The translations under genes and the position numbers were made by a program. Shown in pieces: positions 1-35,094 of a stretch of DNA of 35,094 nucleotides. The notes under the pieces were generated by a model. It did no database searches. It was not told where the DNA came from and worked only from the letters and a program-made list of their open reading frames with translations. The DNA lies in NCBI GenBank assembly GCA_021825035.1, contig JAKAIQ010000001.1:1-35094 (forward strand), read 5' to 3'. How positions within the stretch are numbered: the first letter of the stretch is position 1; each line of letters starts with the position of its first letter. Origin of the DNA: Deltaproteobacteria bacterium. GTDB lineage: Bacteria; Desulfobacterota; GWC2-55-46.

Positions 1-272
1 AATACCGCCGCCTTATCCTTGCCTGTTCCGCCCGATGCCGCCGCCGCAGTAGCAACGCCTATCGCGGCCGGTATGAACTCCTTAAGCCCTTCCTCGATAA
101 GCTGTTTGCCGACCGGCAGGAGCACGGAAAGCACCTCGTAGGGTATGTCCTTGAGGTAATACATCACGTTCTCGGCGGCAGTAACCGTACCGTCGCCGTT
201 CGCGTCCTTAACGGGCTTGTCCCAGTTGAAAAGCCCCTTGAGCATCTCGGCACCCGCGTTCAACGTCGCCAT
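1..272 (-). CDS. hypothetical protein, N-terminal part only (runs off left edge); EF-hand-like loop DANGDGTVTAAE
   Basis: Own translation from ATG at 272 is open to the window edge (MATLNAGAEMLKGLFNWDKPVKDANGDGTVTAAEN...). GGGAGGG SD 6 nt upstream. Absent from ORF track because truncated. Confidence 0.5.
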   Translation of the reverse strand, partial: MATLNAGAEMLKGLFNWDKPVKDANGDGTVTAAENVMYYLKDIPYEVLSVLLPVGKQLIEEGLKEFIPAAIGVATAAAASGGTGKDKAAV

Positions 273-274
273 CT

Positions 275-478
275 CTACCCTCCCGTTACCCGCCGCCACA
301 TCTTCCCCAGATACCCCGGCAGGCTCCTGAAATGCCCGGTAATCCGAACGAATACGCCGGGCGTGTTATCTATTTCGCAATCTTGGCCAATCTTATTTGC
401 GTCTTCCAGATTGACCGTCGCCTCCATGCCCAGGTCCTCGCCGTCCTCGTTAAATAATTCGATACGCTTGGTCGGCAT
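275..478 (-). CDS. hypothetical protein (67 aa)
   Basis: ORF track; start overlaps upstream stop (TAATG coupling); same strand as operon. Confidence 0.5.
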   Translation of the reverse strand: MPTKRIELFNEDGEDLGMEATVNLEDANKIGQDCEIDNTPGVFVRITGHFRSLPGYLGKMWRRVTGG

Positions 479-717
479 TACTTCTGCCCCGCCGCTTTGT
501 CGGCATCGGAAAGTGATGCTTGCTTCGTCTGGTCCTCTGATGCAGGCGTCTTATTGGTGAAAAAACCAAGCACCACGACGGCCACGCCTGCGATTATTCC
601 TTCTACTGCCTGGCTCTGGATTATGCCGGGAATATGCACCCCGCACGTCGCGAGTATGGTGAACAGTCCGGCTATGATGCCCGTAATCGTTGTCTTTAAA
701 TCGTGATTTGCGTCCAT
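478..717 (-). CDS. small two-TM membrane protein, holin-like
   Basis: 79 aa. Two hydrophobic helices (TITGIIAGLFTILATCGV, AVEGIIAGVAVVVLGFF) and a charged C-tail. GAGGAGGAG SD upstream. Lies near the lytic transglycosylase. Confidence 0.55.
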   Translation of the reverse strand: MDANHDLKTTITGIIAGLFTILATCGVHIPGIIQSQAVEGIIAGVAVVVLGFFTNKTPASEDQTKQASLSDADKAAGQK

Positions 718-729
718 ATTCTCCTCCTC

Positions 730-932
730 TTAATAAGGCAGTACGTTTACCGCCTTCGGCCCCCTGTCTCCGTCCATGACATCGAACTCCACCTTCTGCC
801 CTTCCGCCAGTGTCTTGCGGCCCTCGCCTGGATTATGTCGCTGAAATGGACGAACACGTCTTTCCCCTCCTCCGGTCGAATGAAGCCGAAGCCCTTCTTG
901 TCGTCAAAGAATACAACCGTTCCTTTCACCAT
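730..932 (-). pseudogene. csp: cold-shock-domain gene interrupted by an apparent 1-nt deletion
   Basis: Frame 1 gives [35 protein letters not shown] (RNP1 KGFGFI, RNP2 VFVHF) and then nonsense. From 828 the -1 frame reads [32 protein letters not shown] (stop 730-732), a normal CSP C-half. Confidence 0.6.
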
Positions 933-1056
933 CTTTTACCTCCTTCCCCTCGTCCTCTGGCACAAACCACGGCTTTGGATTTGCCAAACTTGCCATGTTC
1001 CGGCACCACTCGCATATCGGCGTTCCGTTATTGAAACACTTTATGCAGAGTTCCGT
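904..1056 (-). CDS. possible Cys4 zinc-ribbon peptide without a canonical start codon
   Basis: Own translation [40 protein letters not shown].... AGGAGG SD lies 5 nt before an ACG codon. The frame continues the upstream ORF across its TAG. The only in-frame ATG is at 996. Confidence 0.2.
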
Positions 1057-1065
1057 GTCAGCCTC

Positions 1066-1275
1066 CTACTTTGGGATCATGTGCTCAATAATCATGTCCA
1101 GCTTCTTCTCTATGCGGTCGAAGTTCTTGCCATTATTGTCAGAACACACCTTGCACGTGTCGGTGTAGACCACGCTTTTTTCCAGTTTGTCGAGCCTCTG
1201 CTTAAAACCGACGTAGGCCAGCAATGCGCCCAAGAGACTACCGCCACCGCCGTACCCTACGTTCTCAATGTTCAC
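1066..1275 (-). CDS. small membrane-anchored protein (N-terminal Gly-rich TM, one CxxC)
   Basis: 69 aa; GGGGSLLGALLAYVGF hydrophobic segment; lies in the lysis-proximal block. Confidence 0.55.
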   Translation of the reverse strand: MNIENVGYGGGGSLLGALLAYVGFKQRLDKLEKSVVYTDTCKVCSDNNGKNFDRIEKKLDMIIEHMIPK

Positions 1276-1489
1276 GCCAGCCGCCTTTCGCCTCCTCCGG
1301 TATGACCGCTACCGCCTTGATGCCCTTCGGGCCTTCACCGCCCTCAAACTTCACGCCCTGGCCCTCTGCCAGCGTCCTGCGGCCTCCCATTAGGATTTCC
1401 GCATGGTGGACGAAGTAATCCTTCCCGTCCTCGCCCGCTATGAAGCCATACCCTTTGCTGTCGTTGAACCACTTGACTATGCCTCGCAT
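1265..1489 (-). CDS. csp: cold-shock protein (CspA family), intact
   Basis: MRGIVKWFNDSKGYGFI...DYFVHH contains both RNP motifs; 74 aa. Confidence 0.85.
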   Translation of the reverse strand: MRGIVKWFNDSKGYGFIAGEDGKDYFVHHAEILMGGRRTLAEGQGVKFEGGEGPKGIKAVAVIPEEAKGGWREH

Positions 1490-1505
1490 CTGCCTTCAAC
1501 CTCCT

Positions 1506-1664
1506 TCACTTCACTTTTTTTAGGTTCGGGTTTGCCTTCTTCGCCGAAGCCGAAGCGTTCCTTGTGGAACTCGCGAGGATCGCACCCGCCGCCTGTTTAC
1601 TCACACCTTCCTTTTTTGCGATACTGCTCTGTACTGTCTTGAATCCCGGATGTTTCTTTGACAT
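1506..1664 (-). CDS. small basic protein (52 aa), conserved-phage-like
   Basis: Own translation MSKKHPGFKTVQSSIAKKEGVSKQAAGAILASSTRNASASAKKANPNLKKVK*; GGAGGGAAC SD; below the ORF-track size cut-off. Confidence 0.55.
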   Translation of the reverse strand: MSKKHPGFKTVQSSIAKKEGVSKQAAGAILASSTRNASASAKKANPNLKKVK

Positions 1665-1672
1665 GTTCCCTC

Positions 1673-2017
1673 CTATGCCGAAGTCTCAACCTCGGCGGTT
1701 TTTGCTATTCGCTGTTTGTTATCGGACAGCTTTTCTTTCCACTCTCCCGCATCCTTCTCAACCTCCGGGTTGAAACCCCGGAAGTTCCCCAGGTGTCCAA
1801 CAAACAAATGGCAGTTGACTTCCTTGTTCCCTTCGCAGAGCGCTATCAGGTTGGCTGGGTCAAGCTCCTTGTCCGGGTGCAGATGGAACGGCTTTTTGTG
1901 GTGAGCCTCCAATTTCTTCTTCCCACCGCAGACCGCGCAGGTCTTACCCATGAGAAATACCTTGCGGACTTCTGGCCACTTCGATGAACGCTTATGCTCC
2001 AACGGTTTCTTGTCCAT
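1673..2017 (-). CDS. HNH endonuclease
   Basis: CAVCGG...EAHHKKP...NLIALC...NCH: Cys4 plus the His-Asn-His pattern. Confidence 0.8.
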   Translation of the reverse strand: MDKKPLEHKRSSKWPEVRKVFLMGKTCAVCGGKKKLEAHHKKPFHLHPDKELDPANLIALCEGNKEVNCHLFVGHLGNFRGFNPEVEKDAGEWKEKLSDNKQRIAKTAEVETSA

Positions 2018-2019
2018 CC

Positions 2020-2517
2020 CTAACCCTCTTTCGCCAACTGATGATAGAAATCTAATATCCGCGAGACGTAGTTAATCGTCTGACGGGCGTTGTCGTTGCC
2101 CGTGAACTGGCGCAGGAACGGAGATACGTTGTCCCATATCCGGCTGTCCCTCTTCCCGGCCTCCGCCGCGTCCTGAGCGTCGAAGATATGCCCTTCCCCG
2201 CAGTTGTAGCCAGCGAACGCGAACTTCATGCGCTCTATCCCGTCCTCGCGTTTGAACTGTACCCAAGCCGCCGAAAGCCTCCTTACCCCGGCCTCCACGT
2301 TCTGTTCAGGGTCGAAGGCATCCGTTACCCTGAACTGCTCTATCACGGACGGCATGAGCTGCATCAGGCCCTTCGCGCCGCACGATGAGACCGCCAACGG
2401 GTTGAACGTGGACTCCTGCATTATCTGAGCCTTTATCCAGAGCCAGTCAAGGCCGCGCCACCAGCGGTTCACGGCTTGCTTTATGATGTCGTCGTACTGG
2501 TTTGTCATCTTAATCAC
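2020..2517 (-). CDS. lytic transglycosylase (SLT domain), candidate endolysin
   Basis: QESTFNP (catalytic Glu-Ser), GLMQLMP and AGYNCGEG motifs. Confidence 0.85.
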   Translation of the reverse strand: MIKMTNQYDDIIKQAVNRWWRGLDWLWIKAQIMQESTFNPLAVSSCGAKGLMQLMPSVIEQFRVTDAFDPEQNVEAGVRRLSAAWVQFKREDGIERMKFAFAGYNCGEGHIFDAQDAAEAGKRDSRIWDNVSPFLRQFTGNDNARQTINYVSRILDFYHQLAKEG

Positions 2518-2518
2518 C

Positions 2519-2884
2519 CTATCTCACGTTTATCCATACGTTCGCCTTCTTGCGCGGGACGGTATTCGTCTTCCTGTTGTACTGGAGAAGTATGTTGGTA
2601 GGTGCGCCCTTCGTGGTATCTATGTCGTAGTTCCACGTCTTCGCAGTAGAGTACCCCTGGAGGACGGAGTAGGACGCGCCTCCATTTGTGGATTCCTGGA
2701 TATAAACCGAGCCCGTGGTCGCGTTGTCGAACGTGCCGGATATGGACATGCGGCCGAAGCTGTCCCACGACTTTGTAAATGTCGTGGAGGCCGTCTGGTT
2801 GTTGAACACCTTGTACGGGTCGGCCATCGCCACGGACGCCGAGAGGATGAGCGTTAACACCGCCACTGATACGAGCTTTTTCAT
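2519..2884 (-). CDS. secreted protein with Sec signal peptide
   Basis: MKKLVSVAVLTLILSASVAMA/DP. GGAGGT SD before the internal ATG at 2884, whereas the track start at 2914 lacks an SD. Confidence 0.6.
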   Translation of the reverse strand: MKKLVSVAVLTLILSASVAMADPYKVFNNQTASTTFTKSWDSFGRMSISGTFDNATTGSVYIQESTNGGASYSVLQGYSTAKTWNYDIDTTKGAPTNILLQYNRKTNTVPRKKANVWINVR

Positions 2885-2885
2885 T

Positions 2886-3038
2886 TTACCTCCCCTGTTT
2901 CTTTTTCTCGGCATCCTTCATGTGGAGTAGCCGTACCTGCTTTTCCGCGTTGGCCTTTGTCGAGTTCTTCGCGTGAATGCCCGATGGCCCGGCCACCTGG
3001 AATTTCCCGTTCGGTTTCTTCTTAATTGTATAGGGCAT
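2886..3038 (-). CDS. small basic protein (50 aa)
   Basis: Own translation MPYTIKKKPNGKFQVAGPSGIHAKNSTKANAEKQVRLLHMKDAEKKKQGR*; stop abuts the next start. Confidence 0.45.
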   Translation of the reverse strand: MPYTIKKKPNGKFQVAGPSGIHAKNSTKANAEKQVRLLHMKDAEKKKQGR

Positions 3039-3039
3039 G

Positions 3040-3141
3040 TCAACTCTCCTTTTGCTTGATAGGGATGAGCACCTCGCCGCACGCGGGGCAAATCCCCGTA
3101 TCGGGGTCGTAATGCGCTTTACGGCAGTGGGTGCAGAGCAT
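3040..3141 (-). CDS. 33-aa zinc-ribbon peptide
   Basis: MLCTHCRKAHYDPDTGICPACGEVLIPIKQKES*; GGAGG SD; TGATG coupling at both ends. Confidence 0.4.
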   Translation of the reverse strand: MLCTHCRKAHYDPDTGICPACGEVLIPIKQKES

Positions 3142-3224
3142 CAGAACGCCTCCTTCTTGTCGCCGTCGCTGCACTCAGAGCACGGGGCCATGTCCATCGT
3201 CTTTCCGCCGTGCTTGCAGCCCAT
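3141..3224 (-). CDS. 27-aa Cys-rich peptide
   Basis: MGCKHGGKTMDMAPCSECSDGDKKEAF*; coupled to the downstream peptide; no clear SD. Confidence 0.25.
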   Translation of the reverse strand: MGCKHGGKTMDMAPCSECSDGDKKEAF

Positions 3225-3234
3225 GCAGGGAAAC

Positions 3235-4788
3235 TTAGAAGGTGATTCCATGTTTCTTTCCCGCCTCAATCGCCTCGTCTATTGTGTCGAAAGCATCCGC
3301 CTCGAAGGTAAGCTCTTCCCCTTTAACCATCCCCGCTCTGTCAAGACACTCTTCCTCTATCGCATCGAGATCGTCTCCCATAGCGATAACCGAGCCAACG
3401 TAACTGCCAGCGCAGTTCGGGATTACGGAATATCCCTCCTTCTCCTTCCGGCAGTTTTTGAGCATTACGAACTTGTCTATCTCGGCAGGAACCTCAACGG
3501 GTAGCCAGTGTTTTGCCGCAAAGTCGGACATCAAATTTATCTGTACGCCGAACCTGTGCTTATACTCAAAATCGATAAGCTCGCCATGTGCCAGAGACCA
3601 TACGGCATCCGAGAAGTTGGTCCATTGCTCGCAGCATATCTCGGAAGGTGGACTTGGGAACCTCGCCGTGCAGTCAAGGTAATAGGGCGTGCCATCTTTG
3701 GTTATACGAACCTCATTTGAGTACGCGCCCTGATAGCCGAGTCGCTTAAACTCCGGGGCCATCTTTTCGTGCATGTCAGCCAGTATCTTCGGCAGGGTAT
3801 CGAATACCGCGCCAGCGTATCCCTTGCCTTTTAGTTCATAGCCGACTATGGAATTTTTCGGCAGCTGACCCTCGAACTGGAACGTATCAATCCCAGTTTC
3901 AAACCCATCTATCGGGTCCTCCACCATTATCTTCAGCTTGTCGGCGGCAAGACCGTTCTCCGCCCGCTTTTGGTCGAACCAGCTATCCGACAGAAAGGCA
4001 TCCCTATACTTCGTGGTCTCCGCCGTACCGCGCCAGTAAGAAACCTTCAGGTGCTTGTCTTTCTTGTCTCTGAGGTATCGCTGAACCTCGTCAACTCCCG
4101 TCTTTACGACATCGGGGGCCGTAGCAAGACCGACCTTCTTTAGGGTGTCCTTGAGCTTAACCCTGTCCGTCTCAAGCCTCTCGGATGCAAGCGAACCAAA
4201 CACCTTATAGCCCTTGGAATGCAACCATTCCGGGAGGCTGTCATTATAAACATCGGTGAACATCACCATGTCCACTTTATCGAGGATTTTCCAGAAGCTA
4301 TCCGCCACCTCAAACTCATCGAAGCCCCGGCCTATCTCATCAAGGACTATGCGCGGCGCAGGCTCCACAACATCCAGGAAGTAATATACCTTCCCGAAGT
4401 CCCGACCGAGACGGCGCGGTACATGTTGAAACAGTCCGCGATCAACAACGAGCACCGACTTGGACGTTAAATCTATCTTAGAGATAGAATTAACGTTATT
4501 CTTATCCTTGGGATAGGATTCACGTTCCGCGTCCACGACCACCTTGCCGCGCTTCTTAAGCCAGTCGCGCTCCCGTTCCATGCCCTGAATATCGTCGAAC
4601 ACAACCTTGTCGGCCTTGTTCGCCCAAGGACGCCAGCCGTCTACCCGTTTAACGTCCGCGCTCTCGCCGGGGATATGGACCCCTTTCTTCCGGGTCCAGA
4701 ACCAGACGACGTTGCCCGTGTCCGCCATCTCTTCGGCCTTGCCGTATGCGGCACCGCTATCCGACATGAAAAGAATCTTTGAAGGCAT
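3235..4788 (-). CDS. ATP-grasp superfamily enzyme with PurD (GAR synthetase)-like layout
   Basis: Segments parallel PurD. LETDRVKLKDTLKKVGL is B-domain entry-like. IMVEDPIDGFETG resembles IVIEEFLDGEE. YLDCTARFPSPPSE resembles IEFNCRFGDPE. AAGGAG SD; TAATG coupling to the giant ORF. Confidence 0.7.
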   Translation of the reverse strand: MPSKILFMSDSGAAYGKAEEMADTGNVVWFWTRKKGVHIPGESADVKRVDGWRPWANKADKVVFDDIQGMERERDWLKKRGKVVVDAERESYPKDKNNVNSISKIDLTSKSVLVVDRGLFQHVPRRLGRDFGKVYYFLDVVEPAPRIVLDEIGRGFDEFEVADSFWKILDKVDMVMFTDVYNDSLPEWLHSKGYKVFGSLASERLETDRVKLKDTLKKVGLATAPDVVKTGVDEVQRYLRDKKDKHLKVSYWRGTAETTKYRDAFLSDSWFDQKRAENGLAADKLKIMVEDPIDGFETGIDTFQFEGQLPKNSIVGYELKGKGYAGAVFDTLPKILADMHEKMAPEFKRLGYQGAYSNEVRITKDGTPYYLDCTARFPSPPSEICCEQWTNFSDAVWSLAHGELIDFEYKHRFGVQINLMSDFAAKHWLPVEVPAEIDKFVMLKNCRKEKEGYSVIPNCAGSYVGSVIAMGDDLDAIEEECLDRAGMVKGEELTFEADAFDTIDEAIEAGKKHGITF

Positions 4789-7700
4789 TATTGCTCCTTG
4801 TTAAGTTCTGGATACTCGCCCTTCAGTTCCTCGCGCACCTCGGCACGACCGTCTGCTATGGCGCTACTCCATGCGTCGCGTTTGTCGTCAACGCTCATCG
4901 TGTCGTATCCGGGGCTATACATAAGCTCCCGTACCTTCTGGTATGCCCTCTGTCCGCCCCTGGTAGCATATTGCTCATACTGCTCCGGCGTCAACTTCAC
5001 ACTGCCCATCTTCTGGCCTACCGGGCCGGGCATGAGGCCGATGGACACTATCTCCTTGTCCACGGGGTCGTTCGACTGAGTGGAAATCCAGACTGGAGAG
5101 ACGGCCCTGTAAAGAGCGTTCCCCTCACGCTTGAGCGGTTTTCCCCAAAGGTCGTACCGTGCAGGTAGCGTCTCGGATGCACCGGGAACTTTGCTCTTGA
5201 ACAGACTGAGCATGTCCTTTGCCTCGCGGAGATACGGGTCTTTCAGGTCCGCCACTTCCGATACCGCTCCCGGTATATAAGAGGCGGCGTAGTTCCTGAG
5301 CCAGTACCCGGCTTCATTACTGTCATGCAGGGCTTCCAGTGCGTCCCTGAGACCTTTCGAGTACGTCCTGTCGAGTGCGTTATTCCCTATGGACATGGCG
5401 ATCTTGCCGAACACGTCCTGCGCGTCCGTGACGGAAAGCTGCTTGCCCTGTACGGCGTTTATAGTGTCTACCGTCAGCGCCAGCGGGGTCGCTATCGGCT
5501 CAAGGTTGACATAAGAAAAACGAGTATCGCTCTCCGCTGTAGGCTTGATGCTTTCCGGGGCTATCCCGGCAGTCTTCTCTTTCGTGAACTTCTCTCCAGG
5601 CTTGTTCGCCGGGCTCGCCGTTATGTCTCCGCCCAAAGCCTTGAGCGTGAGATACGCGGACAGGAGCAGGGTGCTCCCAACCGTGGCCTTACCGAAACCT
5701 TCTGCCCATTCGGCCGGAGGCAGGGACTTGTACTTGATGCCGAGACGCGCAAAGTTGAGCGGCGTATGCTCAAGGCCGAATTTTAGGAGGTTTATCTGGG
5801 TATTAAAGAACGGCATTACCTCCTGCAAGGGTTTTGCGCCAAGAACCCGGATGTTTCTGACCGCCGCAACTTTCCTGCTATACGCGCCAAGATTCTGGCC
5901 GAACGTGCGGTACTTGCTTTCATCTGAGGCGCGGGACAGCATATCCTGCGGCGGGTTTTTCAAAAGTTCCGCGGACCTGCCTACGAGGGCATCGCCACGC
6001 TTCCCTTCCATAAACGCCTTCCGGTACGCAAGCGCGTGGAGTTCGGCGGTGTAGTTTATCCCTGCGAAAAAATCGGTAACCGTGCCGAATATGCGGAACG
6101 GTATGCCTATCGCTTCTCCAAGTTTCCCCTTTATCGGGGCCAGTTTCCAGCCAGACTCATCAAATATGTTCGGGTTTTTCATCCTCTCTGGGTTCTTGAG
6201 AGTGGCTAAGCCTTCTTGAGCGCCGAACCTTATCCCGTTAAGCGTGGAGGCTACCTGCCTTCCTGCTTCCGTGGCGAACACCTCCTGTGGCCGGTTCTCT
6301 ATTTTGGAGCGTACGCCCTCTACAACGCCCGCGACGCCGCGCGCGGGAGCCTTGAGCAGCAGTGCCGATGTGTCGCCAAGCGCCTTTTTTGCCCAGGATG
6401 TAGGCCGGGACAACATCGCGTTCCTGCGGATATAGAAGAGTTTGTCCCACCAGTTCGGCTCATTAAGCCCCTTTAATTCCCTGTCAATGGCTTCCGGTTT
6501 AGTCAGGTCTATGCCGCCCATGCGTTCTTGTATCTGCTGCGGGCTGAACCCTTGCCGTTTAAGCACCCTCATTACCTGCTGGACAGCCTTAATCCTGCCC
6601 TGCTCCGAAACATCGGCGGAACTGATCTTGGCCCGCCTTATGGCAAGCTCACGGGCCGTTGACGTACCCATATCGGCATCAAGTCCTATTGCCCGGACCG
6701 CCCGCGCGGTTATCTCGCGTCTCTGCTCCGGTGCCAGGTCGGGCTTGTCAAGCTCCGCCAGGTAGCCGGTAGCGAGCTCCCTGAGCCTGTGCGCGATGGA
6801 TTCCCTGGACGTGCCACTGCCGTTCATGTATTCGGACTCTATATCGCTCAGACTGAGGCCGCTCTTCCGTCCCTCGTCTATCGTGTCTATAAAGGAATGG
6901 GTCTCCTTGTTCTTCAGGTCGGGCTCAAGGACACGCCTTATCGTCTCGTAGGATGCGCTCTGGCTTCGAGGTGTCTCCATGTGCTTTACGAACGTGTCGC
7001 CGGAGGGCGTCATGCCCGTTCCGCCAACCGGGGTATAGCCGCCCATCCTGCCTTGAAGCTCCAACGTCTTAGAAAGCTTCTCTATGTCCACCTTTGACTT
7101 CGCGCCGCTCCTGAAGAGCCTGTACGTCGCGTCGAGGGGTGCCCCCCTCTGCTCGCCCTCAAGCCTGAGCATGGCAAAACGCTCGAAGTCGGCGGCCTTG
7201 ACCTCCGGGTTCTTGCTGCCGAGCGTTGCCTTCGCGGTCTCGGAGAACTTCTTTATCGCCCGCACACCGCTCGGATGCCGCTTCCCGAACTTCGCGTCCG
7301 CGTACTCGCGGTAGAGGTTGCCGAGCTTTTCGGCCGGCAGGTCGGTAAGCGATTTAATGGGCGCGGCAGCCGGGGCGACCGTCTCCTTTTGGACGGATGC
7401 CTCACTGTTGGCAGTTGTGGCCTTTGCCTTATCGAACAGGTTGGGCGCAAGGCCGCCGGTGAACAGGGACCCCTCCTCGCCCGCTTTGGCTGCCGCGCCC
7501 TCTTTCGGGCCCCTTATGGCACTACCCATCTCCGCTTGTGCGCGTTCCTTCGCAAGCTGGCCATCTGAACCTATCGGCTCGTCAAAGATGGAAGGTTTCG
7601 CCTGTTCTGCCAAAAGTGCGTCAGTTTTCTGCTTCCAATAATCTAATCCCTCGCCTGCTGCCTTATACGGCATTTCAACATTCGATGTGGCAAGAGGCCC

Positions 7701-9446
7701 TTTATGCTTCAACGTCTCGCCCAAGTCATATTCCGGACCCTTCACGTCAACCGCCTTTATGGTCTCCTCTGGGGCCAGGCGTATTCGCTTGCCGTCCTTC
7801 AGGACCAGGAACCCGTCCTCATCGTAGCCCTCGACCCGGTAGGTATCGCTCTCGGTCTTTACCTCCATGCCGGGCATAAGGTCGGCCTCGTTGACATCCA
7901 CCGGTTCGCCAGTTGGCTTGGCCCCGAAGTTCTGTCTCTTGATATGCTCCATCGCGGCGTCGGCAATGAACTGCTGGTTTGTGGTGAGCGGCTTCCCGTC
8001 GAGTATCTTCTGGAGCGCGGGAATAACGTCTTTCTTGGATAGACCCTCGAACGGCTTGGGCATACCCGCCCCGTCTACCTGCCAGCGGTTCATCTCCGCC
8101 CCGTAGGTAGCCGACATCGTTTTCTGGACATCGTTCCCGTCCAGGCGCGACATTATCTTCTTCTTGGGCGCGGCCTGCTTAACATCCTCAAGCATCCCCT
8201 CGATGCCAGTCCTGATGGTGCCTTCCGGGTCTGGAAGCTCATAGCCGTAGTTCTGGGTCAGGTCGGAGGCGTGTGCCTTGATAAAGTCGTTCTCCGCCTT
8301 TGGCTTGAGCGGCTGCTGCTCCGGCACAGTAGCGGGTGCGGCCGCCTCTGTATGACGCGGCATAACCCCTGCCGGTCCCGGCGTCGGCTCTGGGGGCGCG
8401 AATAGCATCTGGCCTATCCTGTGCGCAGCCTGCTCGTTTTTCACGGATAACGGGTTCTTGTCTCCCGGCATACGCACCGGCTCGCCCGTCGCGCGGTCGA
8501 ATATCAGGAAGCGGCCCTTGAGTTTGCCCTTGCCCTGTATGACCTCATACGGCGATTCCGACGCGGCTGCGGCCGCCTCTGCGGGCGCAATAGGGGCCGG
8601 GGCTACTCCGGGCGAGGGTACCGGTGTTGGCGCCTCCTGCGGCACCTCCGCTGCTCTCGGCATAATACCGCCCTGCCCTATCGGGAAGGCCGATGACCTG
8701 ACTGCCTTCGGGGGCGGTATGTATGTATCGTTGGGGTTCGCGTTCCTGCCAAGCTGCTCGGCCGACGAGCGGGCTGGCCTCTGGTTGTATCTGGCGGCCT
8801 CCGCGTTCGCCCTCGCGTCCTCGGCGTCGCGCATGGCCTTCATGCGGCTCATAAGGCCCGCAGTCGGGTCCGAGACGTATGCCTTCGGGGTAAAGCTTCT
8901 CTCGGCGCTGTCAAGGTGGCTGGTAACCTCGGCGGGGGCGCTCATTGCCGGGACGGGACGCCCTCCCGCCGCGCGCGCTCCCTCAACCCCTATGCCAGCC
9001 AGCATGGACAGGTCCGCCAGCGTTGGTATGAGATTGTCGCCGGAGAACGCCGCCTTCGGGTTTCTCGCTATGTCGGCGTAATGCCTCGGCAGGGCCGTGA
9101 CGCCCTCAACCGCCTGCTGTCCGGCCTCCCTCAGGCTGCCCGGCAGGTAATGGGCGTATTTCTTCTGCACATCCTCGCCGCGAGCGAGCGAACCGAATAT
9201 GCCGGTCGGGTCAAGCATCCCTTCCGCGACTCTGGATGCTCCGCGCAGGTCAGACATAATGCCGGAGCCTATGTCCGAGACTGTCTTGCCCACCACGTCG
9301 CGCATGAATGAAGGCTTATCGCTTGCCGGTGCCATAACCGCCGTCGGTGCGGAGGCACTGCCTGAGAACGGGTCATGGTCAATGGGGACAAGCTTGGGTG
9401 CCTCCTGTTTGAACGGGTCATGGTCAATGGGTATAAGACTTGGCAT
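4788..9446 (-). CDS. giant virion-associated protein (1552 aa), candidate internal/ejection or polyvalent protein
   Basis: Uninterrupted ORF. Duplicated N-terminal PIDHDPF motif, long Ala/Pro-rich linkers and a C-terminal region of about 600 aa that looks globular. No enzymatic motif recognised. Confidence 0.85.
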   Translation of the reverse strand: MPSLIPIDHDPFKQEAPKLVPIDHDPFSGSASAPTAVMAPASDKPSFMRDVVGKTVSDIGSGIMSDLRGASRVAEGMLDPTGIFGSLARGEDVQKKYAHYLPGSLREAGQQAVEGVTALPRHYADIARNPKAAFSGDNLIPTLADLSMLAGIGVEGARAAGGRPVPAMSAPAEVTSHLDSAERSFTPKAYVSDPTAGLMSRMKAMRDAEDARANAEAARYNQRPARSSAEQLGRNANPNDTYIPPPKAVRSSAFPIGQGGIMPRAAEVPQEAPTPVPSPGVAPAPIAPAEAAAAASESPYEVIQGKGKLKGRFLIFDRATGEPVRMPGDKNPLSVKNEQAAHRIGQMLFAPPEPTPGPAGVMPRHTEAAAPATVPEQQPLKPKAENDFIKAHASDLTQNYGYELPDPEGTIRTGIEGMLEDVKQAAPKKKIMSRLDGNDVQKTMSATYGAEMNRWQVDGAGMPKPFEGLSKKDVIPALQKILDGKPLTTNQQFIADAAMEHIKRQNFGAKPTGEPVDVNEADLMPGMEVKTESDTYRVEGYDEDGFLVLKDGKRIRLAPEETIKAVDVKGPEYDLGETLKHKGPLATSNVEMPYKAAGEGLDYWKQKTDALLAEQAKPSIFDEPIGSDGQLAKERAQAEMGSAIRGPKEGAAAKAGEEGSLFTGGLAPNLFDKAKATTANSEASVQKETVAPAAAPIKSLTDLPAEKLGNLYREYADAKFGKRHPSGVRAIKKFSETAKATLGSKNPEVKAADFERFAMLRLEGEQRGAPLDATYRLFRSGAKSKVDIEKLSKTLELQGRMGGYTPVGGTGMTPSGDTFVKHMETPRSQSASYETIRRVLEPDLKNKETHSFIDTIDEGRKSGLSLSDIESEYMNGSGTSRESIAHRLRELATGYLAELDKPDLAPEQRREITARAVRAIGLDADMGTSTARELAIRRAKISSADVSEQGRIKAVQQVMRVLKRQGFSPQQIQERMGGIDLTKPEAIDRELKGLNEPNWWDKLFYIRRNAMLSRPTSWAKKALGDTSALLLKAPARGVAGVVEGVRSKIENRPQEVFATEAGRQVASTLNGIRFGAQEGLATLKNPERMKNPNIFDESGWKLAPIKGKLGEAIGIPFRIFGTVTDFFAGINYTAELHALAYRKAFMEGKRGDALVGRSAELLKNPPQDMLSRASDESKYRTFGQNLGAYSRKVAAVRNIRVLGAKPLQEVMPFFNTQINLLKFGLEHTPLNFARLGIKYKSLPPAEWAEGFGKATVGSTLLLSAYLTLKALGGDITASPANKPGEKFTKEKTAGIAPESIKPTAESDTRFSYVNLEPIATPLALTVDTINAVQGKQLSVTDAQDVFGKIAMSIGNNALDRTYSKGLRDALEALHDSNEAGYWLRNYAASYIPGAVSEVADLKDPYLREAKDMLSLFKSKVPGASETLPARYDLWGKPLKREGNALYRAVSPVWISTQSNDPVDKEIVSIGLMPGPVGQKMGSVKLTPEQYEQYATRGGQRAYQKVRELMYSPGYDTMSVDDKRDAWSSAIADGRAEVREELKGEYPELNKEQ
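9366..9431. repeat. perfect 21-nt direct repeat (9366-9386 and 9411-9431)
   Basis: gaacgggtcatggtcaatggg occurs twice, 45 nt apart. It encodes the duplicated PIDHDPF at the N-terminus of the giant ORF. Confidence 0.9.
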
Positions 9447-9447
9447 C

Positions 9448-10740
9448 TTACTGCCTCACTTCAAGGTATTTGCCGGGCCGCTTCGGGTCAGAAACGTACC
9501 ATTTGCCATCGGGGGCCTGCCTCGCGCCAGCCATCGGGGGCCTTGCGGTCGCCGCAAGCTTGGGGGGCGTCGCCGTGCTCCTTGCCGCCACGGGGGCTCT
9601 TTCGAGTTTCATCGGTGCCTCCATAGCGGCGCGGAAGAACTGCTTATTCTCGCGCACTTTCTCCTGCGCCGCTCGGCTTGCAGGCGTCAGGCCGAGAACC
9701 TTGTCCGCCTCTGCCGGGTCTATTCCGTAGTTCGCGGATATAGCATCAATCGCGTCGTAGGCTTCCGGCGTCATAGCCGCCTGGTTCATCTTCCCATGCA
9801 CGTTCATTATCCCCTGCGCCATCAGGGATGCCTTAGCCTGTGTCCCGAATTTATATAGGTTGTCCTGGTACGCTTTGCTGCCCTTCACTGGGACGCCCTC
9901 TTTATCCGCCAGCAGCTTGAGACGCCAGCCTTCCAGCGTCCTCATCTTATTCTTATCCGCGAGGTCGGCATCGTGGTAACGCTTCGTCTCTTCAAGCACC
10001 GCCGTCTCCTTTTCGAGTTCCTTCTGCTTAATCCCCCTGTCCTGAGCGCCCGTATATGCCTCATACAACCGCTTCATCAGGCCGGGCTCATTGGCCTTAT
10101 CCGCGAGTGCCATGTTGGCCGGGCTGAAAAACGCGCCCGCCTGTTCGGGAGTGGCCGTTTCAGGGTTGAAGTTCTTGGCCGCGCTCATCAGGGCCACGCC
10201 GGGATTCCGCTCCATCTCCTGCTTCGCCCGGTACTCCGCTGCCCATTCGGGGTTGCCCATCCCGGTGATGTTGCCGGATGCGTCGGTCATTAACTTAGCG
10301 GACGGGTCGGCAGCCGCAATCGAGCGGTACGCCGCCGCCTCAGCAGGGCTGGCCGCCGGGGGCGCGAAGTTCGTGCCCGGACGCGGGACCGCCCTCGGCA
10401 TAAGCTCACCGTTGCCGGGTGCAATAGGGGCAGCGGCGGGGAATGACGGCATGGCCGCCGGAGTCGCTTCCGCTACTTGGGGCGCACCACCACCAGTCAG
10501 GCCGGACAGATACCCGGACAGGCCCCTGTGGTACGTCTTGGCCGTGCCTATCGCCGCCCGGAGCACCGCAGGGTCGTCTATCTTGCCCTTGCTCAGGACG
10601 CCGCGCATCAGGTCGTCAAGCTGGCCGCTGTTCGCCTCGTGGTATGCCGCCACCGGGGCTACGGAAGTGGCAAGGGGCGGCGGCGCGGGCAGGCCCGCAT
10701 CTACCGAGGCGCGTGGCATTAAAACGTTATTGTCGGGCAT
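9448..10740 (-). CDS. hypothetical virion protein (430 aa), possible internal/ejection protein
   Basis: ORF track; Ala/Pro-rich N-third; 1-nt gap to the giant ORF. Confidence 0.75.
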   Translation of the reverse strand: MPDNNVLMPRASVDAGLPAPPPLATSVAPVAAYHEANSGQLDDLMRGVLSKGKIDDPAVLRAAIGTAKTYHRGLSGYLSGLTGGGAPQVAEATPAAMPSFPAAAPIAPGNGELMPRAVPRPGTNFAPPAASPAEAAAYRSIAAADPSAKLMTDASGNITGMGNPEWAAEYRAKQEMERNPGVALMSAAKNFNPETATPEQAGAFFSPANMALADKANEPGLMKRLYEAYTGAQDRGIKQKELEKETAVLEETKRYHDADLADKNKMRTLEGWRLKLLADKEGVPVKGSKAYQDNLYKFGTQAKASLMAQGIMNVHGKMNQAAMTPEAYDAIDAISANYGIDPAEADKVLGLTPASRAAQEKVRENKQFFRAAMEAPMKLERAPVAARSTATPPKLAATARPPMAGARQAPDGKWYVSDPKRPGKYLEVRQ

Positions 10741-10756
10741 AATCCCCCCGTAATGG

Positions 10757-11572
10757 TTAAGGCGCGTCCGTTTCCCTGGTACTCTGGTTTGTGCTTAATG
10801 TAACCGTATTACCAGTAACCGGGTTTACTTCGTCCTGTGCACCTGATATGGTCGTGGTCCTCGTGCCGGACTGGTGCGATACGCTGTCGGCTATATGTGC
10901 GCTCGTTGATACGCTTGTGAACGCCGAGGAAGCCACCTGCGACTGGAACTGCGCCACGTCCCGGAGCGATTCCACGTTTATCCTGAGCCGCTCTACGAAG
11001 TTCTGCAGCAGCACCTCGCCCTGCTTGATGGACACCTCGGCGTCGTTCCGGTTCTGGGTGATCTGCGCGTTCACCACGGCCATCTGCCACTCTATTGCCG
11101 TCTGAACTATAGTCCTGGCGAAATCGGCCGCCACCCTGTACGATGTTTCGGTCGCCTGCCGGTTGAGGTCCAGGTACTCCTGGTCAAACTTGTCCATCTC
11201 GTACAGGAGCATCGTGGCCAGCGTCCCGTCCGGCAGCGGGGCCCCGAACTCGCCCCACTGCCTCTTCACGGCGTCAAGCCTGTCGTTGAGCATCTGCTTG
11301 GCGCGTTCTATGCCTCGCTGCCATATCGCAGCCTCCACGTCCGGCGTCATCCCGGTCGAGCCGAACGTAAGCAGGCTCGCATAGGGGACGCCCGTAGGGA
11401 TAGCCGCCTGGTTCGGGTTGTTGAACGTCACGTTCGCCACTTGGCTCGCCGCCGTAACCAACGCCTGCAACGTGCCTTGCAGGCTCCCGACGTTGGCCGT
11501 CAGGCTCTGTATAATTTGAGACGTTACCAAATACTGCTGGTTTACAAGACCGCCCGCATCGTATCCTGCCAT
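10757..11572 (-). CDS. hypothetical structural protein (271 aa)
   Basis: ORF track; position in the tail block. Confidence 0.75.
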   Translation of the reverse strand: MAGYDAGGLVNQQYLVTSQIIQSLTANVGSLQGTLQALVTAASQVANVTFNNPNQAAIPTGVPYASLLTFGSTGMTPDVEAAIWQRGIERAKQMLNDRLDAVKRQWGEFGAPLPDGTLATMLLYEMDKFDQEYLDLNRQATETSYRVAADFARTIVQTAIEWQMAVVNAQITQNRNDAEVSIKQGEVLLQNFVERLRINVESLRDVAQFQSQVASSAFTSVSTSAHIADSVSHQSGTRTTTISGAQDEVNPVTGNTVTLSTNQSTRETDAP

Positions 11573-11579
11573 TTTTACC

Positions 11580-12944
11580 TCACACCGAATAAGTGCCGCA
11601 CTGCGTCACTATCGTAAACGTGCCGTTCGTCGAATCACCAGCATAATAGGGGTTAAGCTGGTTATAAGGAGCTCCCGCGAAGGATGGGGACGAAAGCAGG
11701 ACGTTCCCGTCGAAGTTGCGGAAGAACGCTTGGGTCGCCGTAGATGTCACGTTGTGGTTCGAATCCTGTGTCTTTGTGGCCCGAATTTCGAGTATCCCCT
11801 TTGAGTTAGGGTACATCTGAATCGTCGAGTTTATACCCGACAGCAGTACCACCGTGGGGTAGTTCTTCGGCAAGCTCGTCTTGTAGTTCAGGGCGCGGTC
11901 ATACCATAGCGTCTCGACCAGACTGCCGTCATAGTTCTTGGCGGCCGTGAAATAACCCTGGTTTATTACGCCCTGCGTCCTGTAATTGGTAACTCCGGTC
12001 GTGAAGGCATCGAACGCCGGATTATAGAGTCCTCCGTTTATGGCCGCAGAGATTACAGTGCGGCCGTCTTTGGCCGTCGCCGAAATCTTGTTTCCCGTTC
12101 CACCTGCCCAGTTGACGGCATAATTCAAGCTGTCGAACGACGTAGGGCGCCATGCCCAGGTATCGGGGTCGGTCATAGTCCCCGCGTTTGCGGGCTGCTG
12201 CCCGGCCTGTAAATTGAATATAGCTATGCCGCCGCCGCCCGTCAGCGGGCTCGCCGACACGAAGATGTAGGCATACTGGTCGTCCGCTATCACGTCGTAG
12301 TAGCTTGCGGAGTTCCATGTCTTGCGCACGGACAAGTCCCATCCCCACCTGACATGCCCGTCGTTTATGTCCAGCAGGTAGAACGCGCTGATGGAATCCT
12401 GGTTATAGGCCCCCGTCGTGCTGTTGTCGCGCCAGTTCGGCTCGCAAAAGACGCAGCACAGGACGCCGTACTTGGTTATACAGGCCGCCTGGAGCCCAGC
12501 CATATATGGTCTTGGGTCCGTCCCCGGCACCGAGGGCACGACGGACCCCGTAAGCTGCCATATCAGATAAGTTTTCTCCCAGATAAGCCTCATATTGGCG
12601 TCATAAAGCTTGATGAACCAGTAGAGATGCGCCCAGTCCGGGGCGTATGTCCCGCCAATGAAGAAGTTCTTGAGTTGCGGTATGTGCTGAACCTCATTCT
12701 GCGTACCCGCCACCGCTGGAGCCTGTACTATCGCAGGTGCGGTATGCACATGAATCTGCTGATAGTCGCCTATCTGCCGGGTGCCGATGCTGCTTCCAGC
12801 CGGCCTCGCCCCATGCCTCCCGACCTGCTGTAGCCCGGAGAGCCTGCGTGCATCATCCGCGAGGAAGCTCTGCCGCCTGATGCCAGCCCGGCCCTCGGCC
12901 ATCCCGCGTTCAATGTCGCCGGTATATATGATGCGCCTCGGCAT
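11580..12944 (-). CDS. hypothetical tail-associated protein (454 aa)
   Basis: ORF track; aromatic/Gly/Asn-rich, beta-rich-looking sequence. Confidence 0.75.
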   Translation of the reverse strand: MPRRIIYTGDIERGMAEGRAGIRRQSFLADDARRLSGLQQVGRHGARPAGSSIGTRQIGDYQQIHVHTAPAIVQAPAVAGTQNEVQHIPQLKNFFIGGTYAPDWAHLYWFIKLYDANMRLIWEKTYLIWQLTGSVVPSVPGTDPRPYMAGLQAACITKYGVLCCVFCEPNWRDNSTTGAYNQDSISAFYLLDINDGHVRWGWDLSVRKTWNSASYYDVIADDQYAYIFVSASPLTGGGGIAIFNLQAGQQPANAGTMTDPDTWAWRPTSFDSLNYAVNWAGGTGNKISATAKDGRTVISAAINGGLYNPAFDAFTTGVTNYRTQGVINQGYFTAAKNYDGSLVETLWYDRALNYKTSLPKNYPTVVLLSGINSTIQMYPNSKGILEIRATKTQDSNHNVTSTATQAFFRNFDGNVLLSSPSFAGAPYNQLNPYYAGDSTNGTFTIVTQCGTYSV

Positions 12945-13405
12945 TAGAGCTTCCTTCCGAGAATTGCCATCCGCATCTCCAGGTCCTTCAGGTCAAGGTC
13001 GCCGCCGTTCACATTACACACGTTGAAGCCGAGCGCCCGACTCTTGATGCCACGGCCCGGCTTGATTCTCTCCGTGCGTATGCCATCGGCGGTAGAGATT
13101 ACCGTCTGGTCGGCGGCAACAACTCCCCCGTCCGTCACGGTCTCTATCTCGATACCGGCCCCGCCGAAGTCCGCTATAACGTCCAGGACCTGCTTCAGAT
13201 TCGAGCTTCCGAAATCAGTGAGCGCAGTCTGGAAGGAGGCGACGATTGGCGTCCCGGCGTCGTCGGTGCCCTCCAGCGAGAACAGGCCGTTCGGACCAGC
13301 CGCCAGCACCTTACCCGCGAACTCGCAGAACGAGTTGAACCGGAAGTTGCCGTACTCGGTTATCGCCATCGTCTCCGTGTTTAGGACTACCGCTTGGAAC
13401 CCCAT
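12944..13405 (-). CDS. hypothetical structural protein (153 aa)
   Basis: ORF track; stop overlaps the next start. Confidence 0.7.
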   Translation of the reverse strand: MGFQAVVLNTETMAITEYGNFRFNSFCEFAGKVLAAGPNGLFSLEGTDDAGTPIVASFQTALTDFGSSNLKQVLDVIADFGGAGIEIETVTDGGVVAADQTVISTADGIRTERIKPGRGIKSRALGFNVCNVNGGDLDLKDLEMRMAILGRKL

Positions 13406-13720
13406 TTAATACCCCGCGTCGGCGTACAGATGCAGAGAAGGCGTCGGCGGCTTAGTGCCGCAGATTATCAACAGTAACGGAGTGACCGCGCCTGCGAACT
13501 TCGGCGTCGGCGGCAAAGTACCCACGTTCAGCGAGGGGAACCCGCCCGCCACCGCTGCAGAAAACGACGGGGGATTGGTTCCGACATTCAGGAAGCTGAA
13601 CGAGTTAAGCACCACCTTCGCAGCCGGGGCCTTCGTCCCCACGTTAAGGCTCGGCCGCCCATGCAGTACCATGTACGGGGCTGGAGGGGTGGTGCCTGCT
13701 ATGACCTTGAAGTCGCCCAC
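13406..13720 (-). CDS. repeat protein (104 aa) with about five GTxPP-type units
   Basis: IAGTTPPAP / LNVGTKAPA / LNVGTNPPS / LNVGTLPPT / CGTKPPTP spaced about 20 aa apart. Confidence 0.65.
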   Translation of the reverse strand: MGDFKVIAGTTPPAPYMVLHGRPSLNVGTKAPAAKVVLNSFSFLNVGTNPPSFSAAVAGGFPSLNVGTLPPTPKFAGAVTPLLLIICGTKPPTPSLHLYADAGY

Positions 13721-13723
13721 AGC

Positions 13724-14605
13724 TTAGTTCTCCGTGATGGTCGTAAGCGTGTTGCTCCACACATACGGCTGCCCGGCAGTGGTGCTCGGCGTGGCGGCCG
13801 TGTTAACCTCCATCGTCCCGTTGGCCGCCGCGTCCATGTCCCAGCGCATGTACTGGTGCGAGGAATCAAGGCCGTCGCTGTCCGCTACGGAGCCCTTGAA
13901 CCGCACCCAGGTTATCGTGCCGGTAGCGAGGCACGATAGGGTCTGGAGCGTGGCTACGCCCAGCGGGGTACCCGGTCCGAATATGCCGCCGCCCTGGAAC
14001 GCCCCCATAGGTATTCCGTTGGCGGGCGCCACGCTCGATATGAGGTTTGTGTCTCCGAAATGATTGTTCACGGTGGCTACAATCGTAGTAGTGGTCGGGT
14101 TTATCGGGAGAGTTGCGAAATTCGCACCCCCTGGGTATATTCCGGGCCAGCCGCCAGTCCCTATCGTCTTGAATGGCCCAAGTCCGGGCAGACCGAAGAT
14201 TATGATTACTCCGGAACCGCCCGACGCGGCAGAGTACCCGGTGAAGCAGGAGCCCGCGTTGATGGATGCTATGATGTCGAGCGCGGTCTGCGCGAGCGAT
14301 GTATTGAAGGCGACGGAGCCGAACGGGAGTATCTGCACGCCTCCCACCGTTATACCGTCAACCGAGCCTGAGCCGCCAGACGACAGCGTCAGTTTCCCTT
14401 GCGGCAATACCTCCGGCGTGAATCCGTTGCCGCCTACCGTTATAGTTGCGAGCTTGACGGCGTTGCCCTTCTGGTTGGCCGCCTGGTCCGCGTTGTCCGG
14501 CCGCGTCCCTGCGTAGATGTCGAGGACCCCGTTGGCGAGTGCTGCGGCGAGAGAACCGTACTGCGCAGTGAAGTTCCTTAATGCTGTCGAGCGAGAGTTG
14601 CCCAT
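13724..14605 (-). CDS. hypothetical tail/fibre-associated protein (293 aa)
   Basis: ORF track; Gly/Thr-rich; shares a module of about 55 aa with the 17520-18512 product. Confidence 0.75.
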   Translation of the reverse strand: MGNSRSTALRNFTAQYGSLAAALANGVLDIYAGTRPDNADQAANQKGNAVKLATITVGGNGFTPEVLPQGKLTLSSGGSGSVDGITVGGVQILPFGSVAFNTSLAQTALDIIASINAGSCFTGYSAASGGSGVIIIFGLPGLGPFKTIGTGGWPGIYPGGANFATLPINPTTTTIVATVNNHFGDTNLISSVAPANGIPMGAFQGGGIFGPGTPLGVATLQTLSCLATGTITWVRFKGSVADSDGLDSSHQYMRWDMDAAANGTMEVNTAATPSTTAGQPYVWSNTLTTITEN

Positions 14606-14617
14606 TTAAGACCTCCT

Positions 14618-15265
14618 CTATGGAAAAGCGATTATTGCTTTATTTATCGAACCCCTGACGAATATCGCCGCGCCCCGCGGCATTCCGGATGGGCCTCTGT
14701 ATTTCCTTGCGGATATATTCCCGAAAATCCCGTTGTTCGTTCCCCAGCACAGGCCTCCGTTGGTATACATGACAATAGTCTTCCCCTGCATGAAATCAAG
14801 TTTGCGTTTCCCGAACAGACGGCTATCGACGTATGTCCAAGCCCCTTTTATGACAGGCTTGTCATATATTTCTCGCCAATACATCTTGTCGGGATTAAGA
14901 CCGCCCAACCAGTAAACCTTTTCGGTGGTAGATATAAATATGCCGTCGTCCACTGGCGCGAACATCGTTATGTCGGCCGGGAACTGCTTGTACCCGTTGC
15001 GCATGTCCACCTGGTTCATCGCCAGGGTGTCCGTCACCCAGAGCACGTTCTTCTGGCAGATATACAGTGCTCCGTTGTAGTAGCCGATTATCTGCCCGGG
15101 CGGCGGCGCAGACTTGTATTTGGCCGTCGGCGTGTCGAAGTTATAGCCCTGGCCGTTCTTTATATATCCGATGACCGTCCCGTTCGTGTAATACACGACG
15201 CCATTGTGCGTGACAAATGACATCGGGCTGTCTCCCACCCATAACGGGTACTGCGGCTGAGCCAT
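14618..15265 (-). CDS. hypothetical structural protein (215 aa)
   Basis: ORF track; Tyr/Gly/Asn-rich. Confidence 0.7.
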   Translation of the reverse strand: MAQPQYPLWVGDSPMSFVTHNGVVYYTNGTVIGYIKNGQGYNFDTPTAKYKSAPPPGQIIGYYNGALYICQKNVLWVTDTLAMNQVDMRNGYKQFPADITMFAPVDDGIFISTTEKVYWLGGLNPDKMYWREIYDKPVIKGAWTYVDSRLFGKRKLDFMQGKTIVMYTNGGLCWGTNNGIFGNISARKYRGPSGMPRGAAIFVRGSINKAIIAFP

Positions 15266-15328
15266 GTCTATGAACCGTCCTTAGTTGTATCCATAAATCT
15301 TTACCTCGCCACTCGCCCCTTCTCCGCC

Positions 15329-17107
15329 TTACGGCCCTATCCTCCAACCCCAAATTTTTGTAGACCCGGCAGTTATGTACGCCCCGTTCCCCTGGACATC
15401 CATTTTGGCCCGGACTTTCCAAGTGGTAGAAGCGGAAACGTGGACGAAGTCTACCCCGGCAGGCAATGTAAAACCCGTGCCTGTGTTGACTATGGAACAA
15501 CCGCAAACCGAATTTGTTCCATCCGACAACTGCCAACTATACCCGTTAGATACTCCGGCCGTTGGATAAACAGATACGCTCCCTCCCACCAACCATGTGC
15601 CCGCCGTGAGGCTGATGCTGGGGCCGTTATACCAGACTCCGGCGGTTGGCATATTTATATTCGCCGCCAGAGTGGCAGAGAAATAGTCAGTCCCATTCAC
15701 CAGCGTCGTTGTCCCGCCCGCGCCGTCGCCCTTGAGGATGGACGTGCCGGACGTGAGAGGGCAGTAGCCCATGCCCGCCCATGAAGAGGCGGTCCCGTTC
15801 GTCGTCAGTACCTGACCGGAATGGCCGGTCTGCGCTGGCAGGATGTAATCGGCGTCTCCCGGAGATGCGGCCGATGCGCCAGTGCCGTTCCCCTTCATGA
15901 TCCCGACCACGGGCGTCGTAATGGTTATCGCGGGCGTGGAGGTCGGGTTCGCCACCGTGCCTCCGAAGCCGTTCGCGGACGTTACGGCCAGGCTTGTCAA
16001 CGCGCCCACGTCTGCACCAGTCAGGCTCAGGCTGGTGCCGGACATCGCGTGCCCGTTCAGCATGAAGGATGTAGGCACGGCCCCCACGTCCGAGGCCGCC
16101 AGGGTTATATTCCCCGATAGTGGCTTGGAGTTTACGGTGGTCGTGGTGGGCACCTTGCCGGAAAGGCTCGTATTTATCGCGCCCAGGTCGGACGACAGGT
16201 TCGTCACGTCCGCCTCGTTTATGGAATGGTAGCCCGGAGTGGTCGTTATCCCGCTGTTGTTTCCAAAAAACTTATGCGGCGCAACGCTTGACAGCGTGTA
16301 GGCCAGTGCGGGTGCCGTCGTAGAGTTTGTCACGGCCGCAGTGAACAGGGGCGTCAGGTTCCCGGACGAGAAGTTTGTAACTGTGCCGGTGCCGGTTACG
16401 GTCGTCCAGCCGGAGTCGTAATCGGCGTTGCTGTTCTTTACAAGGACCTGTCCGGTAACACCCCCTGCCGGTACGCCTGTTGCCGTGGGGAGGTTATACC
16501 ATCCCTTGGCGCCTGCGCCGTTCGTGCCGTAGACCTTAGAGTTTCCGGGCGAGGCAGAGTCCCCGGCCAGCGTTACTATGCTTCCCGAACTTACCACGGA
16601 CTGCCCGAAAGAGACCTTCGCCGCATAGGAGCCCGAGTAATCGGCGAATATGGGGACTACGTTGCCGCTCCTGCCATTAAAGCTAAAAACCATATTGGGG
16701 ACCCCGTTTACTATCGACCACGGTATGCTCGTGACCCACGCATTCAGTGTTCCGTCGCTGGAAATCGGTATGGCCCCCACGGAAGGGATGGTGGACGCGC
16801 TTGCCGGGTTCTGCACGACAAGGGCGGAGCCGTTAAGGGTGGCGGTCCCGTTGGCGGCGCCACGTCTCGCCGCCGTATTGCCTGAATACGTATTGAACGA
16901 AGCCTCGTCCTTCTTTGTGGTTATCGCCGCCCCAAGTTCCGCGAACGCTCCATTGAGGCTGTTGATGAACTGCCAGCCAGTCCCGTCCGGGACCGGGAAG
17001 GTTGACCAGGCATAGGCCGTACCCTTCCCGATTATCAGGTTTGAGAGATAAAAAACGGATGCAATCAACAACACTATTACGACGGCCGAGGCGATGTATT
17101 TTTTCAT
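15329..17107 (-). CDS. tail fibre-like protein with N-terminal hydrophobic anchor
   Basis: Repeated fibre-type motifs (FNGRSGNVVPIFADYSG, GNITLAASDVGAVP, LSLTGADVGALT). AAGGAG SD before the ATG at 17107 (MKKYIASAVVIVLLIASVFYL). Confidence 0.7.
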   Translation of the reverse strand: MKKYIASAVVIVLLIASVFYLSNLIIGKGTAYAWSTFPVPDGTGWQFINSLNGAFAELGAAITTKKDEASFNTYSGNTAARRGAANGTATLNGSALVVQNPASASTIPSVGAIPISSDGTLNAWVTSIPWSIVNGVPNMVFSFNGRSGNVVPIFADYSGSYAAKVSFGQSVVSSGSIVTLAGDSASPGNSKVYGTNGAGAKGWYNLPTATGVPAGGVTGQVLVKNSNADYDSGWTTVTGTGTVTNFSSGNLTPLFTAAVTNSTTAPALAYTLSSVAPHKFFGNNSGITTTPGYHSINEADVTNLSSDLGAINTSLSGKVPTTTTVNSKPLSGNITLAASDVGAVPTSFMLNGHAMSGTSLSLTGADVGALTSLAVTSANGFGGTVANPTSTPAITITTPVVGIMKGNGTGASAASPGDADYILPAQTGHSGQVLTTNGTASSWAGMGYCPLTSGTSILKGDGAGGTTTLVNGTDYFSATLAANINMPTAGVWYNGPSISLTAGTWLVGGSVSVYPTAGVSNGYSWQLSDGTNSVCGCSIVNTGTGFTLPAGVDFVHVSASTTWKVRAKMDVQGNGAYITAGSTKIWGWRIGP

Positions 17108-17120
17108 TGTGTATCGCTCC

Positions 17121-17504
17121 TTATGGTAGAAGGGCACCGAAATCGCTGAGCGCCCCCACGTCCGGAACGGAACCTACGCTTGGGAACGCATGGCCTATTA
17201 CCGTGAGCACTGGAGAAAGCGAAAGGTCCGGGTTCACCGTCATCAGGTAGCCGTTCTGCACACAGAAGCAGTTCGTGCCGTCCGAGTACAGGCTGTGCGT
17301 GAAGTTCGCTGAGACCTTCACCATGCCCGGCCTTTGCCACGGGAAGCCGTCCCGGTCGAGGTCTATGTTCAGCGCGGCGGCAAGCTCGGTCGGCTTTATG
17401 TCGGTGCGCGGTTGGATGTTCACTATGCCGTCGAACTTCCCAAAGTGGACCGACTGCGGGAGTCCGGCTGATTTCGACCTAACAGTCTGCGTCTGTCTCG
17501 CCAC
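17121..17504 (-). CDS. hypothetical structural protein (127 aa)
   Basis: ORF track; operon context. Confidence 0.65.
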   Translation of the reverse strand: MARQTQTVRSKSAGLPQSVHFGKFDGIVNIQPRTDIKPTELAAALNIDLDRDGFPWQRPGMVKVSANFTHSLYSDGTNCFCVQNGYLMTVNPDLSLSPVLTVIGHAFPSVGSVPDVGALSDFGALLP

Positions 17505-17519
17505 TAGTTTACCTTCCGG

Positions 17520-18512
17520 TTAGGACTGGCCCGCGAAAATGAGTTTCCTTTTGGTATTTTCCACGAACATTCCGTACTGGTTCTCGAAGTAAGTCGCAAG
17601 CTCTGGGTGCAGCGTCTCGGAGTCGTTCTTCAGGTACGCGCACCTCTTGGCCCAATACTTCACGCCCTCAAGGTATTCATCGTCCAGTTCAAGCTCAAGG
17701 TCGGTGATAACGTTGCCGCTCGTATCGAATACGGAATTGAGCGGCTTCCGGTAAACGGTCGCATCATACGTGTAGTTGATGTCCGGCGTCGGCCATACGA
17801 TGACCGTGTGAGGGGCCGCGTCGGTTATCATCATTCTCGGTGTAGCCGGAGTCGTGTTGCGCCAGCCGGGAACCATCCTGTTCATCCAGCCGAGCGTCTT
17901 CTTCTCAAGTGGCCACCTGCCGCCGTGCTGCTCCAGGATGTCAACGACGAACACGCGCGGGTCGATTGCATACGCCGATACCCCAGCAAGGAGGTAAATC
18001 TGGCAGATGGACGTGCCGCCGGAAAGCGACGGGGCCGTACCCACGAGGTTCCCGCCGGACGCCGCGACTATCACCGCGTACCCGTTCGGGTTCGCGCCCG
18101 TACCTGCTACTGCGGTCAGGGTCAGCGTCCCGCCTCCTGCACTCGCGTCAGCCGCGTATACCGGGTTCCCGGAAGCGATGTAGCCCGCAGTAAGCATGAA
18201 TGCGTTGATGTTGGCCGCGAGGTCCGTGGCGGTCTGTGCGAGGGTCGCGTTGAACGGTACGGCCGCCGATGTCACGGTAATCCCGTTCACCTTCACGCTG
18301 TCAACCTGCCCGGACGTACCGGCCAGCGTAATCACGGCGGAGGCCAGGACCTCGCCTACAGTGAAGCTGTCCTTGAATATCCTTGTGTCGCGGCAAAACT
18401 TCACCTGCCCCTCCTGGATATGCCCGGCAAGCTCACGGTCGGTCCAGAGCGGGACAATGCCGTTGTCGTCGAGTTCGTTGCGCAGTATATTAAGGAGAAG
18501 TCCTACATTCAC
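17520..18512 (-). CDS. hypothetical virion protein (330 aa)
   Basis: ORF track; lies between the head genes and the fibre; shares a module with the 13724-14605 product. Confidence 0.75.
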   Translation of the reverse strand: MNVGLLLNILRNELDDNGIVPLWTDRELAGHIQEGQVKFCRDTRIFKDSFTVGEVLASAVITLAGTSGQVDSVKVNGITVTSAAVPFNATLAQTATDLAANINAFMLTAGYIASGNPVYAADASAGGGTLTLTAVAGTGANPNGYAVIVAASGGNLVGTAPSLSGGTSICQIYLLAGVSAYAIDPRVFVVDILEQHGGRWPLEKKTLGWMNRMVPGWRNTTPATPRMMITDAAPHTVIVWPTPDINYTYDATVYRKPLNSVFDTSGNVITDLELELDDEYLEGVKYWAKRCAYLKNDSETLHPELATYFENQYGMFVENTKRKLIFAGQS

Positions 18513-18859
18513 GCCGTCGCCTCCGCCAGTTCTTCGGCCTCCGGTTCCTGCGGCTTCATCTCCTCGGCCGTCCTTATGCGAATCCTCGGACGCTTCTTAG
18601 GCTTCGCCTTCTTTCTGGGAGTGGCCTTCTTCTTATCCGCGACAATTGGCTGCTCCGGCTTCTCTGGCACTTCCTCAACCTTCTGTGCCTCTACCGAGTC
18701 GGACTCCGGCGCATCGCAGGGTTCCATGTACGGAAGCATGGCCTTCAGAAAGGTCCACGGCATTATCCGGCCGGTCTCCCTGTTCCTGAGATGGGTCGTA
18801 GTCTGGACGGGGTTCTTGTTGATCTTTTCCTGTTTCTGCTCGTCAATTTTTATCGGCAT
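18509..18859 (-). CDS. small protein, paralog B, with highly basic C-terminal tract
   Basis: PVQTTTHLRNRETGRIMPW motif; KKKATPRKKAKPKKRPRIRIR tract; GGAGG SD. Confidence 0.65.
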   Translation of the reverse strand: MPIKIDEQKQEKINKNPVQTTTHLRNRETGRIMPWTFLKAMLPYMEPCDAPESDSVEAQKVEEVPEKPEQPIVADKKKATPRKKAKPKKRPRIRIRTAEEMKPQEPEAEELAEATA

Positions 18860-19034
18860 TTACTGGACCCTCCGCTCCCGAAGCTGTCTCTGCCTCGGCT
18901 GGTGCGTCTTCCGCTCCCGGCTCGGAATAGTTGTAGGGTTCCATGTTTGCAAGCCCAGCCTTGACCGCCGACCACGGCATGATGCGGCCGTTGTCCTTGT
19001 TTCTCAGGTGTGTAGATGTCTGCGTCGGTCCCAT
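18843..19034 (-). CDS. small protein, paralog A (63 aa from the internal ATG)
   Basis: MGPTQTSTHLRNKDNGRIMPW; AAAGGAGAG SD before the ATG at 19034. Confidence 0.6.
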   Translation of the reverse strand: MGPTQTSTHLRNKDNGRIMPWSAVKAGLANMEPYNYSEPGAEDAPAEAETASGAEGPVNADKN

Positions 19035-19093
19035 GCTCTCTCCTTTTTCTTGGAAGGGAGACGAGGCCCAGAAGGCCCCGCCTCCCGAATTCA

Positions 19094-19405
19094 TTAATGC
19101 TTGAGAATTACTCCGGTGGTGGAGGACGAGTATTTGGTGAACGTAACCCCACCTACCGCAATCGTGGTCGCATGGACTGCGCCATAGGTTGCTCCGCTCA
19201 CGTTCGTGAAGGCTCCGGTGGAACCCGATACCTTCCCAGTCCCCCTGAAAGTGCCTGCGCCTACGTCGAGTACCGTGGTGCCCGACGTGTTCTTTATCTT
19301 GCTGCTGGTAAGCTCGCCTATGCTCATCTGCTCGCGCTCAAAGGCATAAGCGCAGGCCGCTATCAGGACCAGAACGATGGTCAGCGGCATTATCCATTTC
19401 CTCAT
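19094..19405 (-). CDS. putative lipoprotein (103 aa)
   Basis: MRKWIMPLTIVLVLIAAC fits a lipobox (IAAC); AGGAGG SD; Gly/Thr/Ser-rich mature part. Confidence 0.65.
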   Translation of the reverse strand: MRKWIMPLTIVLVLIAACAYAFEREQMSIGELTSSKIKNTSGTTVLDVGAGTFRGTGKVSGSTGAFTNVSGATYGAVHATTIAVGGVTFTKYSSSTTGVILKH

Positions 19406-19447
19406 GTCATGCCTCCTTCCCCTTTATCCAGGGTATCGGTTAAAGGT

Positions 19448-19903
19448 TTAGGTCTCGTCGGCGCAGAGGGCCACGACTTCGACCGAACCGGCGACTATCG
19501 GCCCGCCCGTCACCGAGAGCGTCAGGCAGATGTAGGTGTCCGCCGGGGTCAGGTTCAGGTATCCGCCCGCCGTCACGTAGGCGTCCGTCCCGCCCGCACC
19601 GGTGGTCAGAGTCCCGGCGGCGGCGTTCAGGTTCGCGCTTGCGTCGAAGCTGTTGTTCGACACTGCGGACCCGACAATATCGCTGTAAATGCCGACCGCC
19701 GCCGTAGAGGTGAGGCCGGTAGGCGTCACCACTTTTAATGTCACGTTCTTGCACCTGTGACCGGCCGGTAGCTTGAAGGCGTAAAGCACGTCACTGGTAG
19801 CCACGCCCGCGAGGTCGAAGGTGTGCGTCATCTTGTAGTCGGGCCTGCCACCCGCCGCGTCGGAGGGACGCCCAGCCTGTAACTGTAATATGTTGTTTGC
19901 CAT
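19448..19903 (-). CDS. hypothetical virion protein, candidate capsid decoration/cement protein
   Basis: 151 aa immediately after the capsid gene; AAGGAG SD. The function is positional inference only. Confidence 0.6.
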   Translation of the reverse strand: MANNILQLQAGRPSDAAGGRPDYKMTHTFDLAGVATSDVLYAFKLPAGHRCKNVTLKVVTPTGLTSTAAVGIYSDIVGSAVSNNSFDASANLNAAAGTLTTGAGGTDAYVTAGGYLNLTPADTYICLTLSVTGGPIVAGSVEVVALCADET

Positions 19904-19981
19904 TGCTATTTCTCCTTGTTTGCGTTAAGGCCTGGAGCCGCCGTTTTCAGGCGGCCCCGTGCCTAAGTTATTTGCCGAATC

Positions 19982-20950
19982 CTAATACACTACGGAGACG
20001 CCCAGGCGGTTCGGCTTATAAGTCTTGAACCCGTAGGTGACCAGGCCCTTCAGTATCGTCTCGAAGGTCTTGGACGGGCGGGAGTTTTCCAGCTTTTTAA
20101 GCTGCGAGGCGTACATGATGCAGCCCTTGCCGCCGAAGAGTACCTCGGTGCAGGTCGTGCCCGAGATGGTCGTGGTGGCCAAGTGCTCGTTCACGTAGAG
20201 GTTGAGATTGCATATCGGGTACGGAACCCTGCCGTTGCCCTTCAGGATAGAGCCGTCCTTTTCGCCCATCATGCTCGCGGACTTGATGTCGGAGTTCATT
20301 ATCAGGTTCATCACCCACTCCGGCACTATCGCCCACCTCTGGCCGATGGGCACGTTGGCCTCTCCGAGGACGGATGAAAGGTTCGTGAGCCACTGGATCA
20401 TCGAGGCCGCTACAAGCTGGAGCGGTCCGCCAGCGGCGCCGATATTGGCGGTGCCGCCAATGTTGTACCTGTGCGACTTTGCGCCAGCATTGGTGGCTCC
20501 GACGACGGTGTTGTTAACGTCGGCATCCGCACCTACGCTCTGGAGTATCACCTTGTCCTGGTCGTTCTTCACGTCTATTGCCGCCTGCGCCATCAAGGCG
20601 TTGCGCCAGTTCGCGTTCTTCTTCATCTGCGCTTCCTGTATGTCATCGATGATGGGGGAGAACGCGGCCGACCGGTTCAGGTAGAGCGTGACCTTCGGGC
20701 TGTCGAGCGCGGTCGTAACAAGCTCGTCGCCGGGGCCGAAGTCCCTCTGGATGGGCACGTTCGGGATATTGGACATTATCATCGTGTCCCCGCCCTCCTG
20801 AAGCTCGCCCGTGGTCTCGCATATCTCCTCGAACGTGTTTACGTCATTGTCCTTTTCAATCAGGCCCGGATACCACAGTATCGGGGTCAGCCCGTTCGGG
20901 CCGGACGAAGACATATCGTTTAAAATGCCTGGTGCTATCTGCATAGCCAT
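19982..20950 (-). CDS. major capsid protein (candidate)
   Basis: 322 aa directly downstream of the scaffold-like gene. The assignment rests on size and order; a GC hairpin follows the stop. Confidence 0.7.
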   Translation of the reverse strand: MAMQIAPGILNDMSSSGPNGLTPILWYPGLIEKDNDVNTFEEICETTGELQEGGDTMIMSNIPNVPIQRDFGPGDELVTTALDSPKVTLYLNRSAAFSPIIDDIQEAQMKKNANWRNALMAQAAIDVKNDQDKVILQSVGADADVNNTVVGATNAGAKSHRYNIGGTANIGAAGGPLQLVAASMIQWLTNLSSVLGEANVPIGQRWAIVPEWVMNLIMNSDIKSASMMGEKDGSILKGNGRVPYPICNLNLYVNEHLATTTISGTTCTEVLFGGKGCIMYASQLKKLENSRPSKTFETILKGLVTYGFKTYKPNRLGVSVVY

Positions 20951-20982
20951 TTCAAATCTCTCTTTCTGCCCCTTTCACGGGG

Positions 20983-21990
20983 CTAAGAGACCCGCCCCTC
21001 CTGTATGGCAAGCACGAGGTCGTCGTACATGGCTTTCGCGGCAGGAAGCGGCTTCCCGTCCTTGTAATACCTGCCGGCGGAACCCTTGAAATACTCCGTC
21101 TCGAACTTGACCTTCTCGGCGCGGGTCCATATTTTTTTGTCTGGTGCGGGCTGCTTCGCGCCCCTGCCCGCTCCCGGACCTGCCGCCTGTTCAGCGAGCA
21201 GTCTTTCCCTCTCGGCCTTCTCTTCGTCGGCCGCGAGGTCGGGTACGGGCGCGAGCGTGGCCTTGTATTTGGCCAGCTTGTCCAGCACCTTGTTTACGTT
21301 ATGGTTTGCGTGTGCCGTCTTGAAAACATCAAGCCAGTCGTTCTCTTCGAGCCATGCCGCGAACTCCCGGCTGTTGCCTATTTCATAGGCGTCGGGCATC
21401 TGCGACAAAAGTTTCTCGTCGTATAGCTGCGCCGCCGACTTGGTTATGCCCGTCTTGAGCGCGCCCACCTCTTCGGTCACCGGGCCGAGGATTTCGCGTA
21501 TCATCTCCTCGGTCATGCGCCTGTTCTGGCGGACGAGCCGGTTCACGGCCTCTTCTCCGAACTCCTGCCTGAGTGCTTCCATGTCCTCGTCGTTCTCGAC
21601 TGCGGGCTTCGCAGCGGCGGCCGTCTTCTTGAGGGCTTCGTTCTCGGTTGCGAGCGCGGCGATTCGGGCGTTAAGGTCGGCCAGTTCCTTTGCGCGGCCT
21701 TCCTTATTCAACATCCCCTGGAGGACGTTAATCCGATGCTCAAGCTTCTCGTAGTCCGCCTTCGATACCGTGTCCACGGGCGCTGGCTTCGGTTCGGGCT
21801 TTGCCGGTTCGGGTATCGTCTCCGATGGCTCGCCCTCCGTCTTGGCGGGTTCCGGCCCCTCAAGTTCGAGGAGCGGCGTCTTCTCAATCAATTCCGCCAT
21901 TTCAGCCTGTTCGCGTTCCACCTTGTCTGACACCTCGGCGGCCTTGGACTTCATTTCCTCAAGTGTCGGTTGCATTACTCCTCTGCCCAT
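20983..21990 (-). CDS. scaffolding protein (candidate)
   Basis: 335 aa; very acidic and Lys/Ala/Glu-rich, helical-looking; lies between portal and capsid. Confidence 0.65.
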   Translation of the reverse strand: MGRGVMQPTLEEMKSKAAEVSDKVEREQAEMAELIEKTPLLELEGPEPAKTEGEPSETIPEPAKPEPKPAPVDTVSKADYEKLEHRINVLQGMLNKEGRAKELADLNARIAALATENEALKKTAAAAKPAVENDEDMEALRQEFGEEAVNRLVRQNRRMTEEMIREILGPVTEEVGALKTGITKSAAQLYDEKLLSQMPDAYEIGNSREFAAWLEENDWLDVFKTAHANHNVNKVLDKLAKYKATLAPVPDLAADEEKAERERLLAEQAAGPGAGRGAKQPAPDKKIWTRAEKVKFETEYFKGSAGRYYKDGKPLPAAKAMYDDLVLAIQEGRVS

Positions 21991-22130
21991 CTCTATCCCC
22001 TTTCGGCCAATCCGTCTTTACGGGCTTTGACCACTGTGCCGATGGCCTTCGGGCCGGTTCAGCGTTTACGTTATGCGCCTCCGATGGATGCAGTCCCCGT
22101 CAGGACATGCGGTTCCTTTAGGCGCGTCCC

Positions 22131-22427
22131 CTATCCAATAAGCGGCCTCTCGTCTCCGGCAGCCCTGCCGTCCGCTATCCTTTTCAAACTCTCCGCTGCC
22201 GTCTCCACCTGTTTTATAAACTCGGTGATGGCCTGGCCCTGCCCCTGTGCCCACCTTGCGAAGTAGTCCTCAGCGCAGGCGTTCCCCCCAAGCACCTTGA
22301 GCGAGCCTTCCAGCCAATCCTTGATGACCGGCCACTCCGGGCTGCGCATCAGCCGGACGAGCGCATCGTACTGTTCCACGCTCGGCCTGAGCAGCCCCCT
22401 ATTCGGGTTGGACGTTACTCTGTCCAT
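22131..22427 (-). CDS. hypothetical protein (98 aa)
   Basis: ORF track; overlaps the upstream gene by 13 nt. Confidence 0.6.
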   Translation of the reverse strand: MDRVTSNPNRGLLRPSVEQYDALVRLMRSPEWPVIKDWLEGSLKVLGGNACAEDYFARWAQGQGQAITEFIKQVETAAESLKRIADGRAAGDERPLIG

Positions 22428-22669
22428 CCGTCGGCCCTCAGTTCGGCGGGTATCGACATCCCGGACGAGGAGCCGCCGACGAACACCCTCCTTGCGGCCT
22501 TGCGCATGTTCTTTGCCTCTTCCTCCATGCGTTCGGCCTGCACCTTCGCTGCGTCCTTTGCCCTCTTCATGCGGTCCGGGTCGGACTTCACCTCGTTGGC
22601 CTGCATGAGGCGGCGCGCGTCTTCTTCCGCCTGCCAGTCGCGTGAGGTCATCGTCATATCCGGTCTCAT
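22415..22669 (-). CDS. hypothetical protein (84 aa)
   Basis: GGAGG SD 5 nt upstream; charged, helical-looking. Confidence 0.6.
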   Translation of the reverse strand: MRPDMTMTSRDWQAEEDARRLMQANEVKSDPDRMKRAKDAAKVQAERMEEEAKNMRKAARRVFVGGSSSGMSIPAELRADGWTE

Positions 22670-22680
22670 AAAAACCTCCG

Positions 22681-24714
22681 TCAGTTTTTTACGGTTGAAA
22701 AATCGCGGCCAGCCGTCATGTTACCGGCCGCATCTGTCTCCGCCGGTTTAGCGGGCGGCGCTGCCTGGCCCTGTTGCGCAGCGTTCAGGTCGCCCTTGAG
22801 TATCCGGCTTGGGTCGCTGCCCTCTTCCTTCAGCATGTCCTCTAAGTCGTTCTTGCGGCCCTCCATTCCGGTTATCTGTAAGTCGGTCGGGTTGTTCATC
22901 CCGGCTATGCGCTCCTGTCTGCGCCTGAGCTTGAGTTCCTTGGCAACGAGCGAATGTATGCCCTTGACCGTGACCTTCGCGACGGTCTTGATGGACTCGT
23001 CCTCGTCGAACAGCATGTTGTGGTTGTAGAGTCTGGCTATCGCCGGAGCTATTAGATTTGCCTCGATGTTGTCTACGTGAAGCTGGATGCGCAGGTTCTT
23101 GGCCGTCTCCGCGATAGATGCGCCGCCGAGCGTCGGGTTCGAGTCTGGGGCGGTTGGGTTAGGTATCCCGGCATCCATGTAAGCCTTCCCCTCGAACTTG
23201 TCGTAGACGGCCATCAGCGGGTCCGCCTTCATCGGGATGTCGTTGAACTTGACGGCGAAGCCTTTGCTCATCTGGTCGCTCGTGGACACTACCGGTGCCC
23301 ACGGCTCGGGCTGCCAGTTGCTCGCGTTCGGTACGCGGTCATAGTCCACCTCCGGGATCGGGCCGGACGCTATCTCTATGTTCCGGCGCAGGTCCAGGAA
23401 GGCATCGCAGCAGAGCATCTGCGGTGCGCGTATCTGCTCGCACAGGCTCAGGTACCAGAACTGACCGGGCTCCATGCCGTAACCCGTGGCAGAGTATGGA
23501 TGCTCACCAAGCGGGTTCGGGTTGAGAACGCAGCGGATGACGTGCCGGCCGATAAGCCACGCCTCTACCTCGTATTCGATGTCAGGATCCGGTATCCGCT
23601 TCTCGTCCAGGCCGTATTCTATAAGCAGGCTGCCGGGCACCGAGCCCCAGTAGTTGAGTGCGTCGATGAGCGGGTCTTTCTGCTCGGCGGTAGGCTCGAC
23701 CTCTTTCGTAATGGCGGCCACGTCGGACGTGATGGTCTGCGTAACCCATCCCTCAAGCCCGCCCTGGTCATACTCGGAAAGAACCGCCCGAATCTCTTTG
23801 TCGTTGTAACCCGGAAGGCCAAGGAACTTGTTTATGTCCGCGCGGGAGAAGCGGTAGAAATCTATCAGCCCGCCCTTCCTGATGTCCGTAGTCCCGACGA
23901 GCGGGTATATGTTCTCGGGTGGACGGCGCTCGAAAATCACCCGGCGCTCAATGCCAGCCTTCATAACGTACTTGCCGCCCTTGCCGCGTACCCAGGAAAG
24001 AGACTTTTCGTTCCTAAGAACCGGGCCTTTAAGTACCGAGATCACGTTCCGGCAGTAATCGACGATGCACTCGTTTAGCGCGGCCGGACCGCCGCCCTCG
24101 TCCCACTGCGTCCGTATCTTCTTGTCCATCCCCTCGACTCGGCCCTTGGCCTCTTCTTTCAAGAGCACCTGAGCATGGTTGCGGGCCTCGGTCATCTTGA
24201 GCGCGAGTGCCTGCCCCAGGGCCGATTCATCAACCGGCTGCCCGGCGGCGGCCATCGGGGCCACCACTTCTCGGACGGTCTGGTTGAATACGTTGACCGT
24301 AATCTCCTGCTCGATGTCAGGCGGCAGGTCCGGCTTTGGCTCGACATCCAGCGTCCAGGGCGGGTCGTTCTGTTCGAGGATCGCCCGTATCTTCGACTGG
24401 AGCGTGGTGGACACGCTGTTCGTAATCATCGGGTACAACTTGCTGCCGCCCGGCATCTTGGCAATTGCTGCGAGCTTTTCCGGGTCATACAGGCCCCGCC
24501 ACTGCCGGAGGTTGCGGAGCATCTGGGCGTCTATGCGCTCGGCGCGGGCATCTCTGGCTGCCTGCCAGTCGCTTCGGATAAGGTCGGCGAGCCGGGACGT
24601 TACCTCGGTACCATCGACCTCTCCCTCGGCAACTTTTAGCGCGGAATCGAGTTCGTCCACGGTCATAAGCGCTTCCGAGTCGGACTTCTTTTTGCCCATC
24701 AAGCCAGTCGCCAT
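22681..24714 (-). CDS. portal protein (candidate)
   Basis: 677 aa between terL and the scaffold/capsid genes. Start moved to the ATG at 24714 (GGAG SD), because the track start lies inside a terminator hairpin. Confidence 0.7.
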   Translation of the reverse strand: MATGLMGKKKSDSEALMTVDELDSALKVAEGEVDGTEVTSRLADLIRSDWQAARDARAERIDAQMLRNLRQWRGLYDPEKLAAIAKMPGGSKLYPMITNSVSTTLQSKIRAILEQNDPPWTLDVEPKPDLPPDIEQEITVNVFNQTVREVVAPMAAAGQPVDESALGQALALKMTEARNHAQVLLKEEAKGRVEGMDKKIRTQWDEGGGPAALNECIVDYCRNVISVLKGPVLRNEKSLSWVRGKGGKYVMKAGIERRVIFERRPPENIYPLVGTTDIRKGGLIDFYRFSRADINKFLGLPGYNDKEIRAVLSEYDQGGLEGWVTQTITSDVAAITKEVEPTAEQKDPLIDALNYWGSVPGSLLIEYGLDEKRIPDPDIEYEVEAWLIGRHVIRCVLNPNPLGEHPYSATGYGMEPGQFWYLSLCEQIRAPQMLCCDAFLDLRRNIEIASGPIPEVDYDRVPNASNWQPEPWAPVVSTSDQMSKGFAVKFNDIPMKADPLMAVYDKFEGKAYMDAGIPNPTAPDSNPTLGGASIAETAKNLRIQLHVDNIEANLIAPAIARLYNHNMLFDEDESIKTVAKVTVKGIHSLVAKELKLRRRQERIAGMNNPTDLQITGMEGRKNDLEDMLKEEGSDPSRILKGDLNAAQQGQAAPPAKPAETDAAGNMTAGRDFSTVKN

Positions 24715-24729
24715 GCTCGCTCCGGGATG

Positions 24730-24770
24730 AAAATAAAAAGGCCCGGCTCCCATTTATGGGAATCGGGCCT
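24730..24770 (-). terminator. intrinsic terminator immediately upstream of the portal gene
   Basis: Minus-strand RNA GAGGCCCGAUUCCCAU-AA-AUGGGAGCCGGGCCUU followed by UUUUUAUUUU. Confidence 0.75.
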
Positions 24771-24939
24771 CGGTATTTCACGATTAGCCAGTATTAAGTT
24801 TTTAGTGCCGCCTGCGTTTACGGTTTTTATGCGGCATGGCTCAGGTCGCTACCACTCACTCTTTTCATCGTGCAGCAATTTCATCCGTCGTGGATGCGCT
24901 TTGACGCTATCGTGGCCCCTCAGTGACCATGCCGAAATA

Positions 24940-25077
24940 TTAGAGCTCGCTTACCTGATAACTTCTCTCCGCCTTGAATTTTAAAGGCACGCCGTTCGCC
25001 ACATGAATCGTCAGCGTACCGTTCCAGCCAGGTATAAAAAACTTCTTACTAAGAAAAGCAAAAAGTTTGTCGGCCAT
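24940..25077 (-). CDS. possible 45-aa peptide
   Basis: Own translation MADKLFAFLSKKFFIPGWNGTLTIHVANGVPLKFKAERSYQVSEL*; ATG directly follows the upstream stop. Confidence 0.3.
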   Translation of the reverse strand: MADKLFAFLSKKFFIPGWNGTLTIHVANGVPLKFKAERSYQVSEL

Positions 25078-25203
25078 TTACTCAGCCCACGGCCTTTCCT
25101 GCTCGGTTAATTCGCCCCCGCAAAGCGGGCACTCGTCATGTTCTTGCCGCAAGACTTGCAGGTGTAAGTCATGGTGCTCCGTTTCATAATAAGAGTGCCA
25201 CAT
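25078..25203 (-). pseudogene. zinc-ribbon peptide split across two frames
   Basis: One frame reads MTYTCKSCGKNMTS.... The -1 frame reads ...EHDECPLCGGELTEQERPWAE*. Each frame carries one CxxC half. Confidence 0.35.
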
Positions 25204-25206
25204 CTG

Positions 25207-25548
25207 TCAAGCTCCAAAAGGGAGCGCGGTCTGCCGAGGGTCTATTTCCCTGATTTCTCTGCCGTTTTCCTTTGCTTCCTGGATGATGGACATCTTCTCG
25301 TAAATCGTCTCTGGACGCATTAACTCCCTGAGTCTTCCGGAAAGAGCCTTTGCCTTGCCAGTCAGAATCTCCTCCGCCTCAAGGTCGCCAGAGCCGTAAT
25401 GGACCTTTGCTCCGCCGCAGGAAGTGCTTGGGGCAAACGTGTAGTAGCTGTCCCCCAGGTCAACCGCCGCCCGGAGCGCCCGCCTCAATACCTCTATCTC
25501 GTCGCAAGAAAGGTCTACGAGCAATCCGCCTCCTTTAATATCTGCCAC
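25207..25548 (-). CDS. hypothetical protein (113 aa, GTG start)
   Basis: ORF track; weak SD. Confidence 0.55.
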   Translation of the reverse strand: MADIKGGGLLVDLSCDEIEVLRRALRAAVDLGDSYYTFAPSTSCGGAKVHYGSGDLEAEEILTGKAKALSGRLRELMRPETIYEKMSIIQEAKENGREIREIDPRQTALPFGA

Positions 25549-25661
25549 ACCTTTATTCGCCGGGTTAAAGGGCCGTCAGGTACCGGCCCCGCTCCCGGCT
25601 ATCTCAGTCCTCCGGCCCCATTCTTTAGCGCGCGCATTCAAACGGCGGGGAAAACTGAAAA

Positions 25662-27263
25662 TTAATCTGTCAGAACTCCAAACGTGCCGCGAGGCTCATT
25701 CAATCCCCTTGCAACTTCCCCGCGGGACCGCTTCACCGGGAACAATCTGGTCGCAACATATTGCAGACTGTCTTGTATGTCGGTGTATTTAGCGCCCGCC
25801 CCAGTCTTGTCGGGTGCATCCGCATACGTACCGCTATGCCCTCTCTCCGGGAAGGCGTATCCTCCCTCGAACCCATCTATCAGTCGGACGCAGGACGGGT
25901 CCACGAGAAAGGCGGGGTCGTCCTGGTTTATCATTCGAGGCTTCTTCCCTATTACGTTGCCCTTCTTGTCCAATTCAACATACCCGAGCCTGTTCGCCAC
26001 GCTCTCCCGCCGTATCTTGAACGTCTGTATCCCGTCCTCGATTGTAATAACCCGGTTATAATCACGCGCCTTGCCGGAAATATAATCGGCAGGACTCTTC
26101 TTATTGCTATCCCTATTCTTGCCAGCCGGGTCACCAATGTGGCGGTACGTACATCCTTCCGGGAGGTTGGCATCGCACCAAAGGATCAACGTTTCAGTAG
26201 CCGAAGTTATGCCCTCATCAAAGAAGGTGAACTCCTTGAAAACACACCACTGTCCGATGTTGTTTATGTAACTCAATGAGATGGCTGGGTGAAGACCCGT
26301 ATTATCCCATCCAACGATAATCTGCACCTTGCGTTCAGGCAAGAGCGAATAAGGAGATACGTGTATCCGACGGTCAAACTCCGGGTAAACCTGCTGCCCA
26401 CGAATGGTCACGCCCCATTCGCCACGCACCAGGGTCTGGAGCAGGTCCGGCCTGTCGGCGTAGTCCTTTTCAAGGTCTGAGTAGTAGTCAGGAGATAAGT
26501 TGTGGGCGTTCTCGGCCTGCCCCTGTTCGTAGATAGCGTATCCGTCTATTGGATTGGCCACGAAGTCTCGGTACAGCCAATGCTCGCGGTCTGGGTAGTT
26601 GGATGTTAGCTCGGTCTGTGGAGGCGTCAGGTACGGTGTGAATTTCTCCTCGTCAACCAGGTGCCTGTATCTATCGGGGTCAAAACCGCGCCACCCATCT
26701 CGCTCGAACTGCACCCAATCCTTCAGGGAAAGATAATAGCGCGGGTCGGATTTGTCGTATATCTTCTGTGAAGGAAAGCGCTTTGTCCTACCAAGGACTC
26801 CCTTGAAAACACTATTTCCTATCTCACGCGCCTCTTCTATCCATGCGCCGGTAAGCTCCAGCGAAAGAAGATTGCGCACATCCTTGTCATCATCCAGGCC
26901 CCGGAACATTATCTCTATCTCCCGGTCCTCTATCTTCATCAGGTATATGCGCTGCGTTTCCTTGTAAACTCCGAAAATGGACGGAGGATACCAGTCCAGA
27001 AAAGTCTTAATGACCGTATCCTTCAGCATCGGTATAGTATTTCTGACTATGGCGAACCTGGAACGCCTGATTCCCTCCCTGTCAGGCTTTATGCGCTTCG
27101 ACTGGAGCATTACCATGTCATAGCCAGCACTCGTTGTCTTCCCGGTTCCGAATACGCCTATAAGGAACTTCACGCGGCTCCTGATGTCAGCATGAAACTT
27201 TAGCGCAACGGGACCGCAGTTGTATTTTAAGACGTATGGCTTCGGCTTTCTCGAAGGTGCCAT
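25662..27263 (-). CDS. terL: terminase large subunit
   Basis: Walker A GVFGTGKTT, Walker B-like AWIEEA, and nuclease-half motifs IVGWDNTG and HIGDPAG; 533 aa. Confidence 0.9.
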   Translation of the reverse strand: MAPSRKPKPYVLKYNCGPVALKFHADIRSRVKFLIGVFGTGKTTSAGYDMVMLQSKRIKPDREGIRRSRFAIVRNTIPMLKDTVIKTFLDWYPPSIFGVYKETQRIYLMKIEDREIEIMFRGLDDDKDVRNLLSLELTGAWIEEAREIGNSVFKGVLGRTKRFPSQKIYDKSDPRYYLSLKDWVQFERDGWRGFDPDRYRHLVDEEKFTPYLTPPQTELTSNYPDREHWLYRDFVANPIDGYAIYEQGQAENAHNLSPDYYSDLEKDYADRPDLLQTLVRGEWGVTIRGQQVYPEFDRRIHVSPYSLLPERKVQIIVGWDNTGLHPAISLSYINNIGQWCVFKEFTFFDEGITSATETLILWCDANLPEGCTYRHIGDPAGKNRDSNKKSPADYISGKARDYNRVITIEDGIQTFKIRRESVANRLGYVELDKKGNVIGKKPRMINQDDPAFLVDPSCVRLIDGFEGGYAFPERGHSGTYADAPDKTGAGAKYTDIQDSLQYVATRLFPVKRSRGEVARGLNEPRGTFGVLTD

Positions 27264-27279
27264 TACTTATCCCTCGGAA

Positions 27280-27630
27280 TCATAAAAGCTTGCAAAGGTG
27301 CTCTACTGTTTCCTCGTTTGCCTGCTCAATCTCGTCCTCTATGGCATAACGAGAATTGCCAATAATGTAAAGCCTGCCAGTCAAAAGGTGGATAACCTCA
27401 TGTTTAGCCGTATGGTCAAGCTCTGCCTCAGTAATCGGGTGCTTCCCCCATTTGTCGGAAAGGTGAATCGACGCCTGAGCACCCTTGTAATGGAATCGGC
27501 AACAAGCCTTAGAACCCTCCAGCGAATCGCCGTGAATAATGCTTATCCCCCACGCGGTTATCTTGAACTTCTCGATATAGTGCAGGCACCGCTCTCGGAA
27601 ATAATAGAAGTCCTTTTTGCTCGTCTTCAT
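27280..27630 (-). CDS. small HExxH-motif protein (minimal Zn-metallopeptidase-like)
   Basis: 116 aa with TAKHEVIHLL; directly upstream of terL. Confidence 0.6.
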   Translation of the reverse strand: MKTSKKDFYYFRERCLHYIEKFKITAWGISIIHGDSLEGSKACCRFHYKGAQASIHLSDKWGKHPITEAELDHTAKHEVIHLLTGRLYIIGNSRYAIEDEIEQANEETVEHLCKLL

Positions 27631-27840
27631 TCCGCACCCCAGGCCAAGTGGTAAACCGGTTCGAACATATCAATCCTATTCCTACCATTGAAATCTCAGC
27701 CAAAATAAATTATCTCCAAAAACCCTTTGGCTAAAAAATTCCCCCCCAAAAAAAATCTGGACACCACCCCTAAAAAATATGGCCACACTTTCCGAGACAG
27801 GGAGATTATACGATATTCATCGCCGCCTTGCCCCGCCTAT

Positions 27841-27863
27841 GGGAGGGGTGGTGGGGGGTGGGG
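27841..27863 (+). other. G-quadruplex-capable G-tract block that competes with a hairpin
   Basis: GGGAGGGGTGGTGGGGGGTGGGG. TGGGAGGG (27840-27847) is complementary to CCCTCCCA (27867-27874). Confidence 0.5.
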
Positions 27864-27905
27864 TAGCCCTCCCACCTCTACCCATGCCCCAAATAGTCCC
27901 CCACG

Positions 27906-28172
27906 TTATCCAAAATACCCTTGTGGATAACTTTGCCTGTGGATAACTTGCCATTCCTATTAAGAGTTCCACGGTTTTCAATCCGCGAGTCGGCTTGCGA
28001 TTCAATGGCTTACAAGCAATGTTCCACGAGAGTTGACATAATACATGTTATGTGACTGCCGTTTATTTTCCTTTTGCTTTACAATGGGTTGATTGTTTGA
28101 GGTGTACCGCTTACCGCTCCCTGTGGATAACAATAAGCGCGTTTTGCCTCTATCTCGTCCGGGTTATCCACA
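27906..28172. promoter_or_regulatory. DnaA-box cluster (4 perfect, 1 one-mismatch)
   Basis: TGTGGATAA at 27922-27930, 27938-27946 and 28122-28130. TTATCCACA at 28164-28172. TTATCCAAA at 27906-27914. An AT-rich stretch lies at about 28033-28100. Confidence 0.7.
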
Positions 28173-28238
28173 GGCACCCTGGGTATCCAGCACCTCAGCC
28201 CGTTGGCGACAGTGCAGGCTATGCGTTTATTGCAGTCC

Positions 28239-28760
28239 TCAGTCCCGCTCTTGCGGCAGGTGTTGCATTCTCGATGTATTGTCATTTGTGATGTCGATTG
28301 GATCATCTACGTTTGAGACCACGGCTACTCCGCCGGTATGCTCGACCTCTACCCTGTCGGCGGGGTAGTCGCCGCATAATTTTGCGAGTTCCTTTGCCGC
28401 TGCAAGTTGCAACTGCCCGTCATCATAGATTTTTTCGTCCGTTATGATGCCTTTATCGGTAGCAGTTACTACTTTTTTTGCATCCGTGAGGGCTACAAAT
28501 TTGGCGATACGCATGCCCTCTGGCATACCGAGTTGGGCGGCTAATCGCTGATTCCGCCTCCTGATGTCCTCAATCGTTCCGTTTTCTCGCAGTTCCCTCG
28601 CGATTTGATAAGCTGTTGATTTTGTTGAGCCGTCTGAGTACCCTGCAAGAGGCGCAGCTTCGGAGACTGGCAATCCTTGGGCGAGTAATTTTGCGAATTC
28701 TCTACGATTTTTATTAAGGGGTCTTTTTTTTAGGCGGGGTTGTTTAGGCTGGTTTTTCAC
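28239..28760 (-). CDS. terS: terminase small subunit (candidate, HTH-type N-domain)
   Basis: REFAKLLAQGLPVSEAAPLAGYSDGSTKSTAYQIARELRENGTIEDIRRR resembles small-terminase DNA-binding domains. GTG start with AAAGGAG SD. First gene of the late block. Confidence 0.6.
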   Translation of the reverse strand: MKNQPKQPRLKKRPLNKNRREFAKLLAQGLPVSEAAPLAGYSDGSTKSTAYQIARELRENGTIEDIRRRNQRLAAQLGMPEGMRIAKFVALTDAKKVVTATDKGIITDEKIYDDGQLQLAAAKELAKLCGDYPADRVEVEHTGGVAVVSNVDDPIDITNDNTSRMQHLPQERD

Positions 28761-28844
28761 CGTGTTCTCCTTTCGGCGTAACTTTTTGAGTTTTACCCCA
28801 AACGAAGAGGAATCTCAAGAGGTTTTTCGCAGGTTATGTATTTT

Positions 28845-28888
28845 CATACTCCCTACATACTCCCTACATACTCCCTACATACTCCCTA
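28845..28888. repeat. four perfect tandem copies of the 11-mer CATACTCCCTA
   Basis: Units at 28845, 28856, 28867 and 28878. The 11-bp period equals one helical turn. Confidence 0.95.
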
Positions 28889-28895
28889 TAGGGAG
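28882..28895. repeat. perfect 14-bp palindrome CTCCCTATAGGGAG
   Basis: Self-complementary; its left half is the end of the last 11-mer. Confidence 0.95.
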
Positions 28896-28903
28896 ATATA
28901 GAA

Positions 28904-28957
28904 GGGTAAGGGTAAGGGTAAGGGTAAGGGTAAGGGTAAGGGTAAGGGTAAGGGTAG
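28904..28957 (+). repeat. hexanucleotide microsatellite (GGGTAA)x8 plus GGGTAG
   Basis: Eight perfect units at 28904-28951. Nine G3 tracts with 3-nt loops are G-quadruplex-capable. Confidence 0.95.
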
Positions 28958-29209
28958 AGAGAGTATGAGAGAGAAGGGGAGTTCCGCCTCTCGTTTTGCC
29001 AGATAATCTTTTGCTGTCAATTTCTTCTCGTGAAGCCCTTTATTTTCAACAATCCCGTTTTTAAGGCATCTACTTTGCCCGCTGTTGCGTTTTTGCCCTC
29101 TACCCGCCACTCCGCCATTCTTTTATTGCCGTTTGTCCAGCCTTGCCTCTCCTGCTTCGCCAGGGATGTATTTCCATCGGCTTGGAGAGATGTCAATTAC
29201 CCCGGCGTC

Positions 29210-29374
29210 TTAGGTATTAAAAAAGGCCCCGTCGCCGGGGCCTGAAAGGTAAGGAATGGTTATTGCGCGCACACCATCGAGTATCAGCTCGCGCAGGGAT
29301 TGCCCCCGCTCGCGGGCCACGCGCTGAGCGTCGGCCCACAGGTCGGCGGGGAGGTACGGGCCTGAGGGAATAGG
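29210..29374 (-). pseudogene. start-less duplicate of the ribbon-helix-helix C-terminal domain of the 29391-29702 gene
   Basis: Own translation LPADLWADAQRVARERGQSLRELILDGVRAI versus IPADLWADAQRMARKRRQSLRELILDGIRSI. The frame is opened by a TAA with no ATG/GTG/TTG after it. Its 3' end is the terminator hairpin. Confidence 0.55.
29219..29242 (-). terminator. intrinsic terminator of the leftward regulatory operon
   Basis: Minus-strand GGCCCCG-GCGA-CGGGGCC followed by TTTTTT. Confidence 0.75.
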
Positions 29375-29390
29375 TTACGCGATCGTAGAT

Positions 29391-29702
29391 TTATCCATTT
29401 TTCGCCTGTATTATTGAGCGGATGCCATCAAGGATTAACTCGCGGAGAGATTGTCGCCGCTTACGGGCCATGCGCTGTGCATCGGCCCACAGGTCAGCGG
29501 GTATATCCCGGAGCAGGTAATCCCCCGCGCCCTCGCGGAGCATCCGGCGCGCTATGTGCATCGCGTTTACCGGCTTGCCCTCGGCCCTCAGCCTCTCAAT
29601 CTCCTGGCGTACATCTACCTGGCAGTTGCGGCAAAGGATTGTCCCACCAATACTGTAGCCGCCCTCTATCGGTTTGCCACAAGCATCACAATATTTGCTC
29701 AT
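29391..29702 (-). CDS. Zn-ribbon plus ribbon-helix-helix (CopG/Arc-like) DNA-binding protein, candidate transcriptional regulator
   Basis: N-terminal CDACGKPIEGG...CRNC. The C-terminal IPADLWADAQRMARKRRQSLRELILDGIRSI fits the RHH pattern. Confidence 0.65.
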   Translation of the reverse strand: MSKYCDACGKPIEGGYSIGGTILCRNCQVDVRQEIERLRAEGKPVNAMHIARRMLREGAGDYLLRDIPADLWADAQRMARKRRQSLRELILDGIRSIIQAKNG

Positions 29703-30202
29703 TATGCAACCTCCTTTTTTGCATTAAGATTACGGGCTACCTGCATCGCCATAGAGGCCAACGGCGAGTTATCAACCCTGACTGTTTGTACCCCGGCATC
29801 CATAAGCTTGCGGATAATTGCCGTTATTGCCTCCGCATCATCGGTAATATCATCGGGAATCTTAATCATCCATGCCTTGCGCGGGCGGCTCATGCCGAGT
29901 ATATCTCCTTGCGGGATATACTCGCCCCACTTACACCCGGCAGCCTTAAGGGCCTCCTTAATGGAGTATGTATCTCCCTTTGTAATCGCCAGATACGCGC
30001 CGCCGGAAAAGGCGTTGTAAATCAATTCCGCCGTTACTATTTCAGATTTGGCTTGTGCCTGCATCTTAGCCCTATAGCACTCTGGGCATATCTTGTTGCG
30101 CTCAAGCCACTCGATACGGCGTTCACGCTCCTTGCCCTGGCCGAACAGTTGCTCCTCGTAAGAGCCGTGCCCACATGCATAACTGATTGTGTACTTTGCC
30201 AT
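29702..30202 (-). CDS. hypothetical Zn-ribbon protein (166 aa)
   Basis: YACGHGSYEEQLFGQGKERERRIEWLERNKICPECY. AAGGGAGGG SD. First gene behind the near-consensus promoter. Confidence 0.7.
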   Translation of the reverse strand: MAKYTISYACGHGSYEEQLFGQGKERERRIEWLERNKICPECYRAKMQAQAKSEIVTAELIYNAFSGGAYLAITKGDTYSIKEALKAAGCKWGEYIPQGDILGMSRPRKAWMIKIPDDITDDAEAITAIIRKLMDAGVQTVRVDNSPLASMAMQVARNLNAKKEVA

Positions 30203-30233
30203 TTTGTCCCTCCCTTGTTAATTGATAATCAAG

Positions 30234-30262
30234 AGTATATCGCGTGATAATCAAGTTGTCAA
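30234..30262 (-). promoter_or_regulatory. sigma70-type promoter TTGACA-17-TATACT with two palindromic operators and an A/T-rich upstream element
   Basis: -35 at 30257-30262 and -10 at 30234-30239. Operators are TTGATAATCAA at 30222-30232 and TGATAATCA at 30245-30253. The A/T-rich tract spans 30266-30297. Confidence 0.7.
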
Positions 30263-30451
30263 GGGATTTTTATAAAAAAATGAAAAAAAGTGAAAATAGG
30301 GGGTGAGGGAGTATTGAGCATTATCTGGACGACCGGCCTCCGGTCGGCCGATGCCACAAGGGGGTTGACTTGAGCGTTTTCGCTGCGCACTTGCGCTTTA
30401 TAGCGCACCATGAGCGGCACTATAGAGTTTGATAACCTGCGCTTTATCAGC

Positions 30452-30480
30452 TTGAAGCAAAATATTTTCTATTCTAACAT
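30452..30480 (+). promoter_or_regulatory. candidate rightward early promoter TTGAAG-17-TAACAT
   Basis: Each hexamer matches 4/6. The TGATAA-N8-TTATCA inverted repeat (30430-30449) abuts the -35. Confidence 0.35.
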
Positions 30481-30593
30481 CCTGATTTAATTCAATTTGC
30501 AATCATTGTGCAAACGCTATAGTTATAGGCTGGCATAATTATAGCATGGCATAAACAGCAAGTGGCGAAAAAAAGCAAGGGGAAAAATTAAAG

Positions 30594-30695
30594 ATGTTCA
30601 GGATCGAGCTAAGGGGCAAGCGGTTTCTGGTTACTTTGGGGGAGTTGATAAGGCTCCAGGGCAAGGGTCTTTCTTACAGTTTCGTAATATATTAA
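30594..30695 (+). CDS. possible 33-aa leader peptide
   Basis: Own translation MFRIELRGKRFLVTLGELIRLQGKGLSYSFVIY*; distant AAGGGG SD. Confidence 0.2.
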   Translation: MFRIELRGKRFLVTLGELIRLQGKGLSYSFVIY

Positions 30696-30713
30696 CCACC
30701 GAAGGGGGAGAAA

Positions 30714-30917
30714 ATGTTACATATCCGTAAAAAGTTACCAAGACGGGGCGGCAATAATTTCTACAAGGACAATAGAGTTTTTGAGACTGCTACCCTGTGC
30801 GGTGCGCCCGTTACAGACAAGGACGTGCTTTTCCAGCACGCCGGATACAAAAATCAGCAGGTGTGGCTTGAGGCTAATTGCTGTGCGGCTTGCCTCGCTA
30901 AATTCAAAACCCTTTAA
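30714..30917 (+). CDS. hypothetical small protein (67 aa)
   Basis: GGGGGAG SD; first gene of the rightward operon. Confidence 0.65.
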   Translation: MLHIRKKLPRRGGNNFYKDNRVFETATLCGAPVTDKDVLFQHAGYKNQQVWLEANCCAACLAKFKTL

Positions 30918-30933
30918 CCACGGAGGCGGGAAT

Positions 30934-31326
30934 ATGAAAACGATAGATACTCTCAGGCTTTGCGGCATTTTCTCAAATGCGGGCTTGACGTGGGATAACA
31001 TACCCGACCTTGATAGGCTGAACAAGCTCGGCAAGCGGGTACACCGGATAAGCGAAAATCAGTGCAACGGCTTCCAGGATTATAGGGGCGATTGGGATCA
31101 GGCCGCTTCCGACAACGCGGACAAGGCGGTCGAAAAAATCAAGGCCGAAATAACGACGATATGCGCCCGTAACGGCTGGGATGTTAAAATCAACACCGAT
31201 CCGCGCGGGTGGCCGTTAAAGGTGCTCGTGCCGATATATTGGCCCAAGACGGCCAAAAAAGGGAGCCTTATCCCGCCGGGACAGCGTACGGGCGAACATG
31301 ATATAAGCGCATTGGTTAACCTTTAA
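30934..31326 (+). CDS. hypothetical protein (130 aa)
   Basis: GGAGG SD before the internal ATG at 30934; the track start at 30781 overlaps the previous gene. Confidence 0.65.
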   Translation: MKTIDTLRLCGIFSNAGLTWDNIPDLDRLNKLGKRVHRISENQCNGFQDYRGDWDQAASDNADKAVEKIKAEITTICARNGWDVKINTDPRGWPLKVLVPIYWPKTAKKGSLIPPGQRTGEHDISALVNL

Positions 31327-31349
31327 CCCTAACCCGAAGGGAGAAAAAA

Positions 31350-31631
31350 ATGAACAGAGTCGACAAAAAATCTGATTACGAGGATGTGATAAAAAATGGA
31401 ATGCGCGGTGAATATCCCCGCGTTTTGACAACAGACGGCTATACATTTGACGAGGAATTTCTCGACAATTATGACCAGTGGGAACCGAACGGCGTGATTA
31501 TCGAGAAAATTCGTTACGCCGACGACTGGCCCACGTTTAGAGAGGCCACGCGGAGGCGCATATTAGTTAAAAAGGGGTTGCGGGGCGAGGACCTGAAAAT
31601 CGCCATATGGACAGGCGAATCAGGGGAATAG
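31350..31631 (+). CDS. hypothetical protein (93 aa)
   Basis: AAGGGAG SD. Confidence 0.65.
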   Translation: MNRVDKKSDYEDVIKNGMRGEYPRVLTTDGYTFDEEFLDNYDQWEPNGVIIEKIRYADDWPTFREATRRRILVKKGLRGEDLKIAIWTGESGE

Positions 31632-31829
31632 CCGAACCGGAGCAACTTCGTCAACCTCGTCGGCATCGAGGCGCACGTCCTCTAAAATGCGGTTGTTCAG
31701 GCTCAGGACTGCCGCGAAATGGCCACGCTTTTTCAGGAGTTCCCGAAATGCGGCCTCCGCAGTAGCCGGATTAGGTGTTTTAATCTCGTCCGACGTGTGG
31801 TTGGGATGTTTTAAGAAGATTTTATACAT
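31620..31829 (-). CDS. hypothetical protein (69 aa), lone opposite-strand gene in the early block
   Basis: ORF track. TTGCTT-17-TATAAG promoter whose -10 ends 5 nt before the ATG. Confidence 0.45.
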   Translation of the reverse strand: MYKIFLKHPNHTSDEIKTPNPATAEAAFRELLKKRGHFAAVLSLNNRILEDVRLDADEVDEVAPVRLFP

Positions 31830-31906
31830 AGCCCCTTATAGCAGAGAGTGAACAAAAAAGCAAACGTTTTTGATAAATAATTTAACCGCCTTCGGGCAAG
31901 GAGAAA

Positions 31907-32218
31907 ATGACCGTGTGTCAAAACGATAACAGCCATGTTTTATTAATGCAACATGTGGCCGCTTGCAATGCCGCAAATGCAGCGAACCAAGCCGAAAAAG
32001 TAGAATTAGAGCGGAAAAGGCCTTTTATACTCTTGCGTCCGCGCATGTTCCCCGACGGCGATCAATGGTGCGCCCTTTATGGGGAGAACATCCAAAATGG
32101 CGTCGCGGCCTTTGGTGATACCCCCGCACAGGCGGCAATCAATTTTGATATAGCCTGGCTGAACGGTAAACCGGGTCCAAGGAATTACTCAACAGAAAGG
32201 GGTTGGGAAAATGAATAA
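31907..32218 (+). CDS. hypothetical protein (103 aa)
   Basis: AAGGAG SD; FPDGDQWCALYGENIQNGVAAFGDTPAQA looks like a conserved small phage domain. Confidence 0.65.
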   Translation: MTVCQNDNSHVLLMQHVAACNAANAANQAEKVELERKRPFILLRPRMFPDGDQWCALYGENIQNGVAAFGDTPAQAAINFDIAWLNGKPGPRNYSTERGWENE

Positions 32219-32489
32219 TGGCATTTGTAAATTATGCGGTTCCCCCCTGCAAGGCAATTATTGCCCGAATTGCAAACTCATGCTGCTCGACCGCGAGATA
32301 GCCAAAGTGGTTAATTATCGTCGCGTGGATTGCTGTTTTTACTGCCAACACCTCAAATGTCAAAACAAGCAAAACGTCTGCCAGCGCACCCACTGCGGAG
32401 TGGACATTACATTCGTTTGCAATTCGTTCGAGATAGAGGATTACTACAAGCCAGCGGCGCCGACATATTTTCCGGAGGTTTCAAAATGA
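32211..32489 (+). CDS. Cys-rich zinc-finger protein (92 aa)
   Basis: CKLCGSPLQGNYCPNC plus further Cys/His clusters. Confidence 0.65.
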   Translation: MNNGICKLCGSPLQGNYCPNCKLMLLDREIAKVVNYRRVDCCFYCQHLKCQNKQNVCQRTHCGVDITFVCNSFEIEDYYKPAAPTYFPEVSK

Positions 32490-32908
32490 CCTACCGATTT
32501 TACATTGACGTAGAGGCGGAGAATGAGGAAGAGGCCGGAAATATCCTTGACGGCGAGGTAAAAGAGTTAAGCGCGGAATATCTCGCACCCTCAAGCATTC
32601 TCACGCTCATGCGCCCGCTGTCCGACGCGGAGATCGATGCTTACGCGCGCCAGGGTGCTCTTGAGGACGTTTTTTCGGGCCTCGAAAAGGAGGAGGACGG
32701 GACCGGCGAACTATATGAATACGAGGAGATTATCGGCATCCTCAGGGAAGATGAAATCGCCTTTTTATCTGGAACGGAGTTATGGCGGATTGTTTATGAC
32801 GATTACGAGAATTATAGCTGCGAAATGCTCCTAAATACTATACGCGGCAAAGAAATCGAGAACCGCCAACTCATCAGGCTTGGGCGCGACGGAAAGGGGG
32901 CCGAATAA
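32486..32908 (+). CDS. acidic hypothetical protein (140 aa)
   Basis: GGAGG SD; ATGA overlap with the upstream stop. Confidence 0.65.
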   Translation: MTYRFYIDVEAENEEEAGNILDGEVKELSAEYLAPSSILTLMRPLSDAEIDAYARQGALEDVFSGLEKEEDGTGELYEYEEIIGILREDEIAFLSGTELWRIVYDDYENYSCEMLLNTIRGKEIENRQLIRLGRDGKGAE

Positions 32909-33222
32909 TGGAGAAGTTTACGCCTGGGCCGTGGAAAATTGAACCGGGCCGCGAGATTACTGCCCAGAGCACACGATATGAAGGCGAGGAAATCCTTGTC
33001 GCTAAAGTATCGTGGCGGCCCACCCAGGCAGAGATGCGCGCCAATGCCACCCTAATCTCCGCCTCGCCGAATATGTATGCTGCTCTCAAGCTCGCTGAAT
33101 GGGGCGGCCACGCCGATGACGAAGAGCATTATTGCCCGGTCTGCTTCAACAAGAAACGCTGCGGCCACGCCAGGGGCTGCGAATTGGCACTCAGTATCGC
33201 GAAGGCCGAGGGGAGAGGGTAA
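32908..33222 (+). CDS. hypothetical protein (104 aa), TPGPW-type N-terminus
   Basis: TAATG coupling; ANATLISASPNMYAALK and CPVC...CGH. Confidence 0.65.
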   Translation: MEKFTPGPWKIEPGREITAQSTRYEGEEILVAKVSWRPTQAEMRANATLISASPNMYAALKLAEWGGHADDEEHYCPVCFNKKRCGHARGCELALSIAKAEGRG

Positions 33223-33224
33223 AC

Positions 33225-33452
33225 ATGAGCAAAAAGAACACGAACTGCCTTGACGGTATGCGCTGCCCGAAGTGCGGGAGCCTGGAGCCTATGTATATAA
33301 GCGCGACCTGTACCGTCAAGGTTTACGATGACGGGACGGACGAAACCGGGGATTTTGACTGGGATAAAAATAGCTCGTGTACCTGTGGGCTGTGCGGCTT
33401 CGATGGTCTTGTGGCCGCGTTCATGGGGAAGGAGGTAGTATCATGCCTGTAA
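33225..33452 (+). CDS. zinc-ribbon protein (75 aa)
   Basis: CPKCGS...CTCGLCG; GGGAGAGGG SD. Confidence 0.65.
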   Translation: MSKKNTNCLDGMRCPKCGSLEPMYISATCTVKVYDDGTDETGDFDWDKNSSCTCGLCGFDGLVAAFMGKEVVSCL

Positions 33453-33625
33453 ATAAAAAGCCTGTCATAGACTACTGGAAAATAATCATGGTAACAGAAG
33501 ACGGTAAAAAAATAGAGCTTGACACTTCCGACCTTTCCGACGAAGCCGCGCGGCTGGTTGACGAGCTAATAAAAGAGCAGGGCTACAAGGGCTTATGGGA
33601 GAAGGAGAAATGCGACAATGAATAA
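33443..33625 (+). CDS. hypothetical protein (60 aa)
   Basis: GGAGG SD before the ATG at 33443. Confidence 0.6.
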   Translation: MPVNKKPVIDYWKIIMVTEDGKKIELDTSDLSDEAARLVDELIKEQGYKGLWEKEKCDNE

Positions 33626-33980
33626 AAAGCTTTTAATAATCGCGTATGTAGCCGAACGGGTGTTGGTTGATGCCACGCCTGAGCTTATCGAGGAGATACG
33701 GACAAACCCAACCGGGATGAATCTCGCGCCGTTTGTCAGGGACGAGGAGGATACATACCTCGACTATGCTGAAACACAGGAGTACAACGCGGACGAGGTG
33801 AAACATATCGAGGTCCTATACGATGCCCGCAAAAAGGATGCTATTGCCCTTACCGCCGAGGATTGGGCGGACATCTACGAAGCACTTGCTATCACGAGTA
33901 ATGAGGCGCTTATGGACAAGATAGGCCCAGACGGCAGCGAGGCCGCGACGTGGGGCGTGGAGGCGACATGGAACAAATAA
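33618..33980 (+). CDS. acidic hypothetical protein (120 aa)
   Basis: ORF track; overlaps its neighbours by a few nt. Confidence 0.65.
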   Translation: MNKKLLIIAYVAERVLVDATPELIEEIRTNPTGMNLAPFVRDEEDTYLDYAETQEYNADEVKHIEVLYDARKKDAIALTAEDWADIYEALAITSNEALMDKIGPDGSEAATWGVEATWNK

Positions 33981-34168
33981 GGAAGCTTCGACCCGAAGAC
34001 AAGGCCCGTATCAAGTGCCAAACACGGGGATGCACGGATTGGGCGGTTGCTTGCCGTACTGTCCCGTGGGAAGTGGGGACGAGGAAAAGCATATCATTTT
34101 TCTTCATCTGCGCTTCCTGTATGGACGCCTATATAAAAGCGAAACAAGCAGCTAAACGGACGGCGTGA
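33968..34168 (+). CDS. Cys-rich small protein (66 aa)
   Basis: GGAGG SD before the ATG at 33968; CQTRGC...CASC. Confidence 0.6.
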   Translation: MEQIRKLRPEDKARIKCQTRGCTDWAVACRTVPWEVGTRKSISFFFICASCMDAYIKAKQAAKRTA

Positions 34169-34196
34169 GGCCGTATTTCGAGAAAAGGCGGTCTGT

Positions 34197-34466
34197 ATGA
34201 GCATCCTTTCCATCGACCTGACATACTTTGAGGACGAACGGGCGGAGCCGGAGGTAAAGCTTATACGGGGCAGGAAGGAGAGCTTTAAGCCTAACTGCTT
34301 CCTGTGCCCATATCGGGACTGCGTGGCGACGATGGACGGGCGGTGCCCCTGCCTGTCCGAGCATTACAAGAAGCGCCGGTATGACCCGGAGCAGGTGAAG
34401 GCATGGAACCTCAAGCAGAGAGACAAGAAGAACCCCAACAGGAAAAGAAGGTTAAAGGAGGGCTGA
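34197..34466 (+). CDS. Cys-rich protein with basic C-tail (89 aa)
   Basis: CFLCPYRDC...CPC, then KKRRYD...KKNPNRKRRLKEG. Confidence 0.6.
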   Translation: MSILSIDLTYFEDERAEPEVKLIRGRKESFKPNCFLCPYRDCVATMDGRCPCLSEHYKKRRYDPEQVKAWNLKQRDKKNPNRKRRLKEG

Positions 34467-34470
34467 TAAA

Positions 34471-34680
34471 ATGCTGGCTACGAGCGGCAAGGCGTTTGTA
34501 TTCGGGCGGTATATGGCGGGGATGTACGAGGTTGTTAAGGTGAACCCACGCGGCGATGTCGAGACCGTGAAATTCGTAATAGGTAGCGAAGTGGCCTGTA
34601 TCAAGGCCGTAGCGACCGTATGCGACGAGACGGGGGCCATTTACGGGGGCGTGGAGGCAAGCGAAAGAGTTGCGGGATGA
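34471..34680 (+). CDS. hypothetical protein (69 aa)
   Basis: AAGGAGGG SD. Confidence 0.65.
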   Translation: MLATSGKAFVFGRYMAGMYEVVKVNPRGDVETVKFVIGSEVACIKAVATVCDETGAIYGGVEASERVAG

Positions 34681-34752
34681 CTGTAAAATGGACGGCATGA
34701 CCGTCATATTGCCGTGGCACGGGGTTGTATCAATAGCACTCTCGGAGGTAAA

Positions 34753-34962
34753 ATGAAAACGACGGCAGAACTTAGCGGGCTTATCGGGAGGCAGGTCCTC
34801 ATCGGCTTCGAGAACCGGAGTCGAGACAAAGTAGAAAGATTCTCTGTCCCGATGGAGATAAAGGACGCAAAGGGCGCATACGGGCAGACGTACATCAAGG
34901 TTAAACCGGTAGGTGGCAGCGGGGAGGGTTGGGTACACGAGAACCGGATCGTACCGGAATAG
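34753..34962 (+). CDS. hypothetical protein (69 aa)
   Basis: GGAGGT SD before the ATG at 34753. Confidence 0.6.
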   Translation: MKTTAELSGLIGRQVLIGFENRSRDKVERFSVPMEIKDAKGAYGQTYIKVKPVGGSGEGWVHENRIVPE

Positions 34963-34990
34963 GCAACCTTTGGGCAACCCCGGAAATGCG

Positions 34991-35027
34991 AAGGGCTTAG
35001 GAGTTATCCTAAGCCCTTGTTTTTGTT
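34991..35027 (+). terminator. intrinsic terminator ending the rightward operon (possibly bidirectional)
   Basis: Perfect 12-bp stem AAGGGCTTAGGA / TCCTAAGCCCTT with loop GTTA, followed by GTTTTTGTTT. Confidence 0.85.

Positions 35028-35094
<67 letters not shown>

Follow-up and report, generated by a model that had tools for sequence, protein, structure and literature searches.

A cluster of perfect DnaA boxes in the non-coding gap between the terminase genes of a temperate phage

The window, by which we mean the whole 35,094-bp stretch of DNA analyzed here, carries a podovirus-like late module whose genes occupy the minus strand between position 1 and about 30.2 kb. Besides the genes and features around the terminase (Table 1), this module encodes a large portal or head-tail connector protein (phrog_332), which is homologous to P22_portal-tagged (Pfam) proteins of relatives, a major head protein, an SU10-type adaptor, a 1552-aa internal virion protein, an SLT transglycosylase, and an HNH nuclease. 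The assignment of the gene at 28239-28760 as terS, already made in the preliminary description, is weak but credible: the match to phrog_51 is accompanied by homologs that are 43% identical in one relative of the phage (L007) and 68% identical in another (L168), the latter bearing the JGI name terminase small subunit. The terS module shows further signs of reshuffling. The segment 29260-29349 is a 90-nt partial copy of 29411-29500, the 3' end of the upstream 103-aa gene, and lies just before the terminator-like hairpin that closes the two-gene unit upstream of the module; the number of repeats in the tandem arrays upstream of terS is not the same in all assemblies. Small plus-strand ORFs without assigned function occupy 30.7-35.0 kb. 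The minimum of the GC skew falls on the strand switch (30.0-30.5 kb) and is confounded by gene orientation. No replication protein or Rep family was recognized anywhere in the 35-kb window, in agreement with the earlier remark that no initiator gene is adjacent: no rep gene adjoins the boxes described below, and their neighbors are terS, the 116-aa ORF with its HExxH motif, and terL.

The element looks like an integrated prophage rather than a phage-plasmid. The end of the window falls inside a tRNA-Met gene, and a 99.8% identical contig of 47.6 kb (L001) runs past this gene into a chromosomal-looking flank with a DUF4331 gene, which argues for integration. Together with the absence of any plasmid match, these data contradict the phage-plasmid lifestyle that had been envisaged. 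All assemblies represent the integrated form. The left end of the prophage is absent from every one of them, all contigs stopping within about 130 nt of window position 1.

Between terS and the 116-aa ORF lies a gap of 608 bp (27631-28238) without a credible ORF. It had been described as splitting terS from terL; the gap is indeed non-coding, but the 116-aa ORF stands between it and terL. Read along the minus strand, the stop codon of terS is followed by 47 nt, the right group of DnaA boxes, a spacer, and the left group, and then by a block of G/C runs, a TATAAT hexamer, a T-tract leader, and the 116-aa ORF. The hexamer, a candidate -10 element, was not recovered by a consensus promoter scan, and the boxes lie 95-380 nt upstream of it, without overlap. 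A search of Rfam over 27.4-29.5 kb returned only a chance-level match (E=0.9) at 29210-29279, outside the gap; with no Rfam match in the gap and a fold z-score of -1.4, we rejected a structured RNA there. The gap DNA showed no similarity to the phages of INPHARED or the plasmids of PLSDB.

Table 1. Coordinates of the features in and around the non-coding gap
Feature	Position	Strand	Remarks
terL, 533 aa	25662-27263	-	Terminase_3, terL PHROGs; start 643 nt downstream of the array
116-aa ORF, HExxH motif	27280-27630	-	first gene after the gap
T-tract leader	27659-27785	-	conserved with L007; least stable DNA of the gap
TATAAT, candidate -10 of a late/packaging-operon promoter	27805-27810	-	suggested by conservation; poor -35
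G/C-run motif GTAGAGG...CCCACCCCCCACCAC	27838-27900	-	conserved upstream of the packaging operon in relatives
Near-consensus DnaA box TTATCCAAA	27906-27914	+	1 mismatch; inverted relative to the next two boxes
Exact DnaA box agTTATCCACAag	27922-27930	-	motif scan
Exact DnaA box agTTATCCACAgg	27938-27946	-	tandem with the 27922 box, 16 bp start to start
Spacer between box groups	27947-28121		175 bp, 56% A+T; 68% A+T over 28033-28100
IHF-consensus match AATCAACCCATTG	28082-28094	-	28 bp from the 28122 box
Exact DnaA box	28122-28130	-	convergent with the 28164 box
Exact DnaA box	28164-28172	+	convergent with the 28122 box
Degenerate box GTATCCAGC	28183-28191	+	3 mismatches
terS-like gene, 173 aa	28239-28760	-	phrog_51, E=4.8e-8
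Tandem arrays (CATACTCCCTA)x4 and (AAGGGT)x9	28845-28956		upstream of terS
Intrinsic-terminator-like hairpin and T run	29224-29243	-	closes the two-gene unit upstream of the terS module

The exact 9-mer TTATCCACA occurs four times over the two strands of the 35,094-bp window, at the positions first described and nowhere else. In 100 dinucleotide-preserving shuffles of the whole window the mean count was 0.12 and none reached four, so the earlier claim that this is not chance is sound. The relaxed consensus TTWTNCACA, whose count over the element had been proposed as a check, recovered the identical four sites in the window and nothing more. Beyond these and the site at 27906, there are no further boxes with at most one mismatch; this site and the one at 28183 had been called mismatched and weaker, respectively, as they are. 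The array (27906-28191) thus comprises four exact boxes and one box with a single mismatch within 286 bp, laid out as two groups with 175 bp between them, each made up of a degenerate box and two perfect ones. The boxes of the tandem pair are separated by 7 bp, and those of the convergent pair by 33 nt between the 9-mers, or 31 nt between the extended 12-mers. All four exact boxes share the extended sequence gTTATCCACA(a/g)g, i.e., a G at position -1 and an A or G followed by a G after the box, which corresponds to R1/R4-type flanks of oriC. The 15-mer TTGTTATCCACAGGG at 28120-28134 is identical to box R1 of E. coli oriC with its flanks. A perfect 14-nt inverted repeat (27934-27947, TGCCTGTGGATAAC; 28163-28176, GTTATCCACAGGCA) brackets 243 bp, and its arms consist of box and flank and nothing else.

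We consider it very probable that the four 9-mers are genuine sites of the host DnaA, to which binding is predicted. The identification, sound already as first proposed, follows from four perfect copies of the consensus, their optimal flanks, and the clustering of the same extended motif in phages with unrelated terminases (see below). The latter points to a conserved host reader and not to a phage protein. The box preference of the host and the presence of IHF in it are assumed.

Are the boxes conserved? Fifteen contigs with an identical terL, from at least six samples, are 99.8-100% identical and have all four boxes; at such identity, they are uninformative on constraint. The closest real relative, L007 (terL 65% and terS 43% identical), has a terS-to-terL gap of 721 nt. 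The terL-proximal part of this gap aligns with the G/C-run motif, including the identical 15-mer CCCACCCCCCACCAC, and with the T-tract leader, whereas the terS-proximal part is unrelated to the array segment and has no exact box. In L168 (terS 68% identical), the 140 nt downstream of terS contain no boxes, and a C-run motif is found about 110 nt after terS. Relatives with about 50% identity in terL have no boxes either. A pattern scan recovered the G/C-run motif upstream of packaging genes at terL identities down to 27%, where the portal-like protein is 33-36% identical, and none of the relatives bearing the motif (terL 27-65% identical) has DnaA boxes. Conservation in related phages had been put forward as a check on function, and neither of the two nearest relatives, L007 and L168, has the boxes. 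Since the nearest relatives lack the boxes yet keep the G/C-run motif and the T-tract leader, the boxes are lineage-specific. The gap thus has two layers: an old and strongly conserved element, which may be either a late-operon leader or a packaging signal, and the box segment (27900-28238), a recent addition specific to this lineage.

This pattern raises the possibility that the array has no DnaA-related function, its boxes being sites for a phage protein, remnants of a small mobile insert, or neutral DNA brought in by recombination. The lack of conservation in relatives would fit, as would the perfect 14-nt inverted repeat around the 243-bp segment and the recombination scar that the partial gene copy forms at the border of the terS module. 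We nevertheless regard this as very improbable: four perfect, optimally flanked copies are far beyond chance, they are kept in 15/15 of the same-terL contigs from several samples, many unrelated phages have clusters of this extended motif, and no target-site duplication was seen at the inverted repeat. Two specific versions were rejected. Binding sites of the phage terS protein (pac repeats) do not account for the same 9- to 12-mers clustering with unrelated terminases, and a MITE-like insert bounded by the 14-nt repeat is at odds with arms made of box and flank and with the missing target-site duplication.

Clusters of this kind are found in many other phages. A context-blind scan of IMG/VR for the extended box, arranged either as a convergent or as a tandem pair, gave 32 convergent and at least 120 tandem loci (at least 150 together). 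Among the matches listed, 75 loci have at least three exact boxes in 500 nt, many have 5-11, and the maximum is 23 in 485 nt. The clusters listed are irregular in spacing and orientation, lie almost always in non-coding gaps, and carry the extended motif (C)CTGTGGATAAC, the same as that of the window. The PHROG families flanking them are most commonly the terminase large subunit, then endolysin and terS, with few DnaD-like, O-like, or primase families. A local search found terL in 38 of the 75 listed loci, with the cluster 0.2-2.5 kb upstream of it in 34 of these 38, so that about half of the listed arrays precede terL in this manner, with five terL families represented. The association is inflated because 26 of the 34 listed loci belong to one family (at 30% identity the independent families number five) and because large non-coding gaps tend to precede terminase genes. 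The array of the window shares this arrangement (at least three exact boxes in 500 bp of a non-coding gap 0.2-2.5 kb upstream of terL), with four boxes located 643 nt from terL. Of the clusters listed, 55% stand at divergent junctions, versus 14% in the background. In the largest group among the matches listed, the divergent junction also heads a T7-like replication module with a Gp2.5-like SSB, a primase-helicase, and a DNA polymerase. Arrays are thus present also in phages with their own replisome, and to judge from its gene neighborhood the cluster of this group may well be an origin there.

Some independent cases are closer to ours. In two loci (L176/L181), three boxes stand beside a CCCCCCTCCCCCC motif and precede a phrog_51 terS by about 500 nt, three others (L238/L273/L275) have the cluster directly upstream of terS/terL, and a terL relative at 30% identity (L140) has four exact boxes in 10 kb, one of them at the start of terS. 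Among cultivated phages, the T7-like coliphage P483 carries five exact and four near boxes with 11-12-bp phasing and a C-run before the array, in the non-coding DNA after the gene following terL. We take this gene to be 19.5-like, given its position, and the far side of the array DNA is presumably the T7-like terminal-repeat end. Shigella phage A7 and Enterobacter phage phiEap-1 have the same array, which matches at two places in each, the listed match lying at most about 220 nt from the end of the record, which is what a direct terminal repeat would give. An array of the P483 type is missing from most other T7-like phages. These arrays and those of IMG/VR resemble that of the window in their non-coding location, either in the terminal-repeat region or 0.2-2.5 kb ahead of terL, and some have a C-run beside them (L176, P483). 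Unlike it, most of the IMG/VR arrays listed and the T7-like ones are denser, with 5-23 boxes, often with 11-12-bp phasing, and 55% of those listed are at divergent junctions; the array of the window is sparser and lies inside a co-directional operon. Full-text literature searches gave no account of DnaA-box arrays beside terminase genes. In the searchable literature, phage arrays are limited to Ori-Finder-style origin predictions for individual phages and to the T5-like phages, whose terminal repeat has eight DnaA boxes in its injection-stop region (10.1101/866236; also cited in 10.64898/2026.01.13.699316).

What could the array do? One answer is that it is an origin dependent on the host DnaA, where the opposed groups and an IHF-type bend would open the spacer and load the host helicase, with no need for a phage initiator. 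The lack of a recognizable replication gene in the 35 kb would then make sense, all the more so as the contigs of relatives are about 37 kb long and leave little room for a replication module. The layout also has something of E. coli oriC: the 15-mer around R1 is identical, the IHF consensus (two matches in the window versus 0.65 expected) has a match between the outer boxes and near one of the boxes, and the outer exact boxes are opposed like R1 and R4 at a distance of about 200 bp (226 bp here versus 180 bp in oriC). The dense phased arrays that head the replication module in the largest listed IMG/VR group look origin-like as well. Still, the gap has no 13-mer or AT-rich element by an outer box, no low-affinity array, no DnaA-trios, no GATC, and no dnaA/dnaN neighborhood, all of which set it apart from oriC. 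In particular, no strongly AT-rich unwinding element adjoins any box. The preliminary description had the two groups flanking the most AT-rich part of the gap (about 28033-28100), but this place is held by the T-tract leader, whose segment 27659-27758 is the most AT-rich and least stable part. The spacer is 56% A+T, its segment 28038-28097 comes no higher than about tenth among the least stable 60-mers of the window, and the least stable DNA of all is in the divergent control region at 30.2-30.5 kb. The flanks of the array are a G/C-run block of 34% A+T on one side and the end of terS on the other. Within the gap we found no runs of at least three DnaA-trio trinucleotides ([T/A]A[G/A]) and no GATC sites, and by the boxes no iterons (at least three copies of a 17-22-bp repeat), the spacer containing only two-copy matches of 72-76%. 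The origins of P1 (oriR), F, pSC101, and RK2 also have DnaA boxes in two groups around a central region, but they come with iterons and an adjacent rep gene, whereas the window has neither of these nor any similarity to plasmids, and its element is integrated. A graded series of low-affinity boxes is missing too, the boxes are absent from the nearest relatives, and the site lies inside a co-directional late operon. Furthermore, an unregulated DnaA origin in an integrated prophage would amount to an ectopic chromosomal origin. On balance, we think it somewhat unlikely that the array is an origin.

A second answer relates the array to the ends of the phage genome or to packaging. DnaA could help the terminase to assemble by bending the DNA, much as IHF bends DNA for terminase assembly at lambda cosB, or its target could be the DNA that enters the cell first or last, which it would anchor, pause, or protect at its end, in line with the proposal made for the injection stop signal of T5. 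The strongly conserved G/C-run motif adjoins the array in the interval from terS to terL, and short tandem-repeat arrays flank terS, reminiscent of the short-repeat arrays near the terminal repeats of T7. In one relative, two independent contigs have their start in a tandem repeat and G-run some 150 nt before terS, and L176/L181 combine their three boxes and C-run motif with a terS of the same PHROG as that of the window. The T7-like coliphages with arrays in or beside the direct terminal repeat and the published T5 case go in the same direction. However, contig ends, our proxy for termini, show no significant enrichment of the clusters among the matches listed (12 observed versus 8.1 expected, KS p=0.21), the terL of the window is a Terminase_3 and not of the T7 type, and the T5 mechanism is itself only a hypothesis. 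A role in packaging or at the termini is, in our view, quite unlikely.

The comparison with T5 is instructive in another respect. Its injection-stop (iss) region, like the array studied here, has consensus and near-consensus boxes in inverted repeats, in a long non-coding region away from replication genes (10.1101/866236). There the arrangement is conserved among T5-like phages (10.1101/866236) and consists of eight boxes, with pairs 3 bp apart, in the terminal repeat of a lytic phage. In the window there are four exact boxes, with a spacer of 175 bp, in a temperate prophage, and the 3-bp pairing of T5 is not found, the tandem boxes being 7 bp apart and the 9-mers of the convergent pair 33 bp. 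We tentatively group the array with non-origin clusters of DnaA boxes such as the T5 iss region. Bacterial chromosomes offer a second class of such clusters. The sites datA and DARS2 of E. coli require an IHF site near their boxes, and act by titration of DnaA or control of its nucleotide state and on local transcription. The boxes of the window and its IHF-consensus match (28082-28094) would make a comparable combination if, as assumed here, the host possesses IHF. Like the array, datA, the DARS sites, and the clusters of B. subtilis have few high-affinity intergenic boxes, and these chromosomal sites do not fire replication (PMC2533591; PMC8203912). They differ from the array in being chromosomal, conserved, and mostly near oriC, whereas it is phage-borne, lineage-specific, and rises in copy number during lytic growth.

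We therefore put forward, tentatively and as possible rather than probable, that the array is an accessory element at the head of the packaging/late operon, where DnaA docks and is sequestered, and not a self-sufficient origin. This reading follows from the sporadic distribution of the arrays, their loose grammar, their perfect high-affinity boxes, their placement in tolerant non-coding DNA close to packaging genes or terminal repeats, and their presence in phages with their own replisomes, the T7-like coliphages and T5-like phages among them. Perfect high-affinity boxes without a graded low-affinity series are typical of titration sites such as datA, and not of regulated firing as at oriC. 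It is known that stable DnaA binding is set by the local density and affinity of boxes (PMC2533591) and, in the account of Hansen 1987 cited in PMC8203912, that plasmid-borne DnaA boxes titrate DnaA and derepress dnaA. A looped complex of DnaA, perhaps joined by a bending protein, would form immediately before the packaging/late leader. In the prophage or in a freshly injected genome, where there is a single copy, this complex could insulate the late leader from read-through from terS, or damp it. As genomes accumulate, every copy would take four to six DnaA molecules from the free pool, and this drain could relieve the block on the late leader and withdraw DnaA from the host oriC and from DnaA-repressed genes. 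The position just upstream of the conserved leader suggests that the array also gates transcription into terL. When compared with a DnaA-regulated promoter, the nearest box is about 95 nt upstream of the TATAAT (27810-27805) of a promoter suggested by conservation. The preliminary description had offered a titrating or gating control point as the alternative to an origin in a phage-plasmid; this alternative fits better, given the recurrent arrays and the boxes upstream of a conserved leader, while the phage-plasmid part falls. Some observations count against the accessory element. Four to six sites per genome make a small sponge unless the copy number is high, the candidate promoter is poor, with a weak -35, was missed by the scan, and is not overlapped by boxes, and the arrays of the largest IMG/VR group head the replication module, which fits an origin there.

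A bolder proposal would be that phages repeatedly acquire perfect-box arrays as cis decoys, which drain the host DnaA and serve as a copy-number timer that opens the packaging/late operon. The drain would then shut off oriC and derepress genes under DnaA control, e.g., those of nucleotide supply, and the array of the window would be a minimal datA-like version, with two groups and an IHF bend, in a temperate podovirus. Taken as a whole, we consider this proposal unlikely.

If DnaA binds to the array, a temperate phage has wired the master initiator of its host into its packaging/late-gene region, and could thereby sense or manipulate the replication state of the host. The recurrence of perfect DnaA-box arrays across many uncultivated phages, T7-like coliphages, and T5-like phages suggests that this is not a one-off. 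It is also a warning against calling every cluster of DnaA boxes in a phage an origin. With the coliphages P483, A7, and phiEap-1, the question becomes directly testable in E. coli.

The packaging operon is preceded by a motif of ~30-50 nt made of G/C runs (GGGG..GTAGAGG..CCCACCCCCCACCAC), which is kept in loci where terL is only 27-65% identical, from the closest real relative (L007) to other relatives or loci of the motif scan (L326-L330). Its conservation far exceeds that of the surrounding proteins. This motif may serve as a late-promoter element or as a cos/pac signal, or it may form a hairpin.

The region upstream of terS carries two perfect tandem arrays, whose copy number varies among assemblies, those of L001-L003 being shorter by one unit and four units. 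Two contigs terminate at these arrays (28845-28956), and the relative L322/L323 begins with (GGTAAGTTC)n at the equivalent position. Short-repeat arrays are found near the terminal repeats of T7, and the arrays upstream of terS resemble them. We also found a direct repeat of 90 nt (29260-29349 versus 29411-29500, 80% identity). Its copy at 29260-29349 is non-coding, partially duplicates the 3' end of a gene of 103 aa and lies immediately upstream of the terminator (29243-29224). The direct repeat resembles a scar left by recombination at the edge of the terS module.

The leftward and rightward operons are separated by a divergent control region, the least stable DNA of the whole window, with near-consensus sigma-70-like promoters predicted on either strand. 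Its short tandem repeats (30519-30587) are possible operators. At its distal end, the late module has two genes for cold-shock-domain proteins, adjoined by genes for an HNH endonuclease and an SLT transglycosylase. We identified no integrase in the window. The tRNA-Met gene cut by the window end continues in L001, a near-identical contig running past this end, where it is followed by a DUF4331 gene; it is likely the attachment site of the prophage. Around position 1, all assemblies break within an ORF, at most about 130 nt away.

Positions of the features in the window and in other loci
Feature	Locus	Position	Strand	Remark
G/C-run motif	window	27838-27900	minus	
G/C-run motif	L007	1389-1437		
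G/C-run motif	L326	~2700-2745		
G/C-run motif	L327	1425-1460		
G/C-run motif	L328	2274-2297		
G/C-run motif	L329	~2375-2420		
G/C-run motif	L330	~615-655		
(CATACTCCCTA)x4, perfect	window	28845-28888		upstream of terS
(AAGGGT)x9, perfect	window	28902-28956		upstream of terS
CspA-like gene	window	747-932	minus	
CspA-like gene	window	1265-1489	minus	
HNH endonuclease gene	window	1673-2017		
SLT transglycosylase gene	window	2020-2517		
Divergent control region	window	30199-30600		
tRNA-Met gene	window	35031-35094		L001 2195-2271
DnaA-box array of P483	L321	3440-3575		NC_028822.1 ~37255-37390

DnaA boxes recur in the distant relative L140 (terL 30%), which has four exact copies in 10 kb (at 2422, 2752, 4344 and 8721). 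One lies immediately upstream of the terS start, in a 15-mer (CCTGTGGATAACTTG) identical to that of the window; among the others, one is within terS and one just past terL. Arrays were also found in other phages, the most extreme being that of the uncultivated phage locus L254 (IMGVR_UViG_3300043009_000020), with 23 exact boxes in 485 nt (12862-13347), almost all in the same orientation and irregularly spaced by 12-40 bp. The cultured T7-like coliphage Escherichia phage P483 has five exact and four near boxes with a phasing of 11-12 bp in its terminal-repeat region. Shigella phage A7 and Enterobacter phage phiEap-1 have this array as well, and it carries no annotation in the records of these phages. 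C-runs similar to the G/C-run motif of the window adjoin the arrays of P483 and of L176, another uncultivated phage locus. In the largest family of IMG/VR clusters (L184, 2921-10619), the array is placed at a divergent junction, between a T7-like replication module (Gp2.5-like SSB, primase-helicase and DNA polymerase) and a lysis/terminase operon. It is plausible that the array of this family is a DnaA-assisted origin in phages that have their own replisome.

What the first reader, a model, noticed from the sequence alone, without database searches (positions are those of the whole stretch)
28845..28967. 11-bp x4 tandem array, 14-bp palindrome and (GGGTAA)8 microsatellite just upstream of terS
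**Seen.**
- CATACTCCCTA is repeated four times perfectly (28845-28888), with a period of one helical turn.
- The last unit runs into the perfect palindrome CTCCCTATAGGGAG (28882-28895).
- Eight perfect GGGTAA units plus GGGTAG follow (28904-28957).
- A purine mirror repeat GAGAGAGTATGAGAGAG (28957-28973) comes next. It carries a degenerate inverted copy of the 11-mer core (GAGAGTATG, 28959-28967).
- GGGAGTAT recurs at 30307-30314 in the control region.
- Strand asymmetry flips at the palindrome: CCC every 11 nt to its left, GGG every 6 nt to its right.

**Established.** Small terminases recognise arrays of short repeats at pac/cos sites. T7-type concatemer junctions are flanked by arrays of short repeats. 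Plasmid iterons are also phased direct repeats. (G3N3)n tracts fold into G-quadruplexes.

**Inference.** This is a candidate packaging-recognition site or genome terminus, or alternatively an iteron set partnering the nearby DnaA boxes. The hexamer tract would act as a length-variable G4 element. None of these roles can be decided from sequence alone.
Basis: partly seen in the sequence, partly recalled or inferred. Interest (0 to 1): 0.65.

Follow-up and report, generated by a model that had tools for sequence, protein, structure and literature searches.

The report
Repeat arrays heading a prophage's packaging operon
Two perfect short-repeat arrays joined by a palindrome sit just upstream of the small-terminase gene of a temperate phage from mine-drainage bacteria; relatives carry similar arrays in the same place, so this is most likely a protein-docking site for starting DNA packaging or switching on the packaging genes, which is a known kind of element, though neither role is proven.

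Summary
(CATACTCCCTA)x4 lies at 28845-28888, the palindrome CTCCCTATAGGGAG at 28882-28895, a 55-nt GGGTAA tract at 28902-28956, and a degenerate inverted 11-mer copy at 28959-67. All are far beyond chance.

The element is an integrated temperate phage, inserted at tRNA-Met, from mine-drainage metagenomes. The arrays lie between the terminator of a short upstream operon and terS, 85 nt from its GTG start.

Short tandem arrays upstream of terS are a trait of this TerS family. Four of seven lineages have strict arrays, against about 0.008 expected per 300 nt. The closest relative (68% TerS identity) repeats the architecture: four perfect 11-bp units, an abutting inverted copy that makes a palindrome, and opposed AAGGGTAT motifs.

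Best reading (0.4): a TerS docking and packaging-initiation region, similar to SPP1 pac or lambda cosB. Contig depth drops across the arrays in five of five runs, which fits weakly.

Rivals:
- An operator for a regulator of the late operon, for example the adjacent Zn-ribbon/RHH protein (0.27).
- Origin iterons (0.12).
- No sequence-specific role (0.15).

The apparent copy-number variation (5/3 against 9/4 units) matches a k=29 assembly collapse and is not demonstrated. The G4 motif is real, but no function is shown. The T7-promoter resemblance is rejected.

The parts
28845..28888 (-). Four perfect 11-bp direct repeats, reading TAGGGAGTATG on the terS-sense strand. They are proximal to terS and spaced one helical turn apart.
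   Evidence: TRF finds 4.0 copies at 100% match; also read directly. The closest TerS relative, L182, has 4.4 perfect copies of an 11-bp unit (TATGGATACCC) in the same place.
28882..28895 (.). A 14-bp perfect palindrome, CTCCCTA|TAGGGAG. It is formed by one inverted copy of the 7-bp core abutting the last 11-mer, and it marks the junction between the two opposed motif sets.
   Evidence: Read directly. L182 has the analogous junction ATAGGGTATggATACCCTAT. L193 and L208 have 18-20-bp palindromes at array junctions. A 73-nt unitig spans the palindrome in the metagenome runs.
28902..28956 (+). A 55-nt hexamer tract: (AAGGGT)9.2, which is (GGGTAA)8 plus GGGTAG. The G-rich strand is antisense to terS. 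The tract repeats the AAGGGTA motif in the orientation opposite to the 11-mers and fits the canonical G4 motif.
   Evidence: TRF finds 9.2 copies at 100% match. The G4 regex matches at 28904-28954. The single-strand DNA fold is -35.3 kcal/mol with G4 terms and -11.3 without. L182 has GAAGGGTAT twice at the corresponding place.
28957..28973 (+). A purine mirror repeat, GAGAGAGTATGAGAGAG. It carries a degenerate inverted copy of the 11-mer (GAGAGTATG, 28959-28967), so the hexamer tract is bracketed by inverted copies.
   Evidence: Read directly. It pairs with the first 11-mers in the single-strand fold. L181 has AAGAGTATGAGAGAA upstream of its terS.
28761..28844 (-). An 84-nt spacer and leader between the arrays and the terS GTG start. 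It holds the RBS AAAGGAGAA and only a weak promoter-like TTGAGA-N17-TAAAAC.
   Evidence: Read directly. The consensus scan finds no sigma-70 match here.
28239..28760 (-). terS, a 173-aa small terminase with an N-terminal HTH. It is the first gene of the packaging and structural operon.
   Evidence: PHROG 51, E = 4.8e-8. The family profile hits the Pam5 and SF6 small terminases. It lies upstream of terL, 25662-27263.
29224..29243 (-). An intrinsic terminator that ends the upstream 166-aa/103-aa operon. It isolates the array region from read-through transcription.
   Evidence: An 8-bp stem with 7 GC pairs followed by a T run.
29391..29702 (-). A 103-aa Zn-ribbon plus ribbon-helix-helix protein. 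It is the candidate array-binding regulator in the rival explanation.
   Evidence: The family profile hits an RHH antitoxin (7e4j, E = 5.8e-4) and a CopG-family RHH (9kkd, E = 1.3e-3). FitA-like_RHH is found in 6 of 45 members. The single-sequence AF2 model is poor, pLDDT 64.

Best explanation
The cassette is a cis-acting docking site at the head of the packaging operon, most likely the recognition part of the phage's packaging-initiation (pac/cos) region.

Proposed mechanism (inferred, not shown):
- The N-terminal HTH domains of an oligomeric TerS ring bind the four identical TAGGGAGTATG units. These are spaced one helical turn apart on one face of the DNA.
- The oppositely oriented AAGGGT(A) copies beyond the palindrome provide a second, opposed binding arm, so the DNA is bent or wrapped.
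- TerL is positioned to cut at or near the palindromic junction.
- Packaging then proceeds in the terS to terL direction, leftwards in window coordinates.
- Because the site lies directly upstream of the terS leader, it may also affect terS transcription.

Shown:
- The anatomy of the cassette.
- Its position upstream of terS.
- Its uniqueness in the window.
- The recurrence of such arrays upstream of terS across the TerS family.
- A drop in DNA depth across the arrays.

Inferred:
- Which protein binds.
- That cleavage occurs here.
- The direction of packaging.
For: 1. Family-level recurrence.
- Of seven TerS lineages with upstream sequence, four have strict tandem arrays: the window, L182, L183/L186 and L189.
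- Two more, L181 and L188, have degenerate G-run repeats.
- Background density in 1.2 Mb of related phage DNA is 0.027 arrays per kb.

2. Repeated architecture in L182 (TerS 68% identical). It has 4 perfect 11-bp units next to terS, an abutting inverted copy that forms a palindrome, and opposed AAGGGTAT motifs. The core is related but not identical: ATAGGGTAT against TAGGGAGTA.

3. The genes upstream of the arrays differ between lineages, while terS is the constant neighbour.

4. The motif occurs nowhere else in the window above chance.

5. TerS carries an HTH related to those of solved small terminases.

6. Literature precedent (PMC4737164).
- The SPP1 pac site consists of three sets of direct repeats that span the promoters and the start of terS.
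- Adjacent HTHs of TerS rings are about one DNA turn apart.

7. Contig k-mer depth is higher on the terS side than on the other side of the arrays in 5 of 5 runs.
- The values are 14.4|6.0, 15.5|9.0, 11.9|8.0, 9.1|8.5 and 11.7|8.8.
- Depth declines with distance leftwards.

8. TerL belongs to the PBSX/Terminase_3 type. Its nearest characterised relatives include Mx8. That Mx8 packages by a headful mechanism is from my own knowledge, not a tool result.

9. In one run of the P0125 relative, a contig end is an Illumina adapter fused to sequence between the two arrays upstream of terS. This hints at a fixed DNA end.
Against: - No read-level data were available, so no termini were mapped.
- The five runs come from one study.
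- The right arm shows strain variants that could lower k-mer depth without any packaging.
- Depth of the short palindrome-spanning unitig is inconsistent between runs.
- The array sequences differ widely among lineages whose TerS HTH regions are fairly similar.
- The SF6 TerS DNA-binding domain showed little specificity for the pac repeats (PMC4737164).
- The arrays lie upstream of -35-like TTGACA boxes in relatives, which suits a transcription regulator equally well.
- Near-identical cassettes act in a replication context in other phages.
Confidence: 0.4

Rival explanations
1. The arrays are the operator of a transcription regulator of the late (terS-led) operon. A dedicated DNA-binding protein would polymerise on the tandem units and activate or repress the weak terS promoter. 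This is how the Ltr activators (RinA, LtrC, ArpU, Alt) work through direct repeats upstream of terS. The best local candidate is the Zn-ribbon/RHH protein p103, encoded just upstream.
For: - The layout resembles the Ltr layout of regulator gene, terminator, repeats, terS promoter and terS (PMC3753634). The window order is regulator operon, terminator, arrays, terS.
- No consensus sigma-70 promoter lies between the terminator and terS in the window. This fits an activator-dependent promoter.
- p103 has an RHH domain.
- RHH proteins bind tandem repeats cooperatively, in direct and inverted orientation. Examples are ParR on 10-bp half-sites and omega on heptads (PMC3130281).
- p103-type genes neighbour terS in two other phages. 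In L320 the gene is divergent from a TerS-family/TerL pair. In L092 an RHH-only homologue is divergent from terS, with TATAGGGTAT twice in the spacer.
- In relatives the arrays lie about 35-100 nt upstream of -35-like boxes.
Against: - In the other 15 of 17 viral loci that encode p103 relatives, no arrays or terS follow the gene.
- The TerS relatives that carry arrays have unrelated upstream genes.
- L320 has no tandem array in its spacer.
- A regulator site does not explain a step in DNA depth.
- Ltr repeats lie upstream of the terminator, whereas here the arrays lie downstream of it.
Confidence: 0.27
2. The arrays are replication-origin iterons. An initiator would bind the 11-bp units, and the DnaA-box cluster and T-rich tract on the other side of terS would complete a host-DnaA-assisted origin. 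Unidirectional replication would then give the depth asymmetry.
For: - The same composite cassette lies inside a replisome-organizer/DnaD-like gene next to a DnaB helicase in L193. That cassette has a hexamer microsatellite, an 18-20-bp palindrome and four 11-mers with the core ATAGGGTAT.
- Similar arrays lie inside ORFs upstream of a primase/helicase gene in L208, and in L204.
- Four perfect DnaA boxes lie at 27922-28172, against 0.27 expected in the whole window.
- The inverted DnaA-box pair is conserved in L189.
- No recognisable replication gene or other origin was found in the window.
- A depth step exists.
Against: - No initiator gene is adjacent to the arrays.
- The arrays and the DnaA boxes are separated by the whole terS gene.
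- DnaA boxes are absent from L181 and L183, which still have upstream repeats.
- Across the TerS lineages the constant neighbour is terS, not a replication gene.
- The same TAGGGTAT arrays also occur in head-gene, terL and integrase contexts (L235, L263, L278), so the motif does not indicate a function.
- 11 bp is short for known plasmid and phage iterons (from my own knowledge).
Confidence: 0.12
3. The arrays have no sequence-specific function. On this reading they are slippage-generated microsatellites tolerated in a long non-coding spacer. They might act only as a recombination or mosaic boundary, or as a contingency (phase-variable) tract.
For: - Perfect identity of the units fits recent slippage.
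- 11-bp arrays are common in viral contigs. TAGGG phased at 11 bp x4 gives 118 contigs, and a composition-matched control (GTGAG) gives 102.
- The right arm of the phage is heterogeneous between assemblies while the left arm is not. This would fit a mosaic boundary.
Against: - Enrichment upstream of terS in independent lineages is far above background.
- The palindromic, opposed-orientation architecture is conserved in L182.
- Length variation is not demonstrated. The 5/3-copy alleles fit a k=29 collapse.
Confidence: 0.15
4. The palindrome is a promoter for a T7-type single-subunit RNA polymerase. CTCCCTATAGGGAGA matches the T7 consensus positions -9 to +6 at 14 of 15 bases.
For: The match has 1 mismatch on the + strand and 2 on the - strand. 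Dinucleotide-preserving shuffles give 0.03 matches on average.
Against: - No RNA-polymerase-sized or polymerase-like gene is present. The large ORFs give no such family hits.
- The upstream specificity region does not match T7.
- The homologous junction in L182 (ATAGGGTATGGATACCCTAT) has no T7 likeness.
- The match follows automatically from an inverted copy of the repeat core.
Confidence: 0.02

Closest known systems
SPP1/SF6 pac region (pacL-pacC-pacR) bound by the small terminase G1P
   Same: - Sets of short direct repeats lie immediately upstream of and around the terS start, overlapping its promoter region.
- TerS has an N-terminal HTH displayed on a ring at about one-helical-turn spacing (PMC4737164).
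- The TerS profile weakly hits the SF6 DNA-binding domain.
   Different: - Here the repeats are perfect tandem arrays (11 bp x4, 6 bp x9) with a palindromic junction, not two- or three-copy dispersed boxes.
- Neither the cleavage site nor binding has been mapped.
- The phage is a temperate podovirus-like element (SU10-adaptor domain), not a Bacillus siphovirus.
Lambda cosN-cosB (R3-R2-R1) next to Nu1
   Same: The order is a symmetric element (the cut site in lambda), then repeated TerS-binding sites, then the terS start. This is from my own knowledge of lambda.
   Different: - TerL here is of the PBSX/Terminase_3 type, not the GpA type.
- The units are contiguous and phased at 11 bp, whereas the lambda R sites are 16 bp and spaced.
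- No IHF site has been identified.
- Cohesive ends were not tested.
Ltr (RinA/LtrC/ArpU/Alt) late-activator binding repeats upstream of terS
   Same: - Two to four direct repeats lie between a small regulator gene, a terminator and the terS promoter.
- These repeats are required for late-operon transcription (PMC3753634; PMC3152322).
   Different: - Those systems come from phages of Gram-positive hosts.
- Their repeats sit directly after the regulator's stop codon, upstream of the terminator.
- p103 is a Zn-ribbon/RHH protein, not an Ltr-family member.
- Synteny of p103 with arrays is not conserved.
Centromere/operator arrays of RHH proteins (ParR-parC, omega heptads, ParG-parH)
   Same: - Contiguous short repeats occur in direct and inverted orientation.
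- RHH dimers bind them cooperatively and build a wrapped nucleoprotein structure (PMC3130281).
- An RHH gene lies next door.
   Different: - No partition ATPase is present, and the element integrates.
- Binding was not tested.
Phage origin iterons inside replisome-organizer genes
   Same: L193, L208 and L204 carry 4 x 11-bp ATAGGGTAT arrays with palindromic junctions. L193 also has a hexamer microsatellite. All lie within initiator-like genes.
   Different: In the window, the arrays are intergenic, next to terS, and no initiator gene is nearby.
Herpesvirus pac1 G-quadruplex motif
   Same: A G4-capable G-tract lies within a packaging signal (PMC13595911).
   Different: - The lineage is unrelated.
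- Here the G4 is a regular (GGGTAA)n microsatellite.
- Its role and its folding in duplex DNA are untested.

Membership tests
Phage packaging-initiation site (pac/cos) recognised by TerS | Virion DNA ends, or the first cut of a packaging series, map at or next to the site. | not testable with these tools
   Only assembled contigs of metagenome runs were available, and they carry no read starts. The indirect evidence is a depth drop across the arrays in 5 of 5 runs from one study.
Phage packaging-initiation site (pac/cos) recognised by TerS | The site lies in or next to the terS gene and is unique in the genome. | tested here: met
   The arrays are 85 nt upstream of the terS start. The motif is not found elsewhere above chance.
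Phage packaging-initiation site (pac/cos) recognised by TerS | The site co-occurs and co-varies with the cognate TerS in related phages. | tested here: inconclusive
   Arrays recur upstream of terS in 4-6 of 7 lineages, and the closest relative has a related core. There are too few lineages to show covariation with the HTH.
Phage packaging-initiation site (pac/cos) recognised by TerS | TerS binds the site specifically. | not testable with these tools
   This needs EMSA or footprinting.
Late-operon activator/repressor operator (Ltr-like) | Repeats lie between the regulator gene, a terminator and the terS promoter. | tested here: met
   The terminator is at 29224-29243, the arrays at 28845-28956 and the terS start at 28760. 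The order of terminator and repeats is reversed relative to the Ltr systems.
Late-operon activator/repressor operator (Ltr-like) | The regulator belongs to the RinA/LtrC/ArpU/Alt superfamily. | tested here: not met
   p103 and p166 give no such Pfam, PHROG or NCBIfam hits. p103 is a Zn-ribbon plus RHH protein.
Late-operon activator/repressor operator (Ltr-like) | Synteny of the regulator gene with the repeats and terS is conserved. | tested here: inconclusive
   A p103-type gene neighbours terS in L320 and L092. It does not in the other 15 of 17 viral loci.
Replication-origin iterons | Repeats lie within or adjacent to the initiator gene, or to an AT-rich unwinding element with DnaA boxes. | tested here: not met
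   No initiator gene was found in the window. The DnaA boxes and T-tracts lie 670-1100 bp away, beyond terS.
G-quadruplex-forming element | At least four G3+ runs with loops of 1-7 nt. | tested here: met
   Nine G3 runs with TAA loops lie at 28904-28954. The computed single-strand fold contains two three-layer G4s and scores -35.3 against -11.3 kcal/mol. Folding in vivo or in duplex DNA was not tested.
Contingency (length-variable) microsatellite | Copy number differs among reads or strains. | tested here: inconclusive
   - The 9/4-copy form is in the window and L006. The 5/3-copy form is in L001 and L003-L005.
- The short alleles have tract lengths of 31 and 33 nt. These are the smallest in-phase lengths of at least k-1 for k=29, a MEGAHIT step (from my own knowledge of MEGAHIT defaults).
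- The 55-nt tract likewise equals a k=55 collapse (my calculation), so 9 copies may be a lower bound.
- My ratios from the unitig depths fit roughly 7-10 hexamer copies and 3.4-4.5 copies of the 11-mer.
T7-type single-subunit RNAP promoter | A cognate RNAP gene is present and the 23-bp promoter is repeated in front of genes. | tested here: not met
   No such gene was found among the ORFs. The match is a single site that only resembles the T7 core. It is absent from the L182 homologue.

The most novel reading that the evidence does not exclude
The tripartite cassette is a portable nucleoprotein-scaffold module that unrelated phages reuse for different DNA transactions.

- The cassette consists of a hexamer microsatellite, a palindromic junction and four helically phased 11-bp units with a TAGGG(N)TA core.
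- It appears as an origin inside replisome-organizer genes in some phages and as a packaging or late-operon entry site next to terS here.
- In this phage, the distal arm has been replaced by a G-quadruplex-capable (GGGTAA)n tract.
- The length or folding of that tract would tune packaging initiation, as a bacterial-virus counterpart of the herpesvirus pac1 G4.
Probability: 0.12. Interest if true: 0.7.

Novelty: new member of a known kind. Interest (0 to 1): 0.42.

Why it matters
If the arrays are the TerS recognition site, they give an unusually clean, sequence-defined pac/cos candidate for an uncultured temperate phage clade: four identical sites at one-turn spacing plus an opposed arm. It would be a convenient substrate for testing the model that DNA wraps around the TerS ring.

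It would also mark where host DNA transduction could start from this prophage.

If the arrays are instead an RHH operator, they define a late-gene switch of a kind not described for such phages.

Either way, the practical lesson for annotation is twofold.
- Short perfect arrays upstream of terS are a family trait.
- They break k=31 assemblies and collapse in multi-k assemblies, which produces spurious 'copy-number variants'.

Tried and rejected
- DNA similarity to known phages: none.
- Single-sequence TerL scans of viral and genome collections: nothing.
- TerL relatives at 42-66% identity share only TerL, so they do not help for the terS-upstream region. Several of their contigs end in long tandem arrays 2-5 kb upstream of terL. 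This cannot be told apart from assembly breaks.
- Rfam scan of 27000-31000: no RNA family.
- Coding readings through the arrays give 68 aa with (RV)n and 74 aa with (LP)n. Neither has a family hit. Rejected.
- A small ORF upstream of the arrays (33/59 aa) is not significantly similar to the L182 upstream ORF, E = 0.27.
- T7-promoter reading: rejected.
- GGGAGTAT at 30307: chance.
- Copy-number variation: attributed to k-mer collapse.
- p103 structure: the single-sequence AF2 model was poor and Foldseek gave nothing significant. The RHH assignment rests on profile hits.
- The exact 22-mer of the array in genome contigs: one unrelated Flavobacteriaceae hit.
- TAGGG is not special among 11-bp arrays. 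A control pentamer gives similar counts.
Host baseline depth, and the possible fixed end in the P0125 phage, could therefore not be checked.
Full report
**1. The observation**

Reading 28500-29400 and running Tandem Repeats Finder confirm every coordinate.
- CATACTCCCTA x4.0 lies at 28845-28888, with 100% match.
- The 14-bp palindrome CTCCCTATAGGGAG lies at 28882-28895. It is made by an inverted copy of the 7-bp core abutting the last unit.
- A 55-nt period-6 tract lies at 28902-28956: (AAGGGT)9.2, which is eight GGGTAA plus GGGTAG.
- The mirror repeat GAGAGAGTATGAGAGAG lies at 28957-28973. It contains a degenerate inverted 11-mer copy (GAGAGTATG), so the hexamer tract is bracketed by inverted copies.

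In 200 shuffles, the longest perfect tracts were 18 nt for period 6 and 22 nt for period 11. The observed tracts are 55 and 44 nt.

The extra GGGAGTAT at 30307 is at chance level.

**2. Context**

All genes from 28760 down to about 275 are on the minus strand.

| Coordinates | Strand | Feature | Evidence |
|---|---|---|---|
| 28239-28760 | - | Small terminase (terS), N-terminal HTH | PHROG 51, 4.8e-8; family profile hits the Pam5 and SF6 small terminases |
| 25662-27263 | - | terL, PBSX/Terminase_3 type | |
| downstream of terL | - | Portal-like gene and an SU10-adaptor-domain gene | |
| 30262-30234 | - | 11/12 sigma-70 promoter | |
| 29702-30202 | - | 166-aa gene driven by that promoter | |
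| 29391-29702 | - | 103-aa gene (p103) in the same operon | |
| 29224-29243 | - | Strong hairpin terminator ending this operon | |

About 250 nt separate the terminator from the cassette. On the terS-sense strand the cassette reads (TACCCT)9, then palindrome, then (TAGGGAGTATG)4. An 84-nt leader with a GGAG RBS then precedes the terS GTG start. No consensus promoter is found between the terminator and terS.

The element is an integrated temperate phage.
- Near-identical contigs continue beyond 35072 into a tRNA-Met and host genes (DUF4331, RecO, RadC).
- Another contig instead joins the same end to an integrase.

The cassette is therefore internal to the prophage, which is where cos/pac lies in lambda-like maps. 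The source is a mine-drainage metagenome.

**3. Copy number**

The window and GCA_016276955.3 have 9 hexamers and 4 11-mers. Three other assemblies have 5 and 3.

The short tracts are 31 and 33 nt. These are exactly the smallest in-phase lengths of at least k-1 for k=29, which is a MEGAHIT step, and those contigs are named 'k141_'. I treat the variation as an assembly collapse.

The 55-nt hexamer tract is likewise what a k=55 collapse would leave, so 9 copies may be a lower bound. My ratios from the Logan k=31 unitig depths fit roughly 7-10 hexamer copies and 3.4-4.5 copies of the 11-mer. Length variability is therefore not demonstrated.

**4. Relatives**

TerL has many relatives at 42-66% identity, but they share nothing else with this phage.

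TerS has few relatives. Their upstream regions are informative.

| Locus | TerS identity | What lies upstream of terS |
|---|---|---|
| L182 | 68% | Same architecture: GAAGGGTAT x2 and ATAGGGTAT facing four perfect 11-bp units (ATACCCTATGG); junction palindrome ATAGGGTATggATACCCTAT |
| L183/L186 | 62% | Contig starts inside a 12-mer array, followed by TTAAGATC x3 |
| L189 | 51% | CTTTAAAAG x3.7 ahead of two 11/12 sigma-70 promoters |
| L188 | 52% | Degenerate G-run repeats (GGGGGAG-like) directly after the upstream gene's stop codon |
| L181 | 43% | Degenerate G-run repeats (TAGGGGGGGAGCGTATG) directly after the upstream gene's stop codon |
| L187 | 41% | Satellite-like locus; no array |

With strict TRF criteria, the background in 1.2 Mb of related phage DNA is 0.027 arrays per kb. 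That is about 0.008 per 300 nt, yet 4 of 7 lineages have an array. Logan contigs of the P0125 phage also break just upstream of terS in four runs, as expected from such arrays.

The genes upstream of the arrays differ between lineages. terS is the constant neighbour.

**5. DNA depth**

Mean k-mer depth of Logan contigs was compared on the two sides of the arrays in five runs of one study.

| Run | terS side | Other side |
|---|---|---|
| X1 | 14.4 | 6.0 |
| X2 | 15.5 | 9.0 |
| X3 | 11.9 | 8.0 |
| X4 | 9.1 | 8.5 |
| X21 | 11.7 | 8.8 |

Depth also declines with distance leftwards (for example 14.4 > 12.7 > 10.3).

This is the sign expected if extra DNA copies start at the arrays and run towards terS, as in headful packaging or unidirectional replication. 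It is weak evidence for several reasons.
- All runs come from one study.
- These are contig averages.
- The right arm shows strain variants.
- The short palindrome-spanning unitig has inconsistent depth.

Host-flank depth could not be obtained.

**6. Who binds?**

TerS is the first candidate.
- In SPP1 the pac region consists of three sets of direct repeats spanning the promoters and the start of terS.
- In TerS rings, adjacent HTHs are about one DNA turn apart (PMC4737164).
- This matches four identical units at 11-bp spacing.
- The same paper found little sequence specificity of the SF6 DNA-binding domain, which is a caution.

p103 is the second candidate.
- Its family (100 representatives) has a Zn-ribbon and a C-terminal RHH domain.
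- The PDB profile hits are 7e4j (5.8e-4) and a CopG-family RHH, 9kkd (1.3e-3).
- FitA-like_RHH appears in 6 of 45 members.
- RHH proteins polymerise on contiguous short repeats in either orientation (PMC3130281).
- The layout resembles the Ltr activator systems of regulator gene, terminator, direct repeats and terS promoter (PMC3753634).
- p103-type genes neighbour terS in L320 and L092.
- The other 15 of 17 viral p103 loci show no arrays or terS downstream.
- TerS relatives with arrays lack p103 upstream.

**7. The iteron alternative**

A scan of viral contigs for TAGGG phased at 11 bp x4 found 118 contigs. Some carry strikingly similar cassettes.
- L193 has (TTTTTC)6, a 20-bp palindrome and four ATAGGGTAT 11-mers. 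All lie inside a replisome-organizer/DnaD-like gene next to a DnaB helicase.
- L208 has arrays inside an ORF upstream of a primase/helicase gene, and L204 has them inside an initiator-like ORF.

However, the same core also occurs in other contexts.
- Between head genes (L235).
- Near terL (L263).
- Upstream of an integrase (L278).

A control pentamer gives as many contigs, 102. Eleven-bp arrays are thus a general docking format, not a marker of one function.

In the window no initiator gene is nearby. The DnaA-box cluster is real: four perfect boxes at 27922-28172, with the inverted pair conserved in L189. It lies on the far side of terS, in a separate conserved non-coding module.

**8. Other readings**

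- The hexamer tract meets the canonical G4 motif. As a single strand it folds into two G4s: -35.3 against -11.3 kcal/mol.
- The G strand is antisense to terS. G/C-run motifs recur around terS in relatives. No function follows from this.
- The herpesvirus pac1 G4 is only an analogy (PMC13595911).
- The 14/15 match to the T7 promoter core is a by-product of the inverted repeat. No polymerase gene is present, and L182 has no such match.
- ORFs through the arrays are spurious.

**9. Verdict**

The finding is real and non-random. It belongs to a known kind: a repeat-built protein-docking region at the head of a phage packaging operon.

| Reading | Confidence |
|---|---|
| TerS recognition / packaging initiation | 0.40 |
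| Late-operon regulator operator | 0.27 |
| Origin iterons | 0.12 |
| No specific function | 0.15 |

The remainder, including 0.02 for the T7-promoter reading, covers other possibilities.

The unusual features are the perfection of the arrays, the opposed-orientation design shared with L182 and with cassettes of other phages, and the G4-capable microsatellite arm.

Noticed in passing
window 27631-28238: A 608-nt non-coding gap lies between terS and the next gene.
- It has four perfect DnaA boxes (27922, 27938 and 28122 on the - strand, 28164 on the + strand), against 0.27 expected in the whole window.
- It has back-to-back G4 motifs on opposite strands (27841-63 and 27867-902).
- It has a run of T-tracts (27700-27790).
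- A homologous module follows terS in L189 (inverted DnaA-box pair conserved), and in L181 and L183 (C/G runs plus T-tracts only).

This is a candidate origin, or the real pac site.
   Followed up: partly
window 29260-29350 vs 29411-29501: A 91-nt direct repeat at 80% identity. It is a second, start-less copy of the RHH-encoding 3' end of the 103-aa gene, just before the terminator.
   Followed up: partly
window 29391-29702 (-): The 103-aa protein belongs to a family of about 100-aa Zn-ribbon plus ribbon-helix-helix proteins (100 representatives). The gene usually ends an operon, and it neighbours terS in L320 and L092.
   Followed up: partly
window 35028-35094; L169 10558-10634; L174: The window ends inside a tRNA-Met gene that is the integration site. 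Host genes follow in some contigs. Another contig joins the same end to an integrase, which is a probable attP junction. K-mer depth exceeds 1000 at 35022-35094.
   Followed up: yes
window 1-261: K-mer depth is about twice the phage depth here, and every assembly breaks near positions 1-130. The stretch is shared with another element, so the left end of the prophage is not in the window.
   Followed up: partly
L187 3001-3498: A TerS-family homologue (41% identity) sits in a satellite-like locus with an HTH_17 (excisionase-type) gene and Toprim and DUF3987 primase genes, and without terL. DnaA-box-like TGTGGAT repeats lie just upstream.
   Followed up: no
L184 1-23: In one run, the contig end of the P0125 relative is an Illumina adapter fused to phage sequence between the two arrays upstream of terS. 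This is a possible fixed DNA end. It is a single case and could not be checked.
   Followed up: no
L193, L208/L299, L204, L235, L278 (viral contigs): ATAGGGTAT arrays at 11-bp period, with palindromic junctions and AAGGGTAT variants, recur in unrelated phages. They lie inside replisome-organizer-type genes, between head genes, and upstream of an integrase.
   Followed up: partly
window 28845-28888 (- strand): Each unit reads TAG-GGAG-T-ATG, that is stop codon, Shine-Dalgarno-like GGAG and start codon. This gives three ATG-TAG start-stop mini-ORFs and then a 10-codon ORF. The hexamer (TACCCT)n also has the TANNNT form of a -10 box. Both are probably coincidence.
   Followed up: no
window 30519-30587: Two adjacent 16-17-bp tandem repeats, ATAATTATAGCATGGC x2.2 and AAAAAGCAAGTGGCGAA x2.2, lie in the divergent control region. 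They are possible operators.
   Followed up: no
L183 1598-2284: The P0125 relative encodes a 228-aa sigma-70 region-4/GerE-type HTH protein between terS and terL. The window has a 116-aa gene at that position.
   Followed up: no
L094, L096, L101, L103 (contig ends): Several TerL-related viral contigs end in long tandem arrays (12-18-bp units, 7-14 copies) 2-5 kb upstream of terL. Whether these are assembly breaks or true ends is unresolved.
   Followed up: no
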